DNA of 63,911 nt, the filler included, from Collodictyon triciliatum (Eukaryota): the NCBI GenBank assembly GCA_043381765.1. It is 13 parts of 13 records of this genome, joined end to end, with 100 filler letters (N's around TTAATTAATTAA, not from the genome) between each part and the next. Parts side by side here need not be neighbours in the genome. Positions count along the whole stretch, not along the records: positions 52,101 to 57,197 come from JBHJMP010005490.1; positions 57,298 to 62,394 come from JBHJMP010005491.1; 11 more parts are not named here. The stretch is one strand, 5' to 3'. How positions within the stretch are numbered: position 1 is the first letter of the stretch; each line of letters begins with the position of its first letter. Positions 1 to 63,911 of the stretch are shown here, piece after piece. The notes below the pieces were generated by a model that searched no databases, was not told the DNA's origin, and saw only the letters and a program-made list of their open reading frames with translations. The translations under genes and the position numbers were made by a program.

Positions 1-20369: not shown

Positions 20370-20724
20370 TTCATTATTCATTATTCATTATTCATTATTC
20401 ATTATTCATTATTCATTATTCATTATTCATTATTCATTATTCATTATTCATTATTCATTACTCATTATTCATTATTCATTATTCATTATTCATTATTCAT
20501 TATTCATTACTCATTATTCATTATTCATTATTCATTATTCATTATTCATTATTCATTATTCATTATTCATTATTCATTATTCATTATTCATTACTCATTA
20601 TTCATTACTCATTATTCATTACTCATTATTCATTATTCATTATTCATTATTCATTATTCATTATTCATTATTCATTATTCATTATTCATTATTCATTATT
20701 CATTATTCATTATTCATTACTCAT
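20370..20724 (+). repeat. (TCATTAT)n heptamer microsatellite
   Basis: Long tandem array running into the contig end. Most contig ends in this window stop in similar simple repeats. Confidence 0.95.
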
Positions 20725-21000
20725 NNNNNNNNNNNNNNNNNNNNNNNNNNNNNNNNNNNNNNNNNNNNTTAATTAATTAANNNNNNNNNNNNNNNNNNNN
20801 NNNNNNNNNNNNNNNNNNNNNNNNTTCTTCTTTTTCTTCTTCTTTTTCTTCTTCTTTTTCTTCTTCTTTTTCTTCTTCTTTTTCTTCTTCTTTTTCTTCT
20901 TCTTTTTCTTCTTCTTTTTCTTCTTCTTCTTCTTTTTCTTCTTCTTCTTCTTCTTCTTTTTCTTGTTTCTTATAGGACTGTTATATTTCATATTTGCTTA

Positions 21001-21514
21001 CCCGAGGAATCTCCGCAAATGCAACACAGTAGATGAATATTGGGAAAAACTCGTCCGCACCTGAGAGTTACTGTTACTTTAATCCTTTTCAACTTCTTTA
21101 CTTGTAAACTGGAATAATAAACTGTACACTTTATTGCAATACAAATGCAGTCATAAAAAAAATGAAACACCATTGAGAAAGAAAAAAAGAAGGAAGAGGG
21201 GACGGGAGAAATAAATACGTTGTTGAATTCAGGTGGAAGATTGCAAATAAAGATGGCGAAAAAAGGGCAACATACTCATCCCTTCCATAGCGCCAGTAGC
21301 TTTGAAGTGTTTTGCGATATTTTTGGCCGCAAGAAAAATGCAGTTTAGCATATCAGTGGGAACCTGCAGGTCGTAAAACAGAGGGGGAAAGTTGGTTTAA
21401 AAAAAACCTTCGTTGCAGTCGTAAACGTCTTCAATTAACGGAGAATATGTATACACGAGGAGAAAGATGAGAAACCCACAAGGAAACTTATCGAGCAATA
21501 TGTGTCATACCAAA

Positions 21515-21606
<92 letters not shown>

Positions 21607-24600
21607 ATCGATTACACAATGAAGGTTGCAATCTGTCAACATAAGTGACGTTTCCATAAAGCATCTCTTTGCAATTTCTTCGTTACCGAAGAGCTAAAAA
21701 AAAAAAACATATGGCTGATTGAAAAGCGGTCATTTTTCTTCTTCAAGTGGACAATAGTTTGATATCATTTCTTGTCTATTCAAGTTGTAAATGGGTGCTG
21801 AACAAAATGAAATGAAATGGCGGTTTGAACAGGATATGACATATTTCACAAACGATACCAAGAGGAAAAATACCTTAATGCTCACATCTAAATCTTCGTA
21901 TGGGAGTGTACGAATCCACCGGATTTTCTGAGACCAATCAAGGTCAAGTGACCTTTCTTCATCTCTGTTTTCAGGATGATATTGGTTATAAAATCAGTTT
22001 CAAAAAAAAAACACATCATGCCATATTTGCTACGGAAAATAAATAATAGCGTTTAAATAACTCTTAAGGAATAGTATAAAAACATGTTTATGCTCGAAAT
22101 GGTACACTAACGTTTCGTAGAGTCTGCAAAATGAGATGATTCGTGGGTATATCGTCCGGTAAAGATACAATCTCAGAGTTGATCTTTCTTTATTCTCTGA
22201 TAGATTGCACAATTTCAGAATGTGCTCTGCAAAATCCTGCAAGATAGAAGAAAAAAAGGCTCTCAACAATCATGAGAAATGTACTGGCATTGTTACATAA
22301 CTCTCGTAATACTACTCCTTAAACTGCTTCGCCCACTTTTAAATGAAAAATGCAAATTTTGTGCAATATAGCAATGAGGTTAATATGAATGAGAATGAAA
22401 CATTAAGAAACAACGAAACATCTGTCGGGTTGATTGCATGCTGGCCCTTCTCATGAAGAAAGTCCACCAATTGTTGAATTCTGCAGCCTATGCGATGATT
22501 CCTTAATAGTTTCAATTGTTGTATAACCTTCTCCATTATCAGTAATCAAAAGCAACCTTCTGCTGTTCTTTGATCCAGAATAAGCTGCTCAAAGCATCTC
22601 TGCATGTTGTCGTCATACTTGTGAAATCCAATCTCCAGTGAATGTTGTGTCGACCGGAGGATTTCCCTTTTTTTTAGAAAAATAATTTATTTTAAACAAA
22701 AAAAATCATGTTACTGACTTGTATGTGAGGAAGAAATAATGGGATAATCAGAAATAGGCACCATAAACGATTAGATGAATGTGAATCAAAGAGACAGAAA
22801 TTATGCGCATATGAGTCACCTCAATTAATTTACCAACAAAAAAAAAAGCAACTAAAATTAAGCAAACACCCTCGATAAAGATTTCTTTTTCCTTCTGTCC
22901 AGAGTCTCAGATAAGATGGAGATTGTGCTGCTTTTTTTTTTTTGTGTGTAATCGTACCTGAGTGCATCGTAGCGCAAATGAGTCGATGGTATATTTTTAC
23001 GAACAGAATTCCATAAAGGACCCATCCTCAATATCTTCTTATCAAGGAACTGGTATAAAAATGAATTATCGATTTTAGCACATCGGTTGAAGGTGATGAC
23101 TTCGATATTTTATATGGTATGGAATGAAAAATCATAGAATAGCCGTCCAATTTCGCAAGCACCTCAATCATCATTGCTAATTCTTTACACCGAGAATCAT
23201 TTTGTATCAAGCTGGAGGTATCCGGAATTCGTGGGACACTATAAGTCTATATTATCATATGTTTCAGTACTATCGTAAACTGAAGTTGGGTCGAAGGGTG
23301 TACGATTGGATTGTAATACATCATACTACCATTATGAAATCACATTATAGATGAAAAGTGAAGAAAAGGAATTATGGGCATGCTTTATTAAATGGATATT
23401 AATATATGAATAAAAAAATCGTGGCATTAACGTACTCCCTTTCGTTCCTTGACGTAAGTGATGATAGATTCGTGAACGCCTTTTAGCAGATCGATAGAAA
23501 TTTGTAGTAATTTGATACGATTACACAAAGCCAAGTACCGATATTGTCCGTAAGTCTGGCATCTGTCAATAAATTAATTAAGAAGGAGCACAATCAAATC
23601 GCTAGAGAATATATATTCAAGATTGACATGTTCTTATTATACATAAATATAGGGGGTTCGAAAAATATAATACGTGGGTAAAAGTTGGAATGCATTCCAG
23701 GATTTGACCAGTCCAACCTCAGTAGCTATCTGTGAGAGGGATAAATAGCAAATTGTTCATCACCAATGTTCTTTTTTTAAAAAAAAAAAGTAGTAAATGG
23801 AAAAAAATTAAAGATGTTACTTCGTTCTTCAAAACAGATATTTTTTTGTGTAGGTCTCGCAGCATGCCTTCTCTTTTGTTAATTGAATACCGGTACATAA
23901 ATCCTACTTTTTCTAGCCCATATCGGGACATTGTAACCTATTAGAACACAATTTGATGAGAGATAATTCGATAAATTATATGGTGTTATCTTTCTGATCG
24001 CAACGTAAATTAGAGAAGCATAACCCCTTTAAAAAAAAAATTGAACAAAAAGTACCAAAGGAGGAAATCCAATTACAAAGATATGTATCAAAATACTATT
24101 ATAAAAAATTAATTATGTTTGTCAATTGGACCCATAATCGTAGTGCTCTTGTTCATACCTGTCCGTCAACAAGGCGGGTTGAACCGCTATCGGAACTTGG
24201 TATGCTTCTGAAAGAACCACTCAATCGATCTGTGAATAGTAGAGTATCAGCTACGTATTAAGACTCAAACCTGACATGACGATGGCTTATTTCACGCGTA
24301 GATAAAATATCGACATGATGCAAATAGTCTCAAAGTTCAAATGCCTTCAAACTTTTTTTTGGAATCAAATAATTACAAGAGCGGGGCAAGATAGGGGATA
24401 GGGTCAAAAAGGATTCATTCATAGTAGAGAAACCACATACTAGAGTGACTGCGCATTCGCAGCGGCACAGTGGTAGCGGATGCAAAAGAAGCCTCGTAAT
24501 CAGAGCCATGTGATGTATTGAGCAAATCCGTACCACTGGGCGAGCGTGACGGACTGATGCCAGAGTAAGTATCAGGCGTAAAGAATGTGCCCGCATTTGC

Positions 24601-25761
24601 CGAATTCCCACCAAAGATAATCTCCGAGAATGAACTCGACTTTGCATTTGAATGCGAGGCGGACCTTCGACGAAGGGCAAAGTTTTTAATATCTCTCGGC
24701 TTGGTCGCAGGCAACTCATCACACTTCAAACCACCGTTTTCATGCCCATCATCTTCATGCTTCATGTGTGTCTGTGTTGTGGGACTTGAGCCTGGGCTGA
24801 ACTCCGAGCCCGAACTTGCTTCGAGCGGTGCTTTGTTCGGCGGAGGCGTCATTAAGTCGATTGCGGAGCTCCAGAGACGAGCACCACTTGGCCCAAAGTC
24901 TGGATTAGCGGGTTCGCCCTGTCGAGAATCACCATCGTTGTCGCTTGTGTTTGAGCCTGTGGTTATGTTGGAGTTGATGTTTTGTGGGAATGCATCTGTA
25001 TCGTCAATGGTAGGCAAATCAAGCAACAACGACTGAACAGAGAGGCTGTGCAACTCCGGCTGGGCCGTGTGCAGAAAAGCTGATTCGCTTTGACAGGAGG
25101 CAGAGAACTCGTCCAAAGCGCTTTGGAAGCTTTGATGTCCGGATGAGGTTGACGAAGTCGAAAATGCACGGGAAGAACGCGCGCCTTCGTCTTTGCTGCT
25201 GTTGTTTGTCCCTACAGTTCGCCATAATTGCCGGAGCTGCTTTGCATCGCGAGCGAGGATGCAGAGTCTCGACTGCGACTCGGTTTCGTCTGCGCATGAG
25301 TAGTAATCGGCACAGTCGGTCTCTGCCTCGTGGGGATCGGCAGACGCGCTTTGCTGTTCGATTAGGGCGGCCTTATTTGCGTGTGATGGGCGCAGAGAAT
25401 CAGGGATGGTGGATGCAGAAGACAAAGGCGATGTATGAATCGCATCGATGTGAGGCTGTTTGGGACGGGCGCGGCTGAAAAAGCGGCTCATTTGGACGGC
25501 AAAGTCATGGTCCTCATCCATGCGTCTAAGTTGGCCGTGGTCTATGGTTGAGGAGCGGTTTTTGATGGTGGTGTTTGGATGGTGTGTGGATTGCAGCGGA
25601 GATGCAGTTGGGCTCTGTGCGAGGAAGAGCAACGGTTGTGTCGGTGCAGAGTGCGGGGATTCGCTCTGTGGTGATGCTTTCGGGTGCTTTGGTATATCCG
25701 CGGTGCTTGTGTGGTGGAGGGACGTGCCTCTCTGGCGCAGTTGGCTGGGCGGGGTGGTCAT
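21001..25761 (-). CDS. VPS9-domain Rab5-family GEF with long disordered N-terminus, many exons, 3' truncated
   Basis: Large first exon about 24434-25761. Distal exons VPTDMLNCIFLAAKNI (about 21277-21363) and GADEFFPIFIYCVAFAEIPR (21001-21060) match the VPS9 catalytic motif GADD.LP. Confidence 0.8.
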
Positions 25762-26025
25762 TCTGGGGTAGTTGATATGAGGTTTTTTGTTTGTTTGTTT
25801 TGGTTTTTTTGTTTTTTGTTTTTTGTTTTTTGTTTTTTGTTTTTTGTTTTTTGTTTTTTGTTTTTTGTTTTTTGTTTTTTGTTTTTTGTTTTTATTTGTT
25901 TTTATTTGTTTTTATTTGTTTTTATNNNNNNNNNNNNNNNNNNNNNNNNNNNNNNNNNNNNNNNNNNNNTTAATTAATTAANNNNNNNNNNNNNNNNNNN
26001 NNNNNNNNNNNNNNNNNNNNNNNNN

Positions 26026-26120
<95 letters not shown>

Positions 26121-26179
26121 TGATTAAATATATCTAGTTATGACTATATACTCTTTTCTTTTTCTTTTTTGAACTTTAG

Positions 26180-26849
26180 AATTTATATCAATACATTCAA
26201 GATGAACATAGAGTCAAGTTAAAGAAAGATATGGACGTGTCTTCATGGTAGTTACTTTTTGGGAGTATATCTCTCTTCACAGTTTTATCATAGACCATTA
26301 GTTAATTTTATTTATTTTTTGCACATATGAGGCATATTTTATTATTATTATTATTTTTTTTTTTTGCTTTTGTTTTTTATTTTGTAAAAAGAAAGGAGAT
26401 TAAAACTAACTTGAAGAATCTAGGACTCTAGTTGATATGTCCCCAGATGTACCGCAGCAAGATAATTGTAACGATTGTGGTGTTTTTGCCTGTAAATTTG
26501 CCGAGCGTGTCAGCATGAACGAACCTCTAATTTTTAGTCAGGTAATCATGTCCATCCGCTGAACGACATAACAACTGTATTTTATCAACCCGTGGTTGGG
26601 CTTTGTAGAACGTCACGATGATATCATCCTTTCATGTCATAAAAGAGTCGACAATTCCGTGTCACGCATTTAATGATTTCGTACTCACTCATACTTATTC
26701 CTTTTTGTTTTGCTTTGTTTTGCTTTGTTCTATTTTATTTTATTCTCTGCTGCATAATCCCATACCAGCGAGATATTCAGAATATCCGAAAACTCATGCA
26801 GTTTCAAATCATTACCGGAGTTCTGCTGAACTCCCCGTTGAATGACTAG
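26180..26849 (+). CDS. Ulp1/SENP (peptidase C48) protease, 3' exons only
   Basis: Exons about 26180-26247 (LYQYIQDEHR), 26424-26541 (VPQQDNCNDCGVFACKFAE..FSQ) and 26769-26849 (RDIQNIRKLM...*). Confidence 0.88.
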
Positions 26850-26885
26850 TGAATAAAAGTATATTCTGCTCTACACACTGATGCA

Positions 26886-27020
26886 CGTTTATTTTCAGTA
26901 CTAGAAAGGGTATACCAATCGAAAATTTTGGTAAACCTGGTGCGCTAGTATCCAAGGTCTCATCACTTTTTTCACAAAGATAGTCCAGTGGTGAAGGCTG
27001 TCAGGAAAGACCCAACAGCC
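26886..27020 (-). ncRNA. Putative Fanzor omegaRNA, copy A (scaffold ending at CTAG 26901, guide from the flank)
   Basis: Overlaps and follows the Fanzor stop codon. The 29-nt block 26933-26961 is identical to 52647-52675. Several hairpins are conserved between copies. Boundaries are inferred. Confidence 0.7.
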
Positions 27021-28906
27021 TGTTTTTTAGATGAAAATGTATGCATATTTTGAAGGATAAAAAGAACTTTGTTGAGTATATTTTTAGCGCTGTTAAAGTC
27101 CCTTGTCAAGAATACACTTTGTTTGCTTTCTGAGCGATTCCATTCTTTACATATGAGACATCTATACAACACTTTTTTTGAATTTCCTTTCGGTCTCATA
27201 TATCCCAGTTTCTTTTCGCAGTTGCGGCACATCTTGGAGGTTCTAAATTCATTTACACTAACTGTTTCAAAGCGATAGGATTATATTTTTTTGTAATCCT
27301 CTTCCGATTGTTGGCATAAAATGTTTCATCTGACATTTTCTGCTACAGTTTTCATACGCCAGTACAACATCCTTGCCAAATGTCTTTTCGATTCGGTCCA
27401 TAAACAATTGTTCACTTCTTTTTGTATTAACATACTGTCTCCATCTCATCTTTCGAAAAGTTATCATGTTCATAAAATCTGGATAATTCTATCTGGAATC
27501 TTGATTTCATATACATGTTTTCGAAATTTTTCATAATCGACGGTACATGAATTATGTTTACTCAGTTCTGTCTCTAAATCGATTAAAGATACTCTTGACG
27601 TCTCAAACTGCTAATTCTCTTCGAAAGTTATGACACCAAAAAAAAACAGCACTTTGTAAACCTGTTGCTATGCATATCCCTAAAGCATTGCACTTTTTTT
27701 TCTTGCGCAAGAGTATTTTGTGATTTTTTCGAGATTTGCTATCGTGTCTTCTTTGGTGAGCCGTGTAACGTAATTTCTTACCTGTCCCATCCACATGTAA
27801 ACCAAATTAAACTTGCCTGCGTCCACTCCAACTATTTTTTTTTTTTTTACGCTAATAAAGATAACTGCTCTTCGGAAAGTTCATCTATATAAACATATTT
27901 TTGGGTCTTTTGATTATATTTGGATTTTGGATTTGAAATACCTTTCTTTTTAAACAATAATGACACCGCCAAGCTGTCTGTTTGTATCATATGTTTAAAA
28001 ATGTAGTCTGTTTGATGAAAGACCCTCTTCTTCATTTCAAATAAGTCATCCCATAGTGTCTCTTTGCATCCTGATACATTCTTCAGTAGTGATGCTTTTT
28101 CAGTTGATACTAATATATCTATCAAACATGCGATATCTAGAGTAATATGACATGGAAAATTGTTAGTTCTTTTAGGGATTGGTTGATACTTTTTGATTCC
28201 AATGTCCTCAAAAATGTGATTCATGTAAATCAGACATGGAATGTACTTATTTGGATTGACTTTGACGTCATATTCGATACCATTTACAATATCGCTGGGA
28301 ATGATATGATGCAAATGCGTTATAGCCCATTCTTTGTATTGTTCCGATATTTCGAGATTCTTGAAGATGGCTTTTTTTTAACTTTCGTAACTCTGCCTTT
28401 TTAATAGCTTCTGTAACATTCTCATCTTTAGGAACTGTTTGATTTATAAAGCGCAGTAACCTCTTTACAAAATGTTCCTTAATGTTATTATGATAAGCTG
28501 TTAACATTTGCTTCGCCAAGTACGGTAATAGTGAGACAGTCTAACCAACGGAAAACGTTCTTCTCGGGACAAAATATATCGAAAATCATTGAGATAAAAA
28601 GTTATAAAGTCTTTACTCAAACCTGGATGGTTTAAAATTGTGGATATCTTGTGAAACAAGTCCGAGTGTCTTTAAAGCTTCAAAAAAAAACATTTCATCG
28701 ATTGTTGGGACTTGTGATTTCAATATGTAACATCTTGCAAACAGATAAGTGTCGGTAACCAAATTATGACACAATAAAACCGTATAATTGATTTTGTCAT
28801 AGTCATCCGTATTCTTTACAATCAACTTTAGAGATATTTTCACATTTGGATAGTCTGGTTTTACAGACTTTGGATTCTCAGACTCAAGACGGTTTCTTTT
28901 CTTTAT
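26972..28906 (-). pseudogene. Fanzor1 (TnpB-like RuvC nuclease), frameshifted, copy A
   Basis: Joined frames give VKISLKLIVKN, MLTAYHNNIKEHFVKRLLRFIN, YQPIPKRTN, HMIQTDSLAVSLLF, RuvC-I IVGVDAGK, RuvC-II VNEFRTSKMC, zinc finger CRNC/CLIC and RuvC-III TRDFNSAKNI. Confidence 0.92.
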
Positions 28907-28986
28907 CTGAAAGTCTTTGTTTTACTTTTTCCTTTAGAAAACTACCGAGTTTTCAATTGTAATAAGACTTTAGTCATTCCAAGTCA

Positions 28987-29830
28987 TTTTTTTCCCCCTT
29001 TGTTCGATTCAAAGGACGAGGTTATGCCTACAAAGGGCAAGATAGGTCGTACGATAGAGCAAACGCGAGTAGGAGAAGACACTACCGTGGAGAGGGTAGC
29101 ACTGGAAAGAAGTCAGTGATAGCGAGCTGGTCAGGTGGGCATCCCAACTGGTTGATTGGCTGCGTGGGTAGCAGGGGTTGGATATGCTGTGAGATATCTT
29201 TCGACATATTCCCACATCTCTCTTCGCTTGCGGTCACAGTAGCGAAGAATGCGAGCGTGTTTCAGCAGGCTGTTCAGGAAACTGTATTGCACGAGGCTTT
29301 CCAGCCTGGATATATTGATTTCTCGTTCGGGTCGAATCATTAGAGCGATAAAATGCACGCACACTCCATAAGGACTACAGCATATGTCCCCTTGTGACTG
29401 TCCAGAGTATTCTAGAGTCATAGGCCATTTGGTATTGTGCACCAAACAGGATGTCAGACGCGCTGAGTCGATTGGGAGCATAATCAAGCTCAGAGAGTAT
29501 CTTGTGGGTAGATTCTGACACTTTTGGAGCCAGAGCACTTCACAAATGTGTGTTCGATAGAGGTCGTCTCCACTATGGCACATGGTGCATTCTGGAGAGG
29601 TCGTTGCTGCCTGGACTACGCGCGCACCTATCCACGGCTCTCTGTTGGAGATATTGAGAAGTAGGGCGCGGTGTTTCGGGAGTAACTGAGATATGCGGGC
29701 TTGCTTCCAGTTTTTGACTATCGGCGGGTCTATAATGCCTATAGTTTCGGCCCAACAACTCATCTTCTCCGGTTTGTAGGGATTCAGGCTGATGATTTTA
29801 TATCGAAATAGCTTGGAATATGAAATGGCA
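28987..29830 (-). mobile_element. 5'-truncated non-LTR retrotransposon (LINE) nested in Fanzor element copy A
   Basis: Absent from copy B. Encodes a zf-RVT-like C-terminus (EPWIG..ECTMCHSGDDLYRTHIC). The 3' UTR matches 62078-62213 and ends in a stem-loop plus A tail. Confidence 0.8.
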
Positions 29831-31030
29831 AGAATCAATTTAGGTGAAATTAAGCATCTACCGAGACTCTCAAATTGTGCGCATTGTGGCAAACTGACAC
29901 ACGAAGTTTTTTTTTTTTTGTATGTGATTTGAGGCGAAACGCTGAGAGTCGATTCGGCGTGTTCGAAAGGACGGTCGCATAGCGATTGTGACTGAAAGTC
30001 AACAAACCGGCCCCAACCAACATGATCACCACCGCAAGTGTGGATAGTATACTTTTTTTGAAATGCATGTTTGGTGGCAGGTTTATAGGGTTGGGTTCTG
30101 TCTGGGCGAGGGAAAGGCTTGTTTGTAATTTTTGAATTTGTGAATTAATATTACAGAATGGAAAATAAAAATAAAATCTAAATTAATTACAGGAATATAA
30201 TGAGATTATTAATTATTTTGTAACTTCATTACATACTAATCATATTTTTATACTATTCAGGTTGTTTCTTGGATTCATCAAAGCTCCTGCTTTTCTCAAT
30301 CCAGATTTAATTCGATGATTGTCTGTGTAATAAATTCTTATATATATATATATATGGGTACACTTTCGTTGTATAAAAAGTGTTGTGCTTGAAAGGGATA
30401 AAAACAAGTTCGTCACAACCTTTGTAATGAAGTTTATCCATTTACAGGCTGAATGAGACCGAAGAAGAGAAGAAAAATAGAAAAGAAAAATAGAAAAGAA
30501 AAATAGAAAAGAAAAATAGAAAAGAAAAAAGAAAAAAGAAAAAAGAAAAAAGAAAAAAGAAAAAGAAAAAGAAAAAATTAAAAAGAAAAATAAATGAATC
30601 AGAGTAACTGATATTGAGCACTATATTCATACTTATCTTGCTCCCTGTGGGTTGATGGCTACAGCATGAATCCTACTAACCCTTTCTCCAGTAGCCTCTT
30701 TTTCTCTCGCTACCCGTGGGACGACGGCTTCAGCTCGCTCCGTCTTTTTTTCCCATTATTATATGTTTCAATTTCCTCGATGCGTCTTATTCATATGTTG
30801 TTGCACTCACAGGTCGGTGGCAGCTGGCGTCTGGATCGTCGGTGTGTCTCGGTGCATAACTTGTGTTGCAAAGGATGTGGTAAAGTGACCTTTTTGCTCC
30901 TTGGGTCGGCTGCGTCGGCTTTCTCGGTTTGCGAACGGTCAGTAGGCATTCCATGGAGCAGGGCTGTGTTGCTGGTCTCCTGGAAGGCGGTCTCGTACTT
31001 CTCAGGATCGCTCATTTCGATCGCTTGCGT

Positions 31031-31126
<96 letters not shown>

Positions 31127-31389
31127 NNNNNNNNNNNNNNNNNNNNNNNNNNNNNNNNNNNNNNNNNNNNTTAATTAATTAANNNNNNNNNNNNNNNNNN
31201 NNNNNNNNNNNNNNNNNNNNNNNNNNTTTCTTCTTTTCTTCTTTTCTTCTTTTCTTCTTTTCTTCTTTTCTTCTTTTCTTCTTTTCTTCTTTTCTTCTTT
31301 TCTTCTTTTCTTCTTTTCTTCTTTTTACTAACAAAAATGATATACAGCCGGACGTTAAAACCAGCCCTGAATTTTCGGAGGATAATTTT

Positions 31390-32720
31390 ACCCACCTACT
31401 TGATATCATCCAGTGTAAGAACAGCGTTTTGTGTTGCTTGGGAGATGTATCCAGTGCAATGAACGGCTCTATTCAGGTCATTAATTGCGGGCACATAAAA
31501 TTTTGATTGATTCCCACAACTCAAAAAAAAAAAAAATTAGCACAAAACATGACACATATTTATAAATTTGACTCAATGGAACAGACTCTTTTCTCATGTG
31601 ATTTCAAATAAAAAATGATAGACTTTACCTCTATCTGACAAGTTTAAGAGAAAGAGATTGACAGAGTCCCAGAAGAAGCTAACTCTTATGTCCAAAAAGG
31701 TATTTCCGTCTTGAGTCCTTCTTGTTTTATTTCATAATAAAGCGAAGAAAAAGGAAAATATCTAACCCGGTATCGATTTGGGATAATTACGCGTTATCTG
31801 CTAGATAAGCTTCTTTCTCTCCTGGGTGAATGAGCAAAACGAAAGATTTTTTCATGATATACAAAATGAACTGACTGCTTTTCTTCAAGAGCGGGCAGCA
31901 ACCCTCCGCCCCAACGACGACAGCCAGGTTATTGCATGCCATTTGAACACACAATCAACACAGAATCATCCTTTTGCCAGAATGCGAATCGATGGATGCA
32001 TACAAGATTTTGAGACGATAATTATATAAAACTTAAACTCCACTCAGCTCTATAACGATGAACATAATCACGTAATCCAGATCCGACTTCACGAACACGA
32101 CGAGATATCACCAAGCAACACCAGACAAACAAAACAACAGCGGCGCTCACAGGCCTTGATTACCGAATTGTGACGCCGAATTTTCAGAAGCGGAAAATAA
32201 AATATTTTTCCAAAATAACGGCCGTTGACCTTCCTATCTTTTCGACTCTAATAAAATTTTCTTAATGTGAGCTGTTTTGACTTGGAGGCAGTTTTCGCTC
32301 TCTAAATGGCGATTAATGTGTCCAATGGTGTGGTACGTTGGTTTCATGTCTATGTGACAGCGGAAGGGTGACTGCGAGAAAAATGAGAGAGGCGTGTCAA
32401 CAAACACAAACGAGCAGGGCAGACGACCGCGATATTTTTATTACCGAAAAGTATTATAAATATGAATATGAACACCTGCATGTTTCTCGCTAGAAGAACG
32501 TCCCACGATGGCCTCTTCGTTTCTGCCGACCCATCAAATGTCTCCACTCCAGAAGATTGTGGACATGAGCCCGACCTTCTTCCAGATGATGGTGCCTCCA
32601 CTTATTGAGCTGTACCTTCTGTTCCTTCGCTTCCGCCGCCAGCCCGTCCGCCAACAGATACTTAAGGCCCTGGGGATCATAATCTTAGTCAAGATATTCA
32701 GAAGAGCAATCCATTCCACC
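31390..32720 (-). CDS. Possible multi-exon gene of unknown function
   Basis: GC-richer blocks with GT/AG-like borders, e.g. TQDGNTFLDIRVSFFWDSVNLFLLNLSDR. No family recognised and frames are uncertain. Confidence 0.3.
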
Positions 32721-33376
32721 AGCTCTAACTAACGACTCGTCAATCAACGAAAAAGAAAAAAAAAGAAAGAAAAAGAAAAAGAAACTGGGAAAACCCAAGC
32801 GCAAACACTCTCGATTTCTGATTGGCACCCGCCACGTTTGTTTCATGTAACCAAATCCTGCCTCGAACCACTTCACCCGTATCCACGACCCACGCTTATC
32901 CAGCAGCACCACGATGGCTCTCGCCACAGACGCAGCAAGGACACACAAATGTCGACAAAAAATAAACAAACCCATAATGGACACATCGATGGCCAGACGA
33001 ATCAGAGTTTGACTACCCGCTATCGTCACTAATGCGTAGCGACCGCTTATAGTCCGGTCTCAGCAAGCGATTACTTTGTGGGTGATCGGGATATGTGAAC
33101 GCGTAGCAACAATCAGAAGGAAAAGCAGACGTGACGTGAGTGAGAACAAGAAACAAAGCAAGCGATAGATAACTAGAGTAATAGAAGGGAAATAGTCACA
33201 GCTTCAGGGATTGATGGCATTATTGTCACATTCTCAGTGTGTTGAATGTCAGCCAAAGTCGGCCAAGCTCACCCTTATTCCTTCCTTTTTTTTTTTTTTT
33301 GTTTTTTTATTGGTTTTTGTTGATGTTGTGCTAGGTAGACCGTTTTCCCTTTTGTTAGGACACGAGCAGAGGAGAG

Positions 33377-35504
33377 ATGAGCAACCCTTTCGGGGTAAGG
33401 GCTCTTTCTTTTCTTGTTGAAACATTATATTCCGGGTTAATTTGTTTTTTTTTTTAAATACAGAAAAGCTTTAAATATGACCCCTGTTTTAACGTGTTCC
33501 TATTTTTTTCTCTCGATCGCCTTGACAATTGTGTGACGGACGACATGGTCAACAGGGAGACTCTGGTAAGACAATAGAAAGCCGCGAAAGAGATTCGTCT
33601 CAGAATCCTTCATTTTATTTACTCTTGATTTTGTGGTCGCTCACTTTTCTCTCTTTTTTTTTCTCACCCTTTATAAAATTTCATTTAGTAATTGTAAATC
33701 CTGAGCAAAATATAGGAAAACCACTTGTCATGACATTTTTTTCATACCTGTATTGTTACTAAAAAAAAACAAAACACGAAAAAACTCACATGCCATATTT
33801 CGTCTCTTTCTTGGTGATAAATTCATGGGCTGATGGTCTCTTCTGGCTTTTTTTTTAAAAAGGAGGTTCTGTAAGTAGCTATCATTTTCTTTTAACAATA
33901 ACCGCTATGTACATCTTTGTATCATGACTTTGTAAGATTTTTGATTGGTTCAAACAAGTTACTTTGTGAATTTTTCTCTTTATTCGATTCAAAGCTATTA
34001 TATGAATGTTAGTTTTGTATGTGATTTACTCATGAACCCAGGCCCTGAGTCTATTCTTTTGATTTCTTTTTTGGAATACTGCTTTGGCCTCTGATATTTT
34101 GGTCATTCTATACAATGGGTCACTTTCATCTTAAATAATGCTACAGGGCGCTGCCGACTTCAGTCGCCGTGAACAAGAAATCATGCGCCGTGAGGCTCAG
34201 CTCGAGGCTCGTGAGAAGGAACTTTTGAAGAGAGAGCAAGGCGGAGCCGGTTACATCCCAGCCCCAAACTTTCCTCCCTGCGCACCAACAGTCTATCATG
34301 ATATCCGCAAGGAAATCTCTCCCGAATATCAATCTCTTGTCCGCGTCGGATTCATCAATTGGATAGGTATCTATTTCTTATTTCTAAATAGGAAAGTTCC
34401 CCCCCCCCCCCAACATGATGAAATTAGAAATGCAAAAGATTTCTTTTCATGATTCAGTAACCTGTCTTTACTTTGACACACTAGTCTACTCTGTTGCACT
34501 CATCTGGAACACCTTTGCTGTCTGCGTTTACATGGATGTTGATTTTCAGTGAGTATCACAAGCAATACCAATGAGTTTTGCAGCGGAGGGAAATGCGCTT
34601 CCTTTGATTTGACGAGTCTGATATTTCTTTCACGTGCATGATAGGTTTGGATTTATCGTTCTTGCCATCGTATGGCTTATCCTGGGATGCCCTGTCGGCT
34701 TTAACATGTCCTACATGTCTCTATACAAGGGTGTCAAGTATAAATTTATCCACAATTCTCACCACCGAGACTAATCTATATGCGTATATGTGTTTTTTTG
34801 CGATATCGAACTTTAACTTTTCATATCTGTAGGGACAAATCAACCACATCTATCTTCTGGTATCTCGTCACCTGGGGAATCACCACTCTGCTATCCATTC
34901 TCATGTTTATTGGCGTCCCTGACACAGGCAGCGCGTGAGTCATGTATCTTATTCCTATTGTGCAATTTTCTTATTCAAAATTCTACATTCCAGAGATAAC
35001 TTTAAGTTAGCGAAATTTTCCTATACAATCACCTAAAAGAACTTTTCTATCAACATGGATAGTGGGTTGATTATGCTTTTCTACAGCGTGGACAAGGACA
35101 AGTAGCCAACGATCCCTTTTGTTAACATAAATGTTTTCTTTTGGGTGCAGGGGATTAGGCCGATTTATCTTTGATTAAGCGATTTCCTAACTTGTTCATC
35201 TCTCAGGGGATTTGCTACATTCATTTCTGGAATTAGCGTTGGTCTGTGGGGTCTTTGCATCATGGTTTGCCTTTATGTCGAGAAGGTATGTACATCTTTT
35301 GTTCTTCGCCACATGAAACTTGTGCGAAATCGTGCGGTTAGTTTATTATTTGAACGGTTTTCTCAAAATGCGAATATCTATATAACGCAACCACAGCGCG
35401 TCTTGATGTACTACCAAAACCGTGGAGGTAATGCAGCAGCCAGAAAAGAGGCCAATCGCGAGGTGGCCAAGGCCGCTGTTTCCGAGGCTGCAGCCAGCGT
35501 CTGA
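33377..35504 (+). CDS. Secretory carrier membrane protein (SCAMP), multi-exon
   Basis: MSNPF start, coiled coil RREAQLEAREKEL, PNFPPCAPTVYHDIRKEI, four hydrophobic segments, IGVPDTGSAG. Confidence 0.9.
33971..33994 (-). mobile_element. Ultra-short 3' remnant of the LINE family in a SCAMP intron
   Basis: tttttctctttattcgattcaaag, with only a degenerate flanking repeat. Confidence 0.55.
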
Positions 35505-36244
35505 TACTGAATGGCATAATTCCCCGTCGGCGCACACTTAAGCCACGACTACACATATGATTTATGAAGCACAAAAGGCAATGCGACAAACATTCTCCAT
35601 AAATCATTTCCCCCACAAATGCACCCACAATTTGTTCAACTGTCGCTGCTCTCTTCGCACACTCTGATGCCTGGAAAGGCGATTCTGTTTCTTTCACTCT
35701 GTTTGGCTTGTGGTATGCAAACCAAAGCATTAGTCGAAACGATTGCTGCAAAACAAGAATCGGAAGGAAATGTAAGATTTAAGTGACAAGCAATAATCTG
35801 TACGCACCGCTCCACCCTCCTTTTTTTAGATGACACCCAGATTAGGGACACATCATTCATCTCAGATTTGTCCAAAAACAGAATCCGTTTTCCTGATCGA
35901 TTTATCCAAAAATGGATGAAAGGATTGAATATTCGGTTCTGATTTCTCGGCGGTGTGATGCGATCAATCACCACGGCGAACATAACTGACATTGAATCAG
36001 CCGCGATTACCGGCGGTCTTTGATGTCTGGTTTGTCAAATGCTTCTGAATCGCCCGCAGTGTGGGAAAACAATGACACGGCCCACGTGCGCACGTCAAAG
36101 CTTGTTTGCAGAAGCAGAGAAGGAAGGAGAGAGAGAAGCTTGAACTGTGTCTGCCCAACGCTTTTGTTTCTGTTTTTTTTGTTTTCATTTTTGTTTAATG
36201 TATTGTTTGTTTTCATTTTTGTTTAATGTATTTTTATTTGTTTG

Positions 36245-36307
<63 letters not shown>

Positions 36308-36658
36308 TTTTGTTTTTTTTTGCTTNNNNNNNNNNNNNNNNNNNNNNNNNNNNNNNNNNNNNNNNNNNNTTAATTAATTAANNNNNNNNNNNNNNNNNNN
36401 NNNNNNNNNNNNNNNNNNNNNNNNNTTTGATAGCATTTTTCAAACTTGGGATTCTTGTTTTCCTTGCCGTCAACCCCCCAGGTTTTTTTTTCTCCCTTTT
36501 TTTTTTTTTTTTTATGGAGTCGTTAAGTTGCTGCAATTATCATATAAAGATCACTGTTATTCTGTCCAGGCCTTCCCTCTTTCGAACCGTCCGCCAACGG
36601 TGCCCATCGACTCACTCTTTTGTTTCGTTTTGTTTCGTTTCTTTTCTTTTCTTCTCAG

Positions 36659-36854
36659 CGAACGGAGATCTCAACGCGTCGCTCAACCCTGCGCTCTATG
36701 TGACTACGGAGCTTTCAGACGTCGCTGTGCGATCAAAGTCCGACACGTTTGAAGCCAAAATCGACATTATTGACGAGAGCGTAAGAGAATCGTTCAATCA
36801 GGCCATGCAAATCACATTCATTAATAACCAACCACCATACTAGATATGATAATG

Positions 36855-36925
<71 letters not shown>

Positions 36926-37261
36926 CACGGCACATTCGCTTAGCTCGAAGCCGAACTGCATGTCTCGTATGTGGAGCTTCGTCCTGCTGCGTTCTGGATT
37001 CTATGCATCCATTACATCCTCTTTGGCTGCACCTTCTTTGCTGCAGCGCTCGGTCATTGGTGGCTGGGATATCTATCGGACTTTGCTTTTGTTCGCTTCC
37101 GCGGGGTTTCTGCCCTCGAAAACATCCTGGAGCAAAGGATGGAGCCTGCTGCCTTCTGCATCGAGTGTGGGGAGCAGATTCACGAGGATGTAAGGGTCGA
37201 TGCAAAGTGTGTGGTGTGTGCTAAAAGGAGTGGATTTGTTGAGGCTAATGATTATCGATAG
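36659..37261 (+). CDS. 3' exons of an unidentified protein with a hydrophobic segment and a CxxC...CxxC tail
   Basis: Exons about 36659-36780 and 36944-37261 (..FWILCIHYILFGCTFFAAALGHW..CIECGEQ..CVVC). Confidence 0.45.
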
Positions 37262-37498
37262 TGATTAATGATGGTGATGAGGATGATAGAAAGAAGGAAG
37301 AAGTCTTGTCGCGCCTGTAAACATAAAATCACATGCGTAGCAGTAATTGCTATTATGGCGGAGGGGTTTTGATTTTGTCAGGTTTGTGAAGCATTCCAGT
37401 CTCTGTGTTTTTTCTTTCTTTCTTGTGATTTTGTCTTTGCTCTTTTCGAGTGGGTTTGGGTCGGTTTACTAGGATGTATGTACTTGGGTCGGGGCTGG

Positions 37499-39561
37499 TT
37501 ACGAGGGTTTGCTGGGGTCGTTTTGGTTGCGATTGTCAAAATCACTGCTGCCAATAACATCACCTTCTTCATTCTGATTGATGCTGATAGCTGATGTGTG
37601 GCAGTTGTGGGTTAAAGATACATTGTTTGAGAGGTTGTGTAGATACGGGTTCGCTTGTGCTGATTGATTCTGAACAGGCGAGTGCAAAGTCGGTGCAACA
37701 ATGTGGGAAGAGTCGTGGGTTTTTGTTGGTGCCGATAGGACGGATGGCGACTGGCTGGGATTATGATGGGAAAAGCTCCAGTGCAGCCCTGTGAAAGAGT
37801 TTGTTTGCAAAACAGGCGATGCGATGTGCGGGTGCTCAAAACTTCCTCCACTTTCAATCGATGTATATTTGTTGCGGGTTCTCTGTGGTTCGTTAATGAA
37901 ACAATGCCGATGTAAGTAACAATCCATATAAATATCGATTTTTTTTCATTAAAACTTCCTAATAAATGTGAGTCTAGATATTTAGATTGCTTTCATTTTT
38001 TTAAAAAACAAAGGAAAGGAAGAAAAGAAAAGAAAAGAAAAGAAAAGAAAAGAAAAGAAAAGAAAAGATAAATAGAAAAATAGATAGATGGAGAGTAATT
38101 TTTTTAAAAAAAATTAAAACATTTTGTGAGCGATTATGAAGAATCTGAACGGATATCTCACAGGGTTTAATGGGCTCTCTGCGATGAAAATAAGCTGCTT
38201 CTCTGTCTCTGGAGACTTCGGTTTGTCTTCCATTTTTCGTCTCGATTTTGCATATTGCAACCCGCAAGCGTTGCAAAGTGTTTCGATAGTTACGGATTCA
38301 TCACACAATTTAAAATGTAGCTTTTCATTTTGAATAGAAATTTAAATAAAAATCATTAAGAAAACTTTCAGGCATAATAAATGTACAAAAAAATGTAAGG
38401 TTGGCTGATGAAAAAAAATCAATCAATATATATATATGTGTAATAAGGAGGACGCAGTAAGATATGAAACTGATCCTTGTGGACCGCTCCGCCATTCCGG
38501 AGTTTCCGTCACACCACACGTATGGCAAAATAATCCGGGACGAGCCTAAATCCAAAAAATGTGTAATTTTAGATTAATTAGGCTACAAAAATCTTGCGGC
38601 GGAGTGTGACCTTCTCGAGAGATTTATTCGTTGCATGGAAACCTTGTGTATTTTCTTTATATATTTTATGAACTGATGGAGCAGAAAACCACAACCTTAA
38701 GCTTCACTACCCGAGGTCTCATCTGTGAGTCGTGAAACGTATTCATCATACTTTGTGGGATGATGTTGGGGTGAACAGATTCTTGGAAATGGATTGGATT
38801 GGACATCGCCGGCTGTATCTCATGCTCTACAGCAGGTATTTGAATCACCATTTGATGGTCTTGTGCAAGATTTGAGGTGAACGCTTGGGCATTTCGCACT
38901 TCAGAATCCCCAGTGACAGAGGAAACTACGGATGGGGAGGCAAGATAGGAGATAATCTTTTAGAATAAAATACTGCAAATAATCCACAAATATATCTTAG
39001 TGGCCTGATTGACAAGATAAAGTGTGATGCATCACGAGGAAAACGTGAAACAAAGTGGGTTGTGATTGGTAGCTGAGTGGTAAATGGTATGGTAGTGGGA
39101 TACTTGGACTATTTATGGTCGTTTTCAAGACTGGTTTGCTCTATAAACATTTATCTGCTTCAGTTAATTTATTCTATTCTCGAAAAAATTAAACGATGGC
39201 TGTTGGCCTAAGTCTTAAGGTATTTTGAATTTATTTGCCAGAATAAAACATGTTTCTCAGTCACCTGTGAGGATGCAGCAGAGGGCATCATTTTCTCTAG
39301 AATCTCCAGTCTTGAAATTTTCAATGAATATTATATAATGAAAGATAATAAGAAAACAAAACACATTTGGTTCATCGAAATCAATGGGTTGGAGAAAAGG
39401 AAGAATAAAAGACAGTGGTATTCAAACGCAAATAAAAAAATCACACTTGTTTTCGTTTTGCAATTTCGATTTGCTTTGGTCCTGCATTATATCTCGCTAA
39501 TATGTAATTAAGTGAATGATTTTTCTGTTTTCAAGATGAAAAAATGACACAAAATGCAAAA

Positions 39562-39605
<44 letters not shown>

Positions 39606-40677
39606 AATTGGCTAAGGTATATGCCATACAAACCATTTTCTTCTGCCATTCGTTCTGGAATACGTTCCATTCTTTCAACAAACGCGTCATGTACCCATGT
39701 ATGATTTTCATGTTTTGGACACTGGGGTCCATCTCTACGGTTGATGATACTTTGGCTATTTCCATGGCTAGGGTTCTAATCTATAGGAATAAATCAAGGC
39801 CGTCGAAGAAAACCAGAAATCAATGCGAAAAGGATGAATCTACATTCTTTATTTGATAGAAATACAGAAAAATTAATATCGATGAATAATTTTGTATAAT
39901 CTTGGTGAAATTACCTGCTTTATTCCAGTAGTGTCTTCATATGTAAGCCTTAATCCTGTCGACCCTCGTTGGCCTGTGTGGATTGTCTGAAGATATGGAT
40001 TCGCAACCGGTTGATTTTCTTCTTCGCCGTCTCCAGGAATCGAAGCTTGAGATAATCTACTTCCGGGTGCGTCTGCATGTAATGGAATAAACATGGATAA
40101 TCGAGATTTAACATGCAGCGCAGAAGAAATTTCTCATAAATAAACCAAAGACCAAATCAATAATTAACATCAAATTGTACTCAAATAAAAACCAATTGTG
40201 CTAAATAAACACAAAGAATTATTGAATTAACAACTAACTAATTATATGCGTGAATTGAAAAATAAAAGTCATTGATTCCGAACCTTCAACAGCAGACTGC
40301 ACAATCTCTCTCCATGCATCTTCTGACGTCAGTAAACCACGCAGCCTCCCACCACGGATTTCCTCACCAACCCCTGGACTTCCACAAAGTGTCAAAACCG
40401 TAGTCGAGGCTGAAGCTGAGGCAGAGACCGAAGGCGCTGACGAAGGAGGGACAGACACAGAAGCATCCAACGAAGGGCGCCTCGAGGCATCCAACGCAGT
40501 TGTCTCCAACGGACCTTCCGCAGGATGATGAGTGGAAAGCGTCGTAGAGTCTACAGTCCCAGGTTGGTAACTTTTCTCTGCGGCTGATGACTCGGTGCCA
40601 TCAAAAGTTGGGCTCGTTGGGCTCGTTGGGCTCGTTGGGCTTTGCATCGTCCCTGGTGAGCGTGCGAGGACGTTCAT
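37499..40677 (-). CDS. GATA zinc-finger transcription factor (C-X2-C-X18-C-X2-C), multi-exon
   Basis: CHTCGVTETPEWRSGPQGSVS|LCNACGLQYAK after removing the AT-AC intron 38280-38465. Outer exon limits are approximate. Confidence 0.85.
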
Positions 40678-41756
40678 TTTACGTGGACAGAAAAGAAAAA
40701 GAAAAAGAAAAAGAAAAAGAAAAAGAAAAAAGAAAAAAGAAGGAAGGAAGGAAGGAAGGGTGACACACGCTGATTTTTATTTGTTGTGGAATTGAAGCAC
40801 TTTTGGTTATATCTTTGTGGTTCTGTGATGGGGATGCCCAGCGTTATCGTGGTTCTGGTGAGATTGTGGAGGTGCGGATGGAATCGCATACAGACGGGTT
40901 GGACAGGCGAAAGAAAAGAGCGCTTGTTCACTCGGTTCATATCACAGGATTTCGATTGCGTGGGGAACCACGCTCGATTCTTTGTTGTTTCTCACAAAAG
41001 ACAATTTGCCAGTGCGTTTTCTTCCTTTCGTTTCTACAATGTTTTTTTGTTTGCGTTGACAAACAATTATTTATAGGAAACGCCGTGATATACCAGAGTA
41101 CAAAAAGGAAGGTAACGGAATCCGAGATTTACTTCCAGATATAAATGTCAAACACTACGTATTATTGTTACTCTATTATAATAAATTTATTACAAATAAG
41201 GCTTAAATATCAACAATTTGATATAAAGAAATATTTTATTATAAATTCCGTATTAGGAATGAATGAACGCATCCTACCGAATGTGGTGGTTTTGTCTTTA
41301 TTCCATCTCCTCAGCAAAGCCTTTTGGGCGGTTTATTCGGGTGCTTCTGGCGCGTCTTTTCTGCGTGGGTACGTGGACGACGGCCTCTGTCTGTCTTTGC
41401 ATGGTGAAATCGTAATCAGGATATGGTGACTGGGGCGAAAAAACAAAAAACAAAAAACAAAAAACAAAAAACAAAAAACAAAAAACAAAAAACAAAAAAC
41501 AAAAAACAAAAAACAAAAAACAANNNNNNNNNNNNNNNNNNNNNNNNNNNNNNNNNNNNNNNNNNNNTTAATTAATTAANNNNNNNNNNNNNNNNNNNNN
41601 NNNNNNNNNNNNNNNNNNNNNNNAAAACAAAAAGAAAACAAAAAGAAAACAAAAAGAAAACAAAAAGAAAACAAAAAGAAAACAAAAAGAAAACAAAAAG
41701 AAAACAAAAAGAAAACAAAAAGAAAACAAAAGAAAACAAAAGAAAACAAAACTGTA

Positions 41757-44700
41757 GATAATCCTGATGCATGGGATACCCAAGTTACCAACGTCGTTGG
41801 AGCAGATTACCCTTACTTTGGTATATTTGATGGTTCATTATGTTAAAATCAAGCTATTTTGAAAATCGCCACTAGCATATATAAATTCCAATCACTGACG
41901 ACACATCCTAATAATGCATTGTTTCTCATTTCCTCATTCCATCCGATAATGCATGTAGCGATCATCGGAAACCACGACTTGCGCGCCTGGCCCCGCTACA
42001 GCGAGAAGCTCGCCGCTCGTCTCTCTCTCATCCGAGACCTGTCATGTGAAGGAGATGTCGGTGTGAAAATGGTCTGCTCCTACAAGGTATTCGTCTAAGT
42101 CTTTATCAGTGTCTGCTTTTTTTTTAATCCTTTGATTGTACAATCATTAATACGGATGATCACATAACAAATTCTCCATAATACTCACATTCGGATGGGG
42201 GTTATACAGGGACTTCTCTTCATCCAATCTGGCATTGGAACCCTCTCCACTGGCCACCCTGAGTTCATTCGCCAAACATTCACTGATTACCAAGCTACGT
42301 GGAAGGTCTGCGGATGGCACAAGAACCAGCGCCTTTATCAGACCGGTACGGAAGAGCGATACACTCCGTCCTCTCTTTTAATCCTAATTCACTCATCGAC
42401 AGCCGCACAGTTGCCCCTTTTTTGATTCGCTCTAATGCTATCTCTTTTACTCATGTTTAACTGCATGTACTAGGTGGAAAAATCGACGAGACAGGATATG
42501 CCGTGTATGATACTTGCCGCGAATTCGGAGCCATTGTTGCAACTGGTAGAGTAAGACGGATATCATGATGCTATCACTTTGAACGTACGATTAAATGTTA
42601 TACTTTAACACACTCACTTGGTCATGCAGGACATGAGCACAGTTATGCCCGTACTCACTTGATGTCCAACTTCGAGAGACAAGAGGTTGATACTACGATC
42701 TTCCCTTTATTTTTAATCCTTGATACGGGCTATGTCTTTGAACTCCAAAATGCGCCATGATTAATCATATGACGTACCCATAATGGCATATTTATCCTGT
42801 TTTCTTTATTTTTTTATTTTATTTAATTATTCACCAGTGCAAGACTCTCAAAATATTAGAGATTTCGCGAAATGCGATAATTGAGCAACAACATAATTCA
42901 TATTAATCAAAGGAACAAAATTTCACTTAAGATTGCGAGCACTTCCAATGTCCTTGAAATCAAGCCCCATAATTCATTCTGCTTTTGCTCTGGACTTGGA
43001 GGTTTTCTCTCTCTTTTTTATCCCCGATTAACTGATCAGAATCAATGAGACTATTTTATCAAATCATTATTTTATCACAAATCATCGTGAAGTTAACGTG
43101 TGTTGCACCTTCCATGGGTGCATACTTATAGGAAAATGAAACATTATATGATAAAAACTCAACCAATTATATTTGGGACACACTTTTTTTCAGGCTATTC
43201 TATTCGCCCATGGAGATTTGGACTCGAGCAGAACCCGTGGTGGGCCGCTACAGCCTCAGAATCGGTATTTTGAACCCATCGCTTCCCCTCTGTATTTCAT
43301 TCAAGGATTTTGAAATAAGCTAATAACCTAACAAAAAGAGCAAACAAATAAGCAAACAAATAAGCAAACTCTTTAGGAATCATCCATGATGAGACCCTTT
43401 TTTTTTTTAATTTTTTAATTTTTTTTAATTTTTATAATTTTTAAATATAAAGCATTGGACCTCTAACGTGTCTTCCTTTTTCTCAGAATGGGGTTTCCGA
43501 TGGCGCTCTTCTCTGCACCTTCAATGTCAACGGGCGTCGCGAGCATGGCCAATGCTTCTTCCAGGACACGTATGTTTATTTCCCCCTTTAGAATATATGT
43601 CCATCAATCGTGTGAAGTCAGGGCTTATCCTGTCAACTAGAAGTAATGATTCCTATTCTTGTATGCGCCATACTGAAATACTCAATTAACCAGAACCGGA
43701 CGCATTTGGGACAGATTTGATATTATGTCATACAACAATGCCACGGGTACTTGGTTAAATACGAGCCACAAGGATTTTCTTTCGCTTCAAGCATAGTTTT
43801 CTTTCTTTCTTTATTCCTCTCTCATCTTTCCCGTCCTATCATCCACTTTTATTTTTATTTTTATTTTTCGCACTGATGAAGCACCAAGCACGCCGTATGT
43901 GAGCACAAAATCCTCCCGGAGCGAGTTCTTTGAAGTCACCACAAAGACATCAACCAACGACGTTGTTGAGCTGTCATCTGGAGAAATCAGCTGCAAANNN
44001 NNNNNNNNNNNNNNNNNNNNNNNNNNNNNNNNNNNNNNNNNNNNNNNNNNNNNNNNNNNNNNNNNNNNNNNNNNNNNNNNNNNNNNNNNNNNNNNNNNNN
44101 NNNNNNNNNNNNNNNNNNNNNNNNNNNNNNNNNNNNNNNNNNNNNNNNNNNNNNNNNNNNNNNNNNNNNNNNNNNNNNNNNNNNNNNNNNNNNNNNNNNN
44201 NNNNNNNNNNNNNNNNNNNNNNNNNNNNNNNNNNNNNNNNNNNNNNNNNNNNNNNNNNNNNNNNNNNNNNNNNNNNNNNNNNNNNNNNNNNNNNNNNNNN
44301 NNNNNNNNNNNNNNNNNNNNNNNNNNNNNNNNNNNNNNNNNNNNNNNNNNNNNNNNNNNNNNNNNNNNNNNNNNNNNNNNNNNNNNNNNNNNNNNNNNNN
44401 NNNNNNNNNNNNNNNNNNNNNNNNNNNNNNNNNNNNNNNNNNNNNNNNNNNNNNNNNNNNNNNNNNNNNNNNNNNNNNNNNNNNNNNNNNNNNNNNNNNN
44501 NNNNNNNNNNNNNNNNNNNNNNNNNNNNNNNNNNNNNNNNNNNNNNNNNNNNNNNNNNNNNNNNNNNNNNNNNNNNNNNNNNNNNNNNNNNNNNNNNNNN
44601 NNNNNNNNNNNNNNNNNNNNNNNNNNNNNNNNNNNNNNNNNNNNNNNNNNNNNNNNNNNNNNNNNNNNNNNNNNNNNNNNNNNNNNNNNNNNNNNNNNNN

Positions 44701-45375
44701 NNNNNNNNNNNNNNNNNNNNNNNNNNNNNNNNNNNNNNNNNNNNNNNNNNNNNNNAAAGAGCGACGAGGCCACGCGCATCACCATCCGTGCGGAACTTAT
44801 CGCGGATTCTCAGCCATTCGCCTGCGGAAACTCAGTCGCAGAGCAGATCAGTGAGCGCAAAGTCACGCGCGCATTTGCCGTGTGGGACAATGTCGAGGCC
44901 GGCGATGACTGGGAAACCGGAGAAGTGTGGGTCTCTGCAGACATTTCGTCCGTCATTCGCGAGGTTTGGACATGCCAGGATTCTTTGAATCCAGCCCACT
45001 CTATCGACCCCCTCTGCAATGGCCTCTCCATTCCTTTGTTTGGGCGGCCGAAGAGACTCCTACAGCTACCATTACCAAACCGGGCCAAATCGTTTCCTTT
45101 ACTCCCTTACACACTCTCTATACTTTCCTTTTGTTTCTTTTTGACAGCCAAATCATCTCGCTGTCGATATACTCACGCCTCTTTTCTGTGCCCATCCGCA
45201 GGTCATCGCACAGCCTGGATGGAAGTCCGGAAACGCCATCACGCTCATTATCGAATCGGAAGGTTCGCACCGCTCCTTCTTTACCACAGACGAGTCCGCC
45301 TGCTTTGCCCCGACACTCTCTGTGGCCCTGAACGGCCTCTCTGCTGTCAACATGGGCAGTCTGAAGCGCATGTAA
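41757..45375 (+). CDS. Calcineurin-like metallophosphoesterase with C-terminal bacterial-type beta domain, 5' truncated, internal N gap
   Basis: GNHD, WKVCGWH, GHEHSYARTH and SGLGG motifs. C-terminus SADISSVIREVIAQPGWKSGNAITLII...APTLSV. Confidence 0.82.
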
Positions 45376-45545
45376 ACACACAGCAGACATTCCAGAACCC
45401 AGCGTTGTCATAGTCGCCTCTTCTTTTTCATTTTTTTTTTTTTGGCTGATGATGTCTTGTTTATCCTCCTTTTCTTTTCTTAACTGATGTGATTATCAAA
45501 CCGGTGCTGCCAGCGTTCAGTTCTGCACACAGTCTCTTGCACACA

Positions 45546-46610
45546 CTAGCCGCGTCGCAAAGCTTCCAAGCGTGCCTGTTTGGTCGCAATTCAAGCGGGA
45601 GACGTTAGCAGCCAGGCAAGCATAGTCAGTGCAACGCGTAAGGCGCGCGGCTTTACACGGCTGGTTCTTACCTGCAACTCTGCATCTGCATCGTCGGCCT
45701 GGGCGGCAGGGGCAGCAGACCGCGCGCCAGGGTCACGGTCAGGCACTTTGCCGAGCTGGGTGGTTGGATGAAAGGTTGGTTAAATGATGGAGAAAAAAGA
45801 GACGAAGAAAAGGAGGTCGGGAAAGGGCACCCCGTCGAGTTGGCCGATGCCGATCTCGTCAAAGATCTGATTCACAATGGCGTCGGATTCCTCCTCTTCT
45901 GTTCCGTCGTCCATCGCGTCGTCGATGGCGTCGCCTGTGTGTGTGTGCCAGTGTGTAATTATTGTAATTCTATCACGCATTATTACGATAACCATCCTGC
46001 ACAAAATTGAAAGGAAGAATAAAAAAAAATCACGCATTATTACGATTAAAACAAACAAACAAACAAACAAACAAACAAACAAACAAACAAACAAACAAAC
46101 AAACAAACAAACAAAAACAAAAAACAAAAACAAAAAACAAAAACAAAAAACAAAAACAAAAAACAAAAACAAAAAACAAAAACAAAAAACAAAAACAAAA
46201 AACGAAAACAAAAAACAATCAAAAAGAAAAAGATGTATTGGGTTTGTGCGGAAGTATCTCAAATGTAAATATTGGGTGGGCCTCGAGCTCACCCATCATT
46301 TCCTCTTTCATGTCCATCAGTTCGGATTGGCGCTCGAATTCCATCATGATTTGCTGCATTGCTGGCAAGTTGATTTGTCGGTTCATCATAATCATGGCCT
46401 ATATCAGGTTGTCAGAATCTCGAATGGGACAAAAAGGCGGTCAGAATTATCGCGTGGCACATGATTTAATACTCTGTTCATTCTAAAACTAAGCTCCAAT
46501 AGGCGATTGAGGAGCAAGAAACATCAAGATAGAAATAAAATAAATAATAAAGAGTGATACCTTGGTCATACCTCGCATGGCTTCAGTCATTGTCGCAGTC
46601 GATTTCATTG
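45546..46610 (-). CDS. CHMP2: ESCRT-III subunit CHMP2/Vps2, 5' truncated
   Basis: MNRQINLPAMQQIMMEFERQSELMDMKEEMMGDAIDDAM..EEESDAIVNQIFDEIGI..DAELQARLEALRRG*. Confidence 0.93.
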
Positions 46611-47403
46611 TCTAAAAAAGAAAGATTTAAAACAAAACCAATAACAAAACCAATAACAAAACCAATAACAAAACCAATAACAAAACCAATAACAAAACCA
46701 ATAACAAAACCAATAACAAAACCAATANNNNNNNNNNNNNNNNNNNNNNNNNNNNNNNNNNNNNNNNNNNNTTAATTAATTAANNNNNNNNNNNNNNNNN
46801 NNNNNNNNNNNNNNNNNNNNNNNNNNNGACTCAGAAAAAAAGCGATACATCGTTGTTTGTCTGGTATTATCGGAAGTGGCGCTTGACCGTCCCCTGGTTT
46901 CGGAACCATGCGTAGCCGGCAGTGGACTTTGCTTAACCGGAGTATGGATTATGCGTTCGTGGTTTAAGAAACATACGCTCCTGCTTGCTCGGACTGTCTT
47001 TAGTGTATGTGGAGTTCCAAGCTTGGATTTGACTTGTGGTGTTTGCTCTTACTCCTTGGTTCTCGGTGCGACGGGCTGGGGCAGGGTAAACGGACTATCT
47101 TTGGTGGGTGCTGGTTCTTGTGTTGCCTTCGCTTTGGAGTATCCTTTCGGATAAGTAACGAAGACTGCCTTGAGGCCTACTATGTTAATCATATTCCTGT
47201 CAGTCTGAATGATTAGTTTAAGGGGGATTTCTTTCGGGGTTTGGAGATGCGCTGCTCTTATATCTTTTATTGTTCATTCTTTTTCTCCCTTCTCGATACT
47301 GCGGGCGGGTGGCGAAAGATTCTACGTATATCCGATACATCTAGGTTAAAGAGTCTACTGAGGCGCTATTCTTTTGTGGGTATGAGATGAAAATTGATGC
47401 ATA

Positions 47404-50400
47404 TTATAATACCTCCCGAATTGATTTTTCAAAGATTGATATCAAAAAAAAAATACCCAAGATATGTTGGGATAACACAAAGAAATATATTATTATTTGT
47501 AGTATATAAAAGATTGCACAGATAAAGCAAAATGAATCAAAGGATGACACATGTATCGATAAATAAGTCTGAAGATGTTTTATTCGACGTTTTCTTTTAT
47601 ATTTAGGAATCTTCCGGAGACATTTACTGATCAGCTCATTAATGGATCCGGATTTTTCTTGATTTTGCTCATATTTTTCATTTTTACCCATGTTTGTTTG
47701 ATTGCACCACTTCTCAACAGAGGAAAAACTAGAGCTATTGATGCGAAATATAGCAACCAGATCGAATTCATTCCAATCAACAAGACCGATATCCAATATT
47801 GCGCATCAAAAAGAGTCGATAAGAGAGAAAGGAATAAAGATATAAGGATTATATATAAGCTGGACAGTTCCATCTGATTTTCAAAGTTAGAGTTGTAAGG
47901 CCTGTATTCTTTCTGCATCCAAATTGAACCCTAAAATTATTAAATTTGTAATCATAAAGTCAGGACATGTCACAACAAAATTATTTTGTCGTTGAAGTAA
48001 ACGAGACCTGAATTACAACGACGAGGAGTAGAAAGAAAACTGATGGCCTTGAATATGGAATCACACTGACGATTAAAGAGAAGGCTAATCGTCGCAGAAT
48101 AATCACAAACTCCCAATACTTGAAGCTCTAGTTTAAAAAAATGGCTTAGATCAAAAAAATTCATGATTTAATAAATACAAATTAATGGCAGGAACCTCTT
48201 TGTATGGAAGATACAGAAATCCGTATCGTGCTCCCGGCTCATATCCAGGTTTTTTATTCATGATTTTGACCTTCCACAAGATAAATGCCGGTAACCCAAT
48301 CAAAAAAACAATAAAAGCCGGGATGGATGTTGCAAGAAGCTTTTCATAATCACTCGAGGCTGGACTGCATAGAATCCAGGGTTTGAAATTTAGATACCAC
48401 TTCTCCTCTCCATCATCATAGATAGTGCAACCAAAAACTCCAAATACTTCTCTGGCGACCGAGTAGTAAATTAGGAATAAAAGCTTCAGAGTGATAAAAA
48501 TTGCCTGTCAATTATATAAAAATCAGCTGTTGGTCAAATGGCAAATTAAAAAATACTCTTAATATGCAGTAATAATGAAGTTGCAACAAACTTTGTTCCT
48601 CTTATGTCCATATCCAATAAAGTACGTGACTGAGCCTACAATTATGAAAACTGGAACTCTCGAAATACTGATAAGAAGAGAGATAAAATCGTCATTAATT
48701 CCTAGTACACACGCAATATTGGGAAATTGGATCGAACCAATAGATGATGATATGTCAAAGAAGTTGTTTGTTTCCTCTGACGAAACAAACCCAGCGGAGA
48801 TGATAGACAGTGTTTGCATGTGAAACATGGTAATTCTAAGCTTCGCTGAAATGAAAATATGAATTAAGGAATCTATACGTAATTTTTTTGGTTTCTTTTC
48901 AACAGTTTATTGAGAGAAAACAAAGCCGAGGAAACCGCCTTCGCAAGGAATCTATACGTAATAAAATTAAGTATTATTAAAAAAAAAAGACCTGATTTTG
49001 GAGTCTCCACAAAATACAAGTAGCAAAGAAACGTGAAGAATCCTATCGATCCAATAATTAAAAATGGGTAAACGTCCTCTCTTTTACATTTGAAGCAAGA
49101 TCTTCCTCTGGATCCGTATCCACTCTGACACTTTGAACATGCGTGCAGGCCATATCCTTCTTTGCATAAATCGGTGATTTCGATGGTCTTGCTTGTGTTA
49201 GATATTTTGTTCGGGATCAATACTATGCAAGAATCTGGTTGTGGGCATAGTTGGATAGACTTCACTCTTTGCACTGTTGGTGAAGCATAACAATACTTTA
49301 GTGATGTTCCATCAATGCAATCACACTCTCTTGGGCATGGGATACAATGATTTCCAAAACCGAAATACCCAGGTAGGCATTTGCAGAACTCATAATCGTA
49401 GTACTTTGGATCCAAATCAACAGTTGATTCGATTAAACCAGATTTGGAAACTATCGACGGACAGAAGTAATTAGTTGATTCACTATCTAATCTGAATGAA
49501 TTCTTAAAGCTCATGAAATCAGGCAGAAAATTGGACAGACGATGATTCATATTAGTGTTTTTCAATCCAAGATACTTAATTTTTGAAAATCTGCTGAAAG
49601 ATTCAGGTATGGTGCCCTTTATTGGATTTCCAGACAAATCAAGTGAAGTCCATCCCAATGGATTTGTGAGTACATCGATTTTTGTTATTTTATTGTTTCT
49701 TATGCTCAGGGTTTTTACACTAAACACGAAATCAAATATCCACCAATTCAATTCTCCATAGAGCTGATTGTCGTCGAGCAAAAGGGTTTCATAAAAGTAA
49801 ACGTAATAATCTTGATAATTATCAGGTGAAATAAAAATCCCAACATCACCAGAAAATGAGTTGTTTCTTAGGTCAACATATACTAAATTCGGTAAGTTCC
49901 AAAAATATATTGGCATGCTCCCTGAAAATTGGTTATGTGACAAAGTAATGGACTTTAGTCGCAATAAACTTTGAAAATGATTTGGTATTGATTCCTTCAT
50001 TCGATTCCATGAGAGGTCGATGTAAGAAATCGCAGGAATACTCCAGTAGGTAGGAATGGACCCAGTGACTTGATTTTCGCTAATATCCAGTGTTTTGAGT
50101 CTTGGTTTCTTGAATGAGGGTAACGTGCCAGTCAAATTATTCCGGAAAAGTAATAATTCTTTGACATTTGGGCAGTATTCAAAATGAGGAATCTGTCCTC
50201 CTATGTAATTCTCATACACAGAGAAATATTCCAGATTCATAAGTTTGAGCCGAGTTGGTATTGTTCCTGTTGTACAAGTATCCCTTTCAATTTTTGATTT
50301 TATTTGATCTAGAAAACAATTTAACCTTTCAATTAAATCAAAAAAAAAAGCCAACCAGTTAATTTGTTTCGGTCGAGATTAATTTCTCGAACATTTAGGC

Positions 50401-51890
50401 TCCCTCCAAAGATTGGCATCGATCCTTTTTAAAATGCTGAATTTAAATCTTATTTTGAGACGAGCCATTCAAAAATGTGCATTTTTTGCTGCAGGAATGT
50501 ATATTTTATTAAACGAACCATTTAATTGATTTCCACGAAGATTGATTGATTCAAGGTTGGGAATGAAATTAAAATCTGGGATGCAACCTTAATTACGAGG
50601 TTAGTATGAAATCAAGTTTTTGTATACATATTTTAATTCACTAAAATAATTATGAAACTTACTTGTAAGATTATTACTGTAAATAGATATGTGTAAAATA
50701 CTAGGAATTTCTTCAAAGTCTGGAATATTTCCTGTGTTTCCAGAAAAATTAGATGATAATACAATAATATTATGGCTATTTATCTTACCGTTCAAATTGT
50801 TTATGGAAAAGTCTATAACCATGGTTTTTGGAATAGCGCTGAAGTTTGGAATAGTTCCTGCTGTCGGTTTTAGTATAAAATATTAATTATTATATCTAAA
50901 AAAAGTATATTTACCATTCAAATCGTTGATTGAAAAGTATATCGCATAAAGGTCGGGAATGCCACTAAAGTTTGGAATTGTACCTACAAAGTAATTAGTC
51001 AGAAAATGTCATACAAATTTAAAAAAAAAACTCATGAAAATTACCAGTGATTTGATTGCTATAAAAATCCACCATCTGTATATTTGGCATGTTTGTAAAA
51101 TCGGGGATTGTGCCTATATTGTAAATTAGTAAAAAAAAAAAATTATGCTTAATAAAACCAAACCTTACCAATCAGGTTGTTGATAGAAATATCAACATCA
51201 GCTAGATTCGGTATGCTAAGAAAGTTGGGTATTTTTCCTAATCTTTAAATCAGTACCAATTTCATAAATTTAAATTATGAACAAAACCTACCAGTTAGCA
51301 TATTGAGTGATAAATCAATTATTTGAATGGATGGTATGAAACGGAAGTTTGGAATCGTCCCTGCGTCGCAATCTCTTTAGTTATGATTGTACCACAATTT
51401 CACAAAAATAATTATACAAACCATGAATTTTTGTATTAGAAATTCCAATAATGCTCACGATGGGAAACCCAGAAAAATCTGGCAAAGTTCCTAATAATGC
51501 GTTCAAATTTTAAAAACTTAATGTCATATAATCAAGAATAAAAAAAAAAGTCACCTATAAGTTTATCGCTGGCGCCGATAAACAATACTTTCATTAATGG
51601 CATTCCAGAGAAGTCAGGGATGCTGCCATTCAAAGGATTGTAGCCAATTTCTAACTCTACCGTATAAGGCAATCCTTGGAAATCAGGAATCATTCCGGTG
51701 ATTTCGTTCCAGTAAAGCTTTAGATGCAAAAGGTTTGGAGACTTTAAGTCCGGCAAATTTCCGTAAATCAAATTATATCGCAAATCCAAATAACTCAAAA
51801 ACGAAAGTTGTTGAAATATTGCTGATGCAGCTTCGATATCACCGTAAACATTATTATCTGGCATATTAATTTCAACAATAGGACAGGAGT
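47404..51890 (-). CDS. LRR ectodomain plus Cys-rich region plus multi-pass TM receptor-like protein, 5' truncated
   Basis: Many N.L.G.IP LRRs, CKCLPGYFG and CKEGYGLHACSKC segments, then hydrophobic helices with YGFLYLPYK and RPY...NQMELSSL. Confidence 0.88.
48884..48944 (-). mobile_element. 61-bp retroposed insertion with 18-bp target-site duplication (second family)
   Basis: aaggaatctatacgtaat occurs at 48866-48883 and 48945-48962. The insert has AATAAA and an A tail on the minus strand. Confidence 0.8.
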
Positions 51891-52596
51891 TACTCTGTAT
51901 AATAATTTTTAATTTTTAATTTTTAATTTTTAATTTTTAATTTTTAATTTTTAATTTTTAATTTTTAATTTTTAATTTTTAATTTTTAATTTTTAATTTT
52001 NNNNNNNNNNNNNNNNNNNNNNNNNNNNNNNNNNNNNNNNNNNNTTAATTAATTAANNNNNNNNNNNNNNNNNNNNNNNNNNNNNNNNNNNNNNNNNNNN
52101 GAGTGAGTGAGTGAGTGAGTGAGTGAGTGAGTGAGTGAGTGAGTGAGTGAGTGAGTGAGTGAGTGAGTGAGTGAGTGAGTGAGAGAGTGAGAGAGTGAGA
52201 GAGAGAGAGAGAGAGTGGGAGAGTGAGTGAGTGAGTGAGTGACTCAGTGAGTGAGTGACTGAGTGAGTGAGTGAGACAGTGAGACAGTGAGAGTGAGTGA
52301 GTGGGTGAGTGGGTGAGTGAGTGAGAGTGATGAAGTGAGTGGGTGAGTGAGTGAGTGGATGAGTGAGTGAAAAAAAATAATCAACAAGCCGCGGAGAAGG
52401 AACCCACACGACACAGAGCAAGCGAGGGAATGCACCAACTACAAGTTGCCAGGAAACTGTGTTTGTGGCGATGTTTAGATCGATCAGGGTTCCACGTAAC
52501 ATAACGAAATCGACAAGTGCGGAAGTTATAAATTTTATTCCGCATCACCTGCTAAGGGCAAAATAATCAGAACATGTATATTCTAAATGCTATGTA

Positions 52597-52735
52597 GTTT
52601 ATTTATTATAACTAGCAAGAAGGGGTTGCCAATCTTTTCGATTGAGAAACCTGGTGCGCTAGTATCCAAGGTCTCTCCACTTTTTTAAACAAAGATTGTG
52701 AAGCGGTGAAGGCTGCCTGGAAAGACCCAAAAGCC
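52597..52735 (-). ncRNA. Putative Fanzor omegaRNA, copy B
   Basis: Same invariant 29-nt hairpin and covarying subterminal hairpin as copy A. Scaffold end inferred at CTAG 52612-52615. Confidence 0.7.
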
Positions 52736-54618
52736 TATTTTTTTAGAGGAAGATGTATGCATTTTTTGAAGGGTTAAATGAACTTTCTTGAGTATATTGT
52801 TAGCCCTGTTAAAGTCCCTTGTCAAGAATATACTTTGTTTGCTTTCTGGGCGATGGCATTCTTTACATATGACACATCTATACACCTTTTTTTGAATTTC
52901 CTTTCAGTCATATATTCCAGTTCTTTTTCGCAGTTACAACACATCTTGGAGGTTCTAAATTCATTTACACTTACTGTTTCAAACCGTTTGGATAGTATTT
53001 TTCGTAATCCTCTTCCGTTTATTGCCATAAAATGGTTTCGTCGGGGATTTTCTGCTCCAGTCTCCTTACGCCAGTACAACATCCTTGCCAAATGCCTTTT
53101 CGATTCGGTCCATAAACAATTTTCACTTCTTTTTGTATTAACATACCATCTCCGTCTCATCTTTCGAAAAGTTACTTGTTTATAAAATCTGGATAATTCT
53201 ACCTGGAATCTTGATTTCATTGATACATATTCTCGAAATTTTTCATAATCGACCGCGCATGAATTATGTTTACTCAGTTTTGTCTCCAAATCGATTAAAG
53301 ATACTCTTGATGTCTCAAACTGCTGATTCTCTTCAAAAGTCAGGGATAAAAGAAACGGCGCTTTGTAATCTGTTGCCATGCATATCCCTAAAGCATTGCA
53401 CTTTTTTTTCTTGCGCAAGAGTATTTTGTGACTTTAAAGAGATTTGCTATCATGTCTTCTTTGGTGTGCCATGTAACGTAATTTCTTACCTGTCTCATAC
53501 ACCATGTAAACCAAATGAAACTTGCCTGCGTCCACTCAAACTATTATTTTTTTTCGCTGATAAAGATAACTGCTCTTCGGAAAGTACATCTATATAAACA
53601 TATTCTTTGGGTTTTATTATTATTATTGATTTTTGAATTTGAGATACCTTTCTTTTCATATAATAATGACACCGCTAAGGCGTTTGATTGTATCATGTAT
53701 TTGAAATTGTAGTCTGTTTGATGAAAGACCCTCTTCTTCATTTCAAAGAACTCATCTCATAGGGTCTCTTTGCGTCTTTATATATTCTTCAATAATAATG
53801 TTTTTCCAGATAATAATAATATATATCAAACATGCAGTATCTGGAGTAATATGACATGGTATATTATTAGTTCTTTAGATATTGGTTGAAACTGTTTGGT
53901 TCCAATGTCCTCAAAAAATGCGATTCATGTAAATCGCACATGGAATGTACATGTTTGGATTGACTTTGACGTCATATTCGATACCTTTTACAATATCGCT
54001 GGGAATGATATGATGCAAATGCATTATAACCCATTCTTTGTATTGTTCCGGTATTTCGAGTTTCTTGAAGATGGCTCTTTTTTTTAACTTTCGTAACCCT
54101 GCCTTTTTAATAGCTTCCGTCATATTCTGATCCTTAGGTACTGTTTTATTTATAAAGCGCAGTAACATCTCTACAAAATGTTCCTTAATGTTAATATGAT
54201 AAACTGTAAGCATTTGCTTTGCCAAGTACAGTAATGAATGAGACAGCCTAACCAACGGAACGCATTCTTCTCGGGACAAAAGGAATCGAAAATCATTGGG
54301 ATAAAAATTCATCATGTCATCTCTCATTTCCGGATGTTTTAATCTTGCGAGTCTATCTTGTGAAACTATTCCAACTTTCTTTAAAGCTTACAAAAAAATC
54401 TTTTCATCGATTGTTGGGAGTTGTTGCGAGTTCAGTATATAACATCTTGCAGACAGATAAGTGTCGGTAACCAAATCATGACATAATAAAACCGTATCGT
54501 TGATTTTGTAATAGTCATCCGGATTCTTTACAATCGACTTTAGAGATGTTTTCACATTTCGATAATGTGGTTTTACAGACTTTAGATTCTCAGACTAAAG
54601 ACGATTTCTTTTCTTTAT
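52685..54618 (-). pseudogene. Fanzor1 (TnpB-like RuvC nuclease), frameshifted with stops, copy B
   Basis: VKTSLKSIVKN, YLAKQMLTVYHINIKEHF, YMIQSNALAVSLL, V*VDAGK, VNEFRTSKMCCNC, RCVICKEC, TRDFNRANNI. Confidence 0.92.
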
Positions 54619-55017
54619 CTGAAAGTCTTTGCTTTACTTTTTCCTTTAGAAAACTGCCGAGTTTTTAATTTTAATAAAACTTTAGTCAATTAGTCAATCT
54701 AATAAAAACACAACTGCACAAAATCAATTATGTAAAATTAAGCATTTACCGAGACTCTCAAAATGTGCGCTTTGTGGCAAACAGACACACAAAGTTTTTT
54801 AAAATAAGTGATTTGAGACAAAACGCTGCGAGCCGATTCGGCGAGTTCGAAAGGACAGCCGTATAGCCATTGCGACTGAAAGTCAACATATCGTCCCCAA
54901 ACAACATGATTACCGCCGCAAGTGTGGATAGTATGCTTTTTCGAAATGCATGTTTAGTGGCAGGTTAAAGGGGGGATTCTGTCTGGGCGAAGGCAAGGGC
55001 TTGTTTATAGTTTTTGA

Positions 55018-55043
55018 TTTTTTTTCCTTTATTCGATTCAAAG
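55018..55043 (-). mobile_element. 26-bp LINE 3' remnant with 11-bp target-site duplication, nested in copy B
   Basis: atagtttttga at 55007-55017 and 55044-55054. The homologous site in copy A (about 30125-30140) is empty. Confidence 0.85.
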
Positions 55044-57494
55044 ATAGTTTTTGAATTTTAATTTTAATATTACATATATGGGAAATAAAATATAAATTAA
55101 TTCAGGAATAGAATGATAGATTAAGTATTTTTTTAACCTTACTATATATACTGATTGTACTATTATATTATTCAGGTTGCTTCTTAGATTCATCAAAGCT
55201 CCTGCTTTTGCCAACCCAGAAATAACTCGATGGTTGTCTGTGCAATAAATCGATGTATATGAGAACACTTTCGTTTTATAAAAAGTGTTTTGCCTTGAAA
55301 TGGATAAAACCAAGTTCGTCACAACCTTTGCAATGAAGTTTATCCATTTACAGGCTGAATGAAACCGAAGAAAATAGAGACCGAAGAAAAAAAAAGGAAA
55401 GACAAATGAACCAAAGCAACTAATACTGAGCGATATAATCATAATTATCTTGCTACCCGTGAGTTGATAGCCTGAGCTTGAGGCTTATCAGCCTTTCTTC
55501 GGGTGCTTCTTGCTCTCTTTGATTCCTTACGCGGATCACTTGGTCATGGAGCCATTCATCTCTTTGCTGGAATATCTCTCTTTGCCGTATTTGTCTATCA
55601 TAAACATTCATCTTTCCTGGTCTGCCTCTTCTTTCTTCAGGCATCTCATTTTGCAGCCGCTTTTCTTATGTTTTATCCAAATATTTGGGCACCTTATCGT
55701 CGCTCACGGTGGCTGGACACGATGAAATGGCCCTTTTGCTTATCTTCTTGCTCCGTCAAATCGAACTAAATATTTTTCTATTTATATTAATATGAAATTC
55801 GATATTCAACCTTCTTAACGCTTCATTTATTATCATAAAAGCCGTCAATAAAATACCTCAACCATTTCAAATGACATAAAATTTATTTACTGTCTTTTAC
55901 GTAATTGTTTTAACGCACTTCATGAGAGGAATATTTGACTTCACTTGATTCATCATCTTACGCATAATCTTAATAACAAAGAATAAATGATATATGCCGT
56001 ATTGTTTCATGGGTTGCAATAGTGTATGTTTTGAGATCTCGCTATGATAGCAGGCTAGGAGCGCTGGAGTCGTCCATGCCACGGAGTTTTCCTCATTGCG
56101 CATTGAACGCTTATGCCCCGAACGCGAATGGCTGTCATACCGCTTCTACCTTGTTCATCAAATAGCTCGCTCCGTCTTAATATCGGTTTGTTATACTCAT
56201 GGGTCGGTGTGTTTCGGTGCGTAACCTGTATTGTAAGGGATCTTGTCAAGTGGCCTTTTCGCTCTCTGGGTTGGCTGTGTCGGCCTTCTCGGTTTGCGTA
56301 CAATCAGTAGGCGTTCATTGGGGCAGGGCTGTGGCGCTGGTCTCGTCCTTCTCAGGATCTCTCTTTTCGATCGCTTCCTTGTTTTTTTCCAGCTTTAGAA
56401 TATGGTGGGTTGTGTGAAGAAGGAAAGAACGCCAGCGTAATAGTATTATTTTCTGGAGAATGTGTCTTTCTTTCTCCCCCAGTGTTTATTATTTCTCAGC
56501 AAAAGGAGACTTTTTTTCTTTTTCATTATGTTTTTTTTTATTGTTTCTTCAACTCTGTATCTCTCTGTCGGGGTGATCACACGTTTATTCGCAGCGCATA
56601 GTAAAATAAAAAATAAAAAAAATAAAAAAATCTGGCCTGGGCTCGAACTTTCTAATATTTCCTACACAGAAACGCACAAACAGTTCAAGTTCTACGAAAT
56701 GATATCAATATATACTTAGTTAATAATTAATTGATGGTAACTAATATTAAGCTGGCCAAAGTTGGAGGCTGAAGAGTTTCTTGTGAGCCCGTGCAAACGC
56801 AGCCAACACGTAACGAAAGTGCTGACGAAGGGACGGTATCCTTGTGGCACTTGGACGTTTGTTAAAAAGCGACATGTGGGAAATGACAATTGCTTTTCAG
56901 GATGCAGAGAGCGTTTCAAGAAAAGACCCGTCGGGTTGTGTTCGTCCTGGGTAAGGTTGTCATTTCGTTTGATTGCGAATAATATTTTTTCCAGGACGAT
57001 TTTCTTGCTTGGCGTTGGGCTGTATTTTTTTTTTTTTTGCTCTATTTCTTTGACATTTTCTTTTCGGTTTTGTTTGTTTGCTTTAGTAAGTTATTGTTAT
57101 TAGTATTATTAGTATTATTATTAGTATTATTATTAGTATTATTATTAGTATTATTATTAGTATTATTATTAGTATTATTATTAGTATTATTATTAGTNNN
57201 NNNNNNNNNNNNNNNNNNNNNNNNNNNNNNNNNNNNNNNNNTTAATTAATTAANNNNNNNNNNNNNNNNNNNNNNNNNNNNNNNNNNNNNNNNNNNNTTT
57301 TGTTTTGTTTTTGCTTTTTGCTTTTTGCTTTTTGCTTTTTGCTTTTTGCTTTTTGCTTTTTGCTTTTTGCTTTTTGCTTTTTGCTTTTTGCTTTTTGCAA
57401 TCGCCTTGTCATTCATATTTTGGTTCCTTTTAGCTCCTTTTCAAAAATATGGACATAGTTGTGTATCTAGATAGGCATTTAGAGACTCTAGTCT

Positions 57495-59571
57495 TTATAC
57501 GATGTTGACTCGCTTTCGAGATTCTCTCTTGGCAGCTTCTTCTTGTTCGTACTTTATGTATCCGTACCTTTGTGTAATTAAAAACAAAAATAATGATTAT
57601 AATATTATCCAAAATACACGAAAGTAAATACTTTTTTTTCTCCTTTCGCTTGCTTCATTGTTCAAATGGGTAAATTACACCAAATTACTGATATTACCAT
57701 ATGCTTGCAAGAGTGCTTTCCACAATCCCTGAGATGTTCAAGATTGTGTACTGGTTGTCGTCAAAAAAGAAGTAACCAAAGAACGTGGTTATGACATTTT
57801 TCAACTGGCCTATAATAAAGTGTGTCATGAGTAACGTTAAAAAAAAAACAAAAAAAAAAAAACAATTGATACTATTAAAAGCCTCGTCATGTAATATTTT
57901 CATCCTAAAATAAAAGTAAATAAAGAGGAAAAACACTATTTTCTTTTTGTTAAGGGAAAATTACCTGTGACACTCGTCGTCAAAGGTGAATTTATTGTGG
58001 TACACAGAAAGATGGCGTAATTCAGGATGAATGCTTGTGCAGATGATAGTAGAAAGGATACCTTGTGTTGTAAATTTTCATTCATAATCAAGTTGGATTA
58101 AGAATCATCTCCTTGTTTGGGACTCGTAATAGGATTTTTTTTCCTTTATTCGATTCAAAGTGTAGCGAGGTTATGCCAGGGACTCGTAATAGGATAATAA
58201 TGATACCTGAAAGTAAATATCACCAAGGCTGGGATGATTCCAAGCCCCTTCATGCTCTCCAGTAAACCAAACGACAATAGCAACGAAAGGAATAGAGAGA
58301 ATGTTGTTGTAGTATATGAGGCCAAAATTATTTATCCCGGTCTCCTTCTGTACAATTTTAAAAATAACTTTAGATAAGATAAATCCCTTTCTATAACAAC
58401 TTCAAGAAACATTAGAATCTTGTTCAAAATAATTGAAAAAAGTAAACGAACATTAGAGAATGGTACCTTAAGCTTTGATATATAAATCAAGTACATCGCG
58501 GTCGATATACAATTCAGAAAAACCAAAAAATACCCAATGGGGTTAAACTGGATATCAGTTATGCCTGCAATAACAGCACCTAAACGAAATTAAAGAAGGA
58601 TGCATTACATTAGGCAAATTTTAAAATAAAATAATTTATGTCTATCTCGACTTCGAATATATTTGATTCTGCTTTTAGATTATTAAATATTTGGTGGTGG
58701 TTTAGATCTACAAGTTGATTTTATAGAAATAAAATATGATCTAACAACGCAACTTGAAATAAAATTTACAAATGCATAAAGCTGGTTATATATATATAAT
58801 AAAAAAAAATAGCTGAGAAAATTTTCCTTATTTTTACCTAAGACCATGAATATGATTGAAAGAGTTTCCTTCATCGGGTATTTTTTATTCAGTACGGAGA
58901 ATTCGAAAACCATGACCATAAATGTAGTAAATCGACGAAGAGAACTATGTGTGCATATTTATTTCAAGAAGAAATTAACAGCCATTAAGAAATATGTTCA
59001 TGATTGCACGGAAATTATAGTTAGCAAAAAGAAAAGAAAAAAAAGAAAGAATAACATGTAGCTGAACTGAAAGTATGTATATTCCAAAGAAATGCATTAA
59101 CAGAAGCTCCAAGTTTCTATCCTCACAAACAAACCTCCACAAAGGAACATTCATATATCCCAAAGATGACAACCCTGTTACAACCATCGCATTAAACCAA
59201 AATGCCAGAGGAAACAACTGCAGAACATGTATATGAAAATATGAGTATTTTCCTTAACTAATTTCAATTTTGATTACCCTAAACAACATAGTAATGTAAA
59301 GCGTTGGAAATAGAGTAAAAAAATAAAAGTCCATAAATTTAAGAGATAGAGAGAAAAATAGCACATGTACCTTGACCCCTATTTTCTTTTCAAACGATGG
59401 ATATTCAACCAGGGATAATTTTTTCATGCAGACAAGTAAAAGTATTGAAAAAATCATTTGAGATAGAGTCAGCAAATTGGAGTACTGAAACGAATAAACC
59501 GACAGCACAATTTTGTTGAAGAACGTGATTGATATAGAGACAACTCCTAGAATGATCCCAATCGGTATCAT
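57495..59571 (-). CDS. Nucleotide-sugar transporter (SLC35D/TPT family), multi-exon
   Basis: SISITFFNKIVL, MNVPLWSSLRR, FGLIYYNNILSIP, CTTINSPLTTSVTGQLKN. Start codon uncertain. Confidence 0.92.
58136..58178 (-). mobile_element. 43-bp LINE 3' remnant with perfect 17-bp target-site duplication, intronic
   Basis: gggactcgtaataggat at 58119-58135 and 58179-58195. The insert matches the 3' end of 62078-62213. Confidence 0.9.
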
Positions 59572-61171
59572 ATTTAAATCAGCAATTCAAAGTATGGAGG
59601 AACGATGAGAGGAGGGAGGGAGAACACGTAAATGGTACCTTACATAAAGGTATCTCATAAAACATACTCCAATAAGGGAATGGAAAAAATAAAAATTAAA
59701 AGATGATATTCCCCTTGAATGAAGAAAAAATCGGTCCATTCCCCTTCCAAGCAAACATAGAGAAAAATATGGGGCAAACTTTGGCATAATGTTTTAAAAN
59801 NNNNNNNNNNNNNNNNNNNNNNNNNNNNNNNNNNNNNNNNNNNNNNNNNNNNNNNNNNNNNNNNNNNNNNNNNNNNNNNNNNNNNNNNNNNNNNNNNNNN
59901 NNNNNNNNNNNNNNNNNNNNNNNNNNNNNNNNNNNNNNNNNNNNNNNNNNNNNNNNNNNNNNNNNNNNNNNNNNNNNNNNNNNNNNNNNNNNNNNNNNNN
60001 NNNNNNNNNNNNNNNNNNNNNNNNNNNNNNNNNNNNNNNNNNNNNNNNNNNNNNNNNNNNNNNNNNNNNNNNNNNNNNNNNNNNNNNNNNNNNNNNNNNN
60101 NNNNNNNNNNNNNNNNNNNNNNNNNNNNNNNNNNNNNNNNNNNNNNNNNNNNNNNNNNNNNNNNNNNNNNNNNNNNNNNNNNNNNNNNNNNNNNNNNNNN
60201 NNNNNNNNNNNNNNNNNNNNNNNNNNNNNNNNNNNNNNNNNNNNNNNNNNNNNNNNNNNNNNNNNNNNNNNNNNNNNNNNNNNNNNNNNNNNNNNNNNNN
60301 NNNNNNNNNNNNNNNNNNNNNNNNNNNNNNNNNNNNNNNNNNTTGATTGTTGAGACGGCCTCAACATCTAAGATTTTCATAATATAAAAAGAGTTACAGA
60401 TGGATTCATCCCGCCCCTGCTACATACTTTCCATGACAGCAAATATGAAAGCCATTCTACCACAACCATAAAATAATAAGGAGATTCGGCTTGGGGTGGC
60501 AGCAGAAAACTCACAGTATCTATTGTAATATTATTATTGCATAATGTAAGACACATAATCTTTCAATGGCGAGTGAAATAACAAAAAATAGTTTTTATCA
60601 TATTTTCCACATTATATAATTCTTGACTTCTTGATACTTAATAAGATTGGATTCAGATTGCAAGCTTCAATCCACGCCAAAAATGGACAACAATATCAAC
60701 GGTGCTATAAAGCGGAGGAAGCAGCTCTCATTTAAACAGCAACAACATGTCCGCTCCATTTCCGTGGTACACCAACCACCAGAATCCCAGGTAGCATAAG
60801 TTTGGAGAAGAATGAAAGGACACGGACGGTTTGAAGTGCTCAGGGTTGGGTAGCATAGACATCCGTCATTATCCTTCATACACGGAAATGATATTATCTG
60901 CGAGTTTAAAGCAAAGACATTATGCTTCGTGAAGGATAGAATATCCACAAAAACTTAACCTTTCAAGCAATACTTCACTCACCTGGGGCTGGTGACTGGA
61001 TCGTAATCACCTAGGGACAAAACCACGGACGCTACAAGCTTTTATTTAAAGCCAAATTCATGTCAAAGTCAGGCGAATTATAGTTGTGGTAGGCGTACAC
61101 AGCTAAAAAAAAAAAAAAAAAAAAAANNNNNNNNNNAAAAAAGAAAAAAAAAATAAGTGTGGGGAGGCGAC

Positions 61172-61203
<32 letters not shown>

Positions 61204-62077
61204 CTTCCTCCCAAAGACAATCACCGGCACACAACAGAAATGTTAGTGGTGAGAGTCATACACGTAACTGTCATTTTTTTTTATTCTTTCAATTTTGTGC
61301 AGGATGATGGAAATGCTGATTTTGGTTCGCTAGCCATCGTTTGCATGGGCGCTACTTGGTGGCTGGGTGGCGAAGGAGTAGTCGGTAATCAGGAATCAGG
61401 AATTGTATCCTGCAGTTTGGTTTGTAGCCTGGGTCTTATGCTTACATGAACACACGTAACTGCCTTCCTCATTGCCCTCGTACCTCCGAAGAGATAAAAA
61501 AAAAACGAACCAAGAAGGAGACACCCATACTTTCAGAGAAATAGAAAATTGGCTACGAAGCCAATAATGCCATGATTTCCCTCCTCAATGAAGTATTTCA
61601 AAATACACATGGTAACAAAAAATAAATCAGGCTTAGAGAAAAGACAAGCTGGCTGTAGAAACAGATATTGAACGTAATCATATACCCCGGAGAATCCTGT
61701 GTCTATTTCTTCCCAGAGAAAAAAAAGAAAATAGGAGGTTGACACACTGCATATAAACAGGATTCCCTATACTCACTCAGTGTTTTTTAGAAGGTTTCTT
61801 AGATATAATACATTTTTATATGAAACAATTGATAGATAAACACAGAACAGCAGGAAGGTTCCTGTTCAATACAAATTAGTTACGAGGCAGACATCACCAG
61901 TACGACAGAAGATTTGCAAATGGATGACGATACGTAAAGTAGAATTACATTACGAGTTCCTGGTACAAACCAAAAGAACGAAGTTTAAAACATGGTGAAT
62001 AATGCTTAACACAAAGAACTCAACTCAAATCAAAAAATGACACTAATAACATATATTTTCATTTTTAATTGTAAGAT

Positions 62078-62213
62078 TCACTGATTCTTTTTCCGGTGCT
62101 ACCCTCTCCACGGTAGCCTTCTCCTACTCGCGTTTGCTCTCTCCCGTGTGCTCCCATCCCACCCCTTTGTATGGCATAACCTCGCTACACTTTGAATCGA
62201 ATAAAGGAAAAAA
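62078..62213 (+). mobile_element. About 135-bp 3' fragment of the same LINE family
   Basis: Homologous to the reverse complement of 28987-29120 (gtgctaccctctccacggtag..ttctcctactcgcgtttgctct..ggcataacctcg..tttgaatcgaa). Confidence 0.85.
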
Positions 62214-62494
62214 TTTCTTTTTTCATTTTCAGATTTTTTTTTTTTACTTATGCGCTCAACACCACATAAATTGAGATTGTTCGTTTTAATGATAAGTAGC
62301 ATAAGGCGATTTCAGGTATACACGCTCGGTTTGCAAGTGGAGCTCATCTTTAAGGTTATAAATCAATCCTACTTGATTTGGTCCTGCAATATAANNNNNN
62401 NNNNNNNNNNNNNNNNNNNNNNNNNNNNNNNNNNNNNNTTAATTAATTAANNNNNNNNNNNNNNNNNNNNNNNNNNNNNNNNNNNNNNNNNNNN

Positions 62495-62574
<80 letters not shown>

Positions 62575-62629
62575 TAAAGGCAATATAGCTACTGAAAGAT
62601 CCTCTGCTTGTTCGTAATATGATTTTACC

Positions 62630-63783
62630 TAGTTGTGAGTTTGGTATATTCTTTTCTGCTCGATTCATGAATGGCGAAACAGGAATATTGTTCGCTTTTT
62701 CGAGGTCTCCCTGGGGTGTTTTTTATTAGCACCAAAGGAATGAAAAAATGATGATTTATCAATATGTACAAACTTTTTTTTCATTTTAAGAAAAAATAAT
62801 TTGTTACCTGATTAAAGAATTCCTCTGCAATACGGATGGTCCATACTTTGTGCAAATCAAGTTTCTTCGTTGTATGTCCGATATCCGCGCATTTTAGAGC
62901 CATTCGTAAAAACATCAATTTGCTCTTCCTTTTCGAAAAGTCAAACTCCGCTATTGAGAGGGGGAGAAAAAAAAAAAGGAGTTCTTCGGGTTTCAGAATT
63001 TCAGTATGTAATCATGTTTATGAATGCGTCTATAATAAACATGACTGGCGTACGATAAGGCATGAAAGAGATTTGCTTTCAAAATGATGAAATGACCACA
63101 CACCACTTTGGCTCAATGTTTTAAACTGATTTAGGATTGTGAAATGTTCAGACATGTCGGTGGCCAGAACCATCTCAATCATAGTCTCGCGCACTATCCT
63201 TCGGCTGCATTAGAAAGAAAGAAAAAAAGAAAGATTGAATTCTTTTCTCCCTGTCAATGGGTCTATAAAGCATCAAGAAAGAAAAGAAATAAGCATATTG
63301 CACTCCCAGCATGTATCGGAATAGGTGAAAGCAAATACGTTTGCTTTTATAGAGACGGGGATGAAATCTTACTCAGTGCACTCCATATTGCAAAATATGT
63401 TGCAATCTTTAGAGGGGTCGGTTATCAATTGAAACAACTGCGAAATATGATAGTTTTCCAATACCTGCAAATGAGTTGATAATATTACTATTAGTAAAAA
63501 TCATAGCAAAGGAGCAAAAAGTCAGATATTATTCTAACTTAAATCAAGTACTCTTTTTTTCCCCATATATTGCGATGATTAGACAAAGTGGAAGCATATA
63601 TTGTCTTTATTTCTTTCTTTAAAAAAAACTGATAAATTAGAGAGGGAAATATTACAGAATGGTCATTATAGATGATTGATTCGGGCTTTTCCGCGTTCAT
63701 ATAGAATATGTTGTTGACCCCTGGATGTCGAAAATCATGTGATGCTGCTGCAAGGAAGCAGGCCAGTTTGTCCAAATCATTGA
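62630..63783 (-). CDS. Class I cyclic nucleotide phosphodiesterase, catalytic domain fragment
   Basis: AAASHDFRHPGVNN, YNDHSVLENYH, MVLATDMSEHF, LKCADIGH, EEFFNQGDLEK..PVSPFMNR. Confidence 0.95.
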
Positions 63784-63911
63784 TTGATCTATTTTTGTTT
63801 TAGTTTGTTTTGGTTTTTTTGTTTTTTTGTTTTTTTGTTTTTTTGTTTTTTTGTTTTTTTGTTTTTTTGTTTTTTTGTTTTTTTGTTTTTTTGTTTTTTT
63901 GTTTTTTTGTT

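Follow-up and report, generated by a model that had tools for sequence, protein, structure and literature searches.

The locus described here raises the question of whether a set of fragmented minus-strand reading frames in the genome of Collodictyon triciliatum encodes a working RNA-guided nuclease of the Fanzor1 type or is only what is left of one. Fanzor1 proteins are eukaryotic relatives, carried by transposons, of the RNA-guided DNA-cutting enzymes TnpB and Cas12. The window, by which we mean the whole stretch of DNA that was analysed, comprises 63,911 nucleotides in 13 parts joined end to end, and an earlier note on it had joined the open reading frames (ORFs) at 26972–28906, part of what is referred to here as copy A, into a protein of approximately 640 amino acids. 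This reconstruction held. The minus-strand stop-to-stop ORFs of copy A, which occupy 26972–28921 in three frames, are colinear with residues 1–640 of an intact 648-amino acid relative, P0004, and frameshift-aware alignment together with tblastn revealed 388 identical residues among the 632 aligned between copy A (28906 down to 26990) and P0004, or approximately 61% identity. The codons for the RuvC-I aspartate, the RuvC-II glutamate, and the RuvC-III aspartate were found exactly at the positions assigned to them in the note (Table 1). The CxxC/CxxC zinc finger stood only in part: the first cysteine pair is intact, but the second family-conserved pair, C587/C590, has lost C590, the codon for which reads TGG (W) at 27140–27142. 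A CLIC pattern, probably the one that had been counted, includes a cysteine that other family members do not conserve.

Table 1 Coordinates of the features of copies A and B along the window.
Feature	Position	Strand	Remarks
Core repeat block, copy A	26933–28976	−	Fanzor1 pseudogene plus approximately 39 nt of 3' flank past the stop codon
Fanzor1 pseudogene, copy A	26972–28906	−	Residues 1–640 of P0004; frame closes at the stop codon 26972–26974
RuvC-III aspartate codon GAC, copy A	27098–27100	−	Motif TRDFNSAKNI; D604 of P0004
TNB zinc-finger region, copy A	27140–27229	−	C562/C565 intact (27218–27229); C587 at 27149–27151; C590 replaced by W
Glutamate codon GAA, copy A	27248–27250	−	VNEFRTSK, just before the zinc finger; E555 of P0004
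RuvC-I aspartate codon GAC, copy A	27821–27823	−	Motif IVGVDAGK; D364 of P0004; column invariant in alignment A1
Copy-A-only insertion, 856 nt	28977–29832	−	Separates the start of the Fanzor gene from the shared block upstream; absent from copy B
Upstream shared block 2, copy A	29833–30504	−	77.5% identical to 54722–55407 (blastn)
Upstream shared block 3, copy A	30838–31038	−	77.6% identical to 56203–56388 (blastn)
Core repeat block, copy B	52647–54688	−	Holds the Fanzor1 pseudogene, 54618 down to 52739 (residues 1–629 of P0004)
Upstream part, copy B	54722–56388	−	Blocks 2 and 3 at 54722–55407 and 56203–56388; approximately 0.8 kb between them not common to copy A

The block had also been said to recur at 52612–56390 (copy B), and blastn comparison of the two copies bore this out, with the core blocks aligning at 87.4% identity over 2060 nt and weaker blocks extending to 56388. 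The outer limits proposed for the two copies, 26901–31031 and 52612–56390, lie within approximately 35 nt of the blastn blocks, but homology past 26933 did not rise above that of shuffled sequences (score of 24, compared with a shuffled mean of 18.3, a standard deviation of 2.2, and a maximum of 27). Given that a poly(T) run adjoins block 3 of copy A and extends to the end of the sequence piece, position 31038 is only a provisional 5' limit of the repeat. The flanks of A and B differ, and the shared unit measures approximately 3.7 to 4.1 kb. Contig joints in public sequencing runs showed that upstream block 2 is contiguous with the 5' end of the Fanzor gene in other copies, and a Pfam search detected no protein domain in this block (29833–30504). 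Copy B retains its D/E/D catalytic codons (53530–53532, 52960–52962, and 52814–52816) as well as all four zinc-finger cysteines. An intron-bearing exon of a Ulp1-type protease lies 370 nt from copy A.

Assignment of these copies to Fanzor1 runs via intermediate relatives, because direct matches of the ORFs and of Pfam domains are weak. Single window ORFs matched solved Fanzor1 chains with E values of 0.0012 to 0.02 (P0003, a 176-amino acid ORF of copy A) or 0.14 (P0002), and Pfam searches of single window ORFs yielded nothing beyond a sub-threshold match of copy A to the Cas12f1-like_TNB domain (PF07282; E of 2.6e-5, 24.7 bits, for a cut-off of 26.3 bits) and a weak match to STPRs, also below the cut-off (E of 4.4e-5), in a segment present only in copy B. 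P0003 finds P0004 with an E value of 2.9e-56. We therefore relied on a profile, A1, that represents the alignment of eight intact relatives. The window contains 1979 six-frame ORFs of 20 amino acids or more, and among these A1 matched 15 pieces at E ≤ 0.01, with a best E value of 4.9e-53; all of these pieces are on the minus strand, eight of them in 26975–28921 and seven in 52688–54594, which is far beyond chance. Among PDB chains, A1 matched only those of SpuFz1 (2.5e-64), PpFz1 (1.4e-64), and GtFz1 (2.2e-51), and none of the TnpB, Cas12, or Fanzor2 chains was matched at E ≤ 0.01. P0004 alone matched 9cer, 9cf0, and 8gkh with E values of 2.1e-28, 2.7e-24, and 3.7e-23, respectively. As the profile found no solved protein other than these three of Fanzor1, the placement in Fanzor1 is secure, and the matches support a family that is neither Fanzor2 nor TnpB. 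The Pfam searches also detected no serine recombinase or TnpA-like ORF, as in an IS607-type context.

The active site has the rearranged form that is associated with Fanzors. In the eight relatives, no change was seen at D364, E555, D604, or the zinc-finger cysteines, and the canonical RuvC-II place is taken by a glycine, G521 of a YGDW motif, that is likewise invariant (8 of 8), with E555 located 34 residues downstream of it, before TSK-CxxC. Jiang et al. (PMC10530073) describe such a rearranged RuvC-II in Fanzors, with G or P in place of the canonical glutamate and an alternative glutamate downstream, next to the TNB domain. E555 is this relocated RuvC-II glutamate. The D-to-E spacing is 191 residues, or 158 without a 33-residue lineage-specific insert that lies between RuvC-I and the glutamate, and the latter value equals that of SpuFz1 of Spizellomyces punctatus (PDB 8gkh and 9ceu–9cez), whose catalytic triad D383/E541/D606, as given in PMC11423790, is at places equivalent to D364/E555/D604. 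Positions 7–602 of A1 match chain residues 399–1027 of SpuFz1, and both share the order WED/REC, RuvC, and TNB. Unlike SpuFz1, the window copies are broken, their lineage has the 33-residue insert, and an omegaRNA and element ends are not detectable.

The best single-sequence matches of P0004 were GtFz1 of Guillardia theta (9cer) and PpFz1 of Parasitella parasitica (9cf0), to both of which identity is low. In GtFz1, too, the canonical RuvC-II position is occupied by glycine (GWGNW, corresponding to YGDW), and in both proteins the glutamate precedes TS..C..C, as it does in the window family. According to PMC11423790, GtFz1 has N for the third catalytic D, whereas the window family keeps D. The RuvC nuclease and the zinc-finger TNB domain are shared with Fanzor2 and with TnpB of IS200/IS605 elements such as ISDra2; compared with these proteins, however, the window family is approximately 250 amino acids longer, with a large NH2-terminal WED/REC part, and has glycine instead of the canonical RuvC-II glutamate.

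Both copies are dead pseudogenes, molecular fossils without function, and neither has a frame open enough to yield a protein. Copy A has nine frameshifts (at 28645, 28530, 28378, 27849, 27793, 27644, 27511, 27465, and 27281), a single in-frame stop codon (TAG, 27611–27613), and ATA at 28904–28906 where relatives have ATG. Copy B has nine frameshifts, seven stops (TAG, TAA, and TGA), and ATA at its start. The D/E/D catalytic codons of both copies sit in broken reading frames. Of 73 family-invariant residues, 61 are kept in copy A and 58 in copy B, and the YGDW motif, invariant in the relatives, has become YENC in copy A, with GDW being kept in copy B. Differences between A and B are distributed over the three codon positions as 84/67/87 across 615 codons, with a dN/dS of 0.69, and the two copies have evolved almost neutrally since their split. 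An alternative genetic code was ruled out, in that stops of all three kinds are present and are aligned to seven different residue types. The designation "RNA-guided nuclease element" was accordingly not upheld in its working sense, both copies being pseudogenes with no detectable omegaRNA, terminal inverted repeat (TIR), or transposase. Mobile genes of this kind ordinarily end in such decay.

That the gene is instead intact or nearly so, and copy A live, with the breaks representing sequencing or assembly errors such as homopolymer indels or else short introns, we find barely credible. Three of the nine copy A frameshifts (28378, 27849, and 27644) do fall in homopolymer runs of at least 8 (8 to 9) identical bases, the lone in-frame stop of this copy is located within the 33-residue insert, and its three catalytic codons are kept. 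The other six frameshifts, however, lie outside homopolymers, and introns were ruled out because the shifts are of 1 to 2 nt without any extra segment. Errors of this kind also do not fit with the ATA start, the C590W and YGDW-to-YENC changes, and the 12 of 73 invariant residues altered in copy A, with the variety of the seven stops in copy B, or with the near-even spread of substitutions over codon positions between the two copies. With little doubt, A (26933–31038) and B (52647–56388) are two insertions, each of which decayed on its own, of a single dispersed repeat family that had a Fanzor1 gene as cargo. Given that both have ATA where most other family contigs read ATG, the ancestor common to the two copies may already have ceased to code for protein and may have been copied in trans.

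The abundance of the repeat in public data is in line with such a family, as the earlier note had surmised from two copies. Contig pieces at least 80% alike on the 4.3-kb stretch numbered 586, 633, 155, and 114 in four public runs, and those of run X1 included 67 that were at least 99% alike and 170 that were less than 90% alike. The unique flank of the repeat drew almost no contig pieces in the two runs with 586 and 633 pieces, and summed contig depth rose from 0–8 on the flank to 80–360 inside the core block, although these depths are not copy numbers. A many-copy dispersed family is thus supported, and, being dispersed and many-copy, the repeat is or was mobile. We consider it very unlikely that the copies are instead fragments of giant-virus DNA integrated in the host genome. 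This idea draws on the many intact relatives whose metagenome contigs, of up to 258 kb, are rich in AT and densely packed with genes, with topoisomerase IA, rhodopsin, XPG nuclease, collagen and pentapeptide repeats, and DEAD helicase as neighbours, a set that is typical of giant viruses. Fz1 is also reported in giant viruses (PMC10432273). The unit shared by A and B is nevertheless only some 4 kb long and lies between differing flanks, copy A neighbours the intron-bearing protease exon, and no other virus-like ORF was found in the two sequence pieces. Hundreds of diverged contig pieces moreover speak for amplification inside the host, and, in a FastTree phylogeny, A, B, and P0004 are on their own long branch, outside the clade of virus-like contigs.

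The nearest intact relatives found were metagenomic Fanzor1 elements of the Tc1/mariner/IS630 type (loci L001–L080), which are 36 to 47% identical to P0004 over its whole length and fall in one clade with the window family (21 rows, SH-like support of 99; FastTree). Unlike the window copies, they are complete transposons. An upstream, divergently oriented DDE_3 plus HTH_28 transposase is present in 21 of the 80 loci. All 10 loci that were tested have TIRs, which are 31 to 39 nt long and delimit elements of 3.3 to 6.3 kb. The relatives also carry a 147-nt 3' RNA block ending in GGTGTAA, of whose 24 pairs 12 show compensatory changes. None of these three components was detectable in either window copy. 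For the transposase, tblastn of the window with three DDE_3 proteins gave only E values above 1, a profile of ten DDE_3 sequences found nothing among window ORFs (best E value of 2.1), and no Pfam domain exceeded its cut-off in the upstream 1.2 to 1.7 kb of either copy. A repeat search of the two sequence pieces detected no TIR, and comparison of the 3' terminus with the upstream part gave scores of 23 and 22, for shuffle means of approximately 19 and maxima of 28 to 31. R1, a covariance model built on the 3' RNA of the relatives, recovers 22 of 27 held-out loci (the five misses being without 3' DNA). At the 3' end of either window copy its score did not exceed 3.2 bits, even with filters off, although a diverged RNA may escape it. 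In a consensus fold of A and B, 0 of 46 predicted pairs were compensatory, from two sequences only, and Rfam returned no family at its gathering score over the whole window. Compared with its metagenomic relatives, the window lineage seems to have lost their mariner-type transposase/TIR/RNA module or to have put another in its place.

When the Fanzor gene died relative to the spread of the repeat bears on a further reading, in which the repeat is a non-autonomous relic amplified after the death of the gene, with Fanzor as passive cargo in the expansion that gave rise to A and B. The start codon is the main point in its favour. Both copies have ATA, whereas the ATG form at 28904 predominates in other family contigs, accounting for 9 contigs in run X1 (all of the depth), 13 in run X2 (226.7 of a depth of 251), and 5 in run X4 (all of the depth). 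The dN/dS of 0.69, the even codon-position spread, and the failure to find a transposase in either copy point the same way. One shared transition can, however, arise twice, some early selection is compatible with a dN/dS below 1, and no frameshift or stop is at a position common to A and B, so that their common ancestor was otherwise open. On balance, we regard this late-amplification reading as possible but doubtful. Parallel G-to-A changes are an alternative source of the common ATA.

The intact ancestor of this dispersed family would most likely have encoded a protein of approximately 640 to 650 amino acids, with an NH2-terminal basic KKR-rich stretch that resembles a nuclear localisation signal, with WED/REC and RuvC/TNB lobes, and with a Fanzor-type active site of D, relocated E, and D. 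By homology with SpuFz1, GtFz1, and PpFz1, and with the RNA-guided mechanism of TnpB as a model, we infer an RNA-guided function for this ancestor: the 3' end of the element would have given rise to an omegaRNA, with which the protein would have associated in order to cut DNA that matched a flank-derived guide next to a TAM, an activity thought to help the transposon persist. It is unlikely, in our estimation, that A, B, and the intact P0004 constitute a separate Fanzor1 sub-lineage that parted from the mariner-type transposase/TIR/omegaRNA module and rides an unrecognised repeat of approximately 4 kb with a 1.2- to 1.7-kb upstream part, in many copies in this deep-branching freshwater protist and with some members perhaps intact and transcribed.

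With regard to the suggestion of an uncatalogued lineage, no near-identical protein was present in the protein collections searched, and none of at least 309 amino acids was closer than 54 to 61% identity, but the clade sits among hundreds of ordinary Fanzor1 relatives, so that the lineage is uncatalogued only in a weak sense. We know of no Fanzor in print for the protist group of the host. Copies A and B extend an already large Fanzor1 family by one host lineage and one diverged branch, and little rests on them; if intact members exist in the genome, they or P0004 would be one more candidate for a compact eukaryotic RNA-guided nuclease. The metagenomic relatives are more informative than the window, in that they provide a clean, covariation-supported example of a mariner-type transposon in which the right TIR makes up the 3' end of the scaffold of the Fanzor guide RNA.

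A LINE fragment that lacks its 5' part and lies on the minus strand probably accounts for the 856-nt insertion of copy A. Position 28976 is joined directly to 29833, without the insertion, in contigs of runs X1, X2, and X3, and contig depth over the insertion peaks at its 3' end (29010–29300). A weak atlas lead also connects it with zf-RVT clusters (score of 0.95 to 0.96, recognition 1836).

Stop-to-stop ORFs on the minus strand of copy A (26972-28921) were colinear in tblastn with P0004, an intact 648-aa relative, and were spread over three frames. A frameshift-aware alignment ran from 28906 down to 26990 along P0004 residues 1-640, where 388 of the 632 residues aligned are identical; the earlier note had likewise joined the fragmented ORFs into one protein of ~640 aa. 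The catalytic codons lie exactly where that note placed them, with D at 27821-27823, E at 27248-27250 and D at 27098-27100. Its CxxC/CxxC zinc finger holds for copy B, which keeps all four cysteines, but not fully for copy A: in the second conserved pair of the family (C587/C590), C590 is replaced by tryptophan, and a zinc finger ligand is therefore lost. The profile A1, built from eight intact relatives, was scored on the 1979 ORFs from all six frames of the window and matched 15 pieces (E down to 4.9e-53), every one within copy A or copy B. The proposed recurrence of the block within the window was likewise found. Secure homology between the copies stops at 26933, 39 nt past the copy A stop codon; an apparent extension to ~26888 was within the range of shuffled sequences.

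Coordinates of the shared blocks and of the pieces that carry them
Feature	Copy A	Copy B	Identity
Shared core block	26933-28976	52647-54688	87.4% over 2060 nt
Upstream shared block 2	29833-30504	54722-55407	weaker, ~77.5%
Upstream shared block 3	30838-31038	56203-56388	weaker, ~77.5%
Host piece	26026-31126	52101-57197	

With Pfam alone, the window ORFs yielded only a sub-threshold Cas12f1-like TNB match. The 176-aa ORF of copy A (P0003) retrieved P0004 at E 2.9e-56 (54% identity), with P0005 and P0006 also among the longer proteins, and the precomputed Pfam label on P0004-P0006 is PF26935.1. Matches at E <= 0.001 to the 203-aa ORF of copy B (P0002) numbered 463 representatives, with many proteins of 600-700 aa. 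The solved Fanzor1 proteins matched by P0004 were those from Guillardia, Parasitella and Spizellomyces, with E from 2.1e-28 to 3.7e-23. Searched against solved structures, the A1 profile matched only these three (E 1.4e-64 for Parasitella, 2.5e-64 for Spizellomyces and 2.2e-51 for Guillardia) and no TnpB, Cas12 or Fanzor2 chain at E <= 0.01, which bears out the assignment to Fanzor1. Across A1, residues D364, E555 and D604 never vary, nor do the cysteines of the zinc finger, and the canonical RuvC-II glutamate position is an invariant glycine (YGDW). This layout fits the rearranged RuvC-II site described for Fanzors by Jiang et al. (PMC10530073). The placement of the glutamate, "between the fifth beta strand and the TNB domain", agrees with the SpuFz1 triad D383/E541/D606 (PMC11423790), in which E541 is the counterpart of E555.

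Between RuvC-I and the catalytic glutamate, P0004, copy A (27600-27700, minus strand) and copy B (53330-53430, minus strand) share a 33-residue (99-nt) insert that is missing from the other six aligned relatives. The sole in-frame stop of copy A and one of its frameshifts fall within it, and none of the contig joints listed (33 more exist) skips it.

Copy A carries nine frameshifts and one TAG stop, and copy B nine frameshifts and seven stops of all three kinds, with no position common to both. Introns and simple homopolymer errors were considered as sources of the breaks; both were rejected, given that the shifts measure 1-2 nt, and long homopolymers account for just three of the nine in copy A. 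Family-invariant residues are kept at 61 of 73 positions in copy A and 58 of 73 in copy B. Differences between the copies fall almost evenly on codon positions 1, 2 and 3 (84/67/87 over 615 codons; dN/dS 0.69), so the 12.6% divergence reflects mostly neutral decay that followed inactivation. Neither copy is functional today.

A small share of the stretch was found in 14 public sequencing runs. Contigs from four of these, X1-X4, were placed on the stretch at >= 80% likeness and gave 586, 633, 155 and 114 pieces on the repeat, confirming the suspected multi-copy family; in X1, 67 pieces were at least 99% alike and 170 under 90%. Summed depth rose from 0-8 on the unique flank (26130-26849) to 80-306 in X1 and 51-361 in X2 over 26994-28865; such sums are not copy numbers, and it is the many distinct diverged contigs that show the repeat to be a many-copy one. 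The extra frame-breaking base of copy A at 27464 is missing in most contigs. The start-codon position is ATA in both copies (28904-28906 and 54616-54618, minus strand) and ATG in relatives; at base 28904, the ATG form was seen in nine X1 contigs (all depth), 13 X2 contigs (226.7 of 251 depth) and five X4 contigs (all depth). This one shared base suggests that copies A and B may descend from a start-less copy that was copied in trans and, set against the mostly ATG contigs, suggests a start-less sub-family still being copied. In a collection of 5.8 billion proteins, none of at least 309 aa was closer than 54-61% identity; a near-length search added one 291-aa protein (56%) and fragments of 137 aa (90%) and 143 aa (82%), whose identity spans about one-third of the query.

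A scan of metagenome contigs, from which the best 80 loci (L001-L080) were kept, yielded uninterrupted relatives 36-47% identical to P0004. A divergently read upstream DDE_3 + HTH_28 transposase was present in 21 of the 80, and all 10 loci tested have an inverted copy of the final 31-39 nt 3' of the gene beyond the transposase; these terminal repeats bound elements of 3.3-6.3 kb. Fifty-three loci share a 147-nt block, running from 65 nt before to 81 nt after the end of the stop codon and ending in GGTGTAA, beyond which their sequences are unrelated; compensatory changes occur at 12 of its 24 predicted pairs. R1, the covariance model of this block, found 22 of 27 loci outside its training, some of them near-duplicates of training rows, and the five missed lie on sequences that include no DNA after the gene. 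Intact relatives (for example, L032:3009-6903 and L008:2331-6936) are complete mariner/IS630-type transposons, laid out as TIR, divergent transposase, Fanzor1 and covarying 3' RNA block, with the last 31-39 nt of the block as right TIR. Many are found on contigs of 30-258 kb that are AT-rich and densely packed with genes, and the genes around them (topoisomerase IA, rhodopsin, XPG, collagen repeats) look giant-virus-like.

The window copies differ from these relatives in that the upstream 1.2-1.7 kb contained no Pfam domain above cut-off and no remnant of a DDE_3 transposase, the 3' terminus had no inverted counterpart, and R1 gave no match at either 3' end (<= 3.2 bits, filters off). At the piece end, the copy A repeat passes into a poly(T) stretch, which leaves its 5' limit undefined. 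In a midpoint-rooted FastTree of 87 rows (fetched proteins of 560-800 aa, minus P0158 and P0161, plus 12 locus translations), copies A and B joined each other (support 100) and then P0004 (support 100; stem 0.55), as sister to L001/L002/P0009 (support 91), within a clade of 21 rows (support 99) to which the transposase-bearing loci belong as well. Bracketing by sister clades indicates that the ancestor was probably housed in a mariner-type transposon. Judging from characterised Fanzor1 proteins (PMC10432273, PMC11423790), the intact ancestor would have bound a ~75-150-nt omegaRNA transcribed from its 3' end and cleaved TAM-flanked DNA that matched the guide.

Published accounts describe Fanzor1 in protists and giant viruses, its links with Mariner and other kinds of transposon, and its multi-copy decay (PMC10432273, PMC10530073, PMC10711439). 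For copies A and B, the homology, the survival of the catalytic codons, the decay and the repeated occurrence are shown; they were correctly observed and are an ordinary case of a known kind. The main texts searched held no joint mention of Fanzor with Collodictyon or "Diphyl...".

Copy A has a nested 856-nt insertion (28977-29832) that is missing from copy B. Contigs of X1, X2 and X3 join 28976 directly to 29833, indicating other copies without the insertion, in which block 2 adjoins the gene. The insertion holds most of a stop-free 337-codon frame (29131-30144, minus strand) with no Pfam match; its nearest atlas clusters bear zf-RVT (score 0.95-0.96; recognition weak, 1836). The insertion reaches its highest contig depth toward the 3' end (~1700 at 29010-29300), and one segment of it, 28988-29119, has a second occurrence at 62213-62078 (78%). 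Most likely, the insertion is the remnant of a LINE truncated at its 5' end, from a family that is very abundant. Between blocks 2 and 3 of copy B only, 55453-55665 (minus strand) gave a weak, sub-threshold match to STPRs repeats (E 4.4e-5; 24.2 bits, where the cut-off is 27); the segment is probably low-complexity, coding-like sequence with no relation to them.

The 63,911 bases comprise about a dozen pieces of ~5.1 kb, separated by spacers that consist of 44 N, then TTAATTAATTAA, then another 44 N; they are AT-rich (GC 0.29-0.46 per 2 kb), with abundant microsatellites. The last exons of a Ulp1-type cysteine protease gene (26130-26565, plus strand; Peptidase_C48, E 4e-8, 33.8 bits, above cut-off) lie 370 nt from the copy A 3' end in convergent orientation. 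Contigs of X1 and X2 skip 26247-26422 (GT..AG ends; depth 0 within), which looks like a spliced intron of this gene and hints that both runs are RNA-derived.

What the first reader, a model, noticed from the sequence alone, without database searches (positions are those of the whole stretch)
26886..27020. Conserved structured omegaRNA whose predicted pseudoknot uses the terminal CUAG
Seen on the minus strand: a 29-nt block GAGACCTTGGATACTAGCGCACCAGGTTT is identical in both copies (26933-26961; 52647-52675) while its neighbours diverge. It folds as a stem with loop AUACUAGCGCA. A downstream hairpin differs in sequence but keeps pairing (A: TACCAA..TTGGTA; B: CAATC-GAAAA-GATTG), and an upstream GGCT..AGCC hairpin is also kept. 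The loop ACUAG(C) is complementary to the terminal (G)CUAGU (5 bp in A, 6 bp in B). Known: TnpB/Fanzor guide RNAs derive from the element 3' end and have a pseudoknot just before the guide. Inference: the scaffold ends at CUAG, and the guides are about UACUGAAAAUAAACG (A) and UUAUAAUAAAUAAAC (B).
Basis: partly seen in the sequence, partly recalled or inferred. Interest (0 to 1): 0.82.

Follow-up and report, generated by a model that had tools for sequence, protein, structure and literature searches.

The report
Decayed Fanzor guide-RNA end, pseudoknot unproven
The flagged stretch is the tail of two broken copies of a Fanzor1 (RNA-guided nuclease) element and is probably what is left of its guide-RNA scaffold, but the proposed pseudoknot rests on a six-base match that two related copies cannot test.

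Summary
The sequence facts hold. The 29-nt block is identical at 26933-26961 and 52647-52675, three hairpins can be drawn, and the hairpin loop is complementary to the CTAG region (6 bp in each copy, not 5 and 6).

They are not more than shared descent gives. The two copies are 87.4% identical over 2062 columns. Six identical runs of 29 nt or more occur, against 5.2 expected. Folding z-scores are -1.9 and -1.1, and no compensatory change supports any stem. The "sequence-different, pairing-kept" hairpin fits an inversion of its centre.

Both nuclease genes are dead (three reading frames each, all three stop codons). The protein is Fanzor1-type (best solved matches GtFz1, PpFz1, SpuFz1).

Position supports a guide-RNA (omegaRNA) scaffold remnant. 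It overlaps the last 16 codons, and copy similarity ends sharply at CTAGT.

The pseudoknot is sterically possible but unsupported. The match has a chance probability of about 0.04-0.07 per copy. Published Fanzor1 omegaRNAs lack this pseudoknot. About 90 giant-virus relatives show a nested fold with no loop-tail pairing.

Verdict: a new member of a known kind, of modest interest.

The parts
26900..31038 (-). Copy A of the repeated unit. The right end is sharp at CTAGT (26904-26900). The left end is unresolved: similarity to B is still seen at 30838-31038, and an N-mask starts at 31127. It holds about 850 nt (28980-29830) that copy B lacks.
52611..56388 (-). Copy B of the repeated unit. The right end is at GCTAGT (52616-52611). 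The left end is unresolved.
26972..28906 (-). Fanzor1-type pseudogene of copy A. Its matches to the intact relative P0001 are spread over three reading frames with many in-frame stops. The C-terminal piece keeps the zinc-finger cysteines and the RDFNSAKNI motif.
52685..54618 (-). Fanzor1-type pseudogene of copy B. It also spans three frames with in-frame stops, broken at places different from copy A.
26996..27020 (-). Hairpin 1 of copy A (GGCUGUUGGG-UCUUU-CCUGACAGCC), inside the last 16 codons. It is a candidate for the SL1 stem-loop of Fanzor1 omegaRNAs. The copy B counterpart is 52711-52735.
   Evidence: position 27001 reads C (G on the RNA strand, as in B) in nearly all related contigs
26933..26961 (-). 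The 29-nt block identical in both copies (B: 52647-52675). It is a possible hairpin of 8 bp with one bulge and the loop AUACUAGCGCA (26941-26951).
   Evidence: not in the minimum-energy fold of A
26913..26933 (-). Hairpin 3 of copy A (TACCAA-AATTTTCGA-TTGGTA). The copy B counterpart is 52630-52644 (CAATC-GAAAA-GATTG). The two differ mainly by an inverted centre.
52630..52698 (-). Copy B only: a long-range 8-bp stem, CAAUCUUU (52691-52698) with AAAGAUUG (52630-52637), that encloses the block's hairpin. It competes with hairpin 3 and is not formable in copy A.
   Evidence: minimum-energy fold; 6-mer complement list
26899..26904 (-). CUAGUA of copy A, the 3' partner of the proposed pseudoknot and the last letters shared with copy B (B: GCUAGU 52611-52616).
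26886..26900 (-). The two flanks show no significant similarity, as expected of sequence outside the element.

Best explanation
The flagged 135 nt is the right-hand end of copy A of a repeat present twice in the window. Each copy carries a dead Fanzor1-type nuclease gene.

The stretch covers the last 16 codons, the stop, and about 70 nt more, up to the point where the two copies stop resembling each other (CTAGT). It is most likely the decayed remnant of the element's omegaRNA (guide-RNA) scaffold gene.

In a working ancestor, an RNA starting near hairpin 1 would have folded into a few nested stem-loops and bound the nuclease. It would have continued into the flanking DNA as a guide of roughly 15 nt.

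Shown: the position, the gene family, the decay of both genes, the sharp right boundary and the differing flanks.

Inferred: that an RNA is or was made, its fold, and its exact 3' scaffold end (near 26901, give or take 10 nt).

The loop-to-CUAG pseudoknot is a possible but unsupported addition, at roughly 0.15-0.2. What the two copies share is explained by common descent at 87% identity, not by selection on structure.
For: Gene family:
- The C-terminal fragment matches the Cas12f1-like TNB domain (E 2.6e-5).
- The closest intact protein, P0001 (648 aa), is 53% identical to the B fragment (E 3.6e-45).
- P0001's best solved relatives are Guillardia theta Fanzor1 (2.1e-28), Parasitella Fanzor1 (2.7e-24) and Spizellomyces Fanzor1 (3.7e-23).

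Position:
- Hairpin 1 starts 16 codons before the stop.
- The GtFz1 omegaRNA overlaps 17 aa of its gene (passage read in PMC10432273).
- Fanzor1 omegaRNAs are built of a conserved first stem-loop plus one to three variable ones (passages read in PMC11423790).

Boundary:
- A/B similarity is significant through GATTGG..ACCC(C)TTCT (P=0.005).
- It is absent after CTAGT (P=0.18; no blastn match in 2.9 kb downstream).
- Upstream it continues for more than 4 kb.

Relatives:
- In the loci of giant-virus and metagenome relatives (73 and 80 loci), a conserved RNA module directly follows or overlaps the gene's end. It stops abruptly at the transposon end.
- It has nested helices that keep pairing: 82.4% of cells are paired, against 52-56% when the partners are slid by 1-2 columns. 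Four of the 6 pairs of the long-range stem show changes on both sides.

Family is multi-copy elsewhere:
- 319, 358, 89 and 66 contigs of four public runs lie on the gene region at 80-99% likeness.
Against: - No RNA evidence exists: no listed run is on record as RNA.
- Folding energies are ordinary.
- No base pair shows a compensatory change between A and B.
- Of the three differences inside hairpin 1, by my reading, one keeps a pair (U-A to U-G) and two weaken it.
- The covariance model of the relatives' omegaRNA finds nothing at either copy's end. Its 7 matches in the window have E 0.13-6.5 and all lie elsewhere.
- A model built from A and B finds nothing in the 153 relative loci. Homology of this RNA region to any known omegaRNA is therefore not shown.
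- No terminal inverted repeat pairs with this end, unlike the relatives.
- The left end is unresolved, so a plain segmental duplication of one old insertion is not excluded.
Confidence: 0.6

Rival explanations
1. This is a functional, structured omegaRNA whose scaffold is closed by an H-type pseudoknot. The apical loop of the conserved hairpin (UACUAG(C)) pairs with the last scaffold bases ((G)CUAGUA), immediately before the guide, as in TnpB and Fanzor2.
For: - A 6-bp Watson-Crick match exists in both copies.
- It sits exactly where A/B similarity ends.
- Chance probability is 0.038-0.039 within the 37-40 nt up to that end.
- The geometry, with an apical loop paired to the bases flanking the guide, is that described for ISDra2 and IS607 TnpB and Fanzor2 (passages read in PMC10711439; PMC11832414).
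- Copies A and B differ in the bases beside CUAG, yet each still reaches 6 bp.
- By my own reasoning, the loop lengths (1 nt, 4 nt, about 40 nt) are sterically compatible with an H-type knot.
Against: - Both sides of the pairing are identical by descent in two related pseudogenes, so nothing covaries.
- CUAG is its own complement, which inflates such matches.
- The match was found after the fact, among several loops and registers.
- The 126-130-nt regions hold 4 perfect 6-mer complements each, against 1.6-1.7 expected (P about 0.13).
- The pseudoknot is reported absent from SpuFz1 and 'lost in Fanzor1' (PMC10432273, PMC11832414, PMC10711439).
- The word 'pseudoknot' does not occur in the paper on three Fanzor1 structures (0 occurrences in the listing).
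- In 91-94 omegaRNA modules of relatives, the loop of the equivalent hairpin is 3-6 nt long. I saw no complement to the tail when reading the alignment.
Confidence: 0.17
2. A nested fold like that of the giant-virus relatives. A long-range stem (CAAUCUUU at the stop codon with AAAGAUUG) encloses the conserved hairpin, with a short tail before the guide. Copy A then lost this stem through an inversion of the quasi-palindrome. On this reading the scaffold would end soon after GAUUGG, about 10-15 nt before CUAG.
For: - The minimum-energy fold of copy B contains this 8-bp stem around the block's hairpin.
- The relatives have the same order: the 5' strand lies at or after the gene's end, a hairpin is enclosed, and the 3' strand sits 6-7 nt before the end. 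That stem keeps 89% of cells paired, with changes on both sides in 4 of 6 pairs.
- Reverse-complemented A matches B at 17 of 23 positions, against 11 of 23 directly.
Against: - The stem is seen in one copy only.
- Neither covariance model links the window's RNA to the relatives' RNA.
- A/B similarity continues significantly past GAUUGG, which argues against the scaffold ending there.
Confidence: 0.2
3. There is no RNA function at all. The region is just the 3' untranslated tail of a decayed repeat or of a segmental duplication, and all the hairpins are chance features of a 120-nt sequence.
For: - Identity in the tail equals that of the dead gene.
- Folding z-scores are ordinary.
- There is no Rfam match.
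- There is no terminal repeat.
- The left end is unresolved.
Against: - Characterised Fanzor and TnpB loci, in the papers I read in part, encode their guide RNA at this position.
- The relatives of this very protein family do too.
- The right boundary is sharp and lies about 70 nt after the stop, while similarity upstream runs for kilobases.
Confidence: 0.2

Closest known systems
Guillardia theta Fanzor1 (GtFz1) and its omegaRNA (PDB 9cer; PMC10432273, PMC11423790)
   Same: - It is the best solved match of the closest intact protein (E 2.1e-28).
- Its omegaRNA overlaps the last 17 aa of the gene (16 codons here).
- Its scaffold is built of several stem-loops before a 3' guide.
   Different: - Protein identity is low.
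- The RNA sequences could not be compared, because no tool gives the RNA chain.
- The copies here are pseudogenes.
- No RNA expression is shown.
Fanzor1 elements of giant viruses with TA-flanked terminal inverted repeats (the loci). Earlier notes of this scan call them Mariner/IS630-Fanzor elements such as PGv-1 (Bao and Jurka 2013; recalled, paper not read).
   Same: - Same protein family: 41-48% identity among the 30 aligned proteins, and P0001 is 53% identical to the window's B fragment.
- Intron-less genes of about 620-650 aa.
- A guide-RNA module directly after or overlapping the gene's end.
- Similarity among copies stops at that module's end.
   Different: - In the relatives the last 30 nt or so of the module are the right terminal inverted repeat (TACACC...). 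An exact inverted copy lies 2.3-4.8 kb upstream.
- The window's copies have no such repeat.
- They do not match the relatives' RNA model.
- They sit in a eukaryote-like scaffold, and they have a longer hairpin loop and tail.
TnpB / Fanzor2 omegaRNA (reRNA) pseudoknot (ISDra2, ISXfa1, ApmFz2; PMC10711439, PMC11832414)
   Same: The proposed pairing has the same geometry: about five bases next to the guide paired with an apical loop.
   Different: - The protein here is Fanzor1-type, a clade in which this pseudoknot is reported lost.
- Only a 6-bp sequence match supports the pairing here.
Spizellomyces punctatus Spu-1 / SpuFz1 omegaRNA and 'ghost' elements (PMC10432273)
   Same: - The guide RNA is made from the right end of the element.
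- The guide is 14-15 nt of flanking sequence.
- Decayed or gene-less copies keep the RNA end.
   Different: - SpuFz1's RNA lies in a terminal inverted repeat downstream of the stop and lacks a pseudoknot.
- Here there is no inverted repeat, and the region overlaps the gene.

Membership tests
Fanzor1 nuclease gene (here as pseudogene) | TnpB-like RuvC and zinc-finger C-terminal region, with closest solved relatives among Fanzor1 proteins | tested here: met
   The TNB domain hit has E 2.6e-5 but falls below Pfam's cut-off (24.7 against 26.3 bits). P0001 gives E 3.6e-45. Through P0001, the PDB matches are GtFz1, PpFz1 and SpuFz1.
Fanzor1 nuclease gene (here as pseudogene) | Intact open reading frame | tested here: not met
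   Both copies need three reading frames and carry TAA, TAG and TGA inside the matches. The breaks lie at different places in A and B.
Fanzor/TnpB omegaRNA | Encoded at the 3' end of the nuclease gene, overlapping or following it, on the same strand | tested here: met
   Hairpin 1 lies in the last 16 codons, and the region runs about 70 nt past the stop.
Fanzor/TnpB omegaRNA | The scaffold is shared among copies, the similarity ends at the element's right end, and the flank (guide) differs | tested here: met
   This rests on two copies only. Similarity is significant to ...TTCT (P=0.005) and absent after CTAGT.
Fanzor/TnpB omegaRNA | Secondary structure supported by covariation or unusual stability | tested here: not met
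   Folding z-scores are -1.86 and -1.13. Among the stems of interest, no pair has changes on both sides. The difference in hairpin 3 fits one inversion.
Fanzor/TnpB omegaRNA | Expressed as a small RNA and bound by the nuclease | not testable with these tools
   No run on record as RNA holds the stretch.
TnpB/Fanzor2-type guide-adjacent pseudoknot | About 5 nt next to the guide are complementary to an apical loop | tested here: met
   The match is 6 bp in each copy, with chance probability 0.04-0.07.
TnpB/Fanzor2-type guide-adjacent pseudoknot | The pairing is kept through changes on both sides in other copies or relatives | tested here: inconclusive
   The loop is identical in A and B. No further copy could be fetched. 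The relatives' modules show no such pairing.
Giant-virus TA-flanked Fanzor1 transposon with TIRs | The right end of the omegaRNA is a terminal inverted repeat with its inverted copy at the left end | tested here: not met
   The best inverted match is 9 nt, with P 0.66 and 0.69. The relatives have 23-38-nt matches.
Giant-virus TA-flanked Fanzor1 transposon with TIRs | Match to the family's omegaRNA covariance model | tested here: not met
   With filters off, R1 gives 7 matches in the window at E 0.13-6.5, none at 26890-27030 or 52600-52740.

The most novel reading that the evidence does not exclude
A eukaryotic Fanzor1 lineage whose guide RNA keeps, or has re-invented, the TnpB/Fanzor2-style pseudoknot. 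The apical loop UACUAG(C) would pair with the last scaffold bases (G)CUAGUA, right before the guide. This would contradict the current view that Fanzor1 guide RNAs lost this knot.
Probability: 0.15. Interest if true: 0.6.

Novelty: new member of a known kind. Interest (0 to 1): 0.3.

Why it matters
If the region is what it seems, it adds one more decayed Fanzor1 right end to a well-known class. It also shows that a Fanzor1 family related to giant-virus transposons is multi-copy in a eukaryote-like genome.

It would matter more if the loop-tail knot were real. Published work holds that Fanzor1 guide RNAs lost the pseudoknot that TnpB and Fanzor2 need. An exception would bear on how the guide-proximal end of the RNA is anchored, and on how guide scaffolds are minimised for genome editing. 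The present data do not justify that claim.

Tried and rejected
**No further copies or relatives of this RNA**
- No whole genome is held for the window, so the decisive survey of all copies could not be run.
- Rfam gave no match and there are no tRNAs.
- blastn of both tails against the 73 viral loci gave only short chance matches.
- The exact 22-mer of the block has 0 matches in viral contigs and in genome contigs.
- The 15-mer has 19 and 93 matches. All extend to only 18-25 nt, which is chance in collections of this size.
No locus was closer than 47% identity to P0001.
- Earlier notes of this scan, by place and by sequence, gave nothing for this genome.
- Only two copies of the tail are in the window.

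**Covariance models**
- R1 (relatives) found nothing at A or B.
- R2 (A+B) found nothing in the 153 loci. The one match, E 0.87 in L060, lies far from the gene's end.

**Terminal inverted repeats**
- None was found for A or B.

**Similarity past CTAG**
- By eye I first took shared AAATAAAC and AGAATATAC as homology past CTAG. The test rejects this (P=0.18).

**Alternative genetic code**
- Rejected as an explanation for the in-frame stops. All three stop codons occur and the frames also shift.

**Public sequencing runs**
- No RNA holder is listed.
- All shares are small, so no statement on habitat or expression is made.
- In the laid runs the part 26828-26909 has no cover in X2-X4 and almost none in X1. 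This is contig data, so a part without cover proves nothing. I do not use it for the boundary.

**Relatives' structure**
- RNAalifold on the raw MAFFT alignment of relatives gave a meaningless 7-pair structure, so the helices were defined by hand.
- My first register for helix P4 was wrong and was corrected.

- Protein structure prediction, complex prediction and the protein atlas were not used. The protein family was already clear.

Full report
**What is in the sequence**

Read on the minus strand, the window holds two copies of one repeat.
- Copy A runs from at least 31038 down to about 26900.
- Copy B runs from at least 56388 down to about 52611.
- They are 87.4% identical over the 2062 columns that end with the flagged block.
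- Copy A carries about 850 nt (28980-29830) that B lacks.

The surrounding DNA looks eukaryotic. It is about 36% G+C, rich in microsatellites, and has few long open frames.

**The gene**

Each copy carries a TnpB-like gene.
- The C-terminal piece of A (SYRFETVSVNEFRTSKMCRNCEKK...RDFNSAKNI) matches the Cas12f1-like TNB domain, below Pfam's own cut-off (E 2.6e-5).
- The closest intact protein in the large protein collection is P0001 (648 aa). It is 53% identical to a 203-aa fragment of B.
- P0001's best solved relatives are three Fanzor1 proteins: GtFz1 2.1e-28, PpFz1 2.7e-24 and SpuFz1 3.7e-23.
- P0001 has 243 relatives at E<=1e-10, most about 620 aa long.
- Their genes lie in giant-virus contigs and in metagenomes: 73 and 80 loci were fetched.

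Both genes in the window are dead.
- Matches to P0001 are spread over three reading frames in each copy.
- They contain TAA, TAG and TGA at unrelated residues.
- The breaks differ between A and B.
- Neither introns nor another genetic code explains this.

**Checking the observation**

The 29-mer is present exactly twice at the stated coordinates. The three hairpins and the loop-CUAG complement exist as described. The complement is 6 bp in both copies: A UACUAG/CUAGUA and B ACUAGC/GCUAGU.

None of this exceeds what two copies at 87% identity give.
- Six identical runs of 29 nt or more occur in the alignment (longest 54), against 5.2 expected.
- The 97 nt ending with the block are 87.6% identical, like the dead gene.
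- RNAfold energies are ordinary: z -1.86 and -1.13.
- The minimum-energy fold of A does not contain the block's hairpin. Its 3' strand pairs instead into an extended local hairpin.

**The 'compensated' hairpin**

Between GGTTT and GATTGG the copies differ at 9 of 12 positions, far more than elsewhere. If the A hairpin is reverse-complemented it matches B at 17 of 23 positions, against 11 of 23 in the direct alignment. The loop GAAAA of B is TTTTC in A. By inference, a single inversion of the centre of a quasi-palindrome would produce this difference and would keep pairing automatically. It is therefore not evidence of selection on an RNA stem.

In B, the 3' arm of this hairpin can instead pair with CAAUCUUU at the stop codon. 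That gives an 8-bp long-range stem around the block's hairpin, and it is B's minimum-energy fold. Copy A cannot form it.

**Where the element ends**

- A/B similarity is still significant in the 40 nt after the block (GATTGG, ACCC(C)TTCT; P=0.005).
- After CTAGT no similarity is detectable. The best local match is 9 nt (P=0.18), and there is no blastn match in 2.9 kb downstream.
- Upstream, similarity continues for more than 4 kb and its end is not resolved.

So the right boundary is sharp, lies about 70 nt after the stop, and coincides with the CUAG within a few bases.

No terminal inverted repeat matches this end.

**Relatives as a guide to the fold**

In the relatives, the DNA at and after the gene's end is strikingly conserved (...UCGGCGUUUUAAAUGUNCAAAGGUGUA). 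It stops being conserved at one point.
- I found the end motif in 125 of the 141 loci where the gene's stop could be placed. These gave 102 distinct windows.
- I dropped 8 with doubtful anchors: L138, L032, L022, L024, L025, L114, L091 and L101.
- I aligned the 91 distinct trimmed sequences that remained.

On an alignment fitted to a covariance model (94 matches in 99 loci), three nested helices hold.
- An outer helix UUUUAC/GUAAAA has 97.2% of cells paired, with only one-sided changes.
- A long-range stem has 89.0% paired, with changes on both sides in 4 of 6 pairs.
- An enclosed hairpin has 64.5% paired, with changes on both sides in 2 of 7 pairs.
- Overall, 82.4% of cells pair, against 52-56% with partners slid by one or two columns.

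This alignment is fitted to the structure and so leans towards it.

The last 30 nt or so of this module are the right terminal inverted repeat of a TA-flanked element. An inverted copy of 23-38 nt lies 2.1-4.8 kb upstream in each of the 45 best-scoring loci that I printed (the total number scored was not printed).

When I read the alignment, no apical loop in these modules was complementary to the tail.

The window's copies do not match this model. A model built from A and B finds nothing in the 153 loci. So the relatives inform by analogy only.

**Literature**

From the passages I read:
- The pseudoknot of ISDra2 and IS607 TnpB and of Fanzor2 joins about five bases next to the guide to an apical or 5' region. 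[quoted passage not shown]
- The SpuFz1 omegaRNA 'lacks the pseudoknot' (PMC10432273).
- Three Fanzor1 structures share a 7-bp first stem-loop followed by one to three variable stem-loops (PMC11423790).
- The GtFz1 omegaRNA overlaps 17 aa of its gene.

**The pseudoknot**

It is sterically possible by my own reasoning: 1 nt, 4 nt and about 40 nt of connecting loops. It also sits exactly at the boundary.

Its statistical weight is small.
- P(>=6 bp) is 0.074 (A) and 0.052 (B) in 72 nt, and 0.038 and 0.039 in the 37-40 nt up to the boundary.
- The two copies share it by descent.
- CUAG is self-complementary.
- The match was picked after looking.

I put it at about 0.15-0.2.

**Other data**

Four public runs hold many related contigs over the gene. 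319, 358, 89 and 66 contigs were laid at 80-99% likeness, so the family is multi-copy elsewhere and may include intact members. At 27001 nearly all of these contigs read as copy B does. That turns a U-A pair of hairpin 1 into U-G.

**Verdict**

This is a real, correctly described sequence feature. It is best read as the decayed guide-RNA end of a Fanzor1 element. The 'conserved structure' and the pseudoknot are not supported by the data at hand. The scaffold end near CUAG is plausible. It is a new member of a known kind, of modest interest.

Noticed in passing
L001-L153 (e.g. L111:1150-1181 with L111:5118-5149; L001:1139-1168 with L001:4421-4450): In the giant-virus relatives, the last 30 nt or so of the omegaRNA scaffold are the right terminal inverted repeat of a TA-flanked element 2.1-4.8 kb long. 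The extreme conservation of UCGGCGUUUUAAAUGUNCAAAGGUG may therefore serve the transposase as well as the nuclease.
   Followed up: partly
alignment A5 of relatives, columns 5-10 with 171-176: The bases just before the guide, including the TA and the As of the flank (GUAAAA), can pair with a conserved upstream UUUUAC. 97% of cells are paired, with only one-sided changes. This nested outer helix would use target-site bases to close the RNA fold.
   Followed up: partly
L026:5919-5986(-), L054:5506-5575(-), L017:5789-5858(-), L096:1638-1734(-): Four relative loci hold a second match to the omegaRNA model, on the opposite strand (E 2.9e-9 to 1.6e-4). The one in L096 overlaps the left inverted repeat. 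These could be neighbouring elements, gene-less 'ghost' copies, or long inverted repeats.
   Followed up: no
window 28980-29830 (copy A only); window 62078-62213: Copy A holds about 850 nt, with higher G+C, that copy B lacks. Part of it (28988-29119) is 78% identical to 62078-62213. It is probably another repeat nested in copy A, or deleted from B. A 337-codon stop-free frame here has no Pfam match.
   Followed up: no
window 26972-27287: Contigs of runs X1 and X2 join 26976 or 26981 to 27287, and 26972 to 27048. These may be internally deleted family members that keep the 3' tail region.
   Followed up: no
window 26538-26766: One contig of run X1 skips 227 nt with GT..AG ends in the unique flank downstream of copy A. 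This could be an intron of a neighbouring gene, if that run is RNA.
   Followed up: no
window, every ~5.2 kb (e.g. 5108-5207, 10316-10415, 25926-26025, 31127-31226): There are regularly spaced pairs of 44-N runs separated by 12 bases, plus longer N runs at 43998-44755 and 59800-60342. These are masks or scaffolding gaps. One of them hides the possible left end of copy A.
   Followed up: no
P0001: The protein collection lists Pfam PF26935.1 for P0001 and its relatives. The local Pfam-A scan of P0001 returned no family at E<=0.01. The two Pfam copies probably differ.
   Followed up: no

Follow-up and report, generated by a model that had tools for sequence, protein, structure and literature searches.

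Fanzor1 proteins are eukaryotic nucleases of the TnpB type, RNA-guided and with a single RuvC domain. Yoon and co-workers reportedly described, in 2023, Fanzor families with hundreds of copies.

In Bao & Jurka 2013 (PMC3627910), the Fanzor1 motif is given as D-X(125-275)-[TS][TS]-X-X-C4 zinc finger-X(5-50)-RD and Fanzor1 families with ~150 copies at 80% identity are described; PMC10530073 has the canonical RuvC-II Glu of Fanzor1 replaced by Gly or Pro, with an alternative Glu further downstream. Among described non-autonomous elements, CMe-1A of Cyanidioschyzon merolae (PMC3627910) is ~3 kb long and has Fanzor1 as its only gene, many old diverged copies, no recognisable inverted repeats and a 5' non-coding part, features that the element analyzed here has too. 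It differs in host and in sequence family, and for our copies no intact copy in the same genome is known. Giant viruses carry mariner-type (DDE_3) transposons with a Fanzor1 (L007/L009 and L004/L002 in our searches), of the kind of PGv-1 and Mariner-2_PGv in PMC3627910. Their Fanzor1 is placed toward the 3' end of the element and shares 39-47% identity with P0001, an intact metagenomic relative of 648 aa; the element ends 65-92 nt beyond the stop and measures 3.3-3.4 kb, similar to the element described here, but they have terminal inverted repeats of 35-53 nt and an HTH/DDE_3 transposase, neither of which is present in our copies.

The window (the whole stretch of DNA analyzed, 63,911 nt with filler) is a chain of ~5.1-kb contigs from the Collodictyon triciliatum assembly GCA_043381765.1 and contains two copies, A and B, of one element. 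The first-pass annotation had reported B as a second Fanzor element copy at 52612-56390, and this was borne out: B carries a Fanzor1 pseudogene paralogous to that of A, and the span contains the copy but also takes in a ~680-nt insertion specific to B (~55519-56202). In our view B is very probably a dead paralogue belonging to a multi-copy transposable element of ~3 kb, in which an intronless Fanzor1 is the sole gene that can be recognised. The parts of the two copies are the following:

26933..31038, minus strand: copy A, on a separate contig, delimited by homology blocks with copy B
26975..28906, minus strand: copy A pseudogene, with 9 frameshifts, stops at 27611-13 and 27281-83, G521E, and C590W in the zinc finger
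28977..29832: A-specific insertion nested in copy A, 857 nt
52647..56388, minus strand: copy B repeat unit (3' tail, Fanzor1 pseudogene, 5' non-coding part and nested B-specific insertion), delimited by homology blocks with copy A
52647..52688, minus strand: conserved 3' tail past the stop-codon position, 39 of 42 bases identical to A 26933-26974
52681..54618, minus strand: Fanzor1 pseudogene B, with 7 in-frame stops and 11-12 frameshifts by frameshift-aware alignment to P0001 and tblastn
54619..55518, minus strand: 5' non-coding part common to A, p-distance about 0.16, its ORFs without a Pfam family
55519..56202, unstranded: B-specific insertion, ~680 nt, absent from A; contigs of two other runs (X1, X4) join across it
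56203..56388, minus strand: 5' terminal block common to A (30838-31038)

The assignment to Fanzor1 was made through P0001, which is intronless and with which both copies are colinear. In the frameshift-aware alignment 375 of 639 aligned residues are identical between B and P0001, and a 203-aa ORF of B matched P0001 at E 3.6e-45. A PDB search with P0001 returned the solved Fanzor1 structures of Guillardia theta (GtFz1, 9CER; E 2.1e-28), Parasitella parasitica (PpFz1, 9CF0; 2.7e-24) and Spizellomyces punctatus (SpuFz1, 8GKH; 3.7e-23), to which the copies are thereby similar over the full length, and no Fanzor2, TnpB or Cas12 chain at E up to 1. The N-terminal ORF of B (158 aa, 53911-54387) also matched GtFz1 directly (E 2.8e-5), while the 203-aa ORF by itself had no PDB match at 0.01. 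Since the PDB matches were Fanzor1 chains only, identity as Fanzor2 or as a TnpB of IS607 type was rejected; the 16 ORFs scanned near both copies, where a serine-recombinase TnpA neighbour would be expected, had no Pfam family. The pre-computed family label of P0001, PF26935.1, was not recovered by our own Pfam scan of that protein.

Consistent with this assignment, the signature residues, which are invariant or near-invariant among 26 full-length relatives, are kept in B. These sites, numbered as in P0001, and two further positions that bear on the state of the gene are:

54616..54618, minus strand: start-codon position, ATA where relatives have ATG; the same in copy A at 28904-28906
53545..53555, minus strand: A-run just before RuvC-I at which both copies are off-frame, B by +1 and A by -1 (27846-27860)
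53530..53532, minus strand: RuvC-I Asp codon GAC (IIV*VDAGKFH), aligned to P0001 D364 and preceded by a private TGA at 53536-53538
53063..53065, minus strand: Gly codon at the canonical RuvC-II position (GDW), G521, invariant in 26/26 relatives; GAA in copy A
52960..52962, minus strand: alternative RuvC-II Glu codon GAA (TVSVNEFRTSK), aligned to E555, invariant in 26/26 relatives
52856..52941, minus strand: C4 zinc finger, Cys codons 52939-41, 52930-32, 52865-67 and 52856-58, broken by two 2-nt deletions
52814..52819, minus strand: RuvC-III Arg-Asp codons (IFLTRDFNRAN), the Asp GAC at 52814-52816 aligned to D604

The codons of B agree with the motif of Bao & Jurka throughout (D364, T558/S559, C562/C565/C587/C590 and R603/D604), and 194 residues separate D from TS and 13 separate C590 from R603. 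In copy A C590 is lost, its codon being TGG. Both residues of the rearranged RuvC-II, G521 and E555, are retained in B, and in A E555 is retained and G521 substituted. The order D...G...E...TS-x-x-C4...RD, in which Gly occupies the canonical RuvC-II position and Glu has moved downstream, is that of the solved Fanzor1s (PMC10530073, PMC3627910). From these A and B differ in being pseudogenes, and neither a guide RNA nor a target-adjacent motif nor terminal inverted repeats could be demonstrated for them. An extra segment of ~33 aa after RuvC-I is common to P0001, P0002, A and B and absent from six other relatives. The zinc-finger deletions of B lie near 52910 and 52887, and a weak Pfam match at the finger (PF07282, Cas12f1-like_TNB; E 0.0094) is under the cut-off. 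The D-E-D triad had been placed by the first pass at exactly the codons listed above (GAC/GAA/GAC); identical codons form the triad in A, and D364 is near-invariant in the 26-protein alignment. Its retention at 11% divergence is the default expectation and is no evidence of function.

Copies A and B are pseudogenes of the Fanzor1 family and not working members of it. Copy B has seven in-frame stops (54595-97, 54388-90, 53778-80, 53757-59, 53536-38, 53434-36 and 53066-68) and 11 frameshifts in the alignment to P0001, or 12 if one event is counted as two separate 2-nt deletions, as well as ATA for ATG and a stop codon destroyed by a further 1-nt insertion; copy A has 9 frameshifts and 2 stops. 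The stops and frameshifts, which had been described as falling mostly at different sites in the two copies, proved to be private without exception rather than mostly shared: opposite each of the 9 in-frame stops, which comprise all three stop-codon types, stands a sense codon in the other copy, and all 19 frame-breaking gaps among the 21 gaps of the A/B nucleotide alignment (those with lengths not a multiple of 3) are private as well. The change of GGA to TGA before VDAGK is, as claimed, confined to B (TGA at 53538-53536; GGA in A at 27829-27827). The TAA at 28613-28615, claimed as a lesion of A only, is present as bases but is not an in-frame nonsense codon; the ancestral frame reads AGT then AAA, and the TAA ends only the frame opened by a 2-nt deletion near 28645.

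It is highly improbable that these breaks are something other than decay, that is, homopolymer errors, introns, an alternative code or programmed frameshifting in a gene that is functional. Such an explanation could draw on the ~6 of the 19 frame-breaking gaps that touch homopolymers of at least 5 bases and on the slipping of both A and B at the A-run preceding RuvC-I. In our reading of the A/B alignment, however, at least 12 of the gaps lie elsewhere, so homopolymer assembly error apparently cannot account for the decay, and P0001 runs uninterrupted across the A-run site (STKKIVGVD). Also against it are the use of all three stop codons with a sense codon opposite each, the colinearity with an intronless P0001 across breaks of 1-4 nt, which are not intron-sized, a near-even spread of A/B differences over the codon positions (58/45/63), and a dN/dS close to 1. 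The comparison of dN and dS between the copies, which the first-pass annotation had proposed, gave 0.68 (bootstrap CI 0.49-1.04), and on this basis the decay has been mostly neutral; dS was 0.17-0.19, matching the 5' non-coding distance of 0.18.

It had also been suggested that the two copies complement each other toward a near-complete ancestral ORF. The breaks are mutually covered over most of the ORF, but not completely, and the two copies alone would be insufficient to give the ancestor because of the shared ATA, the shared P365A, the A-run and a T-run where both are off-frame, and ambiguous residues. The start codon is ATG in P0001 and the viral relatives and ATA in both copies, although the shared ATA could alternatively signal an upstream exon, with TTTCAG directly 5' of it. 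P365A alters, in both copies, a DPG motif that is invariant in 26/26 full-length relatives. Near the same T-run A is shifted by +1 and B by -2. The amino acid differs between A and B at 110 of 477 comparable codons, and the outgroup sides with one copy at only 70 of these 110. A further database fragment, P0003, shares the frame path of B at 53035 (+1) but not at 53121.

Strong homology between the copies stops at the 3' tail (52647..52688), which is therefore likely the right end of the element and is a candidate region for a guide-RNA scaffold. RNA folds of the right ends did not differ significantly from those of shuffled sequences (z -1.05 and -0.36), with 0 of 37 predicted pairs covarying in a comparison of two sequences only, and the whole stretch had no Rfam or tRNA match. 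A 29-nt right-end block was found only at the two right ends (up to 3 mismatches, both strands); metagenome searches with this pattern or with P0001 as a peptide query returned no matches and no P0001 DNA. A CCAAGG-type motif common to the tail and the L007 inverted repeat recurs 3' of the gene in only 2 of the 17 viral loci checked and was taken as chance. No terminal inverted repeats join the two ends of the element, the L007 and L004 transposases matched the stretch only at E above 3 in tblastn, and a Pfam scan of 16 ORFs from the 5' parts and the insertions was negative. A composite Tc1/mariner-Fanzor1 transposon was rejected, as these searches returned no DDE transposase and no inverted repeats around the gene. 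At the edge of the B-specific insertion there is an STPR-like match (PF21107, E 4.4e-5), which is under the cut-off.

The abundance of the element was judged from the contigs of runs X1 and X4, which are other samples and whose summed depth does not amount to a copy number. With a likeness of at least 80%, 582 contigs (X1) and 593 contigs (X4) fell on the element and 0 on the flanks; cover extended over 52611-55500 and from 56181 onward, and not over the flanks 52101-52610 and 56691-57197. Because these contigs stack on the element and not on its flanks, it appears to be a high-copy family. Depth was low over 55501-56180, the B-specific insertion, where contigs showed the joints 55484>56206 and 55374>56339. 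At position 53066 all contigs (13/13 in X1, 12/12 in X4) carry the letter that changes the TAA of B to TAT, and some have indels that undo the frameshifts of B at 53913, 53875, 53119/53121 and 52905.

The alignment of 26 proteins proved too diverse a query for finding loci; with an 8-protein alignment, 20 relatives with 26-47% amino-acid identity were found on IMG/VR giant-virus contigs; a viral search with P0001 alone had no matches. These relatives are what would favor taking A and B as endogenised fragments of giant viruses instead of a family of cellular transposons, a reading that we regard as very unlikely. The viral gene itself lies inside a 3.4-kb mariner-type transposon and so is mobile there too, the copies in the window have unique flanks while many diverged contigs of the other runs fall on the element only, and neither contig showed a viral gene, the 16 scanned ORFs being without a Pfam family.

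Copies A and B lie on different contigs with unrelated flanks, as judged by homology comparison within the stretch, and for this reason are paralogues, not alleles. Their pseudogenes, each ~1.94 kb, have 88.8% DNA identity (226 differing bases among 2026 aligned), and their nested insertions are unlike (857 nt in A, ~680 nt in B). That A and B are alleles or a misassembly of a single locus, a concern raised in the first-pass annotation, is contradicted by the present data and is the least credible alternative, for the similar offsets of the copies in contigs of near-equal size and the high fragmentation of the assembly are set against a divergence of 11% in the ORFs and 16% in the 5' part, those flanks and insertions, and the numerous distinct X1/X4 contigs that stack on the element alone.

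Taking copy B as a dead member of a multi-copy Fanzor1 element, we can sketch its history by analogy with the family. In the live ancestor the protein would have bound a guide RNA, itself a transcript of the element's right end, and used the RuvC site formed by D364, the alternative E555 and D604 to cut DNA, the C4 zinc finger being a structural part. A and B would have inserted or duplicated separately and then each gathered stops and small indels of their own, the nuclease gene in Collodictyon triciliatum decaying almost neutrally. The shared or recurrent defects (the lost ATG, P365A and the +1 of B at 53035 that is also in the independent P0003) suggest that the element went on multiplying once its nuclease gene had become impaired, presumably with a transposase from elsewhere mobilising it in trans. 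On a bolder reading, which we consider less likely than not, A and B would be members of an intronless family, resident in eukaryotes and with Fanzor1 as its sole gene, that came from giant-virus mariner-Fanzor1 transposons, lost the transposase and inverted repeats, and was still amplified to high copy after the nuclease had been crippled, the last step being the one for which these same defects would speak.

Eukaryote genomes are well known to contain dead Fanzor1 copies, and our finding mainly adds one family. Together, A and B, the intact 648-aa P0001 and fragmentary further copies trace out a Fanzor1 clade that has relatives in viruses and in which a working RNA-guided nuclease could be sought, and the defects common to copies hint that spread is possible without a working Fanzor gene. 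If the descent from giant-virus transposons were true, the nuclease would be dispensable for spread, and P0001 would represent a compact, live Fanzor1 that merits testing.

The presence in the window of a second Fanzor1 copy with its own lesions is confirmed. The window consists of 13 contigs of ~5.1 kb each, linked by N44-TTAATTAATTAA-N44 spacers, and is not a single locus, so that a distance measured from one contig to another carries no meaning. BLASTN between the contigs bearing copies A and B found four stretches of colinear homology (the gene lies on the minus strand):

Window 5108-5207, then every ~5.2 kb: spacers
Window 26026-31126: contig of copy A
Window 52101-57197: contig of copy B
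A 31038-30838, B 56388-56203: block, 77.6% identity
A 30707-30557, B 55518-55368: block, 73.7% identity
A 30504-29833, B 55407-54722: block, 77.5% identity
A 28976-26933, B 54688-52647: block, 87.4% identity, 2060 columns

Beyond these blocks the two contigs have only microsatellite ends in common, and we interpret A and B as paralogous repeat copies, not alleles. Copy A carries an 857-nt insertion of its own (28977-29832) in place of 34 nt in B, at a distance of 70 nt from the ORF on its upstream side. Over 141 alignment columns this insertion matches 62078-62213, on the contig at 57298-62394, in inverted orientation with 78% similarity, and it probably represents a further interspersed repeat. 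Copy B has ~680 nt of extra sequence (55519-56202), at the edge of which a 70-aa ORF (55453-55665, minus strand) gave a sub-threshold Pfam match to STPRs (PF21107, E 4.4e-5, 24.2 bits; cut-off 27). Microsatellites or long homopolymers, among them an 8-nt CTCA-type repeat, a run of ~95 A's and a 14-nt tandem array, lie at contig ends and in some interiors (52101-52384, 57014-57197, 31040-31126 and 20282-20787), and are probably the reason for the assembly breaks there. The contig adjoining that of copy B carries a leucine-rich-repeat-like open frame (51532-51915, minus strand; including NLPDLKSPNLLHLKLYWNEITGMIPDF) with no relation to the Fanzor element.

The longest ORF of copy B (203 aa, 52822-53433) found one long relative, P0001 (E 3.6e-45), an intact metagenomic protein of 648 aa on a 2.6-kb contig, which serves here for residue numbering. 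An exhaustive HMMER search with a cut-off of E 1e-3 gave 463 proteins, of which many have 600-750 aa and match in the C-terminal third. Among solved structures, P0001 matched the Fanzor1 proteins of Guillardia theta (2.1e-28), Parasitella parasitica (2.7e-24) and Spizellomyces punctatus (3.7e-23), with no other relevant match. The N-terminal ORF of B (53911-54387) also matched the G. theta protein GtFz1 (2.8e-5); the 203-aa ORF alone had no PDB match reaching 0.01 and only a sub-threshold one to Cas12f1-like_TNB. Across 26 aligned full-length relatives, P365, E447, Y481, R487, G521, E555, T558, S559, D604, N606 and N610 were invariant and D364, C562, C565, C587 and R603 nearly so, a set corresponding to the Fanzor signature described by Bao & Jurka (PMC3627910). 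The same alignment displays the rearranged RuvC-II, with Gly/Pro at the canonical Glu position and the Glu shifted downstream, described by Jiang et al. (PMC10530073). A segment of ~33 aa after RuvC-I (P0001 residues ~410-445; window 53290-53400 and 27575-27690) is present in P0001, another relative (P0002) and both copies, is absent from six other full-length relatives, and marks a sub-clade.

The first-pass annotation had given B the same D-E-D triad as A, and the codons at 53530-53532, 52960-52962 and 52814-52816 do read D, E and D, aligning to D364, E555 and D604, with the same codons in A. Also retained in copy B are G521, T558/S559, the full set of four Cys and R603; copy A carries G521E and C590W. 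Lesions were called by frameshift-aware protein-to-DNA alignment to P0001 (custom dynamic programme). Copy A matched 391/635 residues, with 9 frameshifts and two in-frame stops:

27613-27611, minus strand: TAG
27283-27281, minus strand: TAA

Copy B matched 375/639 residues, with 11 frameshifts, of which that near 52905 resolves into two 2-nt deletions, and 7 stops; a T insertion abolishes its stop codon, so the frame continues to 52612. That the lesions mostly differ between copies was borne out: all nine stops face a sense codon in the other copy, and 19 A/B alignment gaps are not multiples of 3, so that each frameshift sets the two copies apart. The GGA>TGA change just before RuvC-I, cited as specific to B, is correct. 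The TAA cited as specific to A (28613-28615) is present but lies out of frame; it closes a shifted frame made by a 2-nt deletion near 28645.

The proposal that the copies complement each other towards a near-complete ORF was partly supported, with failures at the following places. Both copies have ATA at the position of P0001's start ATG; TTTCAG immediately precedes this ATA, so that an exon further upstream is possible, and in the relative on the giant-virus contig L004 the Met of the corresponding MKRKK stretch is internal. The invariant P365 is replaced by Ala in A and B alike. In the A-run that immediately precedes RuvC-I, 14 nt separate a GCG codon from ATA in A and 10 nt do so in B, making A -1 and B +1. 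Around a T-run, A is +1 and B -1 then -2; two database fragments (P0006 and P0024) run through this stretch unbroken and reveal the intact reading. Another fragment, P0003, shares B's +1 shift at 53035 and departs from B at 53121, where B is -1; the first of these lesions, at least, seems to predate copy B.

The ORF block differs at 226 of 2026 aligned bases, with 21 gaps (MAFFT). Over 477 codons away from breaks (367 identical residues; differences by codon position 58/45/63), dS was 0.170, dN 0.116 and omega 0.68 (Nei-Gojobori; bootstrap CI 0.49-1.04), completing the dN/dS comparison proposed at first pass. The 5' non-coding blocks differ at p ~0.16 (JC 0.18), equal to dS, and the ORF at p 0.114. 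Given this omega and the equality of non-coding distance with dS, the divergence is largely, though perhaps not wholly, neutral.

Contigs from sequencing runs X1 and X4, which give no copy count for C. triciliatum, were placed on the window at 80% likeness or higher (582 and 593 contigs, respectively), and reveal that the family has a high copy number in two or more other samples. They cover 52611-55500 and from 56181 on, with none on the flanks 52441-52610 or 56691-56860; cover is sparse over 55501-56180, which joints span, and past ~56400 lies mostly on a poly-T tract that also draws X3, a further run. At 53066, 13/13 X1 and 12/12 X4 contigs have A, so that B's TAA becomes TAT, for the Tyr present also in copy A and P0001, and at 54388 all 6 X1 and 4 X4 contigs have G (TAA>TAC). 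Some of these contigs have indels reversing B's frameshifts at 53913, 53875, 53119/53121 and 52905, but such contigs account for no more than a fraction of the summed depth; other copies may thus share some of B's indels.

Fanzor1 guide RNAs in other systems end just past the stop. The 42 nt at that place are 39/42 identical between A and B, after which homology falls off; because the fold of this tail was not significant and had no covarying pairs, we infer a guide RNA at the right end only as a candidate.

A search with an 8-protein alignment found 20 relatives on giant-virus contigs (26-47% identity). Two of these contigs, L007 and L009, have in common a 3447-nt transposon (4422-7868 in each; 99.9% identity) whose terminal inverted repeats measure 35 nt; its flanks differ between them, and its genes are an HTH plus DDE_3 transposase and an intact 595-aa Fanzor1, along with a small opposite-strand Cys/His-rich ORF. 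L004 and L002 share ~3.3 kb with inverted-repeat ends (53-nt match, 88.7%). In both units the transposase adjoins Fanzor1, and the units terminate 65-92 nt past the Fanzor1 stop. In contrast, the window holds no trace of this transposase, no inverted repeats link the ends of A or B, and no Pfam families were found in the 5' part or insertions (nor Rfam or tRNA matches across the window). On these results the element looks like a Fanzor1-only, non-autonomous one, a type known from earlier work (PMC3627910 and PMC10711439). The pair are ordinary dead Fanzor1 transposon copies.
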